64,000 bases of DNA from Candidatus Aenigmatarchaeota archaeon. Its GTDB lineage: Archaea; Aenigmatarchaeota; Aenigmatarchaeia; CG10238-14; SCSR01. The notes under the pieces are model-generated. The model searched no databases and was not told the origin of the DNA. It was given only the letters and a program-made list of their open reading frames with translations. The DNA lies in NCBI GenBank assembly GCA_038999725.1, contig JAWBWS010000004.1, positions 10,296 through 74,295 on the forward strand. The letters are read 5' to 3'. The position numbers and the translations under genes are program-made. Shown here piece after piece: positions 1 through 64,000 of this stretch (within the stretch, counting starts at the first letter, position 1; every line of letters begins with the position of its first letter).

Positions 1-206
1 TTATGTTGAGCATTTAAAGGTCTAGTTGGTGCCATCACCAATACCTTGCTTTCAGGAAAATCGTTAAGCCTTTTTATTGCAACAATCATAGCTATTAGAG
101 TTTTCCCCATCCCAGTTGGTAACACAACTAAAGTGTTTTTCTTACTTGCAGTTTCTGCTATATTTTTTTGATATTCTCTTGGTTCGATATCCTTTAAGCT
201 TGTCAT
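1..206 (-). CDS. hef: Hef/ERCC4-like DEAD/DEAH-box helicase, N-terminus only (runs off the window edge)
   Basis: Manual translation MTSLKDIEPREYQKNIAETASKKNTLVVLPTGMGKTLIA...VMAPTRPLNAQH shows the Q motif, Walker A PTGxGKT and motif Ia APTRPL; not in the ORF track. Confidence 0.85.
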   Translation of the reverse strand, partial: MTSLKDIEPREYQKNIAETASKKNTLVVLPTGMGKTLIAMIVAIKRLNDFPESKVLVMAPTRPLNAQH

Positions 207-207
207 A

Positions 208-621
208 CTATTCTCCAATTACAGTTACAGAAACTTCTCTTTCTCTCGCTTCAAACATTTCAACAAAAAAAATGTTTTGCCAAGTGCCGAGCAAAAGCTT
301 CCCATCTTTTAATGGAATGGTTAAGAAAGTTTTTAATAAATTTGATTTAATGTGAGCGGTTGCATTTATATTGCCTTCATAATCGTGAAAATACTTCTCT
401 CTCAAAGGTAATATTTTCTCTAAAAATTTTATCAAGTCTTTTTGGATGGATTTATCATGCTCTTGAATTATAAGCGCTGCTGTATTGTGTAAAGCGTTGA
501 GAAAAACCATACCATTTTTAATTTTCGATTCCTTAACCGCTTTTTCAACTTCATCTGTTATCTTCACGAACTCATTTGTCCCTCTAGTTTTGATCTTTAT
601 ATTCTTTTGGAAAATTTTCAT
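208..621 (-). CDS. YjbQ/UPF0047 family protein
   Basis: HNTAAL...HDYEGNINATAHIKS...LLLGTWQNIFFVE motifs. Confidence 0.9.
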   Translation of the reverse strand: MKIFQKNIKIKTRGTNEFVKITDEVEKAVKESKIKNGMVFLNALHNTAALIIQEHDKSIQKDLIKFLEKILPLREKYFHDYEGNINATAHIKSNLLKTFLTIPLKDGKLLLGTWQNIFFVEMFEAREREVSVTVIGE

Positions 622-659
622 AGTTAAATTTTAATTAGATTTAAATATAAGCAGTTACC

Positions 660-1340
660 ATGAGAGTTGCTGTGTTGTTCAGTGGAGGGAAAGACTCAAC
701 TTATGCTACTTACCTTGCTAAAAAACAGGGCTATGAAATCAAGTATTTGGTCACAATAATTCCTCAAAGAGAAGACTCTTGGATGTTTCATTATCCTTGC
801 ATAAATTTAACAAAATTGCAAGCCAAGGCCCTTGGTATTAGGCAAATAACACAAAAAACAAAGGGTGAAAGGGGAAAAGAGCTTGAAGATTTAAAGAGAA
901 TTTTGGAAAAAATAAAAAATGATATTGATGCTGTAATCTCTGGTGCTATTGCTAGCAACTATCAAAAATCAAGAATCGATGAAGTTTGCAAGGAGTTGGA
1001 CATTAAGCATTTAACTCCACTTTGGCAGAAAGATCAAGAAGAAGTTTTGAAGGAAGAGTTGAATGCCGGTTTTGAAATTATGATAACAGGAGTTTTCTCA
1101 GAAGGTTTTGACGAAAGTTGGTTGGGAAGAAGAATTGATGAAGAAGTAGTAAAAGAGCTCTTGAAGCTCAAGAGGAGATTTGGAATTTATGTTAGTGGCG
1201 AGGGCGGTGAATATGAGACTATTGTTTTAAATTGCCCTTTGTTCAAGAAGAGAATTGAAATTTCTAGCTTCAAGAAAATTTGGGACGAGAAGACAAAAAG
1301 TGGATACATTGTTGTTAAAAGGGTTAAACTTAAGAGTTGA
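660..1340 (+). CDS. dph6: Diphthine--ammonia ligase (PP-loop ATPase)
   Basis: LFSGGKDS, SWMFH, GAIASNYQ and GEGGEYET motifs. Confidence 0.9.
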   Translation: MRVAVLFSGGKDSTYATYLAKKQGYEIKYLVTIIPQREDSWMFHYPCINLTKLQAKALGIRQITQKTKGERGKELEDLKRILEKIKNDIDAVISGAIASNYQKSRIDEVCKELDIKHLTPLWQKDQEEVLKEELNAGFEIMITGVFSEGFDESWLGRRIDEEVVKELLKLKRRFGIYVSGEGGEYETIVLNCPLFKKRIEISSFKKIWDEKTKSGYIVVKRVKLKS

Positions 1341-1377
1341 TTCAACTTTTTATTCTTCTTCACCATATCTTTATTTG

Positions 1378-2793
1378 ATGGTTAAACTCGTTTTTTATGG
1401 TGGGGTTAATGAAATAGGCGGAAACAAAATTTTGATTGAAGATGAAGAAACGAGAATATTTCTCGATTTTGGCATGAGTTTTGCTCAATCTTCCAAATAT
1501 TTTTCAGAATTTTTACAACCTAGAGTTTGTTCTGGCTTGAGCGACTTGATAGAACTTGGGATAATTCCAGACTTGAAAGGAATTTACAGGAATGATTTAC
1601 TTGCTCACGAAGGCAAACCTTTGACAGAAAAGCCAATGATAGATGCGGTTTTTCTCTCACACGCTCATGCTGATCATAGCTGGAATATATCTTTACTTCA
1701 TCCAGAAATTCCAATTTTTTGCGGCGAAACCACAAAGCTCATGCTCAAAGCAGCTCAAGAAACTTCTCGAGGTTTATATTATGAAGATTTTTACATTTAT
1801 CGGGAATGTTTTGTGGATAGAAGGAAAAAACCTGAAAAAGAGAGAAATTTCAAGACTTTTAGAACTGGAGACAAGATAAAAATTAAAGACATAGAAGTTG
1901 AGCCTATTCATGTCGATCACAGCATTCCTGGAGCTTACGGGTTTTTAGTCCACACATCATCTGGAACAATAGCTTATTCTGGTGACATAAGAATGCATGG
2001 CCCAAAGAAAGAGATGAGTGAAGATTTCATACAAGCAGCAAGAAAAGAAAGATCAGAAGCCCTCATCTTGGAAGGCACAAACATAGATAATCGAATGGTA
2101 AGTTTAACCGAGAATCAAGTCTTTAAAACTGTTACCAAACTAATTTCACAAACTAAGAAGCTTGTGCTTTGTGATTTTCCAATAAGGGATGTAGATAGAC
2201 TCAAAACTTTTTTTGAAGCTGGAAGGAAAAATGGTAGAAAATTTGTTACAAACATGAAGCAAGCTTATTTGATAGAGCTTCTGAATAAAGAAGATAAAAA
2301 ACTAGAGCTTCCTAGTTTGGATGAATTCCAAATATTCCTTCATAAGAGCAGTTGGGGAAATTACGAAAAGCAAGACTACTACAAATGGCAGCAAAAATTT
2401 TTAGATTACCCAAATGTGATAAAAGCCGAAGATTTAGCAAAACAACAGGAAAAATTTGTCCTCTACATGGAGTTTTTTGATTTGACCGAACTTCTGGATA
2501 TAAAACCATCAAATGGAAGCTTGTTTATTCATTCTTTAACAGAGCCTTTCAATGAAGAAATGGCTTTAGATTTCAATAAGATGTTGAACTGGTTGAACAA
2601 GTTTAAAATCCCATTTAAACACGTCCACGCTTCCGGACATGCGGACATATCTCAACTCAAAAAAATTGCTGAAGGAATATCTCCAAAGAAAATTTTTCCA
2701 ATTCACACGGAGAGGCCAGATCTTTTCATCAACCTCACTAAAAAGGCTAAGGTTATTATACCAGAAGTTGGAAGGGGTATTGAGGTTTTTTAA
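1378..2793 (+). CDS. MBL-fold beta-CASP metallo-hydrolase (RNase J-like)
   Basis: GGVNEIGGN, DFG, SHAHADH, VDHS, SGD, HASGH and PIHT motifs; start moved to ATG 1378. Confidence 0.85.
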   Translation: MVKLVFYGGVNEIGGNKILIEDEETRIFLDFGMSFAQSSKYFSEFLQPRVCSGLSDLIELGIIPDLKGIYRNDLLAHEGKPLTEKPMIDAVFLSHAHADHSWNISLLHPEIPIFCGETTKLMLKAAQETSRGLYYEDFYIYRECFVDRRKKPEKERNFKTFRTGDKIKIKDIEVEPIHVDHSIPGAYGFLVHTSSGTIAYSGDIRMHGPKKEMSEDFIQAARKERSEALILEGTNIDNRMVSLTENQVFKTVTKLISQTKKLVLCDFPIRDVDRLKTFFEAGRKNGRKFVTNMKQAYLIELLNKEDKKLELPSLDEFQIFLHKSSWGNYEKQDYYKWQQKFLDYPNVIKAEDLAKQQEKFVLYMEFFDLTELLDIKPSNGSLFIHSLTEPFNEEMALDFNKMLNWLNKFKIPFKHVHASGHADISQLKKIAEGISPKKIFPIHTERPDLFINLTKKAKVIIPEVGRGIEVF

Positions 2794-3173
2794 TGTCAAA
2801 AGGAGTTTATTCTTTGTTAATAGAACTCGAGAAAGATCAAGAAATAAGAATAGGTAAGCTTGGCAAGTTCAAATTTCCAAAAGGCTTTTACATCTATACA
2901 GGCTCGGCTTTAAACAACCTAGAATCAAGATTGAATAGGCATTTCAGAAAACAAAAGAAAAAATTTTGGCACATTGATTATTTCCTTGCAAACAAATATG
3001 CTAAGATAGTAAGTGTATTAAAAATTAAAACAGGCTTAAGGCTGGAGTGTAAGCTCAACCAAACAATACAAAAGAATTTGAAAGCTTCAATTCTTGTGAA
3101 AAAATTTGGCTCTTCTGATTGTGATTGTGAAAGCCATTTTCTTTACTTACAGAATAATTATTCAAAAAGCTAA
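2793..3173 (+). CDS. DUF123 / GIY-YIG-like nuclease
   Basis: KGVYSL...GFYIYTGSA...RLNRH...WHIDY...FGSSDCDCESH. Confidence 0.85.
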   Translation: MSKGVYSLLIELEKDQEIRIGKLGKFKFPKGFYIYTGSALNNLESRLNRHFRKQKKKFWHIDYFLANKYAKIVSVLKIKTGLRLECKLNQTIQKNLKASILVKKFGSSDCDCESHFLYLQNNYSKS

Positions 3174-3182
3174 ATTTTTGTT

Positions 3183-3557
3183 ATGGGGTTGATCAAAAAT
3201 TTGGTAGGTTTTGGTTTAATTTTCTTGGCATGGTTTAATCCATTTGAGTTATTTTTCCCATTCAGGTTAACTTTTTTCATCATTGGCTTTGATTTAACTA
3301 GCTGGCAGGCAAAGCTCATCTTATTCCTAATTAATTTTTTCTTCCCCTTATTTGGTGAAGAAGGTTTGTTTTTGGTTTGGGTTCTTCTCTTCTTGCTGAT
3401 TGTGGAATTCATTTTTTCTCACTTCAAAATTTTAAAAATTTTGATCATAATTTCCAAGCCATTGATAATTTTCTTCTCCCTTTTATCGGCTTTGAGCGAT
3501 TTTCAGCTAGCTTTGATAATAGCTGGAATAGATTTAATTTTAAATTTGAAACACTAG
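3183..3557 (+). CDS. Hypothetical membrane protein
   Basis: Strongly hydrophobic ORF in the same run of genes. Confidence 0.6.
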   Translation: MGLIKNLVGFGLIFLAWFNPFELFFPFRLTFFIIGFDLTSWQAKLILFLINFFFPLFGEEGLFLVWVLLFLLIVEFIFSHFKILKILIIISKPLIIFFSLLSALSDFQLALIIAGIDLILNLKH

Positions 3558-3568
3558 CTTTTAATTAA

Positions 3569-3663
3569 GCCGAGGTCGCCTAACTGGTAGGGCACCGGTC
3601 TCGAAAACCGGCGGGCGCAAAATTTTGCGTAAGCCCATGTGGGTTCAAATCCCACCCTCGGCG
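3569..3663 (+). tRNA. tRNA-Ser(CGA) with a 12-nt intron (3621-3632) in the variable-arm loop
   Basis: Acceptor GCCGAGG/CCTCGGC, anticodon arm CCGGT-CTCGAAA-ACCGG, T arm GTGGG-TTCAAAT-CCCAC; BHB helix GCGC/GCGT; excision gives GGGC-GCAA-GCCC. Confidence 0.9.
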
Positions 3664-3953
3664 CAATCAAATCTTTATATGCTTTTCGCTTTTTCTCCTT
3701 CTGACACCTTTTGGGATAAAGTTCAAAAAATAAGGAAGTTTTGTGAAAAGGAAAAATTGAATCAATACTGGCAAAAACTGAATGAAATTGCAGAAAAAGA
3801 TAGGTTTTGTTGTTGATACAGCTAAAAACATCTTTGAACCCCAGAGATCTTACCATTTAATTTGTTGCCACAGCTTCTATTTCTACACCAGATTTAGTGG
3901 GATATGCAAAATCAAAGATAGAAGCATTGTATCAAATTAGTAAACGAAGCAAT

Positions 3954-4601
3954 TCAAACTACTTTCATCGCTTTATATAACATCTTTTCTAATTTCATTA
4001 AATTTTTTTGGTAAGGAGTGGTAGCAAGGTTGATGCTACTTTCTAGAACTTCTCTTGGAGTACAAGGTATGAGGTTAAATAAATCAGTACTCACAAAAAA
4101 TAGATCTTTGTTAAACTCTTCCCCATATCCCAAATTAAGCAATATTCTATCTGAGATGGACTTAACCTTTTCCCATCTCTTATCCCTTTTAACTTCTTCT
4201 TCATTTCTAGGATCGTCTGCCGACAAGCATTCTATTCGATACTCTTCTCCCAAAATTTTTCTAGCATCATAACTTAACCTTGGAATGTGCCAATAGTTTG
4301 AAATAGGATATACTTTATCTATGTGTTCTAGACGATTAAGAAGAGAAAGTAACATCTTGCAATAATATAAGTTAGATAATGTACTATAAGAAAATGGCTC
4401 TACCATAATTTTTTTTCTATCGACGCCTTTATTTGATATGTAAGAAGTAATTGGATCCGCCTCATTTTTTCCACAAACTATGAGCATATCTACTGTAGAA
4501 TTGTCATATGCTTTAATTGCTATGTCAGCTCTTGCCTTTGTATGAAGTTGTAAACTCCCGTCTGGATTAACACCAGCTCCATGAACTATTCCTACTTTCA
4601 T
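3954..4601 (-). CDS. YdcF/DUF218 family protein
   Basis: GIVHGAG...ARADIA...IVCG...EA...VEPFSYSTLSN...SNYWHIPR. Confidence 0.8.
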   Translation of the reverse strand: MKVGIVHGAGVNPDGSLQLHTKARADIAIKAYDNSTVDMLIVCGKNEADPITSYISNKGVDRKKIMVEPFSYSTLSNLYYCKMLLSLLNRLEHIDKVYPISNYWHIPRLSYDARKILGEEYRIECLSADDPRNEEEVKRDKRWEKVKSISDRILLNLGYGEEFNKDLFFVSTDLFNLIPCTPREVLESSINLATTPYQKNLMKLEKMLYKAMKVV

Positions 4602-4635
4602 GATATTGTATAAAATCATAAAAGATTTAAATCTT

Positions 4636-4881
4636 TCATCTACATTTCCAGTACACAATCACAAAGAAAAAGATTATAACGATAAAGGAAAATAATATTA
4701 TCCAAACAGAAAATTCTGTAACCGCTACTTGATATCCTGTGCTTGATGGCTGTGAAATCCAGATGAATTTACCTTGTAAAGAAGAAAAAAATATTAAAAC
4801 AATAACTGATAATATGACTAAGATTGAAACTATTGTACTTCTCTTATGAAACTTCCATACTTCTTTTAATATCTCTTCCAT
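4636..4881 (-). CDS. Small two-TM hypothetical protein
   Basis: Two hydrophobic stretches; overlaps the upstream gene. Confidence 0.55.
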   Translation of the reverse strand: MEEILKEVWKFHKRSTIVSILVILSVIVLIFFSSLQGKFIWISQPSSTGYQVAVTEFSVWIILFSFIVIIFFFVIVYWKCR

Positions 4882-5279
4882 TTAAACCATCTTAAATCTA
4901 TATCACATATTTGGTGTGCTAATAGATTAATTCCAACGATTAAAGAATATTGAGGAAAAAGATTTAAAGTTAACGAATACAATAGAAGTGAGATTATAGC
5001 ATGGAAAATTGTTCTACTTCGAGATGGATAATGTAATTTCCCTCCTTCATAAAATTCGGCGAATAATTTGCTGGGCATATATTTTTCTCTTAAAATGATT
5101 TTCATTGCACTTTTCCCCTTTACCATAACAGAATATAAAAGATGATCCAAGTCTATTAAAGTACCGAAAATCACACCCAAAAAAATCCAAAACATACCAG
5201 TTTGGATATCTAAACCAAGATATGCAACTACTACGTAAGAAATTACTAAACTTACGGCAGCATGTTGCCAAAGATACAT
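4866..5279 (-). CDS. Membrane metal-dependent hydrolase (YdjM-like)
   Basis: H...LIDLDH...RTIFH...HQICD motifs in a hydrophobic protein. Confidence 0.75.
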   Translation of the reverse strand: MYLWQHAAVSLVISYVVVAYLGLDIQTGMFWIFLGVIFGTLIDLDHLLYSVMVKGKSAMKIILREKYMPSKLFAEFYEGGKLHYPSRSRTIFHAIISLLLYSLTLNLFPQYSLIVGINLLAHQICDIDLRWFKWKRY

Positions 5280-5408
5280 TATTAGAAATTGAGAGTTATA
5301 GAATAAAATTTTTTAACTGTTGAATTTTTCGCTAGAATTTTTGTTATTTTGTGTGCTTTCTTATATTTTGCTTAGATTTTTTATTAAGGCTTTGTGGATG
5401 ATTTCTGT

Positions 5409-5568
5409 TATTCAGCTCAAAAGATCTAGAAGGTTTAGAAGAAGTAGCTGCTAAGAAAATGAATATATCTCAACCAACCTTTAACAGGCTAGTTACTTCC
5501 GCAAGAAAAAAATTGCTGATGCTATAGTTAATGGAAAAGCAATTAAAATTGAAGGGGGAATTTTGTAG
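5409..5568 (+). pseudogene. DUF134/UPF0251 HTH protein remnant
   Basis: KDLEGLEEVAAKKMNISQPTFNRLVTSARKK, frameshift in an A-run, then IADAIVNGKAIKIEGG; N-terminus missing. Confidence 0.75.
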
Positions 5569-5819
5569 TAGCTAGGAGATTTAGAAGATGTGGAAAATGA
5601 TGTAAAAAAGATAAAAGTTTGGATAAATATTTTAAGCGGAACACCAAGAGGAACATAAATAACATAAGCAACAAAGACACATAACATTCAATAAAATGTC
5701 AGGAAATGCTAATTCCAACAAAACAGTTCAAACTAGAGTTCATTCCCTATCCTAGGCGTCCTTGTGGCCAGAAAAAGATTTAAAACTCTAGCATCAGAGT
5801 TTAAAAAGTAGAAGTTATT

Positions 5820-6320
5820 CTAAATTTTTTTTAAAATATTCTTTTCTCGATTATAAATTTCTTCTAATTCTTCATCTGTCAAAACTTTTATACTTTCCCT
5901 TTTTAGCAGGGCTGTTGTTACACCATCGCCAGATATATATTTCTTGTAGTATTGGTTGCCACCAAGGGTTTTTCCACGACCACAAGAAGGGCTGTATTGA
6001 TTTAGATAAGCCATTTTTATGTTATGTTTCTTAGCTATTTCCAAGACCTTATAGGCACCTTTAATAAAATTTTCTGTGACATCTTTTCCTTCTTCGTCTA
6101 TAACTATAGTTTTTCCATCAAGGACAGCATTTCCATCAAATTCTTCATCTTTAGACAGAATTCTCGCCGCACTTCTGGGTGTTGGAAGACCACCCAAAAC
6201 TTCTGGGCATATAGGATAGGCAATACCTTTCTTAACTAATTCCAATATTTTTTGATTAGTTCTGCTCCTTCCTCTATAATTACATTTGATGCCAGTCAAG
6301 CAGGCACTCACCAAAATCAT
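5820..6320 (-). CDS. DUF523 family (2-thiouracil desulfurase-like) Fe-S protein
   Basis: ILVSACLTG.KCNY, PICPEVLGGLPTPR, SPSCG, GDGVT. Confidence 0.9.
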   Translation of the reverse strand: MILVSACLTGIKCNYRGRSRTNQKILELVKKGIAYPICPEVLGGLPTPRSAARILSKDEEFDGNAVLDGKTIVIDEEGKDVTENFIKGAYKVLEIAKKHNIKMAYLNQYSPSCGRGKTLGGNQYYKKYISGDGVTTALLKRESIKVLTDEELEEIYNREKNILKKI

Positions 6321-6433
6321 CTCACACCAACTTTTCTCATAAATACTTTAAATCCAGGGTATAAAAATCCCGAAGAAAGCTTTGGTAAATTCCACAATAA
6401 TTATAAATTTAGTTAAAGGCTGAATTATTTTTT

Positions 6434-7111
6434 ATGAAGCCTGTGATAGAATTAAGACAAGTTAGTAAAGTTTACAAAATGGACGAAGTTGAAGTAATAG
6501 CCTTAAAAGAAATAAATCTCAAAATAATGGAAAAAGAATTTGTAGCTATAATTGGGCCTTCTGGTTCTGGAAAATCCACACTTTTACATTTGATGGGCTT
6601 GCTTGATAAGCCAACAACAGGAAAAATTTTTTTGGATGGCATAGATGTTTCAAAACTAAATGACAAACAGCTTGCAAAGTTAAGAGGAGAAAAAATAGGT
6701 TTTGTATTTCAATTTTTTAACCTATATCCAACTTTAACTGCCTTGGAAAATGTTAAGCTACCAATGACGATCGCTAAAAAAGATAAGAAGGAAAGTGAGA
6801 AACGTGCAATCGAGCTTTTGAAAAAAGTTGGTTTGGAAAAGAGAGCCAATCACCTACCTTCTCAATTGTCGGGAGGGGAAAGGCAAAGGGTAGCAATAGC
6901 AAGAGCTTTGGCAAATAACCCTTCTCTAATTTTAGCCGACGAACCTACAGGAAACCTTGATTCAAAAACTGGGGAAGAGATAATGAAAATATTCGATAAG
7001 CTACAGGAAGAGGGTAAAACTGTTGTGGTGGTAACACATGAAATTAATATAGCAAAATATGCTGAAAGACTAATTTATTTAAAAGATGGGAGAATAATTA
7101 AAGAGGGATGA
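6434..7111 (+). CDS. ABC transporter ATP-binding protein (LolD/MacB type)
   Basis: GPSGSGKS, LSGGERQRVAIARAL, ADEPTGNLD. Confidence 0.95.
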   Translation: MKPVIELRQVSKVYKMDEVEVIALKEINLKIMEKEFVAIIGPSGSGKSTLLHLMGLLDKPTTGKIFLDGIDVSKLNDKQLAKLRGEKIGFVFQFFNLYPTLTALENVKLPMTIAKKDKKESEKRAIELLKKVGLEKRANHLPSQLSGGERQRVAIARALANNPSLILADEPTGNLDSKTGEEIMKIFDKLQEEGKTVVVVTHEINIAKYAERLIYLKDGRIIKEG

Positions 7112-8337
7112 AAATGAAAAAGAAAATTTTCCTTATATTTTTGGTTTTAATTTGTATAATAAGCTTTGACAATGCTCAAGCTGATCCAATAATTCAGGCT
7201 ACTTTTTCAGTTTACCCCCTTACCATTTATCCAGGAAGTGATGGCTACATTCAAATGGTTTTGAAGAACACTGGAAATGCCATTGCCACCCAAGTTAAAA
7301 TTTCAAGAGTTTCTTCTGATGCACCAATAAAAATTTCTGGAGATTGGATCTCTGGGTTAGGTGGTTTAGGCATAGGTGATACCGCCACACTACTTTTTAA
7401 ATTTTCAGTTTTGAACACGGCTTCTCCAGGTTTGTACAATGTGAAATTTGATATAGATTACTGCCAAGATTCTGGTTGTAAAACAATAACACCAAATGCT
7501 ATAATTAACATTCAATCTCCACCAAATGTTCAATTAGTTTCCATCTCACCATCTTATCTTAAACCCAGAGAAAGAACAAATATAACTTTCACCATAGCAA
7601 ACAAGGGTAATGTACCAATAAACAATTTGATTTTCAGTTGGTCTGCATCCAGCTATATATTGCCAATTGGTTATGACAATAGGGTAATAATTCCATATTT
7701 GCCGCCAAATTCCATTCATGAGATTGAAAGAGAGGTTGCCGTCAGCTCAAGTGCAACTCCTGGTGTTTATCCTGTAACTATAATCTTCCAATACACAGAC
7801 AAGTCTGGAACAAATCAAACAATAACTTCAATAGCAGGGATTGAAATAACTGGTGAAACTGATTTTGAAGTAAGTGTTCAAGAAGCTTCTTCTTCATCTT
7901 TAACTTTAACTATAGCAAACACGGGAATGAACCCAGCCTATTCAGTCCTCGTGAGAATTCCTAAACAAGAAAGTCTTTTCGTCATTGGTAGTTCTTCAAA
8001 TATTATCGGCAATTTAAATCCAGGCGATTACACTTTCACAACTTTTCAGCTTATTAGCTTACCAAATGCTACAGATAAAAGGCATCTTTTGATTGAAATT
8101 CATTACACTGATGTTTTGGGTTTAAGAAGAATCCTGGAAAAAGAAATAAATACTTTCGAGCTAAGAACATTTTCCAATAGAACCATTCCAACCATCTCAA
8201 GATCTAGAACCATGAGCTCCCCTTTAACAAGCAACAGCACATTTTACATAATAATTGGAGTTGTGGGGATAATCCTAATCATAATTGTACTGAATTTTTT
8301 TGTTTTCAAAAGATTCAAAACTTTTAAAAGGAAATGA
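7108..8337 (+). CDS. COG1361 S-layer-like secreted protein with C-terminal TM anchor
   Basis: Signal peptide, repeated Ig-like NxG...A motifs, C-terminal TM, position between ABC ATPase and permease. Confidence 0.75.
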   Translation: MKMKKKIFLIFLVLICIISFDNAQADPIIQATFSVYPLTIYPGSDGYIQMVLKNTGNAIATQVKISRVSSDAPIKISGDWISGLGGLGIGDTATLLFKFSVLNTASPGLYNVKFDIDYCQDSGCKTITPNAIINIQSPPNVQLVSISPSYLKPRERTNITFTIANKGNVPINNLIFSWSASSYILPIGYDNRVIIPYLPPNSIHEIEREVAVSSSATPGVYPVTIIFQYTDKSGTNQTITSIAGIEITGETDFEVSVQEASSSSLTLTIANTGMNPAYSVLVRIPKQESLFVIGSSSNIIGNLNPGDYTFTTFQLISLPNATDKRHLLIEIHYTDVLGLRRILEKEINTFELRTFSNRTIPTISRSRTMSSPLTSNSTFYIIIGVVGIILIIIVLNFFVFKRFKTFKRK

Positions 8338-9602
8338 GGATGAGGATAAGTGACGCCATAAGCCTTTCTCTGAGAAATCTTTCTCAAAGAGGTTTGAGGA
8401 GTTGGCTCACTATTTTAGGGATAGTTATAGGAATAGCTGCAGTTGTAAGCATACTTTCTGTTGGTGAGGGCATGAAGGAAAGCATCTCTTCTCAACTCAG
8501 TAGTTTGGGTGGAGATTTGGTAACAATTTCACCTGGTGCAACAAGGGCAAGAGGAGAATTTGCTGATGTGAGAACATTTTTTCAAGCAAGATTTGGAAGG
8601 GTTGATGTGAAGCTTAATGATAAAGATATTCAAGTAATCAAATCAATCCCTGAAGTGAAATATGTTTCTGGAGTAGTTTCTGGAAGAGCTGAATTGAGCT
8701 ACTTGGGAGAAAAAGTTTATGTTATGGTTCAGGCTGTGGATGAAAAAGTTTGGAAAGATATGATTAATCTTGAGGTTGAAGATGGAAGAAATTTGATGTC
8801 AGGGGATGTTGATGTTGTTGTGATTGGAAATTATGTTGCCAATAGAATGTTTAAAAATCCAATTTCACTAAACTCTCAAATAAATGTTGCAGGAAAATCT
8901 TTCAGAGTTGTTGGAATTTTGAAAGCTTCTAGTGGTGTTGGTGGGATGATAGGAATCGATAATTCAATTTACATACCTTTGGCTTCAGCAAAAACTGTTT
9001 TAAATGTAACCTCAAGTGAGTACAATTCAATTCTTGTTAAGGTCAGTAATGTTGAAATTGTGGATGAAATTGTAGAAAGAATTGACAAGCTTTTAATGCT
9101 TTCAAGGAAAGTCACAGAAGATACAAAAGATTACACCATAACTTCAGTTAAAAGCATCCAAGAAAGAGTCTTGAGTGTGACAGGAACTTTGAATTTCTTC
9201 CTAGCTGGAATAGCGGCAATTTCCTTGATAGTTGGGGCTGTTGGTATTGCTAACACGATGTTTATGTCAGTGATGGAGAGAACAAGGCAAATTGGTACTC
9301 TAAAAGCTTTGGGGGCAACAGATTATGAAGTTATGTTACTATTCTTGATAGAATCAGGATTTATAGGCTTGGTTGGGGGTTTGATAGGAATTTCTTCAGG
9401 CTTCATAGTTTCTGGAATAATTTCTGAAATTGGAATTAGGATGCTGGGGATGGGTGGCATGGCTCAAACAGTTGTTTATATTTCACCTCAACTTATCCTC
9501 TTCACAATCAGCTTCTCAGTTTTGATAGGGGTTATTTCTGGTTTGTTGCCTGCAAGAAGGGCAGCAAAGCTACAGCCAGTTGAAGCTTTGAGATATGAGT
9601 AA
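8334..9602 (+). CDS. ABC transporter permease (MacB/FtsX family)
   Basis: RSWLTILGIVIGIA, SVMERTRQIGTLKALGA, PARRAAKLQPVEALRYE. Confidence 0.95.
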   Translation: MRMRISDAISLSLRNLSQRGLRSWLTILGIVIGIAAVVSILSVGEGMKESISSQLSSLGGDLVTISPGATRARGEFADVRTFFQARFGRVDVKLNDKDIQVIKSIPEVKYVSGVVSGRAELSYLGEKVYVMVQAVDEKVWKDMINLEVEDGRNLMSGDVDVVVIGNYVANRMFKNPISLNSQINVAGKSFRVVGILKASSGVGGMIGIDNSIYIPLASAKTVLNVTSSEYNSILVKVSNVEIVDEIVERIDKLLMLSRKVTEDTKDYTITSVKSIQERVLSVTGTLNFFLAGIAAISLIVGAVGIANTMFMSVMERTRQIGTLKALGATDYEVMLLFLIESGFIGLVGGLIGISSGFIVSGIISEIGIRMLGMGGMAQTVVYISPQLILFTISFSVLIGVISGLLPARRAAKLQPVEALRYE

Positions 9603-9633
9603 AATTATTCTTATCTTATGAGAAAAATTAATT

Positions 9634-10257
9634 ATGGCGTTTGAAGGTATTTTTGAAGCAATTTCCAGACTACCTTACTATTCTCAAATTTCTTCAATAA
9701 TTGGAGAACCATTTTTTAAAATTTTCACATTCACCTTTATTCTTTTCATTTTTGGTATGATAATGTGGGAATTTTATTCCACGCTAGGTGAAAGAGACTT
9801 GTTCAAGATAAAAATAGAGCCTCAAGCAGGCAAGTGGAAAAAGATTAAAGAAATCCTATTCTTCATCTTCAAATACACTATTGCCTTCCCATTTTACACC
9901 TTCTTCTGGTTTATTATATTTTCCATCTTCCTCATATTTCTCGCCAAATCAGTGAACGTGCAAGAAATTTTCTTAATTTCAATTGCCATGATATCCTTTG
10001 TTAGAATAACAGCTTATTACAAAGAAGAGCTTGCCGTATTTGTGGCCCAAGTGATACCTGCTACCTTTCTTGTTATTTTCTTGACAGATCCTACATTCTT
10101 TTCAATCGACCTTATACTTGCTAGATGGGAAGAGTTTCTCTCTTCCTTCCCAGGATTTTTGTACTATCTTCTTTTCACAATATGCCTTGAATGGTTGTTG
10201 AGAATTTTTTATTTGCTCAAACTTGCAATTCTTAAAAAAATAAGGGAAAATTGGTAA
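9634..10257 (+). CDS. Hypothetical multi-pass membrane protein
   Basis: About 5 hydrophobic segments. Confidence 0.7.
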   Translation: MAFEGIFEAISRLPYYSQISSIIGEPFFKIFTFTFILFIFGMIMWEFYSTLGERDLFKIKIEPQAGKWKKIKEILFFIFKYTIAFPFYTFFWFIIFSIFLIFLAKSVNVQEIFLISIAMISFVRITAYYKEELAVFVAQVIPATFLVIFLTDPTFFSIDLILARWEEFLSSFPGFLYYLLFTICLEWLLRIFYLLKLAILKKIRENW

Positions 10258-10336
10258 AGGAAAATGATTTAACCACATCAGTGGCAATTTGTTATTCTGT
10301 TGGTGTGAATTAGCTACAAGAACCATAGATTAAAAT

Positions 10337-10852
10337 TTAACCTTTCTCCAAGAGCTTTCTTTCCATTTCCACAAATTCTTTATGCTTGCCTTCAATTTCA
10401 CTTAAAGTTTTCTTAATCCTCTCATGCTCTTTTTTCAGCTCTTCAGGAATTGGCAACTTCTTTTTTAAGTAATAGTTATAGAGAGCTTCATGCAAAGCAT
10501 CTATAGCTAGAATTGAGCAATGAATCTTGAAGGGTGGTAAAGGTTTGCCAAGTTTTTTTATCAAATCTTCTTTTTTGATTTTCATCACTTCTTCTAAAGT
10601 TTTTCCCTTCACCATTGTTGTAAGCATGCTACTGTTGGCAATGGCAACAATGCATCCAAAAGTCTCAAATTTTATATCTTTGATTATTTTTTTCCCTCTT
10701 TTTTCTTCAATTTTCAAATAGAGTCTCATCACATCCCCACAAACAAGATTCCCAGCCTCACCAATTGCATCAGGATTTTTAATTTTACCCATGTTTCTTG
10801 GTTCTTTGAAATGTCGGATTATTTGCTTAGAGTAGGGGAAAAACTGTTTCAC
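10337..10852 (-). CDS. iscU: Fe-S scaffold IscU/NifU
   Basis: HFKEPRNMG, GNLVCGD, FETFGC, KIHCS. Confidence 0.92.
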   Translation of the reverse strand: MKQFFPYSKQIIRHFKEPRNMGKIKNPDAIGEAGNLVCGDVMRLYLKIEEKRGKKIIKDIKFETFGCIVAIANSSMLTTMVKGKTLEEVMKIKKEDLIKKLGKPLPPFKIHCSILAIDALHEALYNYYLKKKLPIPEELKKEHERIKKTLSEIEGKHKEFVEMERKLLEKG

Positions 10853-10853
10853 A

Positions 10854-12011
10854 TCACCACTTTTTCTTGTAGGGGGAAATTTCCCTTAACTTTGCCACAA
10901 TTCCTGGTAGAACTTTTAAAACATAATCAACTTCCCTTTCACTAGACCATCTTCCCAAACTAAGCCTTAGGCTTCCATGGGCTTCATGAGGCTTCAATCC
11001 AATGGCAAGCAATACATGACTTGGTTCAAGAGATTCGGAAGAACAAGCAGAACCTGTTGAAGCTGCTATCCCTTTCATGTCCAAATAAGTTACTAAACTT
11101 TCACCTTCTATGAAATCAAATCTAAAGTTAGCATTGTTTGGTAATCTTTTTTTCGGGTGACCGTTCAAGTAAGATTTTTCTATTTTTAATACCCCTTTTA
11201 TCAACTTATCCCTAAGCTTGGTAAGCCTCTTGGCTTCAGACTTCATCTCTTTCCTTGCAATTTCGGCCGCAACACCAAAACCAACTATACCAGCAACATT
11301 AACTGTGCTGGAGCGCAACCCAAACTCATGGCCCCCACCATGAAGCAGTGGCTCAATTTTTACCCCATCGTTAAGATACAATGCCCCAACACCTTTCGGC
11401 CCATACATCTTGTGAGCACTAACTGTTAACAAATCGACTTTCATCTTCTCTACATCAACTGGAATTTTTCCATAGCTTTGGGCAGCATCTGTGTGGAAGT
11501 AAACCCCTTTTCTTCTGCAAATTTTTCCTATTTCTTCTATTGGCTCTATCGTTCCAATTTCATTGTTTGCATGCATGATTGAAACCAAAATTGTGTCTTT
11601 CCTTATAGCATTTTCCACATCTTCAGGATTCACAAGACCATATTTATCCACAGGTAGATAAGTGACTTGAAAACCCTGAGTTTCAAGCCAACGAGCAGCT
11701 TCTAGTATACAGTGATGCTCTATTGCTGAAACTATTATGTGGTTTCCCTTGTCACGATTGGCAAAAGCTATTCCCTTCAAAGCAAAGTTGTTTGCTTCGG
11801 TTGCACTGCTGGTAAAAACTACTTTACCGTTTTTAGCATTCATCAACTTCGCAACTTTTTCTCTGGAATCTTCTAAAGCTCTCTTGGCTTCTTGGCCGAA
11901 AGAGTGTAAACTCATGCTATTTCCAAATTTCTTTGAAAAGTATGGTAGCATAGCCTTCAAAACTCTTGGATCTACAGGCGTGGTTGCTGCATAGTCCATA
12001 TAAACTCTCAT
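10854..12011 (-). CDS. iscS: Cysteine desulfurase IscS/NifS
   Basis: YMDYAATTP, HTDAAQ, SAHKMYGPKG, STGSAC. Confidence 0.95.
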   Translation of the reverse strand: MRVYMDYAATTPVDPRVLKAMLPYFSKKFGNSMSLHSFGQEAKRALEDSREKVAKLMNAKNGKVVFTSSATEANNFALKGIAFANRDKGNHIIVSAIEHHCILEAARWLETQGFQVTYLPVDKYGLVNPEDVENAIRKDTILVSIMHANNEIGTIEPIEEIGKICRRKGVYFHTDAAQSYGKIPVDVEKMKVDLLTVSAHKMYGPKGVGALYLNDGVKIEPLLHGGGHEFGLRSSTVNVAGIVGFGVAAEIARKEMKSEAKRLTKLRDKLIKGVLKIEKSYLNGHPKKRLPNNANFRFDFIEGESLVTYLDMKGIAASTGSACSSESLEPSHVLLAIGLKPHEAHGSLRLSLGRWSSEREVDYVLKVLPGIVAKLREISPYKKKW

Positions 12012-12119
12012 TTTCACAACCTCAAAACACTTTTTCTCCTAAAACCTTTCTTGTAAATTCTTTTATACCTCTTCTTTTTTTCAGGGAATTCTATTTTATC
12101 AACATCAAAGCCCATCAAA

Positions 12120-12416
12120 TCATCCTTTCCTACAATATTCACAAACTATTTTCTGAAAGCTTGATCTCTTGAAAGTTTTGCTCTCAATTGCTTTAACGAT
12201 TTCTTCAGAAATTTTTCTTGCAGCCTTACTTTTTTCCAGCTTTTTTATTTCCTTCGTGTATTTTCCAGACAAATACTTGCTTATTGCTGCTTGAGTTAAG
12301 CCAAGCTTTTTTGCTATTTCTTCCTGCTTTAGGCCTTTAGCATAGAGTAACTTTGCTGTTCTCACTCTAACAGCTGGAATTATTTGTCTTACCATGACTT
12401 CACAAAGCACAGACAT
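12120..12416 (-). CDS. HTH transcriptional regulator (COG2522-like) heading the isc operon
   Basis: LCEVMVRQIIPAVR...LKQEEIAKKLGLTQAAISKYLSGK. Confidence 0.8.
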   Translation of the reverse strand: MSVLCEVMVRQIIPAVRVRTAKLLYAKGLKQEEIAKKLGLTQAAISKYLSGKYTKEIKKLEKSKAARKISEEIVKAIESKTFKRSSFQKIVCEYCRKG

Positions 12417-12528
12417 GATAATTTTTTACAACTTGGTTATATTTATGCTTTAAAGTCAGCTTTAAATCTTCTAGAAAAAAGATTTTTAAATGAAGTATTT
12501 AAGATTAATTTAAGGAGTTTGAAAGTGT

Positions 12529-12731
12529 GCGCCAGTAGTCTAGTCTGGTAGGACACGAGAAGTTTTTCGTGAACTTCCCAAGTTTGGAGAGAGCTTGGGA
12601 CCCGGGTTCAAATTTGAGTGAGGATATGTTTAAAGTTTTGATAAGAATAGGTTTAAAATACAAATAGGTTTTACATCTTGAGAAAATGCTAAAATTGCTG
12701 TCCTCACTCAATGAAAATCCCGGCTGGCGCA
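12529..12731 (+). tRNA. tRNA-Gly(CCC) with three introns: 30/31 (12560-12573), 37/38 (12581-12591), 59/60 (12613-12717)
   Basis: Acceptor GCGCCAG/CTGGCGC; BHB helices CACG/CGTG, TTCC/GGAG and TTCA/TGAA; spliced anticodon arm CGAGC-TTCCCAA-GCTTG. Confidence 0.9.
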
Positions 12732-12986
12732 CTTAATCCATGCTTCAATTCTCTTTTTCCTAAGACTAAGTCAAACCAAAAACTCTTCCCATAAATTCTC
12801 AAATTTTCTAAACATTTTATCTCTAAGTTTTTCGAATTCAGACTTAAACTACTTGATTCTGTTGAAAGACTCTATCTTTAGAAAATGGAAGATTAGAATA
12901 AATAAAATTAAGTTGAGTATAATAATAATTATGAAAAAGAAGGAGGTTGACAAAATTGAAATTTTGTCCAAATTCCTGAAAAAGAG

Positions 12987-13376
12987 TTGAAAAGAGAGTT
13001 AAGAAAACTGATTAAAAATATGAAATGGAGATATGCTAGTTTTTTCCATAGATATACTGTATTGCTTAGAAAAAAAGGCTTGAAGATAGATTTAAGGCAC
13101 GAGTATGTTGCAAAAGACAATCCTGAAAAATTCCATGCTACAAAAAGAGATTTGTCTAGACTTTACGATTTGATGAAGGAGTACATTAGGAGGCATGGTA
13201 AAGTAGAACTTTTCAGCCAACAATTAAAGTTGACTCCATATGCTATTCTGGATGGATATAAATATTGGTTTCATCCAAGCAGCGGTACAGAATGTGACGA
13301 CATATCTCCAGTTTTAAACAGAAAACCATTGAAGGGATATGGAAAAATCACAATTCGCAAGTCAAAAAAAGTTTAA
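12987..13376 (+). CDS. Hypothetical protein (start uncertain)
   Basis: ORF with W.YA...HEY...YIRRHG...F...Y..LDGYKYW...LNR pattern. Confidence 0.6.
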   Translation: MKRELRKLIKNMKWRYASFFHRYTVLLRKKGLKIDLRHEYVAKDNPEKFHATKRDLSRLYDLMKEYIRRHGKVELFSQQLKLTPYAILDGYKYWFHPSSGTECDDISPVLNRKPLKGYGKITIRKSKKV

Positions 13377-13410
13377 AAACTATTAACCAAAAAATTAAGA
13401 GAGTGGTGAA

Positions 13411-13773
13411 ATGAAGCCAACAGGACCAACAAACCCTTACTTGAAGCAGCTTGTAGAAGAGTTGAAGCAGAAATCTAGAGAGTTAAAAGCTCCAATTTGG
13501 AAAGCTGTGGCCAAAAATCTAGAGAGGCCTAGAAGAAGAAAGGTCGAAGTAAATGTTTACAAGATAGAGAGAAATGCAAAAGAAAATGAAACTGTAATTG
13601 TGCCAGGAGTAGTTTTAGGTAGTGGTGAGATAAAAAAACCAGTTAGAGTGGCAGCTTGGAGATTCTCACCGCAGGCAGAAGAAAAGATAAGAAAAGCTGG
13701 TGGCACCGTGATGAAAATTGAAGATGTTTTGAAAGAAAATCCTAAAGGTAGTAATGTGAAAATTTTGGTGTGA
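13411..13773 (+). CDS. rpl18e: 50S ribosomal protein L18e
   Basis: GPTNP, APIWKAVA..L.RPRR, VPGVVLGSG. Confidence 0.95.
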   Translation: MKPTGPTNPYLKQLVEELKQKSRELKAPIWKAVAKNLERPRRRKVEVNVYKIERNAKENETVIVPGVVLGSGEIKKPVRVAAWRFSPQAEEKIRKAGGTVMKIEDVLKENPKGSNVKILV

Positions 13774-13776
13774 GTC

Positions 13777-14199
13777 ATGATAATCTATGATGCAGAGAAT
13801 CAGATTCTGGGAAGAATTTGCTCAAAGATAGCAAAAGATTTGCTGAATGGAGAGAAGGTTTTTGTTGTGAATTGTGAAAAAGCTGTTGTTTCTGGAAACC
13901 CAAAGCACATTCAAAAAAGATACTTGGAGAAGATTTGGCGAGGAGATGTGAAGCATGGCCCCTTCTTTCCGAGAACTCCAGATGGAATTTTCAGGAGAAC
14001 AGTTCGGGGCATGTTGCCATGGCATAAAGCCAAAGGCAGGAAAGCTTACAAGAACCTAAAGGTTTTTATTGGTCTTCCGGAAGAATTTAAGGGCAAGGAG
14101 CTGAAGAAAGTGAAAGAAGCGGATGCCTCCAAGCTTAAGACTAAATTCATGAGTTTGGGAGAGATATCCTTAGCTATAGGTGCGAAAAAGAGATGGTAA
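13777..14199 (+). CDS. rpl13: 50S ribosomal protein L13
   Basis: DAENQILGR, NCEKAVVSG, RRTVRGMLP. Confidence 0.95.
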   Translation: MIIYDAENQILGRICSKIAKDLLNGEKVFVVNCEKAVVSGNPKHIQKRYLEKIWRGDVKHGPFFPRTPDGIFRRTVRGMLPWHKAKGRKAYKNLKVFIGLPEEFKGKELKKVKEADASKLKTKFMSLGEISLAIGAKKRW

Positions 14200-14232
14200 A
14201 AAGTTTTTCTTAGTATTTCTCAAAATAGAATT

Positions 14233-14913
14233 ATGAAGCTACCCTTGATTCTAATAAATTTCAAGTGTTATGTTTCTGGTAGGAAAGCTTACAGGCTTGC
14301 AAAAATTTGTGAAGAGGTAGTTGAAAAATTTGATGTTAACATAGCAGTTGCTCCCCAGTTCACGGACATAGCGACAATAACAAAAAATTTGAAAATAAGT
14401 GTTTTCGCTCAACACATGGATGCAATAGAGGAAGGAGCTTTCACAGGCCACATAAGCGGGAAAGCTTTGAAGGAAGCTAAGGTAAATGGGGTTATCCTAA
14501 ACCATTCTGAGAAAAAAATGGGCTTGGATGAAATTGAGAAATGTGTGAAAATTGCAAAAAGGTTAAGACTAATCACAGTTTGTTGCGCTAGCAACTTAGA
14601 AGAAGGAAAAGAAATAGCAAATTTTAAGCCAGATTTCTTGGCTTATGAAGATCCTTTTTTGATTGGGACAGGAAGAGCAATTTCTAGAGTCAAGCCGGAT
14701 AGTGTGAGAGAATTTGTTGAGGTTATGGGGAAAATTGAACCTGAAGTAAAGGTTTTGTGTGGAGCTGGAATTTCTTCTGGTGAAGATGTAAAAAAAGCTT
14801 TAGAGCTTGGTACTGTAGGCGTGCTTGTTTCTTCAGCTGTGGTTAAATCAAAAAACCCTAGAAAAGTGTTGGAAGAATTTTGTAAAATTTATAGAATAGA
14901 AAATAAAATCTAA
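14233..14913 (+). CDS. tpiA: Triosephosphate isomerase (archaeal type)
   Basis: INFK, FAQH, LNHSE, YEDPFLIGTG, CGAGIS. Confidence 0.95.
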   Translation: MKLPLILINFKCYVSGRKAYRLAKICEEVVEKFDVNIAVAPQFTDIATITKNLKISVFAQHMDAIEEGAFTGHISGKALKEAKVNGVILNHSEKKMGLDEIEKCVKIAKRLRLITVCCASNLEEGKEIANFKPDFLAYEDPFLIGTGRAISRVKPDSVREFVEVMGKIEPEVKVLCGAGISSGEDVKKALELGTVGVLVSSAVVKSKNPRKVLEEFCKIYRIENKI

Positions 14914-14918
14914 TAATT

Positions 14919-15662
14919 ATGAAGCTGAAAGACAAAGTTGCTGTTGTAACTGGTGCTGGTCAGGGTATAGGAAGAGAAATTGCTCTAGCTTTTGCTAGGG
15001 AAGGGGCAAAAGTTGTTGTCACAGATATAAGTGGAAAGGAAGAAGAAGTGGCAAGAGAAATAGAAAGTCTGGGAAGGGAGGCTTTAGCTCTAAAGCTTGA
15101 TGTTTCCAGCAATGAAGATGCAAAAAAAATGGCAGAAGAAGTCTTGAAGAAATTTGGAAGAATTGACATTCTTGTGAACAATGCTGGAATATTCCCATTC
15201 AAGCCTTTTCTCGAGATGGAGGAAAAAGATTGGGAAAAGGTTTTAAATGTAAACTTGAAGGGGACTTACAATTGCACTAAAGCTGTTGTTGGTGCAATGA
15301 TTCAGCAAAGGTATGGTAAGATAATCAACATTTCTTCAATAGCTGGTTCTGTTGTTGGCTTTCAGCATCTTGTCCACTATTCGGCAAGCAAAGCTGGCAT
15401 AGTAGGTTTCACAAGAGCTTTGGCTTTAGAGCTAGCTCCCTTTGGAATAAACGTGAATGCCATAGCTCCTGGTCCAATAGAGACTCCCGGAACAAAAGCT
15501 TTAGGTACAGAGATGTACGAGCAGATAAAGAAAGCTATACCAATAGGAAGATGGGGGAAACCTGAGGATATAGCAAACTTAGCAGTTTTTCTTGCAAGCG
15601 ATGAATCAAGCCTCATAACAGGGCAGTGTATAGTTGCAGATGGTGGCTACACACTTCAGTGA
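14919..15662 (+). CDS. Short-chain dehydrogenase/reductase (FabG-like)
   Basis: TGAGQGIG, NNAG, YSASK. Confidence 0.9.
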   Translation: MKLKDKVAVVTGAGQGIGREIALAFAREGAKVVVTDISGKEEEVAREIESLGREALALKLDVSSNEDAKKMAEEVLKKFGRIDILVNNAGIFPFKPFLEMEEKDWEKVLNVNLKGTYNCTKAVVGAMIQQRYGKIINISSIAGSVVGFQHLVHYSASKAGIVGFTRALALELAPFGINVNAIAPGPIETPGTKALGTEMYEQIKKAIPIGRWGKPEDIANLAVFLASDESSLITGQCIVADGGYTLQ

Positions 15663-16160
15663 TATTTTATAAGAAACTTGCGCTGAAGGTATTCGTAAGC
15701 TGAAAGAACAGCTTTGGCTCCTTCGCCAGCCACAATTATCTACTTCCATTTCACATCAGTCACATCACCAGCAGCAAACAAACCAGCTATGTTGGTCTTA
15801 CAGTTTTGGTCTATATCTATTTCTCCCTTTTTGCTTAGCTTGGCTTAAGACAGATCATGATTATAACACCTTCTACATTCAATTTCAAAACTTCTTTTGT
15901 TTCAAATTCTAGGGTTGTTGAAGATTTTAACAAAACTAAGTTTTTTCACACTATCCCTTAAGATTTCCTCACTCTTAGGTCTTGGACCAATATGTTTTTC
16001 TTTTTGTTGAGATCTTGAAAAGTTCCTTCTCTTTACTCACTTCTTTCAACATCTGTAGACAAACTGACTTGGCCACCAACATCGAGAGTTACAAGCAGTT
16101 ATTCCAGCAAGGCTAGCACCAACTATGATGCAATCATAAGGCACGATGCTTTTTTTCCAT
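15656..16160 (-). pseudogene. trxB: Thioredoxin reductase (TrxB) remnant with deletions, frameshifts and a stop
   Basis: YDCIIVGASLAGITA, LDVGGQVSLSTDVE and [46 protein letters not shown] within ~500 bp. Confidence 0.85.
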
Positions 16161-16201
16161 AAAATATATTTAGCCAATTAAACAAAATAATTAAGGATAC
16201 T

Positions 16202-17239
16202 ATGCCGATAAAAGTTGTTGTCAATGGTGTTGGCACAATTGGAAAAAGAGTTGCCCAAGCAATTAAGCTTCAGGATGATATGAAGCTTGTTGGCATATCA
16301 GATGTTGCACCCACAAGCTGGCTGAGAACTGTACTTGAACCAAAAGGCCCTTTGTACAAAACTGACCTCTACGCTTCCAATCAAGATGGAATGAAGGCTT
16401 TGACTGAAGGTGGAATGTATGTCAAAGGTTTTCTCGAAGACTTGCTAGCCTCTGGTGAAGTTGATGTTGTATGTGATTGCACACCTGCAAAGATTGGAGA
16501 GAAGAACAAACCCTTGTACCAAAAATACAAGGTGAAAATGGTCTTCCAAGGTGGGGAAAAACCTGAGGTTGCTGATTTAAGTTTTGTGGCAATAGCAAAT
16601 TACGAGAAGGCTTTGAACAAAGATTCTGTTAGGGTTGTAAGTTGCAACACAACCTCACTTGTAAGGACAATCTTCACCATAGATCAAAAATTTGGAGTAG
16701 AAGAGGTTTTTGCTGCTTTGGTGAGAAGGGCAACAGACCCTTGGGATGAAAGGTCTGGCCCAATAAATGCAATTGTTCCCGAGACTCACGTTCCCTCCCA
16801 TCAAGGTCCTGATTTACAAACAGTGTTGCCTCATATAAACATAAAAACTATGGCAGTGAAAGTTCCTTCAACTTTGGCTCATTTACACATGGTCATAGGC
16901 AAAATCAAGAAGCAAGCAAGCAAGGAAGAGTTCAAAAAAGCTTTTGAAGAGGGTTCAAGGATGATATTGCTCAAGGCTTCTCACGGCTATACTGCAACTT
17001 CTGAAATAATAGAGAGATATAGAGATCTTTGCAGGCCAAGGTATGACATGTATGAAGTTGCGATTTGGGACGAATCTGTAACAGTAGAAAAAAATAGATT
17101 CTACTGGATGCACGCCGTACATTCAGAAGCCATAGTTATCCCTGAAACTATAGATGCGATAAGAGCAATAACAGGAATTGAAACCGATAAGTTTAAGTCG
17201 ATAGAAAAAACAAACAAGAGCTTGGGAATTGAGAAGTGA
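16202..17239 (+). CDS. gap: Glyceraldehyde-3-phosphate dehydrogenase, archaeal type II
   Basis: NGVGTIGKRVA, FQGGEK, VVSCNTT, RRATDP. Confidence 0.95.
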   Translation: MPIKVVVNGVGTIGKRVAQAIKLQDDMKLVGISDVAPTSWLRTVLEPKGPLYKTDLYASNQDGMKALTEGGMYVKGFLEDLLASGEVDVVCDCTPAKIGEKNKPLYQKYKVKMVFQGGEKPEVADLSFVAIANYEKALNKDSVRVVSCNTTSLVRTIFTIDQKFGVEEVFAALVRRATDPWDERSGPINAIVPETHVPSHQGPDLQTVLPHINIKTMAVKVPSTLAHLHMVIGKIKKQASKEEFKKAFEEGSRMILLKASHGYTATSEIIERYRDLCRPRYDMYEVAIWDESVTVEKNRFYWMHAVHSEAIVIPETIDAIRAITGIETDKFKSIEKTNKSLGIEK

Positions 17240-17243
17240 ACTC

Positions 17244-18479
17244 ATGAAAGAATATTTTACCTTAGAAGATTTTGAGTTAGAGGGAAAAACTGTTCTGTTG
17301 AGAGCAGATTTGAATGCACCTTACAACAAAAAAGAGAAAAGAATAGAAGATTGTGATAGGATAAGGGAGCATGCAAAGACCATAAAATTTTTAATTGAGA
17401 AAGGAGCAAAAGTTGTTGTTATTGCTCACCAAGGAAGGAAAGGGGAGGAGGATTTCACAAGCTTAGAGCAACATGCGAAACTTTTGAGCAAACATTTGGG
17501 AAGAGAAGTAAAATTTGTTAATGATGTTATTGGAGAAAAAGCTTTAAATGAAATAAAGAATTTAAAAGAGGGTGAAGTCCTGCTTCTGGAGAATGTAAGG
17601 TTTTTGGAAGAGGAAACTCAAGAGAAAAGTCCTGAGGAACATTCTAAGAGCAAGCTTGTACAAACTTTAGCTCCACTTGCTGATCTTTTCGTTCAAGATG
17701 CTTTTTCTGCATCTCACAGGTCTCATGCTTCTATTGTTGGTTTTGCACCCCTTTTGCCAACAGTTGCTGGTAAAATCATGGAAAAAGAAATAAGCTCAGT
17801 GGAAAAGGTTTTGCAGCCTGAAGCAAATGTTTTCATCCTAGGGGGAGCAAAACCTGATGATTGCTTGAATATAATGGAGCACTTTCTTGAGAAAAAGCTG
17901 GAATGTGTGGAAAAAGTTTTGACTTGTGGCACTGTTGGTGAAGTCTTCTTGATGGCAAGGGGCTACAAGTTAGGTAAAGCTACAGAAAAATTTTTTGAAG
18001 AAAAAGGATTTTTAGACTTAATACCTCAGGCAAAAAGGCTTTTGGATGAACATCAAGAAAAAATAGAAATTCCGAAAGATGTTGCTGTGGAAGAGGGAGG
18101 GAGAAGAAAAGAGGTTGATATAGAAGAACTACCTTCAAGTTCAATGATTCTTGACATAGGAAGGAAAACCATTGAAAATTACGTTAAAATCATAAATAGG
18201 GCTAAAACAATAGTTGTGAAAGGTCCAGCAGGAGTTTATGAAAAAGAGGGGTTTGAAGTTGGAACCAGGGAAATTCTTGAAGCTATAGCCAATTCAAAAG
18301 CTTTCAGTTTGATTGGTGGTGGAGATACCGGGCTAGCAATAGAAAAGCTTGGTATAGGGGGAGAAAAATTCTCTTACATAAGCTTGGGTGGCGGAGCCTT
18401 GATAACCTACCTTTCAGGAAAGCCTATGCCTGGAATAGAAGCCTTGAAACTATCTTACCAGAAATTTAAGGAAAAATAA
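17244..18479 (+). CDS. pgk: Phosphoglycerate kinase
   Basis: RADLNAP, AHQGR, LLENVRF, GGAKPDD, SLGGGA. Confidence 0.95.
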   Translation: MKEYFTLEDFELEGKTVLLRADLNAPYNKKEKRIEDCDRIREHAKTIKFLIEKGAKVVVIAHQGRKGEEDFTSLEQHAKLLSKHLGREVKFVNDVIGEKALNEIKNLKEGEVLLLENVRFLEEETQEKSPEEHSKSKLVQTLAPLADLFVQDAFSASHRSHASIVGFAPLLPTVAGKIMEKEISSVEKVLQPEANVFILGGAKPDDCLNIMEHFLEKKLECVEKVLTCGTVGEVFLMARGYKLGKATEKFFEEKGFLDLIPQAKRLLDEHQEKIEIPKDVAVEEGGRRKEVDIEELPSSSMILDIGRKTIENYVKIINRAKTIVVKGPAGVYEKEGFEVGTREILEAIANSKAFSLIGGGDTGLAIEKLGIGGEKFSYISLGGGALITYLSGKPMPGIEALKLSYQKFKEK

Positions 18480-18504
18480 AAAGGAAGAACTTCAAATAAT
18501 TATT

Positions 18505-19449
18505 ATGTTTGATGTCGTTTGTATTGGCCATGTTCTTTATGATACAAGGTCTTTTGTTGAAGAATTCCCGAAGCCTGACAAAATGACATTCGTCAAGGGC
18601 ACAATCACCCATAGCATAGGCGGTTCTGCCACAAATGTTGCTTGTAATCTTTCCAAGCTTGGGATGAAAACTGCCCTGATTGGGAAAATAGGATATGATG
18701 ATCATGGCCAATACTTGCTCAGTCAATTGAAATTCTATGGCGTTGAATCAAAATACATTAAAATAACAACTGAAAAACCTACAGGAGTTTCGATGATAGT
18801 TATAGATAAAAGTGGAGAGCCTCTCTTATTTGAGATGGTTGGTGCAAATGAACCCCTACACAAAAGTGATATATCAAAGGAGGCTATAGAAAATTCTTCT
18901 CATGTACACATGAGTGGTACAACCCTGGAAGCTTTGGCTCACGCTGCTAAACTTGCAAAAAAATTGAATAAAACTGTTTCTTTTGACCCAGGGAGAAGCA
19001 AATCTCAAGAAGGATTCAAGAAGCTTTACAAGATTTTAAAAAATGTAGACATTTTGATAACAACCAAAGTTGAAGCAATAAGGATTGTTGGCAACCCAAG
19101 TTACGACTTTCAAAAAGCCGTAGAATTTTTGAGGGAGAAAATGAAAGGAAAGATGATTATAGTTAAGAGTGGGAAGGATAAGACCCTTGTCTATTTAGAT
19201 AAGAAGGCTTTTTCAGTTTCTACCATTCCAGTAAAAGTTGTGGACACCATAGGAGCTGGTGATGCTTTTACTGCTGGCTTCTTGCATAAGTTTTTGCAAA
19301 AAGAAAAAATTGAAGAGTGTGTAAAGTTTGCAAATGCTTGTGGTGCTTTGAAAGTTACAAAAGAGGGGGCTGTTGGCTTGCCTTTCAAGGATGAAGTTTA
19401 TGCTTTTTATAAAAAGGTTGAGAAAAAAATTGAAGTAGAGGGAATTTGA
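18505..19449 (+). CDS. PfkB-family carbohydrate kinase
   Basis: GGSATNVA, DTIGAGDAF. Confidence 0.9.
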   Translation: MFDVVCIGHVLYDTRSFVEEFPKPDKMTFVKGTITHSIGGSATNVACNLSKLGMKTALIGKIGYDDHGQYLLSQLKFYGVESKYIKITTEKPTGVSMIVIDKSGEPLLFEMVGANEPLHKSDISKEAIENSSHVHMSGTTLEALAHAAKLAKKLNKTVSFDPGRSKSQEGFKKLYKILKNVDILITTKVEAIRIVGNPSYDFQKAVEFLREKMKGKMIIVKSGKDKTLVYLDKKAFSVSTIPVKVVDTIGAGDAFTAGFLHKFLQKEKIEECVKFANACGALKVTKEGAVGLPFKDEVYAFYKKVEKKIEVEGI

Positions 19450-20292
19450 TTGAGTTTGGAGAAAATTTCTTCCAAAGGTTTTTTCCACATCGTCGCTTTA
19501 GATCACAGACAATCTCTCAAAAAAATGATAAACCCAAGAAATCCTGAGTCTGTATCAAGAAAAATTTTGGAACAAGTGAAGCTTAAACTCTCTAAAGCTT
19601 TTTCTCCCCAAGCTTCTGGAATTTTGCTAGACCCTATATACGGGATGACAGCTATTAAAGCGATAAGAGATAAGTGTGGCTTGATAGTCTCTCTTGAAGA
19701 GTCTGGCTACAAAGAAACTAGGGAAGGAAGAACAACATCTTTAATCAAAAATTTTGGGCCAGAAAAAGTTAAGAGGATTGGTGGGGATGCCGCCAAGCTT
19801 TTGATATATTTCAACCCAAAGGCAAAAAAAGCCAAACAGCAAAAAAAGCTTGTAGAATATGTTGCTACAAGATGTAAAGAAATAGAATTACCATTTGTTT
19901 GTGAGTTTCTCATTTACCCATACAAGGAAAGGGACTTTGAAAGGGAGAGGAGCAAACTGATAATTCAATCTGTAAAAGAGATTTCAAGGCTTGGCATAGA
20001 TTTACTTAAAACAGAATTTCCGGGCAAGCTTGATGAAAAAGCAGAAGTTAACTGTAAAAAACTTGCAAAAGCTAGCAAAGTCCCTTGGGTCTTGTTGAGC
20101 AAAGGAATAAGCTTTGAAGAATTCAAGGAACAATTGAAATTTTCCATGAAATTTGGATGCTCAGGTTTTGCTGTTGGTAGAGCATTGTGGCAAGAGTATT
20201 TTCAAGTAAAAAATAAAGAAGAATTTTTGAGAGAAGTTTGTTTGAAGAGATTGAAAGAATTGAAAGAAATAGTAAGCGAAAAATTCATTTGA
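19450..20292 (+). CDS. LacD-family class I aldolase (tagatose/fructose-1,6-bisphosphate)
   Basis: ALDHRQSL, ILLDPIYG, LEESGY, DLLKTEFP, PWVLLS.G, GRALW. Confidence 0.85.
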   Translation: MSLEKISSKGFFHIVALDHRQSLKKMINPRNPESVSRKILEQVKLKLSKAFSPQASGILLDPIYGMTAIKAIRDKCGLIVSLEESGYKETREGRTTSLIKNFGPEKVKRIGGDAAKLLIYFNPKAKKAKQQKKLVEYVATRCKEIELPFVCEFLIYPYKERDFERERSKLIIQSVKEISRLGIDLLKTEFPGKLDEKAEVNCKKLAKASKVPWVLLSKGISFEEFKEQLKFSMKFGCSGFAVGRALWQEYFQVKNKEEFLREVCLKRLKELKEIVSEKFI

Positions 20293-21532
20293 TTTTATCT
20301 TGAGAAAACAGGGAAGTGAATATCTTAGTCTTCAAATCGGCCACAATTCTCATGAAATTTGCAAAACTTTCCTCTGGGCTTGAGAAGCAGCTGAAATATT
20401 TGTGGACATCACCATCAGCCCACATCTTGTTACACATGTAGTAATAATGATCGCTTGTTAGCAAGTACTTCCAAACCTTTTTCATCTCCCCATCGTTTAC
20501 TTCCCTCAAAAGCTTTCCCAAATTCTTTACTTCTTCAAAACAAGTTTGTTGCATCTTATTGCCTAGCCAAGCAGAAACATCCCTCTCCATGTCGGCCCAG
20601 GAGACTGTTGAAAACTCAAAAACATCTATTTCACCTATGGGCTTAATTTTTTCCACAATTTCACTTGGTGTTGCAAACTCCAAATTCTCATATTTCAAAA
20701 CTTCATAGGGCAAAGCTTTCAAGAACCAGAAAATTCCAGATTCTGCCCATTGATGCTCACCGAAAGTTTCAAAATCCATGAAAATATTTATGCATTCACC
20801 CGGAGTTGCATTAAGCCAGGCTGCAAATTTATCAGCGGTTAAAGGCCACTGGTCCCAATTCATTGCTGAAAATCTATAACCAATGTCGTCGCTAAGCCTA
20901 TAATTCCTTAAGAGAATTCTTATCCTTTTATCCCAATCTCTATCATCCGGAAAGCAAAACTTCCTCACATAAATGTAATTTGGTGATCTCCATCCAAGAA
21001 TTCTTTCAGCACCTTCTGTGAAAATTGCCTTGAATCCCAAATCTTCAACTATTCTACCAATAACATTGTTATATATCATTTCAGTATTCACGAAGACCCT
21101 CGGCTTAACACCGAATAAATCTTTCATTGTTTGGGAGTGAAGATTTACCTCTTCCACAAATTCTTCTTTTGTATCAAAAAGGCTTGACAAAGAATGATGA
21201 TAAGTTTCACCAATTATTTCAACCTTCTTTGTTTTCACAAGTTGTTTGAAATTCTCGAGAACATCTTTGCCATATTTTTCACAAAGTTCGAGAAAAACCC
21301 CACTGATTGCAAAATTCACCTTGAACTGCTTCTTTTCATGCTTAAACTTATCTATCAGCTCAAGCAAGATGTTTGTTGTTGGTAGATAGCACCTATCTCT
21401 GACTTTTTCAAAGATCATTTTATTCAAGCCTGAATTGAAATAGCTATTCATATCTTTAGAAATTCCATCTGTTTGAAAATTGGCCAATCTTATGGGCTGA
21501 TGTACTTGGAAGCTTAAGGTAATCAGAACCAT
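20285..21532 (-). CDS. GH57 alpha-amylase/amylopullulanase-like
   Basis: FQVHQP, ETYHHSL, NTEMIY, DFETFGEH. Confidence 0.9.
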   Translation of the reverse strand: MVLITLSFQVHQPIRLANFQTDGISKDMNSYFNSGLNKMIFEKVRDRCYLPTTNILLELIDKFKHEKKQFKVNFAISGVFLELCEKYGKDVLENFKQLVKTKKVEIIGETYHHSLSSLFDTKEEFVEEVNLHSQTMKDLFGVKPRVFVNTEMIYNNVIGRIVEDLGFKAIFTEGAERILGWRSPNYIYVRKFCFPDDRDWDKRIRILLRNYRLSDDIGYRFSAMNWDQWPLTADKFAAWLNATPGECINIFMDFETFGEHQWAESGIFWFLKALPYEVLKYENLEFATPSEIVEKIKPIGEIDVFEFSTVSWADMERDVSAWLGNKMQQTCFEEVKNLGKLLREVNDGEMKKVWKYLLTSDHYYYMCNKMWADGDVHKYFSCFSSPEESFANFMRIVADLKTKIFTSLFSQDKIK

Positions 21533-21580
21533 AGTTATAATTATTTCTTATACCCCTTATAAATTTAACATTAGGGCAAC

Positions 21581-23551
21581 ATGAAAATTGAGGAAGTTAA
21601 GAACAAATGCTATTTGCTTTCCGGCAAAAAGGCTTTCTTCCACAGGTTTTGTGACTCAGGCTTTAAAACAAAATGGACAGGTTTTTGGTCTGAGTCAAGG
21701 AAATTTTTTGATTATTTTGCCTTTAGGGTGAATGAAAGTTGGTTGTCTCCAGAGAATTGTGTCGAGGTTGTTTTTGATGACTCAAGTTTCACACACATCT
21801 ATTCTCTAGATGGAATAAAAGTAGTGGAAAAGCTATTTGTGCCGGAAGAAAGGAGGGCATTAGTTTGCAATCTGAGGATTGAAAGCAAAGAAATAAGGAG
21901 ACTGAAAGTTTTCATGGAAGTTGGTGTAAACATAAGAGATAGGGAAGAAAATTGGCATGATAGAAAATATGTCGTGAAGAGGGAAGCTAACATGCTTATG
22001 GTGAATTCAGAGAAAGGTTGCCTTGCCATTGGATTTTCCAAACCTTTCGAAATTTCAGGAAAAGAAATTTACAAAGATCATTTCCCAGGTGAACTTGAAA
22101 GATGTTTCATTCCAGGTGCAATTTCATTTGAAATTGAATGTGGAGATTCAAAAGAAGAGATCTCGATAATTTTTTCTTCTGGGAAAAACGAGACTGAAGC
22201 TATGGTTAATTTAGTTTCAACTAAAAATTCTTTAGGCGAGGTTGAAATAGAAGAGTCAAAACCTTTCTTGGCTCTGGAATTTAAAACTGGTATTAAAGAA
22301 CTAGACGATCTTTTCAGAAAGAGTGTTATTGGTTTAGAAAAACTTAAGGTGGAAGCCGAAGCCGGTTTTGGCTACATCGCAGGCTATCCCTGGTTCACAC
22401 AATTTTGGGGGAGAGATTTGGGTTGGATGATCCCAGCTATTGTGGATTATGGGAATTTTGAAGATGCTAAAAAAGCTTTGATGACTTTGATGAAATTTCA
22501 GTCAAGGGAGGGGGAAATCCCAAACTTCATTTATTTGGATGGAAAACCTATTTATGGTTCAATAGATGCTACCCCACTTTGGATTATTGCCCTAAATCAC
22601 TACATCCAAAACTCTGGAGATTTGGAATTTTTGAAAGAAAGTAAGAAAAACATCATTAGAGCTTTTGGTTGGTGCATTAGCAAGAGTGATGACAAGCTAA
22701 TGGAAGCTGAAAAAAGAGCAACATGGATGGATAGTTTGGATAGAGATGGTAAACCGATTGAAGTTCAAGCAATTTGGTACGAATGTTTGCTTTCTCTCAA
22801 AAAACTTTCTGAGATTTTGGGAGAAAATTTGGTAGATTTTTCTTATGTGAAAGAGGTGGAGAGAAAAATAGAAGAAGATTTTTGGAATCCCTCCTCAAAT
22901 TTTTACTTTGATAGGATTAAGTGGAAGTTTAAAGATGAAAAGAAAACCATAAACTCAATTTTCCCCCTTCTTTTTAAAATTTCAAAAAATCCGGTAGAAA
23001 TTTTAAGAAGAATCGAGAGTGAAGAATTCACCTCGCCTTTTGGTGTGAGGAGCGTCTCGAAGAATGATCCAACATTCAATCCAATTGGTTATCATACCGG
23101 AAGCGTTTGGAGTTGGATAACGGGTTTAGTGGCTTGTGTGGAATTTGGAGAAGATAGGGCAGAAAAAGGTCTTGAATACTTGAAGATATTATGGAAAATG
23201 TTTGACAGGAACTGTCTGGGATCTTTAGATGAAGCTTGGAATTCGGAAAATGGTGATGCTGTGTTGCTGAAAGAAATTGGGTATGAACCTTCAGGCTTCT
23301 TCCAAGGTTGGGGGTTTGCCTCTGTGGTAAGGTGTTTAGATGAATTTATGCTTGGTCTTAAAGTTGATGCTCTCAACAAAACAATATTTGCTTCTCCTTC
23401 TCTAATAGATGGGATGAAAGTTTTGAGGGAAAAAAGGATTGGAAATGATATCGTCAAGATTTCAATGGAAAGAATAGGAGATGAATTAAAAGTGGTTCTT
23501 AAAAGTGGGAGAAAAAAAGGATACAGGCTCATTAAAGTACCAAAGGCTTAA
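21581..23551 (+). CDS. Amylo-alpha-1,6-glucosidase (glycogen debranching enzyme family)
   Basis: AGYPWF..WGRD, SIDATPLW, TWMD, YHTGSVWSW, QGW. Confidence 0.88.
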   Translation: MKIEEVKNKCYLLSGKKAFFHRFCDSGFKTKWTGFWSESRKFFDYFAFRVNESWLSPENCVEVVFDDSSFTHIYSLDGIKVVEKLFVPEERRALVCNLRIESKEIRRLKVFMEVGVNIRDREENWHDRKYVVKREANMLMVNSEKGCLAIGFSKPFEISGKEIYKDHFPGELERCFIPGAISFEIECGDSKEEISIIFSSGKNETEAMVNLVSTKNSLGEVEIEESKPFLALEFKTGIKELDDLFRKSVIGLEKLKVEAEAGFGYIAGYPWFTQFWGRDLGWMIPAIVDYGNFEDAKKALMTLMKFQSREGEIPNFIYLDGKPIYGSIDATPLWIIALNHYIQNSGDLEFLKESKKNIIRAFGWCISKSDDKLMEAEKRATWMDSLDRDGKPIEVQAIWYECLLSLKKLSEILGENLVDFSYVKEVERKIEEDFWNPSSNFYFDRIKWKFKDEKKTINSIFPLLFKISKNPVEILRRIESEEFTSPFGVRSVSKNDPTFNPIGYHTGSVWSWITGLVACVEFGEDRAEKGLEYLKILWKMFDRNCLGSLDEAWNSENGDAVLLKEIGYEPSGFFQGWGFASVVRCLDEFMLGLKVDALNKTIFASPSLIDGMKVLREKRIGNDIVKISMERIGDELKVVLKSGRKKGYRLIKVPKA

Positions 23552-24303
23552 TCAAACTCGTGGAAAATTTCGTCAAAAACTTCAGACTCTTTCCACGAGC
23601 TCAATATTTCTTTCAATTTTTCAGGTTCTTTTTTAGCAAGTTTTAAAACATCAAACTTTTTGATGTTTTTTATGAAAACAAGACCCACCTCTGGATATTT
23701 CTTGTTTTCTCTAAATTCTAGATTTTTATTTTTATCGTAAAAAATGTGGAAGGGAAACCCTTTATTCTTCACCACGCTATAATCATGGCCAGCTATTTCA
23801 TGAACAAAATTCAAGACCACACAATCTTTTTTTCCTGAAATGAGCCTGTGTATGAAAAATGGGGGAATGAAAAAAGAATAACCTTCCTTAATTTCAATTA
23901 AGTAGCTGTTGAAGGTTTTTCTGTGGGAAAGAAGAAGATAGCAACCATTCTTCAGAGCCACATAAACTTCACCTAAATTCTCTTTATGGATATGACCATA
24001 AGTACAGAAGGCTTCACCTTCCTTTTTTAAAGAAAAAATTCCTTGCCTAAGTAGAGTTATGTCAACCATGACTCCAAAATTTTCGAGAAAATCTCTTGCA
24101 ACATCTTGAAATTTCCATAAATTGTAAACTTCATAAATTGTTAAATCTCCTTTTCTTTCCAAAAGTTCTTTTGCACTTTCCAAATCAAGTATAACCCTAT
24201 CTTTCAAAAGTTCGGAAAGGTATCTTTTCCGACACTCAACTTTCTTCCCGAAGTTCAAGCTCAATTTTTTTCCTTGTTTTTTTATTGAAAATCCAAAATC
24301 CAT
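23548..24303 (-). CDS. Cupin-type glucose-6-phosphate isomerase-like protein
   Basis: DITLL..G...E..CTYGHIH...EVY...IPP..IHR...HDY. Confidence 0.75.
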   Translation of the reverse strand: MDFGFSIKKQGKKLSLNFGKKVECRKRYLSELLKDRVILDLESAKELLERKGDLTIYEVYNLWKFQDVARDFLENFGVMVDITLLRQGIFSLKKEGEAFCTYGHIHKENLGEVYVALKNGCYLLLSHRKTFNSYLIEIKEGYSFFIPPFFIHRLISGKKDCVVLNFVHEIAGHDYSVVKNKGFPFHIFYDKNKNLEFRENKKYPEVGLVFIKNIKKFDVLKLAKKEPEKLKEILSSWKESEVFDEIFHEFD

Positions 24304-24334
24304 CAAAATAAATTTACCTTCTCAAATTAAAATT

Positions 24335-25567
24335 ATGGATGTTTGCTATATTCCTTGGCTTCATATGCATCAACCCCTCGTTTGGTTGAACAGCAAGATA
24401 GTCTCAAATTTGGAAAAAATGCTGAATTCAAAAAATGATAGGGAAAGTTGGGATGGTAAGTTGATTTTGAGAGCTTACAAGAATCCCGCCAAGTATGTGA
24501 CAATGCTTGCCGAGGAAGGTTTTAAACCTAAAATAATGCTAGATTTTTCAGGAGTTCTTTTAGAGTCTCTTTTGGATTTGGATGAGAGGAAAATTTCTTC
24601 AGAAATTGAGGTTCATGGAGAGAAAATAGGCCCAATTTTAACCGCTTACAAAAAAGTTTTGAGGAAATTTCCAGAAAGCTTGGAATTTGTGGGCACAGCT
24701 TATTCCCACTGCTACTTCCCAGCAACTCCGGAAGAAGATTGGAAATTGCAAATAGAGAAATGGAGAGAAATTTTCAAAAAAATTTTCGGTTCAAGTGAAT
24801 TGAAAAGGGTCGAAGGGTTTTGGCTCCCTGAGATGGGTGTACCAGGAAGAGAAGAAGTTTTAAGCAAGCTGATAAAATGTATGAGAGAATATTACGAGTG
24901 GATGATATTGCCTGTGCAGAGCATTCAAGGATATGAGAACTTGAGTTATGAAAAAATTGTGGAAATTTTTTGCAAACCTCATTTGTTGCAAGCTGGGAAT
25001 GAGGAGATTGTAGTAGTATTTAGGGTACCTACTTACTTCATCGACCAACAAGCCGGATGTTCGCCAGATTTTTTGTACTCAAAGTGTTTAGAAGCTGAAA
25101 GGATATTTTCTAGGCTTAGCGGTAAGCCCGCATTACTTATTACTGCAAGTGATGGTGAGAATGGAAATGTGATGATGAATGAATTTTTCCCCCAAACCTT
25201 TGTTCCATTTTTTAGAGAGAAAATTGGAAAAAATGTTTTTTCCCTAACTGTGAGTGAATTTTTGGAAAAATTTTATGAAGAGGGAATAAAGGAGAAGATA
25301 AAGCTAAAAGATGTAGGTGCTTCGTGGGTAAATGGCCATGAAGCATGGATTGGAGGTGGGAGAAGAATTGAAGCGATTAAAAGAATATTTCAATTAAGCA
25401 AAAAATTTCATGAACTTAAACCAGAACAAAAATCAAAGGTGGAAAAGTTGCTTTTGATTGCAGAGACAAGTTGCTATGTCTATTGGGGGATTGATTATTG
25501 GTTTGAACAAGGAAGAAAGTTTGCCTCTTATGCTGAAAGCATGATTAAAAGGTTAAAACCTGTCTAA
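24335..25567 (+). CDS. GH57 family glycoside hydrolase
   Basis: LHMHQP, FSGVLLE, GFWLPEMG, SDGENG, AETSCY. Confidence 0.85.
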   Translation: MDVCYIPWLHMHQPLVWLNSKIVSNLEKMLNSKNDRESWDGKLILRAYKNPAKYVTMLAEEGFKPKIMLDFSGVLLESLLDLDERKISSEIEVHGEKIGPILTAYKKVLRKFPESLEFVGTAYSHCYFPATPEEDWKLQIEKWREIFKKIFGSSELKRVEGFWLPEMGVPGREEVLSKLIKCMREYYEWMILPVQSIQGYENLSYEKIVEIFCKPHLLQAGNEEIVVVFRVPTYFIDQQAGCSPDFLYSKCLEAERIFSRLSGKPALLITASDGENGNVMMNEFFPQTFVPFFREKIGKNVFSLTVSEFLEKFYEEGIKEKIKLKDVGASWVNGHEAWIGGGRRIEAIKRIFQLSKKFHELKPEQKSKVEKLLLIAETSCYVYWGIDYWFEQGRKFASYAESMIKRLKPV

Positions 25568-25649
25568 ATTTATGTAGAAAAATTTTTTCTAAAGAATGAT
25601 AAATTTATAAACAAGCGCCACAAACAATTTAATAAGTGTTGGTGTAGTT

Positions 25650-26822
25650 ATGAGGATAGGCTTCTTTTGTTGGGAATCTCTCCACTCGATACCAGTAGGT
25701 GGGATGGGTGTTGCTGTAACCGAGCTTGCTGCTGCTCTTGAAAGAAAAGGAAATGAAGTTCATGTTTTCACAAGAATAGGACAAAATCAAAAGGTTTATG
25801 AAGTTGTCGATGGAGTACATTATCACAGATGTCCATTTAACTTTTCTCCAAATTTTTTTTATGAGATGACAAATAACATGTGCAAGTCCATGGCTTACCA
25901 TTTCTTTGAAACAGAAAATGTCTCTGGGGCCTTTGATATAATTCATGGACACGACTGGCATGTTGTGAATGCTCTGGATGAAATAAAAAAAGCAAGAAAC
26001 AAAAGGGTTGTTTTCACTCTCCACTCAACCCAATTTGGGAGGGATGGAAATCATTTTCACGATGGTGTGGCAAAGGATATAACAAATCTTGAATGGTATG
26101 GAGCTTACATAGCTGAAAGAGTTGTAGTCTGTTCAAATACGATGAAGGAAGAAGTGCAAAGAATTTACAGAGTGCCTGAAGATAAAATTAGAATTGTACC
26201 AAATGGAGTATGGGCAAGAAATTTTGATGGTTTTGTTGATGCATGGAAAGACGTGAAATCACATCTTGGAATTGGTGTTTATGATCCAATGATAACTTTT
26301 GTTGGAAGGATGACTATTCAGAAGGGTCCAGACTTGCTCGTTGAAGCCATTCCAGATGTTTTGAAAGATTTTCCAAATGTTAAGTTTGTTTTTGTTGGTG
26401 ATGGTTACATGAAACCTCAATTAGAAAGGAGGGTAAAAGAACTTGGCGTACAGCATGCTGTGAGATTTACAGGTTATGTTCCAGATGAATGGAAAACTAA
26501 AATAATGAAGGCCTCTGAGTGTATAGTTGTGCCAAGCAGGAATGAACCTTTTGGAATAGTTGTTCTGGAAGCTTGGTCATGCTACAAACCAGTGTTAGCC
26601 ACCCATGGCACAGGATCTGGAGAACTTGTTTGGCATGATGTCACAGGTTACAGAGTTTACCAAGCTCCAAACTCTATAGCCTGGGGAATAAAAGAAATTT
26701 TGAGAAATCCTGAGCATGCGAGATGGATGGGAAAGAATGGAAGGTATGCTGCTGAAAACACCTTCACTTGGGACAAAGCTGCTGAAAAGCTTTTGTCTAT
26801 TTATCAAGAAATAGTGAGGTGA
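25650..26822 (+). CDS. GT4 glycosyltransferase
   Basis: HGHDWH, VGRMTIQKG, PSRNEPFGIVVLEA. Confidence 0.92.
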   Translation: MRIGFFCWESLHSIPVGGMGVAVTELAAALERKGNEVHVFTRIGQNQKVYEVVDGVHYHRCPFNFSPNFFYEMTNNMCKSMAYHFFETENVSGAFDIIHGHDWHVVNALDEIKKARNKRVVFTLHSTQFGRDGNHFHDGVAKDITNLEWYGAYIAERVVVCSNTMKEEVQRIYRVPEDKIRIVPNGVWARNFDGFVDAWKDVKSHLGIGVYDPMITFVGRMTIQKGPDLLVEAIPDVLKDFPNVKFVFVGDGYMKPQLERRVKELGVQHAVRFTGYVPDEWKTKIMKASECIVVPSRNEPFGIVVLEAWSCYKPVLATHGTGSGELVWHDVTGYRVYQAPNSIAWGIKEILRNPEHARWMGKNGRYAAENTFTWDKAAEKLLSIYQEIVR

Positions 26823-26826
26823 GAAG

Positions 26827-27048
26827 ATGAAGTGTTGGTTTTGTGAAAAGGAGGCTCGGGGCGTTTGCATAGTTTGCGGGAGAGCAGTTTGTCATGAGCA
26901 TGCAGACAAACTCGATCAATTCACCCATGCAAAATCAGATACTTGCAGCGGTTTCGCAAGTTATGAAAAGGGATTTAATGTGTTGAAATGTAGAGAATGT
27001 AAGCTTGAGTGGGAGAGCTGGGAGCAGGGGAAGAGAGTAATCAGGTGA
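26827..27048 (+). CDS. Small Cys-rich (zinc-binding) protein
   Basis: CWFC-x6-CIVC-x4-CHEH and CREC; directly follows the GT4 gene. Confidence 0.7.
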   Translation: MKCWFCEKEARGVCIVCGRAVCHEHADKLDQFTHAKSDTCSGFASYEKGFNVLKCRECKLEWESWEQGKRVIR

Positions 27049-27964
27049 TCTTGAGTAGTTTTTCAATTTCTTCCTTTTTTACAAATCTCTCTCTTCCAAT
27101 TCTTGTTGTGTATAGAGCTCCACACGCGTTTGCAAATTCAGCACACTTTTTCAGACTTAGATTTAGCAAAAAAGCTTTGATGAAGCCTGCATCAAAAGCG
27201 TCTCCCGCTCCCGTTGTTTGGATAGGATCAACTTTAAACCCTTTCACATGAATTACCTCCCCACCTTCTCCAACATAGCTTCCATTTTCCCCATGTTTGA
27301 GGGCAACAATCTTTGGCCCAAATTCAAGGAGCCTCTCAACAATCCTTTCTGGATCTTCAATCTTTGTTATAGCCTTACCCTCTTCATAATCGGGAAAGAA
27401 AAAATCTGTTGTTTTCAAGATTTTAAGCAAGTCCCTTAGTCTTTTGTTTGTCCAACCTTTTGGATCCCAGTTTGGGTCTAAGCTAGTTTTCATTCCCTTC
27501 CTTCTAGCATAATTGAAAATCTCATAAACATCTTTTCTCAAACTATCGAGCAGATTAAAACCACCCACATGTAAAATTTTACCTTCTATCTCTTTCAAAG
27601 AAAAATCTTTTTTGGATAAATTGGAATTGCTTCCTCTGAAGGATACCATAGCCCTTTTCATGTCTTCAAAAGTTAGAGAAATTGTTATTCCTGCTGTTTC
27701 TCCTTTAACTCTCCTTATTTTGGTCTTTACCCCAGCTTTTTGAATTTCTTCTATTAAAAAATCAGAAATGAAATCAAAGCCTAAGCGCCCTATGAATTTT
27801 GTTTTAAGACCGAGAGAAGAACAGAAAGAAGCAAATATTGCAGAAGATCCACCAAGCTGAACTATAAATTTCGGCAAAATTGTTTGCCTATCTTTTTCAG
27901 GATAGTTTTTCAATGGCGAAGAAATTAAGTCAAGATTTATGTCACCTACCACACTTACATCCAT
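27041..27964 (-). CDS. PfkB-family carbohydrate kinase
   Basis: GDINLD, GGSSA, DPNW, TTGAGDAF. Confidence 0.9.
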   Translation of the reverse strand: MDVSVVGDINLDLISSPLKNYPEKDRQTILPKFIVQLGGSSAIFASFCSSLGLKTKFIGRLGFDFISDFLIEEIQKAGVKTKIRRVKGETAGITISLTFEDMKRAMVSFRGSNSNLSKKDFSLKEIEGKILHVGGFNLLDSLRKDVYEIFNYARRKGMKTSLDPNWDPKGWTNKRLRDLLKILKTTDFFFPDYEEGKAITKIEDPERIVERLLEFGPKIVALKHGENGSYVGEGGEVIHVKGFKVDPIQTTGAGDAFDAGFIKAFLLNLSLKKCAEFANACGALYTTRIGRERFVKKEEIEKLLKIT

Positions 27965-28000
27965 ATAATTTAATAGGGAATCAAAACTAAATTTAGTTTT

Positions 28001-29503
28001 ATGAATGAAGTTTTAAAGCCGAATGTTTTAATGGTTTCAGCTGAGCTTAAAAGTTTTAAATCAAGAGCTGGCGGTCTTGGTCCTGCTGTTGAAGAGCTTG
28101 CCTATTCTTTGGCAAAGCTAGGTTGCAAGGTTAGTGTGGTTAGCTTGCTATACAAGTACGGAAGAGACGAGAAAGATGAAATTAAAGAAATAGATTACAG
28201 TGATATAAAGCTTGAAGATTTTGCAGTTGTAAGCTTCTGGATTGCAAATGAAAAAGTAAGTGCCCAAATTAAAAAAGTTGAAAAAAATGGTGTAACATTT
28301 TATTTTTTAGAAAATGAAAAATTTGCAAATCTTTTGTACGAAGGTGATGGTCTTCAAAGAGCAATTTTTTTGGCTAGAGGAACTTTAGAGTTGGCTAAGC
28401 TTTTGGACAAAGTTGATATAATCCACTTGAATGATGCTCACACAGGCTTGATACCACTTTTCTTTAAAGCAGAATACAAATACCATAGCGATACAAAACT
28501 CAAAAACTTAAAATTTGCTTACACTATTCACAATGCAGGAAAAGCTTACCAACAGATATTTGAAGGAGAAAGATTTTGGGAGCTTAGCATAGGAGAAGAA
28601 TGGAGAGAAAAGGTTATATGGGAAGGTAAAATCAATCTAACTTATACTGCCACAATTCTTTCTGATATTTGTAACACAGTTAGCCCAGATTACGCGAAAA
28701 CCTTAGAGGAAAATGGTGAAGGCTTGAGAGAAATTTTCAGGATAAAAAAAATTTTTGGAATTACCAATGGTATAGATATTGATTATTGGAGAATGCCTGA
28801 ACTTAAAAGTGTGAAATCTGTAAAGGATTTGAAAGAAAAAAAGAAGATGGCAAAGATCGAGCTCTTGAAAGAAATAGAAAAGATAAAGGGGGACAAGCTT
28901 TCCGAAGAAAGGCTAACGATAGTAATTCCTAGGAGATTTGCAGATCAAAAGGGTTTTGAAATCTTCTTACCTCACTCTGGAATAATAGTGAAGAGTAGGG
29001 AAGAAGGTGGTTTGGGTGCACAAATCATCATCCTTGGAAGAGCCGCCCTTGGAGATCCTGTTGGAAGGAAGTGGATAGAAATGTGTAAAAGGCTTGATGA
29101 AGAATTGGGGAACTACTTTGTTTTCATTCAAGGGTTTAATGAAGAACTTGCAAAGAAAATGTATTGGGGAGGAGATTTGCTCCTCTATCCTTCTCTACCA
29201 GGAAAAGAACCCTGTGGTACAGGCTACATGATGGCTGCAGTTAATGGTACTGTAACCTTGGGAACAGATACAGGAGGGATGAGTGATAAAATAATCGACT
29301 TCAAGAATGGATTTAAAATCAAAAAAGAGGAATATGGGTGGGAGGCCTTTTTAGAAAAATTAAAAATCATCTCAAACCTTTTCTATGAGGAAAGAGAGAA
29401 GTGGGATGAAATAATGTGGAATGCCTTCAAAATGAAAGTTGACATGGATGAAACAGCAAAAGAATACCTAACAAAATTATACTTTCCAATCCTAAAAAAA
29501 TAA
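28001..29503 (+). CDS. glgA: Glycogen synthase (GT5)
   Basis: RAGGLG, HLNDAH, TIHN, NTVSPDYA, ITNGID, RFADQKG, EPCG. Confidence 0.88.
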   Translation: MNEVLKPNVLMVSAELKSFKSRAGGLGPAVEELAYSLAKLGCKVSVVSLLYKYGRDEKDEIKEIDYSDIKLEDFAVVSFWIANEKVSAQIKKVEKNGVTFYFLENEKFANLLYEGDGLQRAIFLARGTLELAKLLDKVDIIHLNDAHTGLIPLFFKAEYKYHSDTKLKNLKFAYTIHNAGKAYQQIFEGERFWELSIGEEWREKVIWEGKINLTYTATILSDICNTVSPDYAKTLEENGEGLREIFRIKKIFGITNGIDIDYWRMPELKSVKSVKDLKEKKKMAKIELLKEIEKIKGDKLSEERLTIVIPRRFADQKGFEIFLPHSGIIVKSREEGGLGAQIIILGRAALGDPVGRKWIEMCKRLDEELGNYFVFIQGFNEELAKKMYWGGDLLLYPSLPGKEPCGTGYMMAAVNGTVTLGTDTGGMSDKIIDFKNGFKIKKEEYGWEAFLEKLKIISNLFYEEREKWDEIMWNAFKMKVDMDETAKEYLTKLYFPILKK

Positions 29504-29504
29504 T

Positions 29505-30725
29505 ATGAAGATTGCTTTCATCTCTTGGGAGTATACTCCTTTCTTGGTAGGTGGTCTTGGGATTTATTCTTTGAACATGACAAGAAAGTTTGTTGAGAAG
29601 GGAAATGAAGTTTCAGTTTTCACCATGAATCCAAAAAATTCAAAGGAGTTTGAGGAAAAAAATGGGATAAAAATTTACAGGTTCTCTTTTCTTGACAGCT
29701 CAAAGACAATTTCAATTTTTGCAAATAGTGATATTTTAAGTTGGGGGAAAGGTCTAAAGCTTTTTTCTGACATTTTTAATTACAATTTCCTCTTGACAAA
29801 AAAGTTTACTGAGCTACAAAAAAGGGAAAAGTTTGATATCATAGCCGTTCATGATTGGATTTCTGCTTTTTCTGGTTTGATGCTCAAGCAAACAAAAGTT
29901 CCAATAGTTTTTCACTTACATTCTGTTGAAGAAATTAGAAATTTCCCAGGATCGGAGACTTTGAAAAGATTGGAGAGAGAAATGGCAAAAGAAGCTAATA
30001 AAGTGATAACGGTCTCCGAATCCATGAGAGATTTTGTTGGATCAATAGGTTATGATAAAGAAAAAATTTCTGTATGCTGGAATGGAACAGATCCTGAAGC
30101 TTTTGATCCCAAAAAAGTTGATCTTGAACTTGTGGAAAAATTGAAAGAAAGATATAAAATAAGAGAAGAGAAAATTGTTTTTTTCATTGGCAGGCTTGTG
30201 TGGTTCAAGGGAATTTACAATTTGGTTAAAGCCATGAGTTTTGTTTTAAAAGAATTTCCAAACACGAAGCTTATTATGGTGGGGATTGGTGAAAGTGAAA
30301 ATCTTATGCAAGAGGTAAAAGCCTTAGGTTTAGAAAAAAATATCGTTTTGGTAAATAAGTGGTTAAGTGATGAAGAAAAGCTTGCCCACTTTTATTTGGC
30401 TGATGTTTGTGTTTTCCCAAGCATAAACGAGCCCTTTGGTATAGTTGCTTCTGAAGCTATGGCAATGGAAAAGCCTGTTGTTGTTGGTGCTTCCGGTGTT
30501 TCTGGCTTTAAAGAACAGGTTGTTCCTTCTGGTGAAAAAAGGACAGGAGTTCATGTGGATGGAAATAGCCCTCAAGATGTAGCCTGGGGAATAAAAGAGG
30601 TTTTGGGGAATTTAGAAGAAGCTAAGAAATGGGGGAAAAATGGGAGGGAGCTTGTGCTTGAAAAATTCAACTTTGAGTTAACTGCAACTAAGACATTATC
30701 AATTTATGAAAGCTTGCTGAAATAA
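29505..30725 (+). CDS. GT4 glycosyltransferase
   Basis: WEY.P..VGGLG, HDW, PSINEPFGIVASEAM. Confidence 0.92.
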   Translation: MKIAFISWEYTPFLVGGLGIYSLNMTRKFVEKGNEVSVFTMNPKNSKEFEEKNGIKIYRFSFLDSSKTISIFANSDILSWGKGLKLFSDIFNYNFLLTKKFTELQKREKFDIIAVHDWISAFSGLMLKQTKVPIVFHLHSVEEIRNFPGSETLKRLEREMAKEANKVITVSESMRDFVGSIGYDKEKISVCWNGTDPEAFDPKKVDLELVEKLKERYKIREEKIVFFIGRLVWFKGIYNLVKAMSFVLKEFPNTKLIMVGIGESENLMQEVKALGLEKNIVLVNKWLSDEEKLAHFYLADVCVFPSINEPFGIVASEAMAMEKPVVVGASGVSGFKEQVVPSGEKRTGVHVDGNSPQDVAWGIKEVLGNLEEAKKWGKNGRELVLEKFNFELTATKTLSIYESLLK

Positions 30726-30732
30726 TTAATTG

Positions 30733-31539
30733 ATGGTAAGGATAATAGGAATAGTTTCTGGTAAAGGGGGTGTGGGTAAAACAACAGTCACAGCTAATCT
30801 TGCTCTTGCTTTGGCTAAACTTGGAAAAGAGGTTAGGGTTATTGATTGTAACATCACAACTTCCCATTTAGGCTTTCTCTTTGATTTTCATTTTTACCCT
30901 AAGAGCTTGAATGATGTGTTAGCTGGAAGAACTTCAATAGAGGAAGTCACTTTCTTCAAAGAGGGAATAGGGATAATTCCCGCAAGCCTAAAAGTTGAAG
31001 ATTTGGCTGGAGTTAATATTGAGAATCTGAAAGAGGTGATCAAAGGGATAGAAGCTGATTTTGTTTTACTCGATTCTGCCCCTGGTCTTGGTAAAGAAGC
31101 TTTAAGCGTTTTAACAGCAGCACGAGAAGTTCTTTTTGTCACTGTTCCTTATTTAAACTCTGTTATTGATGTTGTTAAATGTGAAAAGGTGGCAAAAAGT
31201 CTTGGCTTAGCTCCTTTGGGAATAGTTTTGAACATGGTTAAGGGCTATCCTCATGAGATGAGCAAAAAAGAAATAGAAGAAATCACAAATCTTCCAACCT
31301 TAGCAGAAATTCCATATGACGAGAACGTTAGCATAGCACTATCTTTTGGTAAGTCCGTCCTCCATTTCAACCCATACTCACCAGCAAGCTTAGAATTTAA
31401 AAAGCTTGCTGGCAAAATTTCAGGGATTGAAGTCGAGGAGAAAAAACCCAATGTTTTTTCTAGGCTTGTGTTGAACTTAAGGAACAAGCTTTTGCTAAGG
31501 AGACCCCTCAAGCCTGAGCTTCTGATAGAAAAGATTTAA
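30733..31539 (+). CDS. minD: MinD/ParA family ATPase
   Basis: SGKGGVGKTT, DSAPG, IPYD. Confidence 0.85.
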   Translation: MVRIIGIVSGKGGVGKTTVTANLALALAKLGKEVRVIDCNITTSHLGFLFDFHFYPKSLNDVLAGRTSIEEVTFFKEGIGIIPASLKVEDLAGVNIENLKEVIKGIEADFVLLDSAPGLGKEALSVLTAAREVLFVTVPYLNSVIDVVKCEKVAKSLGLAPLGIVLNMVKGYPHEMSKKEIEEITNLPTLAEIPYDENVSIALSFGKSVLHFNPYSPASLEFKKLAGKISGIEVEEKKPNVFSRLVLNLRNKLLLRRPLKPELLIEKI

Positions 31540-31571
31540 AAATGGAAAAGACAAATTGAGATTCTGAGAAG

Positions 31572-32000
31572 ATGAAAAGAGAAAAGGCAAAAGTTGTGTT
31601 CACCGTGGGAAAAAGAAAGAGGGCAATAGCTAGAGCAAAAGTTGTCCCTGGTACAGGAAGAGTTATAATTAACTCTAAACCTTTGGAAATTTGGGGGAAT
31701 GAATACATGAGGCTTCGTGTCAAAGAACCTTTGCTTTTATCAGAAGATTTGGGTGGAAAGCTTGATTTTTATGTGAATGTTAAAGGTGGTGGTACAACAG
31801 GTCAGACAGAGGCTATAAGAACAGCTATTGCAAGAGGTTTGGTAGAGTTTTCAAAAGACAAGAAGCTTGAAGAAAAGCTCTTGAATTATGATAGGAATCT
31901 GCTCGTCTTTGACTTCAGAAGAACAGAGCCTCACCATGGTAGCGGAAGGGGAGCAAGCAAGCGTGGCTCAAGACGTCATAAACAGAGGAGTAAGAGATAA
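31572..32000 (+). CDS. rps9: 30S ribosomal protein S9
   Basis: GKRKRAIARA, VKGGG..GQ, YDR.LLV.D.RR.EP, QRSKR. Confidence 0.95.
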   Translation: MKREKAKVVFTVGKRKRAIARAKVVPGTGRVIINSKPLEIWGNEYMRLRVKEPLLLSEDLGGKLDFYVNVKGGGTTGQTEAIRTAIARGLVEFSKDKKLEEKLLNYDRNLLVFDFRRTEPHHGSGRGASKRGSRRHKQRSKR

Positions 32001-32003
32001 AAG

Positions 32004-32276
32004 TTAGCTTTTAAGATAGAGTTCTAGCAATCTTTTTATGTCAGATATTGGAAGTTTTATTTCAGATTTGGGTAAGAAGAAAGTTAAGTATTTGTTCTCA
32101 TCTATTTTTGTCAGGTTATCGATTGGGATTTTTTCTATTTTATAAATCAGTTTTAGCTCATCTTTGGTCAGAATATGTAAATCAACAAAAAGGTAAGAAG
32201 ATTTGCTAGATGGGAAAATCGTGACACAAAATTTCTCATACTCTAAATAAGGTAAAATGGCATCTCTCTTTAACAT
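32004..32276 (-). CDS. Hypothetical protein
   Basis: ATG ORF filling the gap; no motif recognised. Confidence 0.45.
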   Translation of the reverse strand: MLKRDAILPYLEYEKFCVTIFPSSKSSYLFVDLHILTKDELKLIYKIEKIPIDNLTKIDENKYLTFFLPKSEIKLPISDIKRLLELYLKS

Positions 32277-32418
32277 TTTCTCAATTTTCCCTTAAACTTT
32301 AATCTATTTAATTCTTTCTATTTCTCATGAAAACTGTAAAAAAGTAATATATTAATGTGCAAATTTTTCCTTTTAAACTATCAATCTTTTAGTTAAAATT
32401 CCAAATAATTTATTTTAG

Positions 32419-33795
32419 ATGGGATCTAAAAACAGTGAAAACATCTTCAGGCCAAATGACATCAGAGGTATATATGGTAGAGATTTAACGGAAGATGTAG
32501 CAGAAAAAATTGGCAAAGCTTTTGGAACTCTTTTGGGAGAGGGGAAAGTTGTGGCTGTGGGGAGAGATGTAAGACTAAGCAGTAAGAGCTTAAGAGATTC
32601 TCTAGTCAAGGGTTTAATTTCTACAGGCTGCAATGTTGTAGATATCGGTGTAGTAACCACACCCGCCTTTTACTTTTCCCTTTTTTTCTACAAGTTCGAT
32701 GGTGGTATAATGATAACAGCTTCACACAATCCTCCAGAATGGAATGGTTTTCACATATACAGAGGAATAAACTCTTTGATTGTCGAAGAAGAAATCAACA
32801 AACTGAAAGAAATTATAGAGAAAGAAGAATTCAGAAAAGCCAAAAAGAAAGGTAAGGTTAGAAAGCATTATATTCTAAAAGATTACATAAGCTTCCTTTC
32901 TTCAAAAGTAAAGATTAAGAAAAAATTGAAGGTAGTTGTGGATTGCTCGAATGGTTGTGCAGCTTTGGTTATACCAAAGCTTCTCAAGAAGCTTGACCAA
33001 GAAGTTGTTGTGCTTAATGCTAAAATGGATGGTAAATTTCCTGCTCATGGACCAGATGTAAAGGAAGAAAACTTGAAAGAATTGAAAAAAATGGTTAAAG
33101 AAATTAAAGCAGATTTAGGGGTTTGTTATGATGGGGATGCTGATAGAGCAGCTTTTGTTGATGAAAGGGGTAGAGTTATACAAGGTGATAAGGCAGCTTT
33201 GATTATTTTGGAAGATGTGTTCAGGAGAAAGAAATCTCCAAGAATTTTAGATGATGTGAGTTGCTCTTCTGCTATAGAAGAATATATAAGAAGTAAAGGT
33301 GGTATCCTAAAAACAAGCAGGAGGGGTCACGCTTTTCTTCAACAAATAATGAGAAAAGAAAAAATTGATTTTGGTTTTGAAAAAAGTTCTCATTTTTATT
33401 TTTCAGAGCTAAGAGGTTTTGACGACGCTGCTCTAGCAACTCTGAAAGTAGCCGAAGTCCTCTCAAGAAGCAAAAGAAGTTTTTCTCAAATCGTTAATTC
33501 TATTAACTGGCCTCCAAGCAAAGAAGAAACTTTGTATTGTGATGATGAAATTAAGCTTAAGGTCATTCAAAATGTGAAAAAAGAAATTCGCATACTTGGA
33601 TTTAAAACTATTGAGCTAGATGGGGTAAAAGCCTTCATGCAAGAAGGATGGTTTTTAGTAAGAGCTTCGATAACAGAGCCTGCCATAAGAATTACTGTTG
33701 AGGCAAAAGAAGAAAAAGCATTAAAGGAAATTTTAAGCTTCACAAAGAAGCTTGTGAAGAAAGAAATAAATATATGTTCAGCTAAGGTAAAATGA
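32419..33795 (+). CDS. Phosphomannomutase/phosphoglucomutase
   Basis: DIRG, TASHNP, DGDADR, VRAS.TEP. Confidence 0.92.
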
Positions 33796-33805
33796 AGGGA
33801 AGTTT

Positions 33806-34000
33806 ATGATAATCCCTGTTAGGTGCTTTACCTGTGGCAAGCCTATTGGACACTTATGGGAAGAATATAAAAAAAGGGTAGGGATGGGAGAGGATTCAGG
33901 AAAAGTATTGGATAGCCTAGGGTTAAAGCGTTACTGCTGCAGGCAGGTATTTTTGGGTACAGTAGAGCTACTTAGAGAGGTGGAGGAATTCAAACCATAA
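33806..34000 (+). CDS. rpoN: RNA polymerase subunit N (Rpo10)
   Basis: [12 protein letters not shown]...RYCCR. Confidence 0.96.
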
Positions 34001-34051
34001 TATTTTTAACACTAAATTCAAAAAATATTTACATACTGGTGGTAAAAAATT

Positions 34052-34330
34052 TTGAAAGATGATGGGATGATATGGCCTGCTGACAGGTTGACGAGATTCG
34101 AGTTTGCAAGGATACTTGGCGCCAGAGCTTTGCAAATTTCTCTAGGTGCACCAATTTTGGTTAAAACTGATGCAACTGATCCAATTGAAATAGCAAAAAT
34201 AGAATTTAAAGAAAAAATGATTCCAATAACTGTGAAAAGAAGGTTGCCCAATGGGGAAGAAATGGTAATAAACATCAAAAAAGCAATGGAAAACTGGATT
34301 GCGGAGCATGGGGAAGAAGATTTAATTTAG
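34052..34330 (+). CDS. rpoK: RNA polymerase subunit K (Rpo6)
   Basis: [22 protein letters not shown]. Confidence 0.95.
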
Positions 34331-35827
34331 ATACATCTTGTAAATTTTTTCTACCTGATTGTCTGAAATGAAAAAAGAAAAATCTTGTGAAAGGTTTGGG
34401 TCTTTTTTGCTAATATGAAGGAGAAGTACAATCTCCTTCTTCAAATCTTCTGACATTTTCTCAAATTTCTCTCTTTCTACAGGAGGTACAACCTCAGAGT
34501 AAATGTGGGGATACTTTTCAGCATGAATTGAGGCAAAATCTGGATCACACCATTTTTTGTAATTATCGTATTTCTTAAAGTAAGGGCTCAAGCCCCTAAC
34601 AGAAGGTCTCATATATGATGAACCTGAAGATGCGTGTAAGCTCAATGGACAACCAACAGCACATTTTTTGGAACTTAAAACATCAACCAATATTTTGTAA
34701 TTCCTTCCCCACTCATTTTCTCTTTCAATTGAGAACCTTTTCCTAATTTTTTCTTCCATTTCTCTTACAACATGCACAACTATAGCTTTTCCCAATATTC
34801 TGAGATTTCCATAAGCATTTATTAGCTTTTCATCTTCTATATCCATCGAATTCAAGATTTTTTCATAAGTTTCTGTTGGCTTTTTTAAACCACCTGTCCA
34901 TATGTGAAGGCTTCTGTTTCCAGAAAAATGAACATAACCTTTTATCCCATAGCTATTTAAGAAATTTAAAATTTGAGAAATTACTTCAAAAGAAAGAGCA
35001 TATGCCTTTTGTAGGTCTATTATTTTTAACATATCTCCAATATCAGTCTCTATAACAAAAATTGAAGGAAAATCGTCTTCCTTCTTGTCAACTGAAGTAT
35101 AAATTTGTATCATGTTATATTCTCTCACATATTTTTCAAAATCTTCAGGGCTTTCTGGCGGTGGCAAAAGTTCCTTTCTATATTTAAGCCACATCCTCAT
35201 TTTTGGCTTTTCACATCCTTTGGCCCATTTTATCCTCACATATCTATCCCTACAAAAATTTTTTATGACTTCTTGGACTATGGGCTTAGAGTAATATTTC
35301 AATAACTTTTCTTTGTCGACCCTCATGTCAAAAGCTGAAAATCTTTCAGTTTCTGGTAGTGGTGAATCGTAAACCACTTTTCTTGTACCATCTGTATCAA
35401 AAACAATTCTCAATCTATTCTCAACATTCCAGCCCCAGTCTTCTGGAAGTAAAATAGCGAAAATTTCAGTCATTATGTTTTTCTTGAATCTATCTAAACC
35501 TCCTCTGTAAGAACTTGTGAAAGAAACTGGTAAAAATGAATAGTTCTCATCTGCTTCGAATGAAACTTTCAGTGGAATCTCTTGTCTTCCAGGCTTGTTT
35601 TTTCTACCAAAGAAATAAGGTATAAAAATTTTATACAAGCTCTCCCTTATTTTGTTCATATTCTCTATATTTTTTCTCTCAAAAGCTGCACAAAATTCAA
35701 TCGTGTAATTAACTTTATTCCTGAATTTTTTCTCCTGCCAAAACTCGTCAATTTTGTTGTAGAGGAGAGAAGTTAATTCTTGTAAGTTAAAACATTTTCC
35801 AGGCTCTTTTTTAAACCTTGGTCTCAA
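34322..35827 (-). CDS. AEP-superfamily primase-polymerase-like protein with uncharacterised N-terminal domain
   Basis: Motif I VIETD, motif [12 protein letters not shown], motif III KILVD followed by CPLSLH. Confidence 0.65.
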
Positions 35828-35841
35828 CCTTGTCTTCCCCT

Positions 35842-38133
35842 TTATTTTTGCATGTATTTAGTCAGTTTGTTATCTTTGGATGAATACTCTAACCTTAAGA
35901 GAGGTGAGAGAGGTTTAAGCCTCTCCATCAAATATTCTATGTAAACGTTTATATCAATTTTACCTTTAGGTTTTTCTGAGAAATCTATTCCACTGGTAGT
36001 TACAAAAAATTCAATGAAATTGCCTGGCTTCTTACCCGATTCCTCATATGCCCTTCTCAACAAATCTAGTCTGAAACTTCTTTTTTCATACTTATCTAAA
36101 CTTTTGCTCAACCTTCCCACTATTTTGTAGTCCTCCAGGTTTTCTAAACTTTCTATTCTTTTTAGCTGTTTTTGTAACTCTCTTCTTGCTTCATTCAAAC
36201 CATATTTCACAAACTTTTCTACAATTTCATTTACCGCCTCTCTTACAATTTTTGGATCCATCCTGCTTGTTCCTCTCCATCCTATTTTAACTATTTTTCC
36301 ACTTTCTGTTGCTATAGCTTGTTTTTTATTCAAAGGAATGAAAACATCTTCGTGCTTATTATAATCTGTTATTAAGAAAGGATATTCCCTCTTTAACTTT
36401 TCAATAGCATTTATTGTTTTTTCAGCTTCACCTGAAATAAAACCCCTACATCTTAATGGAGACAAATAAACAATTTCACATTCTCCCAGCTTCTTTGTTT
36501 CAGTAAGCCTCTTGTAAATTTCAGAAAATTTTTTATAAATTTTTTCTGAAATTTCTTCATTTGTGAAAATTTTTCTCCCAAAAAGTAAGTGTGAGCTTAT
36601 AGAGTTTATCGCAAAAGAATAAACATCAAAAACTCTGTTCCTACCTTTTTCATCAACACCAAAAGCATCTGGGCCTCCCTTTATCCTAAAAATTTTTTCA
36701 AATAAATTTAAGTAAGGTCTAAACTCTTCTTCATCCTCTACTATCTGTGGTACAAAAGCAAAAGAAGGATAAATCCACCTTCCTTTAATTCTTTGGCCAT
36801 ATTTTTCTGTTAAAATTCTATCATACTTATCAACAATTCTCTCTTTCTTTCTTGCTAATTTTGTGGACTCATTTCTCATTTTTGGAAAAATTTTACCTTG
36901 AACAAATTCTGAAGTTAAAATAGCTTCACCTATTTCTTCCATAGTTTTTTTGAAAACAGTCTCAATATCGATTGAAAAAAACATGGGTAAAACCAATAGT
37001 TCTTGGTCAAACAATAGAAACTCGGCAAGCTTCAAATGAGCGACAGCATCTTGAAAATTATGAGTTACTGTTTCTTCTACTTCTTTTTTGAGTTTATACA
37101 AATCTTCTGCATTTTTTATCTTGAGATAAATTTTAAACTTCCTGTAGTCAGTTTTCTTAAGTGTCTCTTTATCATTAAGAAAATGCCCTAAGAAATCTTC
37201 AAGACTTCTTATCGTGGGGCGCTCATGTTTAGAGATGTATAAAGAATCGGTAGAAGGTGTTATGCCTTCTGATGTTACAACTTGAATTGCTTGAACTGGT
37301 TTAAAATAAATTGGAATGTCAAATTTGTCCTCAGGCCTTTCTTTTGTTGAAGGAAACTCTTCATAATCTTTCTGTTTTTCAAGAAGAGAAGAGCCATGAA
37401 CCATTTCTATATCTGCTCCTCTCCTGTACTCGTAAATTTTTTTTATCAAACTTTTTTCATCTGGCACAAGTTCAATCTCATATCCCCCCAAGATTTTCTT
37501 GAACTCTTCTAGAAGCCCAGAATTTTCGTTAACTATCAAGACTTTTGAGAGCCCATCACTCCTCATTAAAGTAGCTAAAACTATTTGGTCGCCATAAGTT
37601 TCGTAATCAACTGTAAATAAAACCAATTTCTTTCTCAATTTTTCAATTTGGTTTGTTGCTTCTTTTCTGGTTTTTGGTTTCTCTTGTTGAATAATTAATT
37701 TTCCTTCTTCCCCAACAAGCACTCTTGTGTCCAAAAAATATCCAAACTCTGTAGAAAAGTTACTCTCTTCCAATTTAGAAAGCCAATACTCTTGTTTCCT
37801 TGAATTTGAAATATTTTCTTCAACCCCAATAACACCGTCTATTACTTTAAGCTTTAATTTTATCTCTTCATTTTCAGAAGGTAGAGAAATGAGGGAAGCT
37901 TTATAAACCTTGTCTCCAATGTATGTAACATCGTCTACAATATTAAATTGATTAACACCAAGCTTCCTTATTTCCTTCAGCACTTTCTCCTTTTTTTCAG
38001 GTCTTATAAAAACTCTTGTTCTTTTTTTCAGTTTTTCTTCTACCAAAACATCTTGCCCGTTTTTGTAATATTGGTAAACATTTCCCCCTCTTATTACAAG
38101 GCCAACCGGTCCAACAAGTTCTGAAATTTTCAT
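35842..38133 (-). CDS. Degenerate family-B DNA polymerase-like protein
   Basis: ExoI-like VDYET, ExoIII-like HNFQD, IYPS, thumb motifs (KIG..SRMD, LSKSLDKY, KPGNFI, IDINVYIE); no DxxSLYPS aspartate and no YGDTDS. Confidence 0.7.
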   Translation of the reverse strand: MKISELVGPVGLVIRGGNVYQYYKNGQDVLVEEKLKKRTRVFIRPEKKEKVLKEIRKLGVNQFNIVDDVTYIGDKVYKASLISLPSENEEIKLKLKVIDGVIGVEENISNSRKQEYWLSKLEESNFSTEFGYFLDTRVLVGEEGKLIIQQEKPKTRKEATNQIEKLRKKLVLFTVDYETYGDQIVLATLMRSDGLSKVLIVNENSGLLEEFKKILGGYEIELVPDEKSLIKKIYEYRRGADIEMVHGSSLLEKQKDYEEFPSTKERPEDKFDIPIYFKPVQAIQVVTSEGITPSTDSLYISKHERPTIRSLEDFLGHFLNDKETLKKTDYRKFKIYLKIKNAEDLYKLKKEVEETVTHNFQDAVAHLKLAEFLLFDQELLVLPMFFSIDIETVFKKTMEEIGEAILTSEFVQGKIFPKMRNESTKLARKKERIVDKYDRILTEKYGQRIKGRWIYPSFAFVPQIVEDEEEFRPYLNLFEKIFRIKGGPDAFGVDEKGRNRVFDVYSFAINSISSHLLFGRKIFTNEEISEKIYKKFSEIYKRLTETKKLGECEIVYLSPLRCRGFISGEAEKTINAIEKLKREYPFLITDYNKHEDVFIPLNKKQAIATESGKIVKIGWRGTSRMDPKIVREAVNEIVEKFVKYGLNEARRELQKQLKRIESLENLEDYKIVGRLSKSLDKYEKRSFRLDLLRRAYEESGKKPGNFIEFFVTTSGIDFSEKPKGKIDINVYIEYLMERLKPLSPLLRLEYSSKDNKLTKYMQK

Positions 38134-38149
38134 AAATTTATGAAAAAAG

Positions 38150-38163
38150 CTTAAATATTTAAG
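38150..38163. promoter_or_regulatory. Palindromic bidirectional TATA candidate
   Basis: CTTAAATATTTAAG, a perfect palindrome centred about 23 nt from both divergent ATGs. Confidence 0.6.
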
Positions 38164-38179
38164 TTCTATCTGATTCTTT

Positions 38180-40192
38180 ATGTTTGTTCATAACTTCTTA
38201 TCAAGCACAAGAGTTGTAAGAACACTTCAAGAAATAGACCCAGAGTATGTGGAAATTATTCCATATGAAATTTTTAAAGAAGGTTATGAAAGAGAGTTAA
38301 GTTTAAGAATTTTAAGTTTTCTGAAAGAAAATCTTCAAGTGAGAAGCACAAAAGCCAATTTTCTTCGTAATTTAAGAGAAAATATGGTTGAATTTAAAGA
38401 CGATGGTTCGAAATATTTTTTGTATGTGGAAAACTCTTTTCCTCAATCTTTATATTACGAAGAAATTAATGGTAGAGTTCAACCCAGAAAAAATATAGCT
38501 GGGTTTATCCCTAAAACAAATAGGGATTTTGGCTCCTCTATTAACCCCGCCTTGAGTATTTTCCCAAAAATTCTGAATTCTTATAATGTGAATTGTTTAT
38601 TGATTTCTGTTACCCCTCTCGGTCTAATACCATATGAAATTAAAACCTTAGAACCACTTGTAAAAGTAGAGCCTTTTTCCATACCAAATATATTTGATTA
38701 CTCAGAAGTGGAAAGAAGCCTAAGGTATTCGAAACTCCGTGCAGAATTAATGGGTAAAACTCCACCTAAAGATTTTAACTTAGATGCCTTAGCCTTTTCT
38801 TTTCATTATAATAAAAAACTGAAACCAATATACTGGAGGGACATCGAGAAAAAATGTAGCAAAATTATGTTAAAAGATTTCACATATATTTCAAATGAAT
38901 TTATAAAGAATAACACAAACCACAAAGCAATACTTTGTTTGTCACAAAAACCTCACTTGAAAAACTTGAGAGAAATTCTCAAACGATTTGGGTTGTATGA
39001 TGAAGAATTTGACTTGACAAAAAAACTCTTGGAAAGAAAGCCTGGTGATGAAGAGTATATGATGTGGGGGATATCATCACCTTATTTTACAGGCCAATAT
39101 TCTCTGGACATCAACAATGTAAGAAGGTACCACATGGGAATGTTAGAAAGAATAATCAGGAAAAAAATAAACAGCGAGAAAATTGAAGTGGTTTATGGTA
39201 CCACATTAACAGGTGAGAGGTTAAAAGACAAAAAGCTACTCAAATTCTTCGAAAATTGGCTTGACACGGATATAGACTCTATAACTACAGTTTATGCTAC
39301 TCCAGTCCCATGTAAAAAAGGTAGCATCGTTCGAGAATATAATGACGAAGAGTTTTGCAGCAAGGAAGAATATATTAAATGGAGAGAAAGACAGAAAGAA
39401 TCGGATATTTGGAGATTAGAAGAATATGTGGATGAAAGTGGAATACAGCCTTGGACTGGTATAATTCAATTAATTCAATCGAAAATTGAAGAAGAACTCT
39501 ATCCACCCAAATTGATGATAAGAGAAATAAATTTAGAAAGTTCGGATTATCATTTTAGCTATTTAACCAGAACCCCCGTGGAAAATATTTTAAAAGATGA
39601 TATAGATGAAGAAATAAAAAATAAGAGAATAATCACAAAATCTGGAAAGGGGGGAACAATAGAAGAGTTTGGAAAAATTGGCAGCCTTATTCACGATTGT
39701 AGAAGATATTGTTCCATAAGCTGTCATGATTTTACAAAATTCACCGAAGTTCCTCTGGAGTTAAATGTCTCCTATGGGGGGTATAAATACAAAATTTCTG
39801 GAATAAGTGACATAATCCTGGAGACAGGAAAAGGCAAACTCCATGTATGTAACACAAAGTTAGAGGCAAGCTATTTCCCACCACGAGGCCAAAGAATGCA
39901 AGTTCTTGCAGAAGCTCTTGCCGCTATGCAATTGTTTAAAAAAGAGTTAGATAGTGTAAGTTTGTACTATCACACAAGTGTTTTAAGGGAGGGCATTCTT
40001 TTTGTGTTTTTCCCAACCCAAGAACAACAGCAAAAAATTCTCAATGAAATTGGAAAAGAGGTGTACGATTACTTTCAGATGAAGGAAAATCCCAAACTGA
40101 TACCAGAATATTTTTCAAAATATAAAAGATGGATGAAAGATCCTGAGCTTGTTAAAAAAATTATAGAAAAAAGATTAAATATAACCTTTTAA
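38180..40192 (+). CDS. Large protein with C-terminal PD-(D/E)XK (Cas4/AddB-like) nuclease domain
   Basis: IGSLIH...EVPL...ISGISD...VCNTK...MQVLAEAL. Confidence 0.6.
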   Translation: MFVHNFLSSTRVVRTLQEIDPEYVEIIPYEIFKEGYERELSLRILSFLKENLQVRSTKANFLRNLRENMVEFKDDGSKYFLYVENSFPQSLYYEEINGRVQPRKNIAGFIPKTNRDFGSSINPALSIFPKILNSYNVNCLLISVTPLGLIPYEIKTLEPLVKVEPFSIPNIFDYSEVERSLRYSKLRAELMGKTPPKDFNLDALAFSFHYNKKLKPIYWRDIEKKCSKIMLKDFTYISNEFIKNNTNHKAILCLSQKPHLKNLREILKRFGLYDEEFDLTKKLLERKPGDEEYMMWGISSPYFTGQYSLDINNVRRYHMGMLERIIRKKINSEKIEVVYGTTLTGERLKDKKLLKFFENWLDTDIDSITTVYATPVPCKKGSIVREYNDEEFCSKEEYIKWRERQKESDIWRLEEYVDESGIQPWTGIIQLIQSKIEEELYPPKLMIREINLESSDYHFSYLTRTPVENILKDDIDEEIKNKRIITKSGKGGTIEEFGKIGSLIHDCRRYCSISCHDFTKFTEVPLELNVSYGGYKYKISGISDIILETGKGKLHVCNTKLEASYFPPRGQRMQVLAEALAAMQLFKKELDSVSLYYHTSVLREGILFVFFPTQEQQQKILNEIGKEVYDYFQMKENPKLIPEYFSKYKRWMKDPELVKKIIEKRLNITF

Positions 40193-41866
40193 TCACATTT
40201 TTTCCAAAGCTTTTATTCCAAGAAGTTCAAGGACCTTATTCAAAACAATTTTTGTTGCCTTCACAAGAGTAAGCCTGAAGTTCCTCTTCTCTTTCGTCTC
40301 AGCCTTGAGAACAGGATTTGTCTCATAAAATCTTCCAAAAATCGTGGCAAGTTCGTAAGCGTAGTTGCAAATGTAGTGTGGTTTTAAATCTCTTCCAGCT
40401 TCTTCCACAACCTTCTTAAATCTTGCTAATGTTCTTATCAGTTCTTTTTCTCCTTCTGTTAGTTCTTTTGTTTTGAACAGTAACTTAAACTTTCCAGCTC
40501 TTCTCAATATTCCCACACATCTTGTATGAGCATATTGCAAGTATGGTCCTGTATCGCCTTCTAGCCTAAGCATTTGGTTCCAATCAAAAGTTATGGTCTT
40601 TTCAGGCTCAATTCTTACAATAGCATACTTCAAAGCTCCTATTCCCACAGCCTCGGCAATTTCCTTCTTTTCTTTTTCGGAGAGGTTGGTCCTCCTCTTC
40701 TCAATTTCCTTCAAGGCGGTTTCCACAAGCTTGTCTACAACTTCATCAAGCATTAAAGCTTTACCCTCTCTGGATGACATTTTTCCTTCAGGTAAGTGAA
40801 CAAGCTCAAAAGCAAAATGTTTGCAACCACTAACCCACTTGTAGCCAAATAACTCCAAGAGCTTGAAAAGTTGTTTAAAATGAAGGTTTTGCTCGGTTGC
40901 AACAACCCATATGTGACTGTCAAGCTTGTACTTTTCAAACCTTTTAACAGTCATACCCAAATCACTTGTTATGTACAAGCCGGTGCCATCCGACCTTAAC
41001 AAAACTGTATCAGGTAAGCCAAACTTCTCTAGCCTAGACAAGACTGCACCATCTTCCATTTTAGTCATAATTCCTCTCTTCAACCCTTCTTCAATTAGTT
41101 TCTTTCCAAGCTCTCTGAACTCACTCTCATAAAAATAAACGTCAAAGTTTATTCCCAACCGATGATAGGTTTCTTCAAACCCCTTAACACACCACCCAAC
41201 TATTTTCTTCCATATTCTTCTTATCTTTTTGTCTTTTTCCAATTCAAACTTCCTCAAAATTTCTCTTGCCTTTTCTTCTAGACTGGGATTAGTTTTGGCT
41301 TCTTCATGAAACTTAACATAAAGTTTCCAAAGCCAAGCATCAGGCTTTCCTTCTGGTTCCTTTCCTTCTGCCCAAAGCAAGTAGGCTGTGACGAGTTTAG
41401 CAACTTGAAGGCCAATATCATTCATCAAGTTAGCTCTTATCACTTTATACCCCAAAAACTCCAAAATCCTTGCAAGTGAATCACCAAGGAAAGTGCCTCT
41501 TGCATGCCCTATGTGCATGGAATGCACAGGATTTGGCTGAGAAAACTCAATCATCACTTTCTTCCTTTTCCTTGAAATTCCTTTTTTCATCACTTCCTTC
41601 AAGACAAGTTCTGAAACTTTCTGGTAATCCAGAAAGAAATTTAAGTAGCCCGATCTTGCCTCAACCTTTGAAATTAAAGACCCTTTTGGGATTTTTATCT
41701 TTTTTACCAGATTTTCAGCTATTTCATTTGGGTTTCTTTTTTCTTTTTTAGCTAGATCGAAACAAGGAAAAGCTATATCACCGAATTCTTTTACCTTTGG
41801 GACTTCCAGTTTTAATTCTTCTATTCCTGCTTTTTTCAAAATTGCTTCTATTTCTCTTTCAATCAT
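40193..41866 (-). CDS. argS: Arginyl-tRNA synthetase
   Basis: EFSQPNP, HIGH, KMSSREG, GPYLQYAH. Confidence 0.96.
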   Translation of the reverse strand: MIEREIEAILKKAGIEELKLEVPKVKEFGDIAFPCFDLAKKEKRNPNEIAENLVKKIKIPKGSLISKVEARSGYLNFFLDYQKVSELVLKEVMKKGISRKRKKVMIEFSQPNPVHSMHIGHARGTFLGDSLARILEFLGYKVIRANLMNDIGLQVAKLVTAYLLWAEGKEPEGKPDAWLWKLYVKFHEEAKTNPSLEEKAREILRKFELEKDKKIRRIWKKIVGWCVKGFEETYHRLGINFDVYFYESEFRELGKKLIEEGLKRGIMTKMEDGAVLSRLEKFGLPDTVLLRSDGTGLYITSDLGMTVKRFEKYKLDSHIWVVATEQNLHFKQLFKLLELFGYKWVSGCKHFAFELVHLPEGKMSSREGKALMLDEVVDKLVETALKEIEKRRTNLSEKEKKEIAEAVGIGALKYAIVRIEPEKTITFDWNQMLRLEGDTGPYLQYAHTRCVGILRRAGKFKLLFKTKELTEGEKELIRTLARFKKVVEEAGRDLKPHYICNYAYELATIFGRFYETNPVLKAETKEKRNFRLTLVKATKIVLNKVLELLGIKALEKM

Positions 41867-42121
41867 ATAATCAAATTGTTCAAATAAAAATAAAATTCTT
41901 CAAAAGGTTTAAAGCTCTGTCATTCTGATATTTTACCCTGGTTTTATAAATCCGGTTTTTGTGCAAAAAAATATTTTTTAATGGTTAAGCCAATTCTCGC
42001 CATATTTTTTTCTTTCCTTTTTTACCAATAAAGTAGCTTTTTTAGATGGGCTTTTTAGGAGATTGTAAGAAAAATTTAAAAGAGAAGAAATGAACAATTG
42101 CAGTAAAACAGGAGTCAAAGT

Positions 42122-43897
42122 ATGTGTGGTATAATAGGCTACATAGGAAGAGAAAATGCACCACCAGCGATTTTAGATGGACTAAGACATTTGGAGTACA
42201 GAGGGTACGACTCTGTTGGAGTTGCTTTTGTTTCTCCCAAAGAAGTCATCATAAAAAAAGATAAAGGTATGGTGGAAGAAGTTCATAAGAAACTAAATTT
42301 TTTGGATCCAGCTGTAAATTTGGCTGTTGCACATACAAGATGGGCTACACATGGAAAAATTTCAAAAGAAAATGCTCACCCTCACACAGATTGCAAATCA
42401 AACATAGCAATAGTTCACAATGGCATAATAGAGAATTATAAAGAGTTGAGAGAAAGATTGATACTTTCTGGTCATGTCTTCAAGAGTGAAACTGATAGTG
42501 AAGTTATAGCCCATTTAATAGAGGAAGAATTGAAAAATCGTGAAAATTTTGAAGAGGCTTGTTGTGCTGCATTCAACAAATTAGAAGGAAGCTTTGCGGT
42601 TTTAGTTGTTAAAAAAGGGGAGAATAAAATTGTTGCTATTAAGAAAGGTTCACCTTTAGTTATTGGAATTGCTGATCATGGTTATTTTGCTGCAAGTGAT
42701 ATACCAGCTTTTATCGAACACACTAACCAAGTTGTTTATCTTTCAGATTGGGATATGGCTGTTCTAGATTCTACTCCAATTTTCTTTAACATCAAAGATG
42801 GGATGCTAACAAGAGTTGAAAAACCCATACATATAATTGACTGGAATGCAGAGAAAACCAAAAAAGGTGGGTTTGAGCATTTCATGCTTAAAGAAATTTG
42901 TGAGCAAGCTGAAACTATAGAAAGAGTTGTTGCTCAAGAGAAAGAGGTTGTTAAAAAAATTGTGGATGAAATTGAAAAAGCATATGGTGTATTTTTTATT
43001 GGGTGTGGCTCAAGTTATCATGCTTGTCTGGTAGCAAGTTATATATTCTCAAAAATTGCTAAAAAGCATGTGAATGTAGTTCTTGCATCAGAATTTCCAA
43101 ATTATGAGCATTTTTTAACAAAAGATACTCTTGTCATTGCAGTTTCCCAATCTGGCGAAACTTACGATGTTCTAGAAGCTGTTAGAGCTGCTAAAAGGAA
43201 GGGAAGTAAAATAATTTCAATAGTTAATGTGATGGGATCGAGTTTGACAAGGGAGTCTGACTCCTTCTTACTCATGCATGCTGGTCCTGAGATTGGTGTT
43301 GCGTCAACGAAAACTTATACTTCAGAAATAGCACTTTTAACACTTCTAGCTTACTCTTTGATTGGAAAATTTGAAGAAGGTAAGGAAAGGGTGAAAAGTC
43401 TTAGGAATGTTATCTCTTATTTCACTTCAGAAACTTCAAGAAATAAAATAAAAGAGTTAGCAGAAAAATTGAAAGATAAAGAACATATCTTTTGTATCGG
43501 GAGGGGAACACAATATGCCACTGCTTTGGAAGCTGCATTGAAAATAAAGGAAGTTTCTTATATTCATGCTGAGGCCTTGGCCGGTGGAGAGTTGAAGCAT
43601 GGAACTATTGCCCTAATTGAAAATAATACTCCATGTATAGTTTTTATTTCGGAAGAAAATGAAAAAGAGATTCTTTCAAATGCTATGGAAATAAAGTCTA
43701 GGGGTGGGTATATAATTGGCGTGTCTCCAAAAAATAATGAAATATTCGATTATTGGATAAAAGTTCCTGAAGCAAATACAGAAAATCCGATTGTTCAAAT
43801 CATCCCAATGCAAATTTTGGCTTATTACTTGGCTGTTTTGAGAGGACACAACCCAGACCGTCCTAGAAATCTTGCGAAAAGTGTGACAGTAAAATGA
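42122..43897 (+). CDS. glmS: Glutamine--fructose-6-phosphate aminotransferase
   Basis: MCGIIG, HTRWATHG, SQSGET, PRNLAKSVTV. Confidence 0.96.
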   Translation: MCGIIGYIGRENAPPAILDGLRHLEYRGYDSVGVAFVSPKEVIIKKDKGMVEEVHKKLNFLDPAVNLAVAHTRWATHGKISKENAHPHTDCKSNIAIVHNGIIENYKELRERLILSGHVFKSETDSEVIAHLIEEELKNRENFEEACCAAFNKLEGSFAVLVVKKGENKIVAIKKGSPLVIGIADHGYFAASDIPAFIEHTNQVVYLSDWDMAVLDSTPIFFNIKDGMLTRVEKPIHIIDWNAEKTKKGGFEHFMLKEICEQAETIERVVAQEKEVVKKIVDEIEKAYGVFFIGCGSSYHACLVASYIFSKIAKKHVNVVLASEFPNYEHFLTKDTLVIAVSQSGETYDVLEAVRAAKRKGSKIISIVNVMGSSLTRESDSFLLMHAGPEIGVASTKTYTSEIALLTLLAYSLIGKFEEGKERVKSLRNVISYFTSETSRNKIKELAEKLKDKEHIFCIGRGTQYATALEAALKIKEVSYIHAEALAGGELKHGTIALIENNTPCIVFISEENEKEILSNAMEIKSRGGYIIGVSPKNNEIFDYWIKVPEANTENPIVQIIPMQILAYYLAVLRGHNPDRPRNLAKSVTVK

Positions 43898-43946
43898 AGA
43901 TTAATTCTTTTTCAATCTCCCTGCGAAATTAATAAGTTAATTTGAG

Positions 43947-44447
43947 GTGAGTGAGTTGAAGGAAATTTTGATAAAGCGAATGAAAGAGAAGCAAATAGAA
44001 GAAGTAGCAAAAGTTGCCTCAAAATGTTTTAGTGGCCTAAAAGACATAAAAAAAGCGAGAAGGTGGATAAAGTGCAATTTTAACGCTTTTCCAAGGATGC
44101 AATATTTTGTGGCTCAAAAAGGAAAAAAAGTTTTGGGATACATACTTTGGGTGGAAAAAGGGGGATTTAGAGAAGAAGCCGTGTTCGAATTAGAGCAAAT
44201 TGGAGTTCACCCAAACTACAGAGGAATGGGGATTGGCACAAGACTTATTAAAGAGTCTTTGAGAGAATTAAAAAATTCTCTCAAAAAACGTGGCTCAAGG
44301 TTAAAGCTTGTTGAAGTCACAACTGGAGTGAGCAATGAAGCACAAAAATTGTACAAAAAAACTCTAGGTGCAAAGCCAGAGTGTGTGATAAAAGATTTGT
44401 TTAGAGAAGATGAAGTGATAATGATTGCAAGATTCAACAAAAAGTGA
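43947..44447 (+). CDS. GNAT acetyltransferase
   Basis: IGVHPNYRGMGIG, NEAQKLY. Confidence 0.88.
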   Translation: MSELKEILIKRMKEKQIEEVAKVASKCFSGLKDIKKARRWIKCNFNAFPRMQYFVAQKGKKVLGYILWVEKGGFREEAVFELEQIGVHPNYRGMGIGTRLIKESLRELKNSLKKRGSRLKLVEVTTGVSNEAQKLYKKTLGAKPECVIKDLFREDEVIMIARFNKK

Positions 44448-44449
44448 AA

Positions 44450-45358
44450 TCATTCAAGGAATTCCACATCGTCTATTATTCCATCAGCATCTCTATCTAT
44501 GCCTTTAACAACTCTCGCGAACCCTCCATTGAACTTATTCCCTTCTGCAACTTTTTTTGGATATTTCACAAGAGCAACTATAGCTGCCCTTGTTCCCTTA
44601 AACCTTTTTCCTGACAAAACTAAAATTTCCTTCCCTCTTGCAAATGGGTTTGAAGTTTTAACCACTATACCAATCTCATCTTCCACATAAACAGTTTTTG
44701 ATAAAGATGAGACTATGTTGAAATCATGCTTGGTGTCAAAATAGATGGGAAGCCTATCATTTATCTTATCTATCAAAATATTTGCTTTTGGCCCTCCTAT
44801 CAAGATTAGATTTTTCTGGAGATCTTCTTCTCTAATTTGAGTGTCGAGTTTGTAATTTAAATTTGAGGATTCGAGGAATGTGCCTAAGAAAAGGGCCAAA
44901 TCAATTGCAGCACTTCCATCAGAAGCCTGTGCCCCATATCTTCCATGTGGATCTGGAGAACCAACAACAATAATAGCATTTAGTTTACCTTTTTGAATGA
45001 AGGAACCCAAAAACTCCGATTCTTTAATTCTTGCCTTTATCTCGAGAGGTTTGGCATCAAAAAGTTTAACTGCAATGTAAGGAGAAGATACAGAATAAAT
45101 TTTAGCCACGGCTCCGACCCTCTCAACCTTTTTCTCCAGTCTAATTATTCCTGCTTCTTCCAACCTTCTCAAGTGGTAATAGATTTTTTGCTCATGCTGC
45201 TTGAGCTTTCTGGCTATGTCCATGGCACAGCTTGGCTGCTTTGAAAGTTCTTCCAAAATTCTCAAGGAAAGCTCACTGCTCAAGACTTTCAAATTCCTTG
45301 GTTCAATCACCAAACACTTAAAAGCTTTTTCTTCTCCATCTTCCACAAAATATGGCAT
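44450..45358 (-). CDS. ArsR-like wHTH protein fused to an S-layer-type C-terminal domain
   Basis: DIARKL...IYYHLRRLEEAGII; NLILIGGPKAN...NPF...VLSG...GTRAA. Confidence 0.7.
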   Translation of the reverse strand: MPYFVEDGEEKAFKCLVIEPRNLKVLSSELSLRILEELSKQPSCAMDIARKLKQHEQKIYYHLRRLEEAGIIRLEKKVERVGAVAKIYSVSSPYIAVKLFDAKPLEIKARIKESEFLGSFIQKGKLNAIIVVGSPDPHGRYGAQASDGSAAIDLALFLGTFLESSNLNYKLDTQIREEDLQKNLILIGGPKANILIDKINDRLPIYFDTKHDFNIVSSLSKTVYVEDEIGIVVKTSNPFARGKEILVLSGKRFKGTRAAIVALVKYPKKVAEGNKFNGGFARVVKGIDRDADGIIDDVEFLE

Positions 45359-45500
45359 AATTTTTAGAATAATTTTTGGATGTTATAAAGTTTTTTATAA
45401 TGGTGAAGAAAAGAAGATTTTTCTTTTCTCTTTTGCAACCTAAACCTTCAATCAAACATTTTAGGTTTATTTTTTATACATTTGTTTTCAATTAATTTTT

Positions 45501-46859
45501 ATGGCATTTAATGAAAAAGGGATACAGGAAATTTTTAAAAAATACGATATAAGAGGTTTGGTCCCCCGAGAAATCAACTCGAGAATTGCTTTCAAGCTTG
45601 GGGAAGCTTTCGGTATTTTTCTTGGAGGTGGAAAAAGAATTGTTGTTGGTAGAGATAACAGGAAGAGTAGCACATCACTGAAAAATTCTCTTGTTCGTGG
45701 CTTAATTTCAAGTGGTTGTGATGTTATGGATGTGGGTTTCTCAACATCAGACATGGTCGCTTGGGCTGTAAAATATTTGAATATGGATGCTGGAGTTATG
45801 GTGACAGCTTCTCACTTGCCGGCAGAATGGAATGGAATCAAATTCTTTAACCGAGAGGGAAGAATTTACGGAATTGAGGAGCTAAAAAAGGCGCTACTCC
45901 CTCTTATTGATAAAAAATGTGAAAGTGGGAAGGAAGGTAAAATTGAAAGAATTGAAATCTTGGAAGAGTATATTAAAGCTGTGATTTCAAGTGCTAAAAA
46001 AATTACAAGGAATGATTCTTTAGAAAACATGAAAATAGTGTTTGACGGTATGAATGGTATGGCTTCTTTGGTTTTGCCAAAAATCTTGAAAGAGTTAAAT
46101 GCCAACTTGATTGAAATAAACACGAACTTTGAAGAGGGTTTTAAAAAACCTCCTGAACCAACAGAAGAAACAGTAAAAGAGCTTTGTCAAAAAGTCTTGG
46201 AAACTAAAGCTGATTTGGGGATAATTTGCGATGGAGATGCTGACAGAGTTTTGTTTGTTGATGACAGAGGGAATTTTGTTCCTGGTGACGAGTCTTTAAT
46301 TCTCATAGCTATGGAATATTCTAAACCAGAAGAGCCAATTGTATTCTCTTTGGATACCTCCCAAATCCTCATCGACCATCTTAAGAATCAAAAGAAGTGT
46401 AAAGTGGTCTATTCAAAAATTGGAGACTTTTTTGTTACTGAAAAAATAATTGAGCATAAGGCAAATTTTGGTGGTCAGCCAAATGGACACATGAAAGATC
46501 CTTCTTTCATTCTCTATGATTCTGGCCCATTCTTCGCCACACTTTTTTCTTCCCTGTTGGCAAAAAATGGAAAAAACTTAAGCTCTACAAGGGAGGAATT
46601 ACCAATCTATCACAAAATTAACATTTCTATTCCTCATGAAAATCCATCAAATTTGATCCAAAACTTGATCAAGCAAATTGAAAAAAAAGAATGCGATATA
46701 ATTTCTGATTTGGATGGTCTAAAATTCTCTTACAAAAATTCAGTTGTTCTTGTGAGACCATCTGGTTCAGAAAAAAAGCTGAGAATAAATGTTGAAAGTA
46801 ACAATAAAACTGAAGCTTTGGCTTCTTTAGAAGAGGTGAAAATGTGGTTGAAATTATAG
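45501..46859 (+). CDS. Phosphohexomutase (PMM/PGM/GlmM family)
   Basis: YDIRG, TASHLP, DGDADR, VRPSGSE. Confidence 0.9.
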   Translation: MAFNEKGIQEIFKKYDIRGLVPREINSRIAFKLGEAFGIFLGGGKRIVVGRDNRKSSTSLKNSLVRGLISSGCDVMDVGFSTSDMVAWAVKYLNMDAGVMVTASHLPAEWNGIKFFNREGRIYGIEELKKALLPLIDKKCESGKEGKIERIEILEEYIKAVISSAKKITRNDSLENMKIVFDGMNGMASLVLPKILKELNANLIEINTNFEEGFKKPPEPTEETVKELCQKVLETKADLGIICDGDADRVLFVDDRGNFVPGDESLILIAMEYSKPEEPIVFSLDTSQILIDHLKNQKKCKVVYSKIGDFFVTEKIIEHKANFGGQPNGHMKDPSFILYDSGPFFATLFSSLLAKNGKNLSSTREELPIYHKINISIPHENPSNLIQNLIKQIEKKECDIISDLDGLKFSYKNSVVLVRPSGSEKKLRINVESNNKTEALASLEEVKMWLKL

Positions 46860-47860
46860 ATACTGCAATCATTCTTGCTGCTGGGGAAGGCAAGAGAATG
46901 GCACCCCTCAGCAGGAAAATTCCAAAAGAGATGCTACCTGTTCTTGATAGACCCTTCATAAACTACAACTTAAACTATCTGGAAGAAGCTGGGATTAAAA
47001 ATGTCGGGTTTGTGATTTCACCAAAAAAAGAAATCATCAAAAGATTTTATGGAAGGAGGTATGGAAGCATGAGGCTCCTTTACTTTATCCAAAAAGAGCA
47101 ACTTGGCCCAGCACATGCCATCCTCTCGGCAGAAAATTTGGTAAAGAAGAAAAATTTTTTCTTGGTGCAATATGGTGACAGCCTAACTGAAATCAACCTA
47201 GCAAGAGAAACTATAAGCAGATTTATGAGAGAAAAAGAGGTAGACGCTTTTCTGTCTCTTAGACCAGTTGAAGACCCTTCTAGGTATGGTGTTGTTAAGT
47301 TTGATGCAAAGGGGAAGATAGTTGATATAGTTGAGAAGCCAAGACCAGAAGAAGCTCCAAGTAAGATTGCAACTGTCGGCACATTCATTTTGAGAACAGA
47401 AGCCTATTTTGATTCTGTGAAAGAAGTTGATTTTAGTAAAGGGGAAGAATTTCCCGCCCGCTATGTTTTGAAGAATGGAACGGTAAAAGGCTGGGTTTTT
47501 CATGGTGAAAGAGTTGACCTTGGGTTTCCCAAAGATTTGATACAAGCTTCCAAACTTATAGTGAATTCTCATGGCGGTATTTTAATAAAAGAGAGTGCAA
47601 TAATTGATAAAAGTGTAAAAATAAGACCACCAATATATGTAGGTGAAATGTGTAGGATAGAAAGAAACTGTGTGATTGGGCCAAATGCTTTCATAGGAAG
47701 AAACAGTTTTGTTGGCGAGGATTCCGAAATTCAAGAAAGTTATTTGATGAAAAATTGCAAGGTTGGGAAAGCGTGCTCAATAAATAGTTCTGTGATTGGA
47801 GAAAAATGCAAGATCCCAAATTTTAGCAGAGTTAGGGATGAAGTTTTAACAAGATGGTGA
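46844..47860 (+). CDS. NDP-sugar synthase/nucleotidyltransferase with beta-helix C-terminus
   Basis: ILAAGEGKRM.PL...PK, YGD, VEKP, hexapeptide repeats. Confidence 0.9.
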   Translation: MVEIIDTAIILAAGEGKRMAPLSRKIPKEMLPVLDRPFINYNLNYLEEAGIKNVGFVISPKKEIIKRFYGRRYGSMRLLYFIQKEQLGPAHAILSAENLVKKKNFFLVQYGDSLTEINLARETISRFMREKEVDAFLSLRPVEDPSRYGVVKFDAKGKIVDIVEKPRPEEAPSKIATVGTFILRTEAYFDSVKEVDFSKGEEFPARYVLKNGTVKGWVFHGERVDLGFPKDLIQASKLIVNSHGGILIKESAIIDKSVKIRPPIYVGEMCRIERNCVIGPNAFIGRNSFVGEDSEIQESYLMKNCKVGKACSINSSVIGEKCKIPNFSRVRDEVLTRW

Positions 47861-47862
47861 AC

Positions 47863-48546
47863 ATGATAAAGTGTTTGCTGTTTGATGCCGATAACACTTT
47901 GTATGAAAGTAGTAGTGCAGCAAAAGCTTCTGATCTTGAAGCAATGAAATTCCTCTCCAAGCTTTGTGGAAAGGATCCAGAAGAACTTTTGGAAGAATGG
48001 AAATCTATAGTTAATAAACTGAAAGAAAGTAGGGAACCTAAGCTTAGACATAGAAAGTACTCTTACTCCCTGCTCTTGAAGCAAAACGGATTTGAAGAAA
48101 AACTTGCGGAAAAAATCTATGAAATTTTCTTGGAAAATTTTTTAAATAAAATAAAACTTTTTGATGGTGTGAGAGAAACTCTAGAAGAACTAAAGGAAAT
48201 GGGGATAAAACTTGTAATTGTGAGCGAGGATTTCAAAGAACAACTTGAAAAAAAGATCGAGAAATTAAACTTGAAAAAGTTTTTTGATTTCATCCTTACT
48301 TGTGATGATGTTGGTGTTATGAAACCAGAAAGAAAATATTATGAAATTGTGAAAGAGAAGTTGGGAATCCCTTATGAAGAGATGATGGCAATTGGTGACT
48401 CCTTTGAAAAAGACTTAGAAATTCCAAAACTTTTGGGAATGAAATGTGTATTGGTTTATGGTGAAGATGGAAGAGCAAATTTTTCTACAAATGATTTTCG
48501 AGAGATTTTAAATCTATTAAAATCGCTCAATAGAAAAAATAATTAA
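47863..48546 (+). CDS. HAD-family hydrolase
   Basis: FDADNTL, KP, IGDS..KD. Confidence 0.88.
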   Translation: MIKCLLFDADNTLYESSSAAKASDLEAMKFLSKLCGKDPEELLEEWKSIVNKLKESREPKLRHRKYSYSLLLKQNGFEEKLAEKIYEIFLENFLNKIKLFDGVRETLEELKEMGIKLVIVSEDFKEQLEKKIEKLNLKKFFDFILTCDDVGVMKPERKYYEIVKEKLGIPYEEMMAIGDSFEKDLEIPKLLGMKCVLVYGEDGRANFSTNDFREILNLLKSLNRKNN

Positions 48547-49482
48547 GTGGTGCAAATGAGGATTGTGAAAGATTTTTCACTTGATGAAAAATCTTCAGCA
48601 AATGAATTGATTAAACAAATGGGGAGTGCCGGTGGCTTTACTGCTAAAAATCTTGCAATTTCTGTTGAAATATTGGAAGAAATGATAAAAGAAAAAAAAT
48701 GCCTAAAATTTCTCTCCTTTCCTGCTTGTATAGTAGCAACTGGCACAAGAGGTATAATAAGAGATTTTGTTAAGAGGAAATGGTTTGATGTTATAATAAC
48801 AACTTGTGGGACTTTGGATCACGATTTGGCGAGAAGTTTCAAAAACTATTACCATGGGACTTTTTTTGTTGATGATGCAGAACTCCATAAAAGAGGAGTT
48901 CATAGACTTGGGAACGTCTTTGTTCCTAAAGAATCTTATGGGATGATAATTGAAAAAAAGATGAAAGAATTCTTAAGAGAAATTTATTCCGAGAAAAAAG
49001 AACTCTCAACTCATGAACTGGTTTGGGAATTAGGTAAAAGGGTGAAAAATAAGGATTCTATTCTTTTCTGGTCCTGGAAAAACAGAATACCCATGATCGT
49101 GCCAGGAATAACAGATGGTGCAGTCGGCTATCAAATATGGCAATTTTGGCAAGACCACAAAGATTTAAAGATAAATGAACTCCAAGATGAACAACTTCTA
49201 AGCGATTTGGTTTGGAAGGCAGAAAAATCAGGGGCTTTGATTATCGGTGGAGGCGTCTCAAAGCATCATGTGATTTGGTGGAATCAATTCAAAGAAGGTT
49301 TGGATTATGCTGTTTACATAACAACAGCAGTTGAGTGGGACGGGAGCTTAAGTGGAGCAAGAACAAGAGAAGCGATTTCTTGGGGGAAAATCAAGGAAAA
49401 AGCCAGACATGTTACTGTGGATGGAGATGCAACAGTTTATTTGCCTTTGATTTATTCTGCCCTTTTGGAAAGAATAAAATGA
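48547..49482 (+). CDS. dys: Deoxyhypusine synthase
   Basis: GGGVSKH, DGSLSGA...EAISWGK. Confidence 0.95.
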   Translation: MVQMRIVKDFSLDEKSSANELIKQMGSAGGFTAKNLAISVEILEEMIKEKKCLKFLSFPACIVATGTRGIIRDFVKRKWFDVIITTCGTLDHDLARSFKNYYHGTFFVDDAELHKRGVHRLGNVFVPKESYGMIIEKKMKEFLREIYSEKKELSTHELVWELGKRVKNKDSILFWSWKNRIPMIVPGITDGAVGYQIWQFWQDHKDLKINELQDEQLLSDLVWKAEKSGALIIGGGVSKHHVIWWNQFKEGLDYAVYITTAVEWDGSLSGARTREAISWGKIKEKARHVTVDGDATVYLPLIYSALLERIK

Positions 49483-49582
49483 AGAAAAAATCTTCTAATA
49501 ATTTTCTCAGGAACTTAGATTGTTTCAAACTTCAAGAGTGATTCTTATATTTCTCCATTGAAGCATCTTAAATACAAAACAA

Positions 49583-50266
49583 TCAAAGAAGACTCAACTT
49601 TTTCAAACCATCAACAATACTCTCCACAACTTTTTCAGGCGGCTTGTTCATCCAAACTTCAATGAAGGGAGTTTTCTTCTCTCTATAAAACTGAATCAAA
49701 GGCATGGTTTGTTTTTTATAAATTTCAATCCTTTCTCTAACAATTTCAGGTTTGTCGTCAACCCTTTGAATTAAAGGTGAACCACATTTGTCACATATCA
49801 TGTCTTTTTTCGGAAGAAGTGGTGGAAGCTCATACTCTATTCCTTCTATCACTCTTTTTATCTCGGCTATGTTATAATTTCCATCACATTTTGGATTAGA
49901 ACAAATCCTTCTTGCACAAACTTTCTCGATTAAAATTACATCATGGGCCTTTACCAATATTATAGCATCAATTTTAGCAATTTCCTCCAAAGCTTTAGCT
50001 TGTTCTATTGTTCTTGGAAAACCATCAAGGATGAAATTCTCTTTTCCTTTCAATTCTTGTCTCACAACTTCTATCACAATATTGTCAGGAACCAATTCTC
50101 CTTTAGAGATATAACCTTCAACCATTTTCCCCAATAAATTTCCCTCTTTCACAGCAGCTCTGAAAATATCACCAGTAGCTATTTTTTCGATTCCCAAAAT
50201 TTCTTTGAGTCTAGAAGAGTAAGTTCCTTTGCCTGAGCCAGGAGGGCCAAAAATTATTAGCTTCAT
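49583..50266 (-). CDS. adk: Adenylate kinase, bacterial-type with Cys-containing lid
   Basis: GPPGSGKGT, G.LVPD, LDGFPRT. Confidence 0.92.
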   Translation of the reverse strand: MKLIIFGPPGSGKGTYSSRLKEILGIEKIATGDIFRAAVKEGNLLGKMVEGYISKGELVPDNIVIEVVRQELKGKENFILDGFPRTIEQAKALEEIAKIDAIILVKAHDVILIEKVCARRICSNPKCDGNYNIAEIKRVIEGIEYELPPLLPKKDMICDKCGSPLIQRVDDKPEIVRERIEIYKKQTMPLIQFYREKKTPFIEVWMNKPPEKVVESIVDGLKKLSLL

Positions 50267-50847
50267 TTCATCATCTCTATTAATTTAATTATTTCTTCAG
50301 CCCCTCTTTTAGCTTGCTCAAAAGGTTCCTTTTCCCCGAACCTTAAATTTATTATTTTAACTGGGCACTCAAATTCACTTGCAACATCAATAGCCACTTG
50401 TCTATTCACAGTTTGATGCTCTTCAATTTCCTCCAAACTTTCTATATCTCTTTTCCTCGTTTTATCATCAATTCTTCTTTTCAAAACATCTTCGGGGTTA
50501 AACTCCAAAAGAACAATCAAGTCAGGCTTCATTATTCTCATCGTTTTTTCAGAAAGAGCATGAAAATAGCCATATGGTGTTTTGATTGTAACATGAGTGT
50601 TAATGAGCAAAATTTTATCCTTCATGTTTGAAATCTTTTTTGCCACAATTTCTTGAATCTCTCTTTGTTGTTTAAGGGTCAATTTTTTTCTCAATTCATC
50701 TCTGTCTTCAATTCCATATTTTTCTGAAGCAATTTCAAGGAATAAATCTCCCACTGTCACAACTTTGGCTTCGGGTAATTTTTCTTTCACAAATTGTAAA
50801 ACTGTACTTTTCCCCCCACCAGGAACAGAAACCACAAGAATTTTCAT
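50263..50847 (-). CDS. adkA: Adenylate kinase, archaeal type
   Basis: VPGGGKST, DRDELRK, NTH..IKTP.GY, RR..D.TR.RD, HQ..NR. Confidence 0.88.
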   Translation of the reverse strand: MKILVVSVPGGGKSTVLQFVKEKLPEAKVVTVGDLFLEIASEKYGIEDRDELRKKLTLKQQREIQEIVAKKISNMKDKILLINTHVTIKTPYGYFHALSEKTMRIMKPDLIVLLEFNPEDVLKRRIDDKTRKRDIESLEEIEEHQTVNRQVAIDVASEFECPVKIINLRFGEKEPFEQAKRGAEEIIKLIEMMK

Positions 50848-50890
50848 TTTCTCTTAAATATTTATTAAATAGGTTTAAATTAAAATTCAA

Positions 50891-50996
50891 GCTGGTGTAG
50901 ATTAGTGGTTAAATCGCGGCGCTCATAGCATCTGTGAGCTTTGATAGAAAGATGAAAGAAACGCCGAGATCGCGGGTTCAAATCCCGCCACCAGCA
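50891..50996 (+). tRNA. tRNA-Met(CAT), elongator type, with a 33-nt intron at 37/38 (50928-50960)
   Basis: Acceptor GCTGGTG/CACCAGC; anticodon stem CGGCG/CGCCG; T arm GCGGG-TTCAAAT-CCCGC; G1 start and no GGG/CCC stem argue against initiator. Confidence 0.88.
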
Positions 50997-51089
50997 TTTT
51001 TGAATTATTCCTAAAAGAATTATGAAAATGGCCTTTCACCTTTAGGATTTAAAAGTTTTAAAACAAAAATAAATTAAACCGGTGTTGAT

Positions 51090-51305
51090 ATGGAATTGAC
51101 GCCAGAAGAAGCAAAGGTTGTTGAGGCAATGAAATCTTTAAAAGCAGTGTCAGAAGATAAGATAAAAGATGCTGACCAAATCGCGAAAGCTGCCATGATG
51201 CCAAAGGGTAAAGTGGCTAACCTTCTATTAAGTTTGATGAACAAGAAAGTTGTGAAAAGGGTTGCCAGAGAAAAAGCCGCAGGCTACTATTTACTCCAAG
51301 CTTAA
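51090..51305 (+). CDS. Small winged-helix protein
   Basis: ADQIAKAAMMPKGKVANLLLSL..K.VVKR...AGYY. Confidence 0.7.
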   Translation: MELTPEEAKVVEAMKSLKAVSEDKIKDADQIAKAAMMPKGKVANLLLSLMNKKVVKRVAREKAAGYYLLQA

Positions 51306-51416
51306 CAGAACCTGATTTTCAATTGAATTTTGTTTACTGCTATTTATAACCAACTTTTAAAAGTTGAATAAAGTTAATTTTACTCTTTCCCTTCCTTAAC
51401 CCAATAGCTTTCCAAC

Positions 51417-52652
51417 TTATATCCTCAACTTTTGATTTTTTTCCCATTCCTCAACTCTTCTTCTGTATTCGCCCAACTCTTTTTCATAAATTTCTTGAGC
51501 GCGTTTTTCTTCTTCACCCAACCTTTTCTTCTCAACCTCCCAGTCTTTTATACTATACACACCAATTTTTTTTACAACATCCTCAAAAGGTCTACCTAAA
51601 ACTGCGGCTATGTGCTTCAAAGTTAGATCAATTTTTTCACCTTTTCTAGGAAGATAAATGGGATAGCTAGAGGTCATCTTTTGGATTCTCCAGTATATTA
51701 CACACTCGTCTTCATTTGTTAGATTGTATTTCTTCTTAATATTTAACCAACTTTCATAATCTAAACAACCCTTGGCGATAGCAACAACAAAAAGCTCTTT
51801 TACAGGTTCCCTACACCCAGGCTTGTCAGAAAATACATTCTCAACCCTATTCTTTATCGCTACCGTAATTTCTTCCTTGATTGAATCCAAACTTTCTATT
51901 TTTTCTTTCATTTCCTTTTTCACTCTCTCTTTAATTTCTTCAAAAGATGGTGGTGTGAATGGAGGTGGTAAAGGACTTTCAACATCTATCTCATCCTCTT
52001 TTTTGATTTCTTGTAACAAATCTTCAATTTTTAAATTCAACTTTTTTGCCAATTTAACTGCAGGATCAATCACCTTATCTTTCAAGTAGGATTTTATCAC
52101 CCATTTTTCTATAGGAAAACTTCTATCTTCGACTTTTTCTCCAATTAAAACATAAAATTTCTTCCTTCTTTTATCTTCTTCAAACTTAACAACCTGGCTT
52201 CTCCTCTGGATAAAATAGCCCATGCTCCCCAAAAATTGCTCGATTTCTTTCACATCTTTCCCCCTTGATTCCGGTTCCACCACCACAATTTTACCACCAA
52301 CCTTTAAGCTGTAATCTAAACCAAGAAGGGTAGCGCCCTTTGCTTGTCGATGAAGGTTATGAAGAGTTAAGTTACAAAATATGTAGTCAAAAGCCTCCTT
52401 TCTCCATGGAATCGAGTAAGGGTAAACGCATACAACAAAATCGGTATTGTAAGTTTTCTTGGCCAATGAGCGAGCTTTAGCATAAGAATCTGTTGTGAGA
52501 ACATGGGAAGAAATTTGCCTATCTTCAATCATCTCCAAGAGAGCAGAACACTCTTCACATCCAACTTCCAATAACTTTTTTTCTTCCAATTCCATCTCTT
52601 CTATCAAGTTTGCCAATATCTGATGGGAAGCCACTTGAGAGGAAGAGCTCAT
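51417..52652 (-). CDS. Class I SAM-methyltransferase-like N-terminal domain plus unknown C-terminal region
   Basis: KLLEVGC, IPW...FDYI.C..TLH, LKVGGKIVVVE. Confidence 0.6.
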   Translation of the reverse strand: MSSSSQVASHQILANLIEEMELEEKKLLEVGCEECSALLEMIEDRQISSHVLTTDSYAKARSLAKKTYNTDFVVCVYPYSIPWRKEAFDYIFCNLTLHNLHRQAKGATLLGLDYSLKVGGKIVVVEPESRGKDVKEIEQFLGSMGYFIQRRSQVVKFEEDKRRKKFYVLIGEKVEDRSFPIEKWVIKSYLKDKVIDPAVKLAKKLNLKIEDLLQEIKKEDEIDVESPLPPPFTPPSFEEIKERVKKEMKEKIESLDSIKEEITVAIKNRVENVFSDKPGCREPVKELFVVAIAKGCLDYESWLNIKKKYNLTNEDECVIYWRIQKMTSSYPIYLPRKGEKIDLTLKHIAAVLGRPFEDVVKKIGVYSIKDWEVEKKRLGEEEKRAQEIYEKELGEYRRRVEEWEKNQKLRI

Positions 52653-52782
52653 AGTAGAAAAAGTTAACTTCCAACTTTTTAAACTTTTCTTCTCCTAAAA
52701 TTAACATTTTTACAGAAGTGTAGAATGAATAAAATTAAAGAAAACTTATCACCATACATTAGAGTATGAAAAGAGACAATAT

Positions 52783-52908
52783 GGCCTAGCTGGCGTAGCC
52801 TGGTTAGCGCACAGGCCAAGTGAATTCCTGAATGTGGACTAACCGGGCAGCAAGCCTGAAAGTGTGAAAACACTGGGTAAGGGCGGGGTTCGAATCCCCG
52901 GCTAGGCC
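52783..52908 (+). tRNA. tRNA-His(GTG) with encoded G-1 and three introns: 32/33 (52818-52832), 37/38 (52838-52852), 44/45 (52860-52880)
   Basis: 8-bp acceptor GGCCTAGC/GCTAGGCC; BHB helices CAGG/CCTG, CTGT/GCAG and GCCT/GGGT; spliced arm CAGGC-CTGTGGA-GCCTG. Confidence 0.88.
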
Positions 52909-52909
52909 A

Positions 52910-54058
52910 TCAATAGGATTTTATCTCAACATTTTCCAATACCTCTTCTATCATTTTCTCGATGTTTAATCTCTTCTCAAAACTTCTCACCAATTCTAAA
53001 TTTCCGGCAGCACTTGCATGCTTTGGTGTGAAGAGTGTGCAACAATCTTCTTGCGGCTTTATCGAAATTTCAAAAGTTCCAATTTTTTTCGCCAGTTCAA
53101 TTATCTCTTGCTTATCTAAACCCACTAAAGGCCTCAGGATTGGTAATTTGGTTACTTCTTCTATTATTCTCAAATTTTTCAAAGTTTGTGAGCTAACTTG
53201 AGCTAAACTTTCCCCTGTAACAATTCCATCACAACCTTCTTTTTCTGCAACTTTTTCAGCAATTCTAAGCATCATTCTTCTGTACAACAATATTCTGTAC
53301 CTTGGCTCAACACAAGCTTTAATCTTCATTTGAATTTTGTGAAAGGGGATGAAATAGACTTTGAGCTTTGGTTGATACCTTAAGAAAACTTGAGCAAGTT
53401 CTTTGACTTTTTGTATACTTGAATTTGAAACTAAGGGGAAGCTGTGAAAATGAACCCAAACATTTTCACTACCACGCTTAGCAATCAAGTAGCTTGCAAC
53501 TGGTGAATCAATTCCACCAGAGATTAAGGCCAGTGCTTTGCCCCCACTTCCAACAGGCAAGCCCCCCTTACCTTCCTTTTTCTTGAAATAAATAAACCAT
53601 CCATCTTTCCTTGCCTCTAAAAACAATTCAACATTTGGTTTTTCTAAATCAACCTTTCTTTCTATTTTACTTGCAACTTTCCTTATTATTTCTTCACTAC
53701 TTTCTTTCAAGTTACCTTTCTTGAGCCTTATGGCAAAAGTTTGCCTTTTCTTCACCCACTTTTCATGATTTTCTTCTATAAACTTCAAAAGCTCTTCTAG
53801 ATTACCTTCTAAAAAAATGACATCAGCAAACCAGGAAATTCCAAAAACATTTTTTATGATTTTCTCTGCTTTTTTTATTTCACCCGTTTCAATAAAAATT
53901 CTCTCTCTTGATGGGAATATTTTAAAGTTCACTCCAGCCTTTTTGAGAAAAACGGAAATATTACTGGTGAGTTTTTGTAAAAAAAGATTTCTAACTCTCT
54001 CAGACTTAAGAAAGAGTTCACCAAAAGCTATCAAAATACCTCTCTTGATTTTCTCCAT
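52910..54058 (-). CDS. thiI: tRNA 4-thiouridine synthase
   Basis: GELFLKS, GGLPVG, SGGIDSPVA, TGESLAQVSSQT, EDCC. Confidence 0.95.
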   Translation of the reverse strand: MEKIKRGILIAFGELFLKSERVRNLFLQKLTSNISVFLKKAGVNFKIFPSRERIFIETGEIKKAEKIIKNVFGISWFADVIFLEGNLEELLKFIEENHEKWVKKRQTFAIRLKKGNLKESSEEIIRKVASKIERKVDLEKPNVELFLEARKDGWFIYFKKKEGKGGLPVGSGGKALALISGGIDSPVASYLIAKRGSENVWVHFHSFPLVSNSSIQKVKELAQVFLRYQPKLKVYFIPFHKIQMKIKACVEPRYRILLYRRMMLRIAEKVAEKEGCDGIVTGESLAQVSSQTLKNLRIIEEVTKLPILRPLVGLDKQEIIELAKKIGTFEISIKPQEDCCTLFTPKHASAAGNLELVRSFEKRLNIEKMIEEVLENVEIKSY

Positions 54059-54990
54059 ATTTTCACTTTAAAAAACAAAAACACTTAAATATACTTATTT
54101 CCATTAATTTATTTGACTCATGAGCTTGGCGTTTAGGCTTTGATAACGTCAAGAGACAAAAGATGAAATGTCCTATTCTGGCTCATGAGAAATTGTCCTG
54201 AAGTGAAAGAGCTTCAGGTAGGTTGATTGGTGAAACCTAGAGGTAGGGCCCGCCAATTCTGGTTGATCCCGCCAGAGGCCACTGCTATCCGGCTTCTACT
54301 AAGCCATGCGAGTCGAGAGGGGAAAGCCCTCGGCGCACTGCTCCGTAATATGCAGTCAACCTACCCTTAGCTGGGGGATAATCTCGGGAAACTGAGGCTA
54401 ATACCCCATAGGTGCTTGGTACTGGAAGGTCCTAGCACCCAAAGCTTCGGCGGCTAAGGATGGGACTGCAGCCTATCAGCTTGTTGTGGAGGTAAAGGCT
54501 CCACAAGGCGATAACGGGTACGGGCTATGGAAGTAGGAGCCCGGAGATGGACTCTGAGACATGAGTCCAGGTCTTACGAGACGCAGCAGGCGAGAAACCT
54601 TTTCAATTCGCTCACGCGAGAAAAGGGAAGCCGGAGTGCCCTTGCTCTGCAAGGGCTTTTGCGGTCTGAAAACGGGACCGCGAATAAGGAGTGGGTAAGA
54701 CGGGTGCCAGCCGCCGCGGTAATACCCGCACTCCAAGTGGTGGCCACGATTATTGGGCCTAAAGCGTCCGTAGCCGGTTTGGTAAGTCCTCAGTGAAATC
54801 CTCTAGCAAACTAGAGGGCTTGCTGGGGATACTGCCAGACTTGAGACTGGGAGGGGGCAGGGGTACTCCCAGGGTAGGGGTGAAATCCTGTAATCCTGGG
54901 GGGACCACCTGTGGCGAAGGCGCCTGCCTGGAACAGGTCTGACGGTGAGGGACGAAAGCTAGGGGAGCGATCGGGATTAGATACCCCGGT

Positions 54991-55071
54991 ACACGAGATT
55001 GGGTATCTTCTGATTCAAGATGAAGAAAAATCCCAAAATTCCAAGCTAGGATTTCCTAACTCGTGCGGGAA
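54991..55071 (+). other. 16S intron 1 (81 nt, after E. coli ~801)
   Basis: Interrupts CCCGGT|AGTCC; BHB helix CCCG/CGGG, stem CACGAG/CTCGTG. Confidence 0.92.
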
Positions 55072-55252
55072 AGTCCTAGCCGTAAACGATGCCCTCTTGG
55101 TGTTGCAAGCTTCTCGGGAGCTTGCAGTGCCGGAGCGTAGGTGTTAAGAGGGCCGCCTGGGGAGTACGCCCGCAAGGGTGAAACTTAAGGGAATTGGCGG
55201 GGGAGCACACAAGGGGTGGGCGTTGCGGTTCAATTGGATTCAACGCCGGGAA

Positions 55253-55862
55253 AGGATAACATCAGTTAAGCTTAAATATCAGATATAGTAAAATTTACTA
55301 GTGGCGATATTATGGGTGTTTACGATGAAGTTTTGAATAATAAAACACTGGCTGCAAAAATATTACTTCCGTTGATAGAGTTTGAGTTTGGTTTAATGGG
55401 AGAAGATTCTCCAACATTAGTTCAAACACCCTCCAACCAAAAACAACTAGAAGTCATATTTAGTATATGCAAAAAATACGAGTGGACCACTTCCAAAAAT
55501 CTCAGAAAAAAGGGCGATAACTTGTATTTCAGACTTAAAAGGAGTGGTTTCAAAGAAATTTATCAGTTGGCCGGACCATTTGCAGATAAGGCAAAAGATG
55601 CTTGGGCCAAATTACTTATAGAACGAATTGGAAAAATTGGAGGATATAGAAAAAAAGAAAAACAAACACAAGAAAAAATATTGGGTATGTTAAATATGAA
55701 AAAGAACAAATGGTGGAAAATTGAAGAAATTTGTTTAAATTTAAGAATACTTCCAAGTACAATTAGAGAAAGTTTAAGAGATTTACAAAAAAGAAGATTA
55801 GTGAAAAGCAAAAAAATCGGAAAGGCTACTTATTGGAAAATTATCTGATGTTATCCCCCGAA
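55253..55862 (+). mobile_element. 16S intron 2 (610 nt, after E. coli ~978), ORF-containing
   Basis: Interrupts CGGGAA|TCTTACC; BHB helix CGGG/CCCG, 12-bp stem GGATAACATCAG/CTGATGTTATCC. Confidence 0.92.
55312..55848 (+). CDS. Intron-encoded protein: divergent single-motif LAGLIDADG-like domain plus C-terminal wHTH
   Basis: ILLPLIEFEFGL helix followed by a LAGLIDADG-like strand/helix pattern; IEEICLNLRILPSTIRESLRDLQKRRLV; TATA-like CTTAAATA at 55271. Confidence 0.6.
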   Translation: MGVYDEVLNNKTLAAKILLPLIEFEFGLMGEDSPTLVQTPSNQKQLEVIFSICKKYEWTTSKNLRKKGDNLYFRLKRSGFKEIYQLAGPFADKAKDAWAKLLIERIGKIGGYRKKEKQTQEKILGMLNMKKNKWWKIEEICLNLRILPSTIRESLRDLQKRRLVKSKKIGKATYWKII

Positions 55863-56081
55863 TCTTACCAGGGCCGACGGCAGGATGAAGGTCAGTCTGA
55901 AGGGCTTACCAGACAAGCCGAGAGGTGGTGCATGGCCATCGTCAGCTCGTACCGTGAGGCGTGCGCTTAAGTGCGTTAACGAGCGAGACCCACATCCCAT
56001 GTTGCTACTGCTTTCTCCGGAAAGCAGGCACTCATGGGAGACCGCTGGCGATAAGCCAGAGGAAGGAGTGGGCGACGGTAG

Positions 56082-56168
56082 ACAGGTAAAAGGCTCATAA
56101 CCGGTTCATGTGAAAAAAGATGAACATGAACAGCGCCCAGAGCCTTACATGTCTTTTACCTGACCGAA
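56082..56168 (+). ncRNA. 16S intron 3 (87 nt, after E. coli ~1197) containing an H/ACA guide RNA candidate
   Basis: BHB helix CGGT/ACCG; internal hairpin with pocket, K-loop and ACA at 56147. Confidence 0.8.
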
Positions 56169-56449
56169 GTCCGTATGCCCCGAATGCCCTGGGCCACACG
56201 CGACGCACAATGCGCGCCACAAAGGGATGCAACCCCGAAAGGGGAAGCGAATCCCCTAAAAGCGCGCCCAGTTCGGATCGAGGGCTGTAACTCGTCCTCG
56301 TGAAGCTGGAATCCCTAGTAAGCGAACGTCATCATCGTTCGCTGAATACGTCCCTGCTCCTTGCACACACTGCCCGTCAAGCCAATCGAGCGGAACTTCC
56401 TCGAGGCTTGTGATGAGCAAGTCGAGTGGAAGTTCTGTGAGAGGGGCTA

Positions 56450-56561
56450 ATCTCGGGAGTCCGAAAAATTAAAGCTAAGATGAAAAAATTGGCTTGACCC
56501 TGAAAATTGATGATGAGTCGGAGGTGAATTGATTTGGCTAGATGGACTCCCTAGAGCCTAA
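56450..56561 (+). ncRNA. 16S intron 4 (112 nt, between A1492 and A1493) containing a box C/D guide RNA candidate
   Basis: BHB helix GGGC/GCCT; boxes AAGATGA, CTGA, ATGATGA, TTGA; two antisense elements matching this 16S. Confidence 0.82.
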
Positions 56562-56749
56562 AGTCGCCACAAGGTAGCCGTACGGGAACGTGCGGCTGGA
56601 TCACCTCCTTAAGATCCATTGCAACCCTACCTCAGGCACTAGAAAACAACCTACCTGAGAAAAAATTTTTAGTGTTTCAAAAATAGCGTAACCTATAGAG
56701 TTTTACCACTATGGATTTTATTAGTCTATTACTTTTAGAGGATAGTTTT

Positions 56750-57262
56750 TTAATAAAACGTCAATTCCTTTGGAGTTTTATAAAGTCTTGCTATCAATGC
56801 TCCACGTATATGGATTAATACACAATTTGAATCAAGGCTATATCCATCACTATCTTCTCTATCTTCTCGCGGGGCTTTGAAATTACAATATAAAAACAAA
56901 GACTCTTTATGTTTTTCATAAAACTCACTGTTCTTCATAGACATACGTTTAGCTATATCTTCATAATATTTTTCTGGAGCATGAACGGGTAACTCGAGGA
57001 TTTCTACATCATTTGTGGAATTTTTTGCAGTATAGATTTTTATAGAACCATCTTCTTTATATTTGATAACCACTGAACCATATTTACCTTCAGCAGGATT
57101 AAAGCGTGAAACGAGTAAACTACCAATGTCCATCGGTATTAAATTCCCTGCTGTTTCATCAAGAATGTATAACACAATGTCCTTTCTACCGGTTCTGTAA
57201 GTTTTACCCTTTTCTAAATTAAACACCCTTTCTTCTTCCCCTATAAACCATCTCAAGCTCAT
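56750..57262 (-). CDS. Hypothetical protein, possible FHA-like domain
   Basis: TGRKD...LVSR...NSTN motifs in FHA order. Confidence 0.5.
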   Translation of the reverse strand: MSLRWFIGEEERVFNLEKGKTYRTGRKDIVLYILDETAGNLIPMDIGSLLVSRFNPAEGKYGSVVIKYKEDGSIKIYTAKNSTNDVEILELPVHAPEKYYEDIAKRMSMKNSEFYEKHKESLFLYCNFKAPREDREDSDGYSLDSNCVLIHIRGALIARLYKTPKELTFY

Positions 57263-57356
57263 GTTAATTACTTATCAGTAGTAAATAATTTTTTTTCCGG
57301 TAGTGAAAGATATATTTTAAAGTATATAATTCCGAAAAGAGAGCTTATTTAAAGAA

Positions 57357-59375
57357 TTAAGGAAACAGGTTATATGTGAGTATTAATGAAGAAAAAACTG
57401 AAGCGGTTAAAGACATAACTGTTATCATTGTATTTAAACTTGGTCCTGCAGTATCTTTAAAAGGATCCCCAACCGTGTCACCAACTACGGCAGCCTTATG
57501 GGCTTCTGAGCCTTTACCACCAAATGCCCCTTCTTCTATTAGCTTCTTTGCATTATCCCATGTTCCTCCTGAATTTGCCATGAATAACGCAAAAATTATT
57601 CCCGTCAATATACTAGCAGCAAGGAAGCCTGCCAAAGCTTCTTTACCTAAAAGAAAACCGACAAGCAAAGGAGCAATTATTGCTAGCAAGCATGGAAACA
57701 TGAGCTCCTTCAAGGCACCTTTTGTAGCTATATCAACACATTTAGCATAGTCTGGTTTTGCTTTTCCTTCTATTAATCCAGGTATTTCCCTGAATTGCCT
57801 TCTTATTTCTTCAATCATCCTGAAGGCATTTCTCCCCACTGCTAAAATCAACAAAGCCGAAATCACTGGTGGGATGATGCCACCAATAAAAATCCCAACT
57901 ATCACTTTAGGCTCCATTAAGTTTATGGAGAATAGGCCACTTAAAGGATCTTTCCTTATCTCAACAACTTCAGCATAAGCTCCGAGTAAAGCTAAAACAG
58001 TTAGAGCAGCTGCACCAATTGCGAAACCTTTTGTTATGGCTTTTGTTGTGTTGCCTAGAGCATCAAGCCTATCAGTAATTTTTAAAGCTTTTTTTCCAAC
58101 ACCAGCTTGTTCTCCGATTCCCTTAGCATTATCAACTATAGGACCATAAGCGTCAGAAGAGATTATCATCCCTACTATTGAAAGCATGCCAACGGCTGAA
58201 ATTGCTATCCCATAGAAGTTGTTAACATCAAAAGCTCCTGCAAGATGCCAGGCAGCAAGCATTGCTATACAAATTCCTATTATCGATGGTACAATACTCA
58301 ATATACCATAAGAAAAGCCAGATAGGATGTTTGTGGCCGCTCCTGTTTTTGCTGCTTCTGCCGTTTTTTTTACTGGAGCTTTATCAATTGAAGTGTAATA
58401 GTCTGTGGTTATTCCTATGACCACACCTGCAATCAAACCTGCTAGAGTTGGTAAAAACACACCATAGCCTTGAACTCCAAGGTTAAGAAGCTGAATGATT
58501 AAAAAAGTTAAAATTGCAAAAATAAAGCAAGTTGAAAAAGTTCCGAGATTTAAAGCCATGTTGGGATTTTTCCTTTTCGTAAAATTGACAAAAATTACGC
58601 CAAGTATGGAAGCAAAAATTCCCACAGCTGCTATAAGCAAAGGTAAGAAAACAAAGGTTGGAGAAATGACCTTCCCTATTATCATAGCAGCTATTATACT
58701 TGCTATGTAAGAGTCTATTAAATCAGCACCCATACCGGCAACATCACCAACATTATCACCAACATTATCAGCAATAACAGCAGGATTTCTTGGATCATCT
58801 TCAGGAATTCCCATCTCAACTTTTCCAACCAAATCAGCACCTATGTCTGCTGTTTTCGTGTAGATGCCACCTCCAGCTTTTGCAAATAAAGCCAGAGCAC
58901 TTGCACCAAAGCTGAAGCCCAAAACAATCTCAGGGTCTTGGTAAATGTGGAATAAAATGGCAATTCCAATCAAGGCTATACCAACTATCATCAAGCCCAT
59001 AATAGCTCCACCACAAAAACCGATTGAAAAAGCTTGAGCTAAGCTTTTCTTTGCAGCGTTGGTTACCCTAACATTTGTTTTGACCGCGGCAAGCATCCCA
59101 AAATAGCTTGCTACTGCTGTTGAGATGGAACCGAGCAAGTAAGCTAGAGCTATATGTGGGTTTAAAAAGAGGAAAATTAGAAAAGTCATGATGGCGACAA
59201 AAATTGCTAGGTATAAGTTTTGTCTTTTCAAGTAAGCTTTTGCCCCAATTTTTATCGCTTCAGAAATTTCTTCCATTTTCCTTGTTCCAGGGCTTTGTTT
59301 GCTCACGTGAAGATATAAGTAGAAAGCTGTGAAGATTGAAAGCAAACCAGCAATTATTGGAATTATTTCAAACAT
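57357..59375 (-). CDS. hppA: Membrane pyrophosphatase, predicted K+-independent H+-translocating
   Basis: [35 protein letters not shown] (Lys at the K+-dependence determinant). Confidence 0.95.
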
Positions 59376-59442
59376 CAAGTCACTAATTAAAAATTATTAG
59401 AGGAGGATAATTTAAAGGTTATAAGGCTCAAATACTAATAGT

Positions 59443-59514
59443 GGGCCGGTAGATCAATGGTAGATCGCCTCGCTTGCAACGAGGAGGCTCCGGGTTCGAA
59501 TCCCGGCCGGTCCA
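59443..59514 (+). tRNA. tRNA-Ala(TGC), intronless
   Basis: GGGCCGG/CCGGTCC with G3:U70; CCTCG-CTTGCAA-CGAGG. Confidence 0.96.
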
Positions 59515-59589
59515 CATGAAGAAAAAGAGAGCGACAATATAGTAGATTAAACAAGGAGATTGTTTATGTATGAATCAGAGGAGGGGCAA

Positions 59590-60483
59590 ATGGCTAATGA
59601 GATTAAACGACGCGCTCAAAAAACAAATAATGAGAAGGAGGAATTTATGGACCCGGAAAAATGTGAGAACATTAATTCTCTTAGGGAGAATGCGTGAATG
59701 GGGAAGTTTTTATGCTGTCAAGATTGTCCTCGGCATCCCCTTCGAGGTAATCCTGTATTTGCTGAAGGTTGCTCACTACATCAAACAGAATCTCCTCTAA
59801 TCCTTTTTGTTTCTCAAGACCCCGCAAGTCCCAAAAGGAGTGGTATTATTGGTTGCTCGGCAGATGGAAGAGTTTGTCCATGGTGCCACACGGATTTTAG
59901 TGCAAATAATTTTCGTGAAAAACTTTTCCCTTTAATAAAAAAGAGACTTCCTGGGATAGAGTGGATGGGTGTTATCGGATTTATTGTATCAATGCTGTTT
60001 TACATGGCCCGAGATAATATGCCACCTCCAACTAGAGCTGTCTGCTAGACTTATATTCTAAAAGCATATGTTCGTTTACTTAAGCCTAAGATTGTAATGG
60101 GGCTTGGAATAAAAGCAAGATACTCCCTAGCGCTTGCTTTTGGTATTCAAAACTTTGAAAAAGCATCTTATCCAGTAATTCGTGAAGGTATAGCGTTTTG
60201 GTGGACTTACCATCAAGCTCAAAGGAGCTTTCTCAAAAAACATTATGAAATTGAGACAAGATTTAAAATAATTGCGGAGTTTTTAAAAGACCAACTAGAG
60301 GGGTGTGAAAGGGTAAAGAGGGAATACAAACTCAGAAAATTGGAATTTGAGCCAGAAATTCTAATTGTGAGAGAATATTACGACTTAAGATTGCCGAAAA
60401 TTTGGTACTTCATAAATCGATTTTTCTTCTTCTTTGTCATAAATATGGGGAAACTTCATTTACATCTTTCTCCAAAGCCCTAG
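59590..60483 (+). pseudogene. Uracil-DNA glycosylase superfamily pseudogene
   Basis: CQDCP, ILFVSQDP, IYCINAVLHGP (other frame), PPT..VC*, LLKPKIVMGLG and WTYH, split by frameshifts and stops. Confidence 0.7.
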
Positions 60484-60579
60484 CAATTCTCTTTGCCAAA
60501 TTATTCGGTTTTCTCTCTTGAGCTTCTCTATAATCAGTTGATTATCCCTCTTATTGATTCTGACGTCTCTCCTGTTTTG

Positions 60580-61252
60580 AAAGTTTTTTTATTTGAGAAT
60601 TGTTTCTATCTCATCAATTTTTTTAATTCGGAAATTTGGCTTACATTCCCTACGCCATGCCAATTTAAGTAGTCCATCAAACTCAACTTTCACGGTTGTT
60701 ATACTCTCACATAATTTATTTCATTAATCTGCGAAGGTTTATCGTTTATGAATATTATTTCTTCCGGGAAGCCGTGTATTTTTTCATAATCAATTTTATA
60801 CCTTCTAATCGATCCTTTACATCTTCGCCAGTAATAAAAATATCATCAAAATAATCAAGAAATCCATTTTTCTTGATTCTATATCTTTTCATGCTTGGAA
60901 TTCCATCATTTCCTGAGATTATTATTAAAATTAGTCCCTTCTTTCTTAACGACTCTAGAATACTTTTTGAGTTAATACTATAGATTGTTGTATCCTCAAG
61001 AAAATCTTAAGCATCTCATCTAATCTTTCCTCGGTTACGGATATCCCAAATTCTCCAATCATAATTTCCTAGCGCGTCTTGTTCGTCTTCATAGGCCAAC
61101 GCCTTTTGAATAAACTTGTCCTTCACATCATTTTTCAACCCAAGATGATGAGCAATGAAGTCATACAGGGAAGGTAAACAAGCGTAACTATCCACTAAAA
61201 CACCATCAAAATCAAAAATACAAATTCTATATTTATTTTTCTTAAGACTCAT
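60580..61252 (-). pseudogene. HAD hydrolase pseudogene
   Basis: FDFDGVLVDS in the first frame; LESLRKKGLILIIISGND...YFDDIFITGED...IIFINDKP in a downstream frame without a start. Confidence 0.75.
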
Positions 61253-61508
61253 TTTTACACCCTTTATTTACCCTTAAATGAAAATACACTTTTATCTGGT
61301 TGTAAGAAAACAAGGGATTAACAAACCTCCTATAATAAGTTGCGAAAGAGATGCTATGCCTAGAGTCATTATAAAGAAAGACGTGAGCATCAAACCGAAA
61401 TCTAATAAATCTAATAATAGCATAAATATCCTTTATTTATTGATAGTTTAAAAGATAGTTTAAAATATTCTTCTGTTTTTCTTTTGACTAACTTAATAAT
61501 TCGAAATC

Positions 61509-61516
61509 TTTATAAA
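61509..61516 (+). promoter_or_regulatory. TATA box candidate for an independent 23S transcript
   Basis: TTTATAAA after purine-rich CGAAA, about 25 nt before the structured leader. Confidence 0.55.
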
Positions 61517-61693
61517 TACAAAATACAACTTATTTATTTGCCGGTGTCTGTATGTTTGCTTAGCTTAAGCATCGGCCTTCTTTATTTAGCGATGAGCTTG
61601 TTTTTCTTCTGATAAAAGATGAAGACGTGGACACCTTGCGAGCAATTCAACAGAATGCAACTCCTTATTAAAGAATAAGGGGTGAAGAGTGGA

Positions 61694-61754
61694 GGTTGAT
61701 GATAACATTTATTCGCCTGAAAAAAGATGAAGAGCGAACTGTCTATTTGAAACC
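61694..61754 (+). ncRNA. Box C/D sRNA candidate in the 23S leader
   Basis: GGTT/AACC terminal stem; TGATGA...CTGA...AGATGA...TTGA. Confidence 0.65.
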
Positions 61755-61793
61755 ATAAGATGACACTACCACAGGATCAAGGAGGTCACTAAG

Positions 61794-64000
<2,207 letters not shown>

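Follow-up and report, generated by a model that had tools for sequence, protein, structure and literature searches.

The tRNA-Met gene and its intron

The window analysed here is a stretch of 64,000 nucleotides from contig JAWBWS010000004.1 of a Candidatus Aenigmatarchaeota archaeon (assembly GCA_038999725.1), whose genome comprises 730 kb in 9 contigs, is 93% complete and has a G+C content of about 35%. The forward strand of the window carries a gene for elongator tRNA-Met(CAU) that is interrupted by one intron (Table 1). The Rfam match to this gene places 35 inserted bases within the anticodon loop, and ARAGORN in its default mode makes no call for it. In our own reading of the cloverleaf the intron is 33 nt long and occupies the canonical 37/38 site, with an ambiguity of one A at the splice boundary. 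The anticodon stem is formed by CGGCG (50917-21) with CGCCG (50962-66), and the loop segment at 50922-27 reads C32 U33 C34 A35 U36 A37.

Three tRNAs can carry a CAU anticodon in the gene, and two of them can be set aside. The tRNA is not an initiator, because G1 (50891) forms a G1-C72 pair and a GGG/CCC stem is missing; the initiator of two genomes of the same genus has an intact loop together with such a stem. It is assigned to elongator Met and not to tRNA-Ile2 because the source genome encodes a tRNA-Ile(UAU) and TiaS is not detected in this 93%-complete genome, with controls matching in four archaea.

In its 37/38 position, its A-rich tail and its 3' bulge, made of AA (50959-60) and A38, the intron is like ordinary archaeal bulge-helix-bulge introns, and a splicing endonuclease is encoded in the genome (a single PF01974 match of 94 bits, within a frame of 193 aa). 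It is unlike the remaining introns of this genome, which are mostly about 12 nt long and have neither a guide hairpin nor boxes. The sequencing runs listed as containing positions 49500-53500 of the window are six DNA runs, which carry the label hot springs metagenome, and no RNA run.

Table 1. Features of the tRNA-Met gene and its intron in window coordinates
Feature	Position	Strand	Basis or remark
Elongator tRNA-Met(CAU) gene, one intron	50891-50996	+	Rfam RF00005, 62.2 bits; sequence
5' exon	50891-50927	+	Cloverleaf reading
Intron	50928-50960	+	Cloverleaf reading
3' exon	50961-50996	+	Cloverleaf reading
Target strand GCTCATAG	50921-50928	+	nt 31-37 (G31 to A37) plus first intron base
Anticodon CAT	50924-50926	+	Cloverleaf; C34 (50924) as candidate site of 2'-O-methylation by the N+5 rule from D'
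Hairpin loop CAT, 3 nt	50929-50931	+	Sequence
CATCT	50929-50933	+	Sequence; complement of AGATG (50950-50954), the alternative helix of the first-pass annotation
Guide CTGTGAGC	50932-50939	+	8 pairs with the target strand, one of them G.U (U50926.G50934)
Spacer T (N+1)	50940	+	Sequence
D'-like TTGA	50941-50944	+	Sequence
Loop of the K-loop, TAGAA	50945-50949	+	Sequence
C'-like box AAGATGA	50949-50955	+	AGATGA at 50950-50955; register ambiguous, with ATGAAAG at 50952-50958 as the alternative
Intron tail	50955-50960	+	AAGAA at 50956-50960; AAAG (50955-50958) would be the strand opposite nt 32-35 if the bulge-helix-bulge forms

A candidate guide module in the intron

Guide and target strand form a hairpin that is the minimum-free-energy fold of the arm (-14.9 kcal/mol, z -2.5, with 0/200 shuffles as good), and its pairs have probabilities of 0.93-0.98 in the predicted fold. 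All elements that a first-pass annotation of this DNA had proposed, namely target, guide, spacer T, TTGA and AGATGA, are in place, as is the pairing of C34 with the fifth nucleotide upstream of D' (G50936 with C50924). Examined as a box C/D guide, the intron thus presents an antisense segment next to D' with the partner of C34 at the fifth base upstream and a duplex of 8 bp. A K-loop can be recognized at the sequence level, with TTGA and AAGATGA five bases apart and a U, not a C, at the first position of D'.

The bipartite layout of C/D plus C'/D' is missing, and the intron holds a single motif. No second box pair was seen in the exons or flanks of tRNA-Met, and Rfam gives no C/D family match on this tRNA even at permissive thresholds. 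The element would work like a box C/D guide but is not a standard member of the class. We do not file it as one because the bipartite layout is missing and because a single-site RNP was unspecific in reconstitution, as described in the available part of that study (PMC1635284).

The D'/C' motif alone proves nothing, because matches are frequent and complements barely enriched next to them. Loosely defined, it occurs 182 or 283 times in this AT-rich genome, depending on the definition used, and a nearby 8-mer complement accompanies 31 of the 283 loose motifs (11%) compared to 8.2% for randomly chosen places.

The same design in other tRNAs and genomes

Seven of the 35 Rfam tRNA matches in the source genome share the architecture: Met-CAU, Lys-UUU, Arg-UCU, Trp-CCA, Leu-CAA, Gln-UUG and Glu-UUC. 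In each, a short loop separates the anticodon loop from the complement of nt 31-37; after one further base comes D' and after another 3-5 bases AGATGA, followed by an A-rich tail that ends in AA before A38. The D' box is TTGA, CTGA or CGGA, with Trp having the canonical CTGA, and Lys-CUU and Gln-CUG of the same genome are without the module. The first-pass reading as a minimal guide is supported and too narrow in dealing with tRNA-Met alone, since the design is found in other tRNAs and a precedent exists in the tRNA-Met of Nanoarchaeum equitans, as far as the accessible text of that report goes (PMC3491384).

The pattern of a C' box AGATGA followed by the T loop is found 7 times in the source genome and its reversed version 0 times. 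Of 60 genomes of relatives, spread over seven families of the order, 59 have it, with 0-2 matches per genome for the reversed control. Sampling across the phylum yielded it in 182/300 genomes, comprising nearly all of the own order and a patchy set elsewhere. When named genomes were scanned for the tRNA-Met form, 56 matches were obtained, about 42 of which are tRNA-Met genes judging by flanks and titles: at least 21 from Candidatus Aenigmatarchaeota, about 17 labelled 'uncultured archaeon' or 'archaeon', one 'bacterium' and two from Hadarchaeales/Hadesarchaea. About 14 of the 56 are bacterial chance matches that have no tRNA context.

For a quantitative comparison, 130 loci and the seven genes of the source genome gave 139 pattern matches, of which 99 parsed well as cloverleaves, 13 poorly and 27 not at all (extra introns or non-tRNA). 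We kept 88 of the 99, those in which the duplex is 5 bp or longer, includes nt 34 and places the partner of nt 34 10-16 nt before C'; removal of four duplicates left 84 distinct arms. Anticodons were read by hand and with our own cloverleaf parser, because the intron mode of ARAGORN misplaces most introns of the source genome. Pairs were counted by register in scripts; MAFFT misaligned the seven arms. The 84 arms comprise the anticodons CCA (17), CAU, CAA, UUC and UUG (11 each), UUU (10), UAA (9), UCU (3) and CGA (1).

In 83/84 arms, nt 34 pairs with a base exactly 7 nt upstream of a GA, corresponding to the N+5 position of a 4-nt D', and no other offset is found in more than 8/84. The single exception has CTAA. 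In the remaining 83 the D' box reads TTGA (57), CTGA (11), CGGA (5), TCGA (4) or CAGA (3), with three other forms once each, and the distance from the A of D' to the G of C' is 5-6 nt in 76/83. This constant offset could partly reflect that the hairpin always starts beside the anticodon stem.

Guide pairing covers nt 32-36 in all 84 arms and nt 31 in 80/84, with a duplex length of 5-14 bp across the family. At 6-9 bp the duplex is short compared to the 10-12 bp usual for box C/D guides. Compensatory pairs are found at nt 31 (G-C 57, C-G 14, A-U 9), at nt 34 (U-A 44, C-G 40) and at nt 35, where three Watson-Crick types occur. The arms have a mean of 5.95 out of 6 guide pairs, compared to 4.26 (maximum 4.60) in 1000 permutations of the guides among the tRNAs. 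At the level of sequence, the guide is covarying with the anticodon. As the relatives share ancestry, the arm counts describe conservation and co-variation and not independent events.

The whole architecture in its tRNA context exceeds chance. The abundance of loose motifs and the small excess of complements (11% vs 8.2%) would be compatible with a similarity that arose by chance in an AT-rich intron, a reading we give practically no credence; comparative data already contradict it, with seven tRNAs, 59/60 relatives, covariation and a fixed ruler speaking against it.

Leader and split-box topologies

A further version of the module is located outside any intron. Upstream of tRNA-Ser(UGA) in the source genome we find GGCTCAAGG-T-CTGA-TAAA-AGATGA, whose guide complements nt 31-37 of its own tRNA plus the first two intron bases and places N+5 at U34. 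Of 60 genomes, 12 have the leader module, with 13 matches in total, all of them directly 5' of tRNA-Ser(UGA); the control has 0. With free spacing the search returned 39 matches vs 11 in the control; box motifs are present in only 13, at equal spacing. Leader guide and first intron bases change together (GG/CC, AGA/TCT, TAAG/CTTA, AGT/ACT), and because of this covariation the unspliced Ser precursor is taken to be the target.

The same covariation weighs against a real guide that acts in trans, that is, an excised intron, linear or circular, or a pre-tRNA that guides methylation of another pre-tRNA or of the mature tRNA. So does the reach of the pairing, which runs into nt 37 and the intron in 51/84 arms, and a duplex of 6-9 bp would be weak for bimolecular pairing in a hot-spring organism. 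On the other side, the conserved pairing is limited in most arms to exon bases 31-36, so that the spliced tRNA could be a target as well. Two half-mers could share one Nop5 dimer, judging by structural work. Action in trans is shown for the intron RNP of Haloferax tRNA-Trp in the available portions of two studies (PMC11408192, PMC7994747). Taken together, we consider trans action improbable here and favour a guide that would act in cis.

A third arrangement was found in tRNA-Trp. When C' was left free in the search, 86/100 genomes matched, with RUGA as the invariant core of C'. Inspected by eye, the C' forms are mostly AGATGA, with some GGATGA, TGATGA or a three-base shift, and in one family (A/G)TGA(A/G)GA is the sole form. 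A short tRNA-Trp intron with the guide plus YTGA and no separate C' is present, also by eye, in about nine genomes. Of six such genes, all contain a C-box-like motif in another intron that lies immediately 5' of the anticodon stem, reading AGATGA three times and AATGA, ATGAAGA and GATGA once each. As the C box lies in the upstream intron and the D box in the 37/38 intron, the two bracket the target-guide hairpin and again constitute a single motif, not a bipartite one.

The module therefore comes in three topologies: the K-loop in the intron, the K-loop in the leader, and C and D boxes in two introns. C-type and D-type boxes are evidently selected together in all three, with the guide always adjoining the D-type box.

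These topologies also bear on the idea that the K-loop is a structural handle or chaperone, which binds L7Ae to assist folding or splicing of the pre-tRNA and directs no methylation, the pairing with the anticodon loop being just one piece of intron architecture. Eleven of the 99 parsed tRNAs, Cys-GCA and Thr-CGU among them, have AGATGA and no evident cis guide, and in one 16S insertion the flanks of the K-loop pair with each other and not with an exon, so intron K-loops may also be purely structural. Half-mer guides were in addition poor or unspecific in vitro, according to the accessible part of PMC1635284. Such a role is nevertheless unlikely to account for the family, given that the N+5 ruler is kept in 83/84 arms, that the tRNA-Ser(UGA) leader module aims at U34 from outside introns, and that the split C/D variant keeps its guide beside the D box. 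Furthermore, the introns of about 12 nt in the same genome need splicing yet have no such hairpin, and the target set equals the known Nm34 tRNAs.

Competition with the splicing fold

In the bulge-helix-bulge register, nt 32-35 face intron positions -3 to -6. The central helix of tRNA-Met, CTCA/AAAG, forms 2 of its 4 pairs and is as weak as had been claimed. The additional proposal that CATCT/AGATG provides the splice-competent helix is not borne out by the family: this helix is complete in 3/84 arms and, among the 11 tRNA-Met arms, in this gene only. Its fold, at -8.8 vs -14.9 kcal/mol for the guide fold, is also about 6 kcal/mol weaker.

The splicing register itself is well preserved. Across the 84 arms, nt 32, 33, 34 and 35 are paired in it in 83, 76, 45 and 70 cases, respectively, which adds up to 274 pairs compared to 151-197 for shifted registers. 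Nucleotide 35 covaries with intron position -6 (A-U 19, C-G 18, U with A or G 32), and C34 opposes an A in 36/40 cases. The more general idea of the first-pass annotation, two mutually exclusive folds, is supported by these data, as nt 32-35 pair with the guide (84/84 arms) or with the intron tail, the latter indicated by the covariation of nt 35. Since both registers are kept across the 84 arms, we conclude that both pairings of nt 32-35 are under selection and mutually exclusive.

A different reading takes TGAG as a strand of the bulge-helix-bulge central helix, for example of a nested intron, and the boxes as incidental. CTCA/TGAG would indeed give a perfect helix of 4 bp, compared to 2/4 for the weak canonical tail helix, but the guide pairing also takes in nt 36, nt 37 and the first intron base, which cleavage needs bulged, and 22 nt lie between TGAG and the 3' splice site with no second bulge-helix-bulge seen for them. 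Moreover, the canonical register is occupied by the tail throughout the family, with covariation at nt 35, the GA of D' is present in 83/84 arms, and a leader version exists. We regard an incidental origin of the boxes as very improbable and rejected the nested intron, as the tail and not TGAG holds the canonical strand.

Core proteins, other guides and a proposed mechanism

The source genome contains genes for the three core proteins of box C/D RNPs: fibrillarin (280 bits), a full-length Nop5 with N-terminal and Nop domains (207 bits) and L7Ae (105 bits). As fibrillarin is nearly universal in the phylum (292/300 genomes), its distribution is uninformative.

No stand-alone tRNA-Met guide with correct box spacing was found among the perfect 9-mer complements in the genome. 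One 11-nt perfect complement of the pre-tRNA-Met loop, at G000:C1:228699, was considered as a trans guide and rejected; it has no box at the right distance, and about 0.35 such complements are expected by chance. A strict scan for bipartite C/D sRNAs gave 2 matches in the genome, which look coding, compared to 0 in the control. Near and inside the rRNA genes there are C/D-like RNAs with relaxed D boxes.

Taken together, the tRNA-Met intron is probably a cis-acting, single-K-loop guide of the box C/D type for 2'-O-methylation of nt 34. The claim that it contains a minimal cis guide for this nucleotide fits the occurrence of the design in seven tRNAs, the N+5 position in 83/84 arms, the covariation with the anticodon, the leader copy and the genes for the core proteins. 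L7Ae binding, methylation, cis action and the order of events are what we infer from these patterns. After transcription, the 8-nt intron guide would pair with nt 31-37 of its own anticodon loop, and D', loop and C' would fold into a K-loop that binds L7Ae. L7Ae would recruit Nop5 and fibrillarin, and fibrillarin would then methylate the 2'-OH of the wobble C34 opposite the fifth guide base upstream of D'. Subsequently the guide duplex would open, the bulge-helix-bulge would form and the splicing endonuclease would excise the intron; the duplex must open before the splicing fold because nt 32-35 cannot pair with both strands at once. The same device would serve the wobble base of Trp, Leu(CAA), Leu(UAA), Lys(UUU), Gln(UUG), Glu(UUC) and Arg(UCU) in this lineage.

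Relation to known guide systems

The euryarchaeal pre-tRNA-Trp intron guide (Haloferax volcanii; sR50 of Pyrococcus), which guides Cm34 and Um39, has several features in common with the module, as far as the available parts of the literature describe it: a 37/38 intron, its own wobble C34 as target, the N+5 rule, a pairing that competes with the splicing fold and the three core proteins. It differs, on the same sources, by a complete set of C, D', C' and D boxes, two guides and action in trans, whereas here we find one K-loop, one guide and 33 nt in about eight tRNA species. The Trp intron guide is also roughly two to three times as long as the 33-nt intron.

For tRNA-Met, guides of another kind are known. 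The sR-tMet of Haloferax volcanii reportedly goes back to Joardar et al. 2011. In the accessible portions of PMC4033218 and PMC7994747, this RNA and the tRNA-Met sRNA of Pyrococcus have the same target, the wobble C34 of an intron-containing elongator pre-tRNA-Met, but are stand-alone and act in trans.

A DPANN example is found in Nanoarchaeum equitans, whose elongator tRNA-Met has a 66-nt intron that forms a stable C/D-like RNA (Randau 2012, PMC3491384). It is similar in being a tRNA-Met intron with C/D features and different in its terminal boxes C and D and its GC hairpin, and the passages at hand from that paper name no target; the intron described here has half the length, an internal K-loop and an explicit cis target.

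Hardin and Batey reported in 2006 that a synthetic single-site box C/D RNP is active and loses site specificity, according to the available text (PMC1635284). Such half-mer RNPs resemble the module in having one K-turn motif and one guide, but they are artificial. In the intron, the hairpin loop that tethers guide to target may replace the second anchor.

A 2024 review, in its available part, cites tRNA-Trp only for intron-borne guides. No published description of a single-K-loop guide in a tRNA intron was found in a partial literature search, which leaves its absence unproven. New here would be a cis module of about 25 nt with a single K-loop, in eight tRNA species and three topologies; known before, as far as the accessible literature covers it, were bipartite tRNA-Trp guides and the tentative case of Nanoarchaeum tRNA-Met.

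Possible wobble modification in a reduced lineage

The tRNAs that carry the module fall into two groups. One consists of C34 tRNAs in which misreading of an A-ending codon alters the meaning (Met and Trp), plus Leu-CAA. The other comprises the split-box U34 tRNAs Lys, Glu, Gln, Arg-UCU and Leu-UAA; Ser-UGA and one Ser-CGA are exceptions. These targets match known or predicted wobble targets of C/D guides in other archaea, which are, in the accessible parts of the respective reports, Met, Trp, Leu-CAA and Leu-UAA in Pyrococcus (PMC7994747) and Trp and Gln-UUG in Pyrobaculum (PMC6009581). Sulfolobus tRNA-Gln-UUG has Um34, and Cm34 is said in the same source, as available, to block pairing with A3 (PMC7668247).

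Neither Elp3 nor the PP-loop thiolase family PF01171 was found in the 93%-complete genome, with matching controls for both. At 93% completeness these two negatives are suggestive and not proof; ribose methylation would then be plausible as the sole wobble modification. We tentatively propose, with somewhat more doubt than confidence, that self-guiding pre-tRNAs are the only means of wobble modification, as Nm34, for the split-box tRNAs of purine-ending codons in a reduced lineage seemingly without Elp3 and PP-loop enzymes. A single-K-loop guide of about 20 nt would then reside in the intron, in the leader or in two introns, and introns would have been retained as guides.

If this is true, it would assign a direct function to tRNA introns and a selective reason for keeping them, which is a long-standing puzzle. 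The module would be the smallest natural box C/D guide, with one K-loop, about 8 nt of antisense and about 25 nt in total. It would also represent a natural single-K-turn enzyme that is site-specific with a tethered guide, against the view from reconstitution that two box motifs are needed, and the three topologies serve as natural controls. Methylation and splicing would be coupled through competing folds, and a genome of 0.7 Mb would have swapped several wobble pathways for short cis elements plus one general enzyme.

Guide-like elements in the rRNA genes

The arrangement proposed for the elongator tRNA-Met intron, a guide antisense to its own transcript followed by a D'-like box, a short loop and AGATGA (a K-loop), recurs in the 16S rRNA gene. 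The 82-nt insertion carries GGGTATCT-T-CTGA-TTCA-AGATGA, whose complement is the exon segment AGATACCC, 31 nt upstream; judged by its sequence, it is a predicted rRNA intron with the cis-guide design of the tRNA introns. The flanks of the 84-nt insertion pair mutually (GTTCATG/CATGAAC), which makes this element a likely K-loop hairpin in which an exon guide is not evident. Near the 3' end of the gene, the C/D-like RNA reads AAGATGA ... GGCTTGACC-CTGA-AAAT-TGATGA-GTCGGAGGTGAAT-TGA, and the first of its guides has its complement in the exon, GTCAAGCC, about 120 nt to the 5' side. The two C/D-like RNAs associated with 23S rRNA have the forms CGATGA...CTGA-TAAA-AGATGA... and TGATGA...CTGA-AAAA-AGATGA...TTGA, respectively.

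Insertions and guide-like features of the rRNA genes and of the tRNA-Ser(UGA) leader
Feature	Position	Remarks
82-nt insertion in 16S rRNA	window 54984-55065	after GAUUAGAUA; flanks CACGAG/CTCGTG
611-nt insertion in 16S rRNA	window 55245-55855	long open reading frame inside, read by eye
84-nt insertion in 16S rRNA	window 56052-56135	contains GTGA-AAAA-AGATGA
Insertion near 16S 3' end	window about 56430-56560	bipartite C/D-like RNA; boundaries by eye
Two tandem C/D-like RNAs	window 61585-61770	in leader, immediately 5' of 23S rRNA
tRNA-Ser(UGA) 5' leader	G000:C3:100965-100994 (own assembly, contig C3, outside window)	guide + CTGA/AGATGA K-loop; also relatives' loci L168-L180

Guide-like elements in other tRNA genes

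The leader module of tRNA-Ser(UGA), present in 12 of 60 relatives, contains a guide complementary to the anticodon loop and intron start of the same tRNA, with U34 opposite the fifth guide base upstream of the box (N+5). When relatives are compared, the first bases of the intron covary with this guide. A different layout is seen in tRNA-Trp of six relatives (L237-L242), where one intron, immediately 5' to the anticodon stem, bears a C-box-like motif and the 37/38 intron holds a guide and a D box, so that the split boxes jointly bracket the target.

The single-K-loop tRNA-Met intron is also found in two records titled Hadesarchaea/Hadarchaeales (L187, L192), which extends the design beyond the DPANN phylum of the window genome. 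Motifs of the TTGA/AGATGA type occur in introns of tRNA-Cys GCA (L058, L144) and tRNA-Thr CGU (L067, L073) as well; complementarity to their own anticodon loops is not evident there.

In the assembly to which the window belongs, no initiator tRNA-Met was recognised; in a genome of the same genus (L245), its anticodon loop is intact and its 5' half apparently interrupted. Across the whole 93%-complete genome, TiaS, Elp3 and the PF01171 PP-loop ATPase family gave no match, and AUA is apparently read by tRNA-Ile(UAU).

Similarity of guides between introns

Six relatives (L168-L171, L177, L179) have, within their tRNA-Ser(UGA) intron, an RNA almost identical to the C/D-like one near the 16S 3' end. 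This shared occurrence in an rRNA insertion and in tRNA introns suggests that guides are mobile, moving from one intron to another.

Follow-up and report, generated by a model that had tools for sequence, protein, structure and literature searches.

We describe a bulge-helix-bulge intron in the 16S rRNA gene of a Candidatus Aenigmatarchaeota archaeon whose body, as read from its sequence, is a single-hairpin archaeal box H/ACA guide RNA in a new genomic setting. The intron is probably a K-loop box H/ACA guide for one uridine, U55224, of its own host 16S rRNA. This kind of RNA and this target are known already; what is new is the placing of the guide inside a bulge-helix-bulge intron of the targeted rRNA. 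Positions are those of the window, the whole stretch of 64,000 nucleotides that was analysed.

The 16S rRNA gene and its intron

We begin with the gene itself. The window comes from contig C4 of a genome (G000) of 729,769 bp in 9 contigs, with a completeness of 93%. Rfam places the 16S rRNA at 54256-56609 and the 23S rRNA from 61793 onward, where it is cut by the contig end. The 16S gene has a length of about 2.35 kb because four insertions lie within it. One of these, 56082-56168, is exactly an insertion of 87 nt relative to the Rfam archaeal SSU model, and in many intron-less 16S genes of relatives (e.g., G007 and G014) the exons abut at exactly 56081|56169. Both observations bear out the first-pass annotation, which had called this segment a 16S intron.

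Using the intron with 62 nt of exon on each side as the query against 100 relatives, we obtain matches in 59 genomes, counting G000. The match runs across the intron in 7 genomes (8 loci, G000 included), and the remaining 52 genomes match in the exon parts only. The other copies (G005:C3, G002, G003, G055, G023, G005:C29 and G013) are 97-79% identical and occupy the same 16S site, so that the survey of related genomes that had been suggested as a check now adds 7 copies from 6 of them.

A fold of the intron together with its exon flanks (-38.8 kcal/mol, z = -4.7) has the exon CGGT paired with the intron ACCG in a 4-bp helix. The 3' splice-site side is a 2x2 internal loop in the minimum-free-energy fold, and a 3-nt bulge AAG is also possible there. 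Because of the exon junction seen in the intron-less relatives, we place the splice cuts after 56081 and after 56168; cutting after the second bulge base on both sides gives exactly this junction. The splice-site helix is kept in other copies by G-U pairs (3' strand GCUG or GCCG), and the closing helix (helix 1) has 8 pairs with 100% of the alignment cells paired and changes on both sides in 3 pairs. The genome encodes both EndA (94.1 bits) and RtcB (548.5 bits).

By our count, the insertion site is at about E. coli 1195-1197. Jay and Inskeep give 13 archaeal 16S intron loci (374, 548, 722, 781, 803, 901, 907/908, 919, 978, 1093, 1205, 1213 and 1391), and the present site is not among them (PMC4496867). 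This agrees with the earlier remark that 1197 is not known to be a common place for an archaeal intron.

Reads across the 56081|56169 junction are present in three hot-spring metatranscriptomes (93, 190 and 1242 reads), mostly with variants such as 56186 G>C. Since most of them carry the variants of other organisms, these reads probably come from intron-less relatives and bear neither way on splicing or expression in this organism. In the same three metatranscriptomes the depth over 56087-56154 is zero, and the sampled words are present at no more than 45% in any run.

Fold and box H/ACA anatomy

The minimum-free-energy fold of the intron is the H/ACA structure (-26.5 kcal/mol, z = -4.5; none of 200 shuffles is as stable), and all 8 intron copies, each folded alone, fold alike. 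The stems, pocket strands, K-loop, ACA and 16S pairing strings that the first-pass annotation had named are all present, at the positions of Table 1.

Table 1. Positions in the window of the intron, its splice sites, the H/ACA elements and the predicted 16S target
Feature	Position	Strand	Observation
Predicted target TGGGCGT-(U55224 G55225)-CGGTT	55217..55230	+	U55224 = predicted pseudouridine
Bulge-helix-bulge intron with H/ACA motif	56082..56168	+	Rfam insertion, junction in relatives, fold
5' splice site: helix CGGT 56076-79, bulge AGA 56080-82	56076..56082	+	exon-flank fold
Intron closing helix, 5' strand	56083..56090	+	pairs with 56155-56162
H/ACA lower stem, 5' strand AAGGCTC	56090..56096	+	6/6 counted pairs change on both sides
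Pocket 5' guide strand ATAACCG	56097..56103	+	ACCG invariant 11/11; pairs with 16S 55226-30
Upper stem, 5' strand GTTCATGT, 8 nt	56104..56111	+	7/8 pairs change on both sides
K-loop GA-AAAAAGAT-GA: GA 56112-13, loop, AUGA 56120-23	56112..56123	+	G and AUGA invariant 11/11
Upper stem, 3' strand ACATGAAC	56124..56131	+	covariation
Pocket 3' guide strand AGCGCCCA	56132..56139	+	pairs with 16S 55217-23
Lower stem, 3' strand GAGCCTT	56140..56146	+	fold and covariation
ACA (ANA) box, 15 nt past the upper stem	56147..56149	+	both A's invariant
Intron closing helix, 3' strand	56155..56162	+	fold and covariation
3' splice site: helix ACCG 56163-66, bulge AAG 56167-69	56163..56169	+	exon-flank fold

The upper stem of 8 bp and the tandem G·A pairs together make 10 layers, which are combined with a 7-bp lower stem and an 8-nt 3' strand; this 10/8/7 fold is one of the models listed in PMC4652768. 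The tandem sheared G·A pairs of the K-loop form a predicted L7Ae-binding motif. Base 56090 can pair either in the closing helix or in the lower stem.

Archaeal H/ACA RNAs contain a K-turn or K-loop, and their ANA box, mostly ACA, is 14-15 nt away from the target (Muller et al., PMC2377435). In productive guides, the stack that runs from the pair closing the pocket through the second G·A pair counts exactly 10 layers (Toffano-Nioche et al., PMC4652768). A script of these rules (PMC4652768, PMC2377435) was applied to 15 sequences, namely the 8 intron copies, 6 free copies that are described below, and a Thermococci Pab160 RNA. It passes 14 of them: 7/8 intron copies, 6/6 free copies and the Thermococci Pab160. 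The copy of G002 fails solely by one mismatch in the lower stem, which the script requires to be perfect. Each of the 14 passing sequences has 2 G·A pairs and 8 layers, of which 7 or 8 are standard pairs, and an ANA box at a distance of 14 or 15 nt (15 nt in G000); a GA...GA loop on an 8-layer stem is seen in 14 of the 15 sequences scored. The archaeal H/ACA geometry read into this hairpin at first pass is therefore that of the published 10-layer GA stem with ANA at 14-15 nt (PMC4652768, PMC2377435). The Rfam H/ACA families give no match for 55860-56620 at E≤10.

The predicted target

The pocket pairs with the 16S rRNA through 7+5 pairs around the unpaired U55224-G55225. This is the sole site with at least 9 pairs in the 16S and the assembled part of the 23S of G000, and the equivalent of U55224 is the top site in the full 16S and 23S operons of G002, G055 and G005:C29 (the G023 contig is without the target region and is left out of this comparison). 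Shuffled pocket strands reach the observed complementarity to rRNA in 8 of 2000 trials for G000 and 11 of 2000 for G013. The target sequence is identical in all 7 family f1 loci where it is assembled, and the 16S target-site sequence is identical in the public Candidatus Aenigmatarchaeota records.

A guide for the same position is known from other archaea. At the aligned place, the 16S rRNA of two Thermococci genomes reads GGAGCG-T-G-CGGTTT. A pattern for a complementary pocket has a single RNA match in one such genome, and the reversed control has none. The matched RNA is Rfam Pab160 (62.3 bits), and it faces the uridine that is aligned with U55224. Pab160/Pf9 guides 16S pseudouridine 922 in P. 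abyssi, as found by CMCT mapping, with strong activity in vitro (PMC2377435); the P. furiosus equivalent is U910, within nts 905-917 (PMC2377435, PMC2094053). The Thermococci target uridine is 905 nt from the Rfam start and 31 nt after a UU doublet, which fits the numbering of P. abyssi, where 922 follows 891/892 by the same distance.

Placed by its distance from the hypermodified U that lies 16 nt downstream, the equivalent of U55224 would presumably be pseudouridine 1232 of vertebrate 18S rRNA. Vertebrate 18S rRNA does carry a pseudouridine 1232 (PMC6984369, PMC4914119). The modification is not universal, since none of the 8 pseudouridines mapped in the 16S rRNA of Sulfolobus islandicus is close to this position (PMC11077068, Table 1). 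The proteins of P. furiosus are active with guides of foreign origin (PMC11077068). The uridine proposed in the first-pass annotation, U55224 (E. coli ~950), stands as the predicted target: it is the top rRNA site, its homologue is faced by Pab160/Pf9, and guide and target covary as set out below.

Conservation and covariation

For covariation we use a MAFFT alignment of the 8 introns with 22 pairs. In this set 97.7% of the cells are paired and 16 of the 22 pairs have changed on both sides, values that 0 of 500 shuffles reach; slid controls, with the partners moved by 1-3 columns, have only 22-46% paired. With 3 free copies added, in an alignment that is fitted to the model, the values are 98.2% and 17 of 22 pairs. 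The single-stranded parts are also kept. The pocket ACCG (columns A11 C12 C13 G14), the G (G23) and AUGA (A31 T32 G33 A34) of the K-loop and A-N-A (A58, A60) are invariant in 11/11 homologues (8 intron and 3 free). The 3' pocket strand has an equally invariant first A and CG, and its core is CGCC in all 8 intron copies. These motifs stay invariant in genomes where the flank-plus-intron identity to the window is only 79-83%.

Conservation of the ACA and the pocket in homologous introns was one of the points on which the first-pass annotation had staked its reading. The ACA itself is not kept, reading AAA or ATA in 4 of the 8 intron copies, whereas A-N-A and the pocket cores are kept. ANA is the archaeal consensus box (PMC2377435).

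Could the hairpin be a chance likeness, that is, a decaying selfish intron with an H/ACA-like fold by accident? A strict K-loop H/ACA descriptor has a single match in the whole 730-kb genome, which is this intron, but the same descriptor by itself gives a mean of 0.3 matches per shuffled genome (30 shuffles), and a relaxed descriptor gives 67 matches vs 18-35 in 5 shuffles, mostly noise. The descriptor counts would allow an accident; the 16 compensatory pairs out of 22, the single-strand motifs that stay invariant at only 79-83% identity and the orthologues outside introns effectively refute it.

An alternative with somewhat more substance is that the hairpin serves the intron only structurally, its K-loop binding L7Ae and helping to present the bulge-helix-bulge for splicing, with the pocket kept for reasons other than guiding. 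Three observations would suit such a role: the closing helix is stacked on the lower stem, base 56090 has a possible partner in each of these two helices, and the pocket shares its ACCG with the 3' strand of the splice-site helix. The splice-helix ACCG varies (GCUG, GCCG), however, while the pocket ACCG is constant. The same hairpin and pocket also occur as free intergenic genes without a splice motif, and in genus g34 the pocket changes along with the target. We therefore regard a purely structural hairpin as highly improbable. Pairing of the pocket ACCG in place of the splice-helix ACCG was considered separately and is out, since only the splice-helix copy varies.

Orthologues outside introns

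A covariance model of the intron, searched against 69 family genomes, finds the 8 intron copies and 3 intergenic hairpins (G014, G048 and G059). The latter have the pocket strands GAACCG and AACGCC or AGCGC, a K-loop, and ACA at 15 nt. Each lies between genes, downstream of an AT-rich promoter-like sequence and without a splice motif, and is directly followed by C/D sRNAs whose guides match the 16S rRNA over 10-11 nt. G014 has a 16S without the intron and the free-standing gene, and within genus g11 the intron form alone is found in G055 and the free form alone in G048 and G059. This distribution of free and intron forms within one genus hints that guide genes may pass from sRNA clusters to introns of the rRNA or the other way.

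A broadened model finds 3 more free H/ACA genes, of family f2, in 117 genomes of the order; a model search of 151 genomes of the class gives no match outside family f1. In genus g34, of a second family, the 16S target reads GGGTGG-T-G-CGGTT. Two syntenic g34 guides have the 3' strands AUCACG and CCACCA instead of A-N-CGCC, and the same U is their top site. A G-C pair between guide and target in f1 is replaced by an A-U pair in g34, and at the level of sequence the 3' strand of the g34 guide is changed to match its changed 16S target.

The pattern of either an intron or a free gene is not strict. Four genomes of the same genus (G007, G004, G001 and G006) have no match to model R2 at E≤1. G007, at 88% completeness, has the 16S site without the intron as well, so that neither form is present there and the strict pattern fails for it; in G007 the guide may be dispensable or replaced.

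Some further hits and loci were noted in these searches. A model R2 match in the genome of the window (G000:C1:137075-137155, 23.4 bits) is taken as a false positive, since it lies in an open coding-looking stretch and has no K-loop GA pairs. A weak intron-model match at G020:C54:381-463 (L057:381-463, 24.5 bits) has AACGCCAGAGG and ACA and no clear K-loop GA pairs, and may be a decayed copy or noise. The sRNA clusters of the relatives (L051:1501-1640, L052:1501-1650, and L055 and L056 on the minus strand at 1440-1640) consist of one H/ACA hairpin followed by 1-2 C/D sRNAs with 16S-complementary guides; none of these sRNAs is at the Rfam gathering score. In G048, which has the free guide, the 16S gene (L015, minus strand) has a different insertion of ~35 nt beside the same site, at ~1470 of the reverse complement.

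Proposed mechanism

The genome encodes Cbf5 with the DKCLD, TruB_N, TruB_C_2 and PUA domains, as well as Nop10 and L7Ae; Gar1 (PF04410) is not found in this 93%-complete genome. With these proteins we infer the following course. During transcription of the pre-16S rRNA, L7Ae would bind the K-loop, and Cbf5-Nop10 would bind the lower stem and, via the PUA domain of Cbf5, the ANA box. The pocket strands would then pair with 16S 55217-23 and 55226-30, leaving U55224-G55225 unpaired in the active site of Cbf5, where U55224 would be isomerised to pseudouridine. The modification may take place in cis, with guide and target still on one nascent transcript, or in trans, once EndA has excised the intron and RtcB has ligated it; the ligated intron would probably be circular.

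A different role for the same particle has to be weighed here. The intron RNP may pair with 16S 55217-30 as a chaperone of folding or processing without modifying U55224, or it may modify U55223. The 3' guide duplex, the more important of the two (PMC2377435), has just 4-5 bp in 5 of the 8 intron copies, and in 4 copies (G002, G055, G023 and G005:C29) a U stands opposite U55223, beside the target. Such a mismatch leaves U55223, U55224 and G55225 unpaired, and a 5'-UNN-3' arrangement can function (PMC2377435), so that U55223 may be a second or alternative target. The lack of a Gar1 match points the same way. Two unpaired bases, ANA at 14-15 nt and a 10-layer GA stem, on the other hand, are the geometry of a productive, modifying guide (PMC4652768); in Pyrococcus, pseudouridine formation at the homologous U under the guidance of Pab160 is proven (PMC2377435), and Cbf5 has its full set of domains. 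We consider a chaperone, or a guide for U55223, unlikely, and keep to pseudouridylation of U55224 as the preferred reading.

Other insertions and the neighbourhood

The 16S gene has three insertions besides the H/ACA intron. The first (~54993-55073, ~81 nt), at E. coli ~802, contains CTGA-TTCAA-GATGAAG, resembling a D'/C' K-loop; the 8 nt before this part are complementary to the upstream exon 54979-86, and the insertion is also in G007. The second (55253-55855, ~603 nt), which we place at E. coli ~978, has a 178-aa ORF (55312-55848) and is missing from G007. This ORF has no match to a homing-endonuclease family, and its C-terminal part has sub-threshold winged-helix matches only.

The fourth, 56451-56562 in helix 44, has the look of a C/D box sRNA, with a weak snoPyro_CD match (20.4 bits, E 0.12) and the boxes AGATGAA, CTGA, TGATGA and TTGA. 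Its guide ahead of CTGA has an 11-nt match to 16S 56376-86 (decoding-site strand), and the guide ahead of TTGA matches 16S 56601-08 (3' end). G005:C3, G002 and G007 retain these boxes and guides; G014 has no such insertion.

The 16S of G007 (L013, minus strand), without the second insertion and the H/ACA intron, has other insertions of ~160, 358, 46 and 56 nt elsewhere. Because the insertions of G007 differ in this way, the intron content of the 16S gene turns over fast within the genus.

In the window, the 16S-23S gap (56610-61792) is 5.2 kb long, with a tRNA-Ala at 59443-59515 and room for protein genes. Rfam also reports a tRNA of 106 nt at 50891-50996 that ARAGORN does not report and that probably contains an intron. 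In two Thermococci genomes, the Pab19 H/ACA sRNA (RF02794) lies ~140 nt upstream of the 16S on the same strand (L067:166-269, L085:1666-1768).

Implications

In the literature consulted, archaeal H/ACA guides are otherwise known as free-standing genes. A search of the openly licensed literature and bioRxiv finds no published guide encoded in an archaeal rRNA intron; subscription journals, where such a report may exist, lie outside this scope. The common view of archaeal rRNA introns is that they are mobile, functionless passengers (PMC4496867), and a guide inside the rRNA that it modifies would give such an intron a cellular job. The guide would be supplied without a promoter of its own and in fixed proportion to its substrate, an attractive arrangement for a genome of 0.73 Mb. 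It would also share the nascent transcript with its target, as a simple archaeal counterpart of the eukaryotic intronic snoRNAs. A conserved small-subunit pseudouridine would in this way be tied to a DPANN lineage for which no cultured model exists, with Pyrococcus 922 at the same position.

We put forward as a tentative idea, on which we lean slightly to the side of doubt, that rRNA introns of the Aenigmatarchaeota have been co-opted as carriers of guides for the host rRNA, the H/ACA intron and the C/D-like insertion at 56451-56562 being examples, with one guide for one rRNA in cis. If rRNA introns carry guides, they would be a prokaryotic parallel to intron-encoded snoRNAs and a possible model for their origin.

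Comparison with known systems

The closest known RNA is Pab160/Pf9 of Pyrococcus (Rfam RF02796), which, like the intron RNA, is a single-hairpin archaeal H/ACA guide. The 5' guides are alike (AAACCG in Pab160, A/G-AACCG in the intron family), and Pab160 also has one unpaired base atop the 3' strand, a 10-layer GA stem and ACA at 14 nt. It faces the homologous uridine, P. abyssi 922 or P. furiosus 910 (PMC2377435, PMC2094053). The two differ in the kink motif, which is a K-turn with a small apical stem in Pab160 and a K-loop in the intron RNA; in the 3' guide (CGCTC vs A-N-CGCC), in step with their differing targets; and in that Pab160 is a free-standing gene whereas the intron RNA lies inside its own target gene. 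Because Rfam gives no match at E≤10, we class the intron RNA as a counterpart in function to Pab160 and not as a member of RF02796.

Guides inside archaeal introns are known from tRNA genes. The pre-tRNA-Trp intron of Euryarchaeota contains a box C/D sRNA that is aimed at its own host transcript. A C/D-like RNA is described in the tRNA-Met intron of Nanoarchaeum equitans (PMC3491384). Both have, as here, a guide in a bulge-helix-bulge intron; they are C/D RNAs for 2'-O-methylation in tRNA introns, whereas the present one is an H/ACA RNA for predicted pseudouridylation in an rRNA intron.

The 16S introns of the Thermoproteales resemble the present intron in being of the bulge-helix-bulge type, in conserved parts of the 16S, with a patchy distribution, and in that some are short hairpins without an ORF (PMC4496867). 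Those introns are regarded as mobile elements that leave the host unaffected, and they are not credited with any guiding role (PMC4496867).

In eukaryotes, splicing releases H/ACA snoRNAs from introns (PMC7991803), and a guide released in this manner has no need of its own promoter (PMC7991803). There the guides reside in spliceosomal introns of genes transcribed by RNA polymerase II and act on an RNA other than their host, whereas the present guide resides in the very rRNA that is its target, within an intron of the archaeal, protein-spliced type.

Follow-up and report, generated by a model that had tools for sequence, protein, structure and literature searches.

The 64,000-nucleotide stretch of DNA analysed here (the window) contains a 16S rRNA gene whose 3′ part is interrupted by a short intron, and nested within this intron are the elements of a small guide RNA. 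The window belongs to an Aenigmatarchaeota genome with an assembly of 730 kb, split over 9 contigs, and a completeness of 93%. The 16S gene is 2354 bases long, compared with the 1478 positions of the model for this RNA, so several insertions lie inside it. One of them is a stretch of 152 bases in the 3′ strand of helix 44 that the Rfam model left unaligned. The coordinates of the gene, of the intron found in this strand, and of the predicted box C/D cassette with its two targets are compiled in Table 1.

Table 1. Coordinates of the host gene, the intron, the predicted cassette and its targets in the window
Feature	Coordinates	Strand	Evidence
16S rRNA gene, host of the intron	54256..56609	+	Rfam SSU_rRNA_archaea, 1201.8 bits
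Predicted target 1: helix 44 5′ strand (1405-1415), A1408 = 56379	56376..56386	+	Sequence, co-variation
BHB 5′ half: central-helix strand 56444-47 and 3-base bulge 56448-50; predicted cut after 56449	56444..56450	+	RNAfold, RNAalifold, BHB scan
112-base bulge-helix-bulge (BHB) intron between A1492 and A1493	56450..56561	+	Folding, BHB scan, relatives
Inner helix 5′ arm; pairs with 56544-56555, one C.U mismatch	56451..56462	+	RNAfold
Closing stem; six pairs, one G.U	56473-78 with 56534-39	+	Sequence
Box C region; earlier register AAGATGA 56477-83, alternative 56480-86 (ATGA + AAA)	56477..56486	+	Sequence, relatives
D′ guide ATTGGCTTGAC, 11/11 reverse complement of 56376-86	56488..56498	+	Sequence, co-variation, shuffles
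Box D′ CTGA	56500..56503	+	Sequence
Box C′ ATGATGA	56510..56516	+	Sequence
D guide GGAGGTGA, 8/8 complementary to 56601-08	56520..56527	+	Sequence
Box D TTGA, non-canonical; C′-D spacer 12 bases	56529..56532	+	Sequence
Inner helix 3′ arm	56544..56555	+	RNAfold, RNAalifold
BHB 3′ half: central-helix strand 56556-59 and bulge 56560-62; predicted cut after 56561	56556..56562	+	RNAfold, RNAalifold, BHB scan
Predicted target 2: anti-Shine-Dalgarno 3′ end, C1535 = 56604	56601..56608	+	Sequence

The same 16S gene holds further insertions. Two short ones (about 54998-55072 and about 56083-56170) each form a stable hairpin, with z-scores of -2.2 and -3.9, and each contains a D′-like (C/G)TGA with AGATGAA a few bases on, an arrangement that resembles a K-loop. 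A search of these other insertions against Rfam in E-value mode returned no archaeal C/D match, and no guide was identified in them. A large insertion (about 55250-55848) carries an open reading frame of 178 residues (55312-55848), for which Pfam gave nothing over the cut-off and no homing-endonuclease family, only weak C-terminal matches to winged-helix families. In the conserved stretch just 5′ of helix 44, the gene has a T at 56371, where most relatives have C; by our own alignment this is position 1400, and the T is common to L002, L003, L004, L006, L013 and L015. A spacer of 5.2 kb (56610-61792) that includes tRNA-Ala(UGC) (59443-59514) separates the 16S gene from the 23S gene, and the latter is interrupted by the contig end at 64000. 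Elsewhere in the window, a tRNA at 50891-50996 (Rfam, 62.2 bits), missed by ARAGORN in default mode, has an insertion of about 33 bases in its anticodon loop with GTGA and AGATGAA motifs. This insertion is reminiscent of the C/D-like tRNA-Met intron of Nanoarchaeum equitans; the candidate identities of the tRNA are Met or, by ARAGORN, Ser.

Folding of positions 56430-56580 with RNAfold and the RNAalifold consensus of 10 orthologous introns gave the same BHB motif, composed of a four-pair central helix and two three-base bulges; in the RNAfold structure the outer helix is broken by a small internal loop. RNAalifold detected compensatory changes at seven pairs, six of which belong to the inner helix. 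The splicing endonuclease EndA cuts after the second base of a bulge, a rule taken from the pair geometry of tRNA anticodon introns, and the intron bounds were set by placing both cuts in this way. Joining the exons without 56450-56561 yields exactly the sequence of the intron-less relatives L012, L013, L014 and L020. An alternative register with the central helix at 56445-48 and 56555-58 was rejected, as its product keeps two extra adenines. Applied to 43 16S-hosted introns that bear the cassette, a strict BHB scan recovered the intron-less sequence exactly in 38, namely 10/10 at A1492/A1493, 11/11 at 1499/1500 (site B) and 17/22 in helix 45 (site C); the five that it missed (L009, L011, L065, L077 and L084) have a mismatch in the central helix. 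The junction between A1492 and A1493 proposed in the initial annotation is thus borne out by the fold and by a product identical to intron-less relatives. The fold energy of the whole intron is ordinary (z -1.10; 30 of 200 shuffles fold as well). Both splicing enzymes, EndA (94.1 bits) and RtcB (548.5 bits), are encoded in the genome. Judged by folding and comparison, the stretch is a genuine BHB intron of the EndA type that interrupts helix 44 in its 3′ strand, and splicing itself is predicted.

Hot-spring sequencing runs were also surveyed; the fraction of sampled words present reached 0.42 at best in the DNA runs and 0.14-0.16 in the RNA runs, and in the mapped runs (X1, X13, X16 and X17) coverage fell over conserved exon parts only. 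Read joints such as 56378 to 56561 were rejected as evidence of splicing, as they came from the divergent helix 44 of other organisms and were present in DNA and RNA alike. One DNA contig from run X1 joins 56462 to 56547 at a depth of 73.9. It may come from a relative with an intron at the same 16S site that lacks the cassette.

The boxes, guides and closing stem of the nested RNA were all found where they had first been annotated. The fifth base upstream of box D′ (56495) pairs with A1408 and the fifth base upstream of box D (56524) pairs with C1535, in keeping with the two positions put forward earlier as targets of 2′-O-methylation. Relatives back this geometry, and methylation at both sites is predicted. 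Both target words are unique within the available part of the rRNA operon, and the loop between boxes D′ and C′ measures six bases. The consensus boxes are RUGAUGA for C and CUGA for D, and guide spacers in archaeal box C/D sRNAs typically measure about 12 bases. The order C, D′, C′, D of the box C/D RNA layout was sustained by the relatives, whereas the register of box C turned out to be ambiguous and box D to be non-canonical. We favour the register 56480-86, in which AA would pair with the UU of box D, because all that box C retains among relatives in the window's family is A-T-G-A with A/T-rich bases behind it. The spacer from box C to box D′ is 13 bases in this register and 16 bases in the register 56477-83. 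The G-A pairs of the C and D boxes are kept in the cassette, and the AA/UU change at the two boxes could preserve stem II of the predicted K-turn. Furthermore, the genome encodes the sRNP proteins fibrillarin (279.1 bits), Nop5 (208.7 bits) and L7Ae (105.1 bits).

Several of the archaeal C/D families in Rfam match 56473-56535 with their boxes in the order C, D′, C′, D, all below threshold. At gathering thresholds no C/D family was found in the intron; the best match, to snoPyro_CD, has a score of 20.4 bits (E 0.08), where the cut-off is 45. The Rfam C/D models are genus-specific, so such a score says little about membership of the class. Of 1000 dinucleotide-preserving shuffles of the intron, 33 produced an antisense match of at least 11 bases to some other part of the 16S, and 1 produced two antisense stretches of at least 8 bases that each end one base before a YTGA box.

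A search of 40 relatives with positions 56300-56609 found the region in 30, and a sequence-only covariance model was built from 22 copies (A1 and R1). This model finds a single copy in the window genome (59.1 bits; next best 12.8 bits) and a match to the cassette at E ≤1e-4 in 77 of the 117 genomes of the order. Each genome has one copy except G005 and G049, which are bins with 4% and 6% contamination. The 79 copies in total are not all independent, since some are identical between bins (L004 and L053; L055 and L057). They reside in four kinds of host intron: 10 at the window's site between A1492 and A1493, 11 between 1499 and 1500 of the 16S, 23 in helix 45 (most between 1513 and 1514, L045 after 1520), and 35 in an intron of tRNA-Ser(UGA). 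L092, counted under helix 45, and L094, counted under tRNA-Ser, are both truncated by contig ends and were assigned by eye. The identity of the tRNA was established by ARAGORN in intron mode together with inspection of the anticodon loop, some labels of Thr and Ile being mis-parsed instances of the same serine tRNA. In default mode ARAGORN reported no tRNA in L021-L024; intron mode finds them and over-calls genome-wide. In L011 (G021) and L025 (G039), the 3′ end of the 16S has two introns, a short one without cargo at 1499/1500 and a cassette-bearing one in helix 45.

The kind of host varies even within genera (g1, g6, g11, g28 and g32). The presence of the same cassette in four kinds of host intron indicates that its sequence is no by-product of the local rRNA, and its location in a tRNA-Ser intron in 35/79 copies indicates that linkage to the 16S is not needed for function. 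Within the order, each of the 44 copies hosted by rRNA falls in the interval from 1492 to 1521, about 30 rRNA bases, and adjoins the two targets or sits between them; none of the 44 occupies any other 16S or 23S position. We take this confinement to argue that the location is not arbitrary.

The window genome's own tRNA-Ser(UGA), which lies outside the window (G000:C3:101001-101098), contains a mini-intron of only 12 bases, at the same place as the cassette in 35 relatives. It looks like an emptied former host of the cassette. In other orders of the class, the model gave weaker matches of 18-30 bits covering the A1408 half only; these orders keep that half together with a different second guide. 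Twelve of these loci were inspected, and in nine (L215-L219 and L221-L224) the cassette follows a serine-type CTTGAG anticodon loop. ARAGORN called tRNA-Ser(UGA) in three of the nine, and the rest were assigned by eye. The remaining loci comprise an intron in helix 45 in G175, an intron at 1492/1493 in G190, and L220, which has no motif match. The tRNA-Ser intron is therefore a widespread host and probably the older one.

Conservation was read in the 74 of 79 copies that could be parsed. The D′ guide ends in GGCTTGAC in 63 of them and in GGTTTGAC in 8, and box D′ is CTGA in 71. A single base separates this guide from box D′ in 74/74 copies, which always places A1408 at the +5 position. Box C′ is ATGATGA in 43 copies and a close variant elsewhere. 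The second guide is GGAGGTGA, alone or after A, in 64 of 74 copies and in most lies one base from box D; the spacer between boxes C′ and D has 12 bases in 55 and 13 bases in 13. Box D itself occurs in six forms: TTGA (48), CCGA (13), TTAA (7), CTGA (3), GTGA (2) and TCGA (1). Across the copies, boxes and guides are conserved while the flanks diverge. In L010 (G010), L016 (G016), L085 (G092), L089 and L091, an extra hairpin of 24-36 bases enlarges the D′-C′ loop, with boxes and guides intact. A helix that RNAalifold placed inside the cassette (columns 70-76 with 91-97) was not relied on, as it has almost no co-variation.

Guide and target could both be read in 48 genomes. At target position 1410 and its guide partner, the pair is G:C in 39 genomes, A:U in 5 and G:U in 4, and the mismatch A:C occurs in none. 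At position 1414, T:A (three genomes) and G:C (one genome) lengthen the duplex. The contiguous duplex between guide and target comprises 8-12 pairs in 45/48 genomes and only 6 pairs in the other three. The D guide is only 8 bases long and its target is invariant, so that no co-variation can be shown for this half.

A pattern scan of species genomes located the sR13 locus of N. equitans, a canonical box C/D gene that stands alone and shares both guides. Although absent from the training set, sR13 scores 33.1 bits (E 5e-11) against the covariance model built from Aenigmatarchaeota only, and on this score the cassette is a homolog of sR13. Both are dual-guide RNAs of about 60 bases (Dennis et al. 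2015, PMC4644070; Seistrup et al. 2017, PMC5389701); their D′ guides are aimed at 16S 1405-1415 and place A1408 at +5, their D guides are aimed at the anti-Shine-Dalgarno tail (1531-1540), and both host lineages lack KsgA/Dim1. The two differ in that sR13 is a stand-alone gene with canonical ATGATGT and CTGA boxes, whereas the cassette is the cargo of an intron and has TTGA as box D. The gap between guide and box D is two bases in sR13 and one in the cassette, and this difference shifts the position from A1534 in N. equitans to the predicted C1535 here. The report on N. equitans describes stoichiometric Am1408 and Am1409 together with Am1534 in the anti-Shine-Dalgarno sequence, assigns these to sR13, and notes that the organism lacks RsmA/Dim1 (PMC5389701). 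It also proposes that the stepwise release of helices 44 and 45 from sR13 substitutes for the RsmA/Dim1 checkpoint (PMC5389701). The notion in the initial annotation that the guides could act as chaperones is therefore one already in print for sR13.

KsgA/Dim1 is described as a factor of ribosome biogenesis that is almost universal, N. equitans being the known exception (PMC7897474, PMC8997704). The window genome gave two partial matches to the RrnaAD profile (29.0 and 27.8 bits), both restricted to the SAM-binding part; these were rejected as KsgA, being a GCD14-like and a generic methyltransferase. A full-length KsgA/Dim1 was found in one of the 117 genomes of the order, G049 (180.3 bits), a bin with 6% contamination, and the next best match reached 37.7 bits. 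In a phylum sample of 151 genomes, 63 were positive for RrnaAD at E ≤1e-20, comprising 0/52 in the window's order and 63/99 outside it; the controls of this search were positive in 14 of 14 genomes. A link between the guide RNA and the loss of KsgA/Dim1 is plausible. There are exceptions to this association: G175, which belongs to a different order, combines a dual guide hosted in the 16S (48.8 bits) with a KsgA match (151.5 bits), and several other families are without both the dual guide and KsgA.

The housing of the cassette can be compared with several known arrangements. Box C/D RNAs are known in introns of tRNA-Trp and of the N. equitans tRNA-Met (PMC7994747, PMC3491384). The tRNA-Trp guides are likewise cargo of a BHB intron, freed by EndA and ligase; they target their own host RNA, a tRNA, whereas the predicted targets here are in the 16S and the host is the 16S or, in relatives, tRNA-Ser. 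The BHB introns of Thermoproteales 16S genes (Jay and Inskeep 2015, PMC4496867) also interrupt conserved 16S regions, and some are short and free of open reading frames; that report lists 13 loci (374 to 1391), none at 1492, 1499, 1513 or 1520, and the word sRNA is absent from its main text. Eukaryotic intron-encoded snoRNAs similarly sit in introns of genes of the translation apparatus, where they couple the supply of guides to ribosome production, but they lie outside the target rRNA, unlike the cassette. Searches of the openly accessible literature turned up no box C/D RNA described within an rRNA intron, and the portions consulted of PMC7994747, PMC4644070, PMC6009581 and PMC4496867 mention none. 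The guide family and its targets have been published before, as has the chaperone idea; what appears to be new is the location of the guide in introns of the rRNA that it targets.

We consider it very probable that the locus is a BHB intron in helix 44 carrying a dual-guide box C/D sRNA as cargo, the counterpart of sR13, with a function that is predicted. The intron would be transcribed within the pre-16S rRNA, so that one guide is made for each target. L7Ae, Nop5 and fibrillarin would assemble on the C/D and C′/D′ motifs. The D′ guide would then pair with 1405-1415 to direct 2′-O-methylation of A1408, and the D guide with the anti-Shine-Dalgarno tail, either leading to methylation at C1535 or merely holding the tail. 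EndA would cut both bulges, and RtcB would ligate the exons, restoring A1492-A1493, and probably circularise the intron. While the intron is in place, the central helix of the BHB would occupy 1487-1490, the partners of the guide-target strand in the mature rRNA; as read from the sequence, the top of helix 44 could then not close and 1405-1415 would stay accessible. The anatomy of the locus, its conservation, the guide-target co-variation, the enzyme genes and the homology to an RNA with measured methylation at its target sites are observed, whereas expression, splicing, circularisation and methylation in the window organism are inferred.

The guide might work in trans only, with the intron as a mere vehicle that offers promoter-less one-to-one co-transcription and a stable circular product, and with a position in helix 44/45 that is meaningless. 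The 35 of 79 copies in tRNA-Ser(UGA) introns can act on the 16S only in trans, so that trans action must suffice in these relatives; the tRNA-Ser host is also found in other orders of the class, sR13 of N. equitans is a stand-alone gene, and the tRNA-Trp intron guide is reported to act in trans (PMC7994747). Set against this are the confinement of 44/44 rRNA-hosted copies to 1492-1521, near or between both targets, and the BHB at the window site, which is predicted to sequester the pairing partner of the target strand. We regard trans-only action as a serious contender that falls somewhat short of an even chance.

Two further readings concern the cassette itself. Its D′ half alone could be a methylation guide, with GGAGGTGA and the aberrant box D serving as an anti-Shine-Dalgarno chaperone or as part of a K-turn scaffold. 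This would accommodate a box D spelled TTGA, CCGA or TTAA in 68/74 copies, a D duplex of just 8 base pairs, and the exchange of the second guide in other orders that keep the A1408 half. It fits poorly with the preservation of the second guide in 64/74 copies, with its spacing of one base from box D in most copies and the 12-base C′-D spacer in 55/74, and with the N. equitans homolog, which has a canonical CTGA as box D and for which Am1534 was measured; on balance we think this restriction to one half unlikely. Far less probable still, to the point of being nearly negligible, is that the box-like motifs and the complementarities arose by chance in an A/T-rich remnant of a mobile rRNA intron. 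An 11-base antisense match alone does arise in 33/1000 shuffles and the Rfam matches are sub-threshold, but boxes and guides are kept in 79 copies and four kinds of host with divergent flanks, guide and target co-vary, the cassette is single-copy in the genomes, and sR13 is a homolog. Chance is, on the comparative data, already contradicted.

Beyond the dual-guide sRNA as intron cargo, we put forward a more far-reaching scenario as a speculation, which we judge to be rather doubtful at present. The intron may be a built-in assembly checkpoint, in which the BHB and the guide duplexes would keep both helix 44 and the anti-Shine-Dalgarno tail from closing before the sRNP has methylated A1408 and C1535, and only splicing by EndA and RtcB would then permit the decoding site to fold. 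This RNA timer would replace the control of late 30S assembly by the lost KsgA/Dim1, and the cassette would have hopped repeatedly among the tRNA-Ser intron and four 16S sites, perhaps via the circle.

Introns at 1492, 1499 and 1513 disrupt the sites of common universal 16S reverse primers. Within the literature searched, the cassette would be the first box C/D RNA encoded in an rRNA intron, housed in its own target at the decoding adenines. Such a guide would link intron splicing, RNA-guided modification and 30S maturation, which are usually studied apart. Because one cassette has moved repeatedly between five intron sites, it provides a natural data set on the movement of archaeal introns and guide RNAs. 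Moreover, a whole order of Aenigmatarchaeota without KsgA/Dim1, yet with a single-copy guide of the sR13 type, offers another lineage, besides that of N. equitans, for testing the published proposal of an sRNA in place of the KsgA checkpoint.
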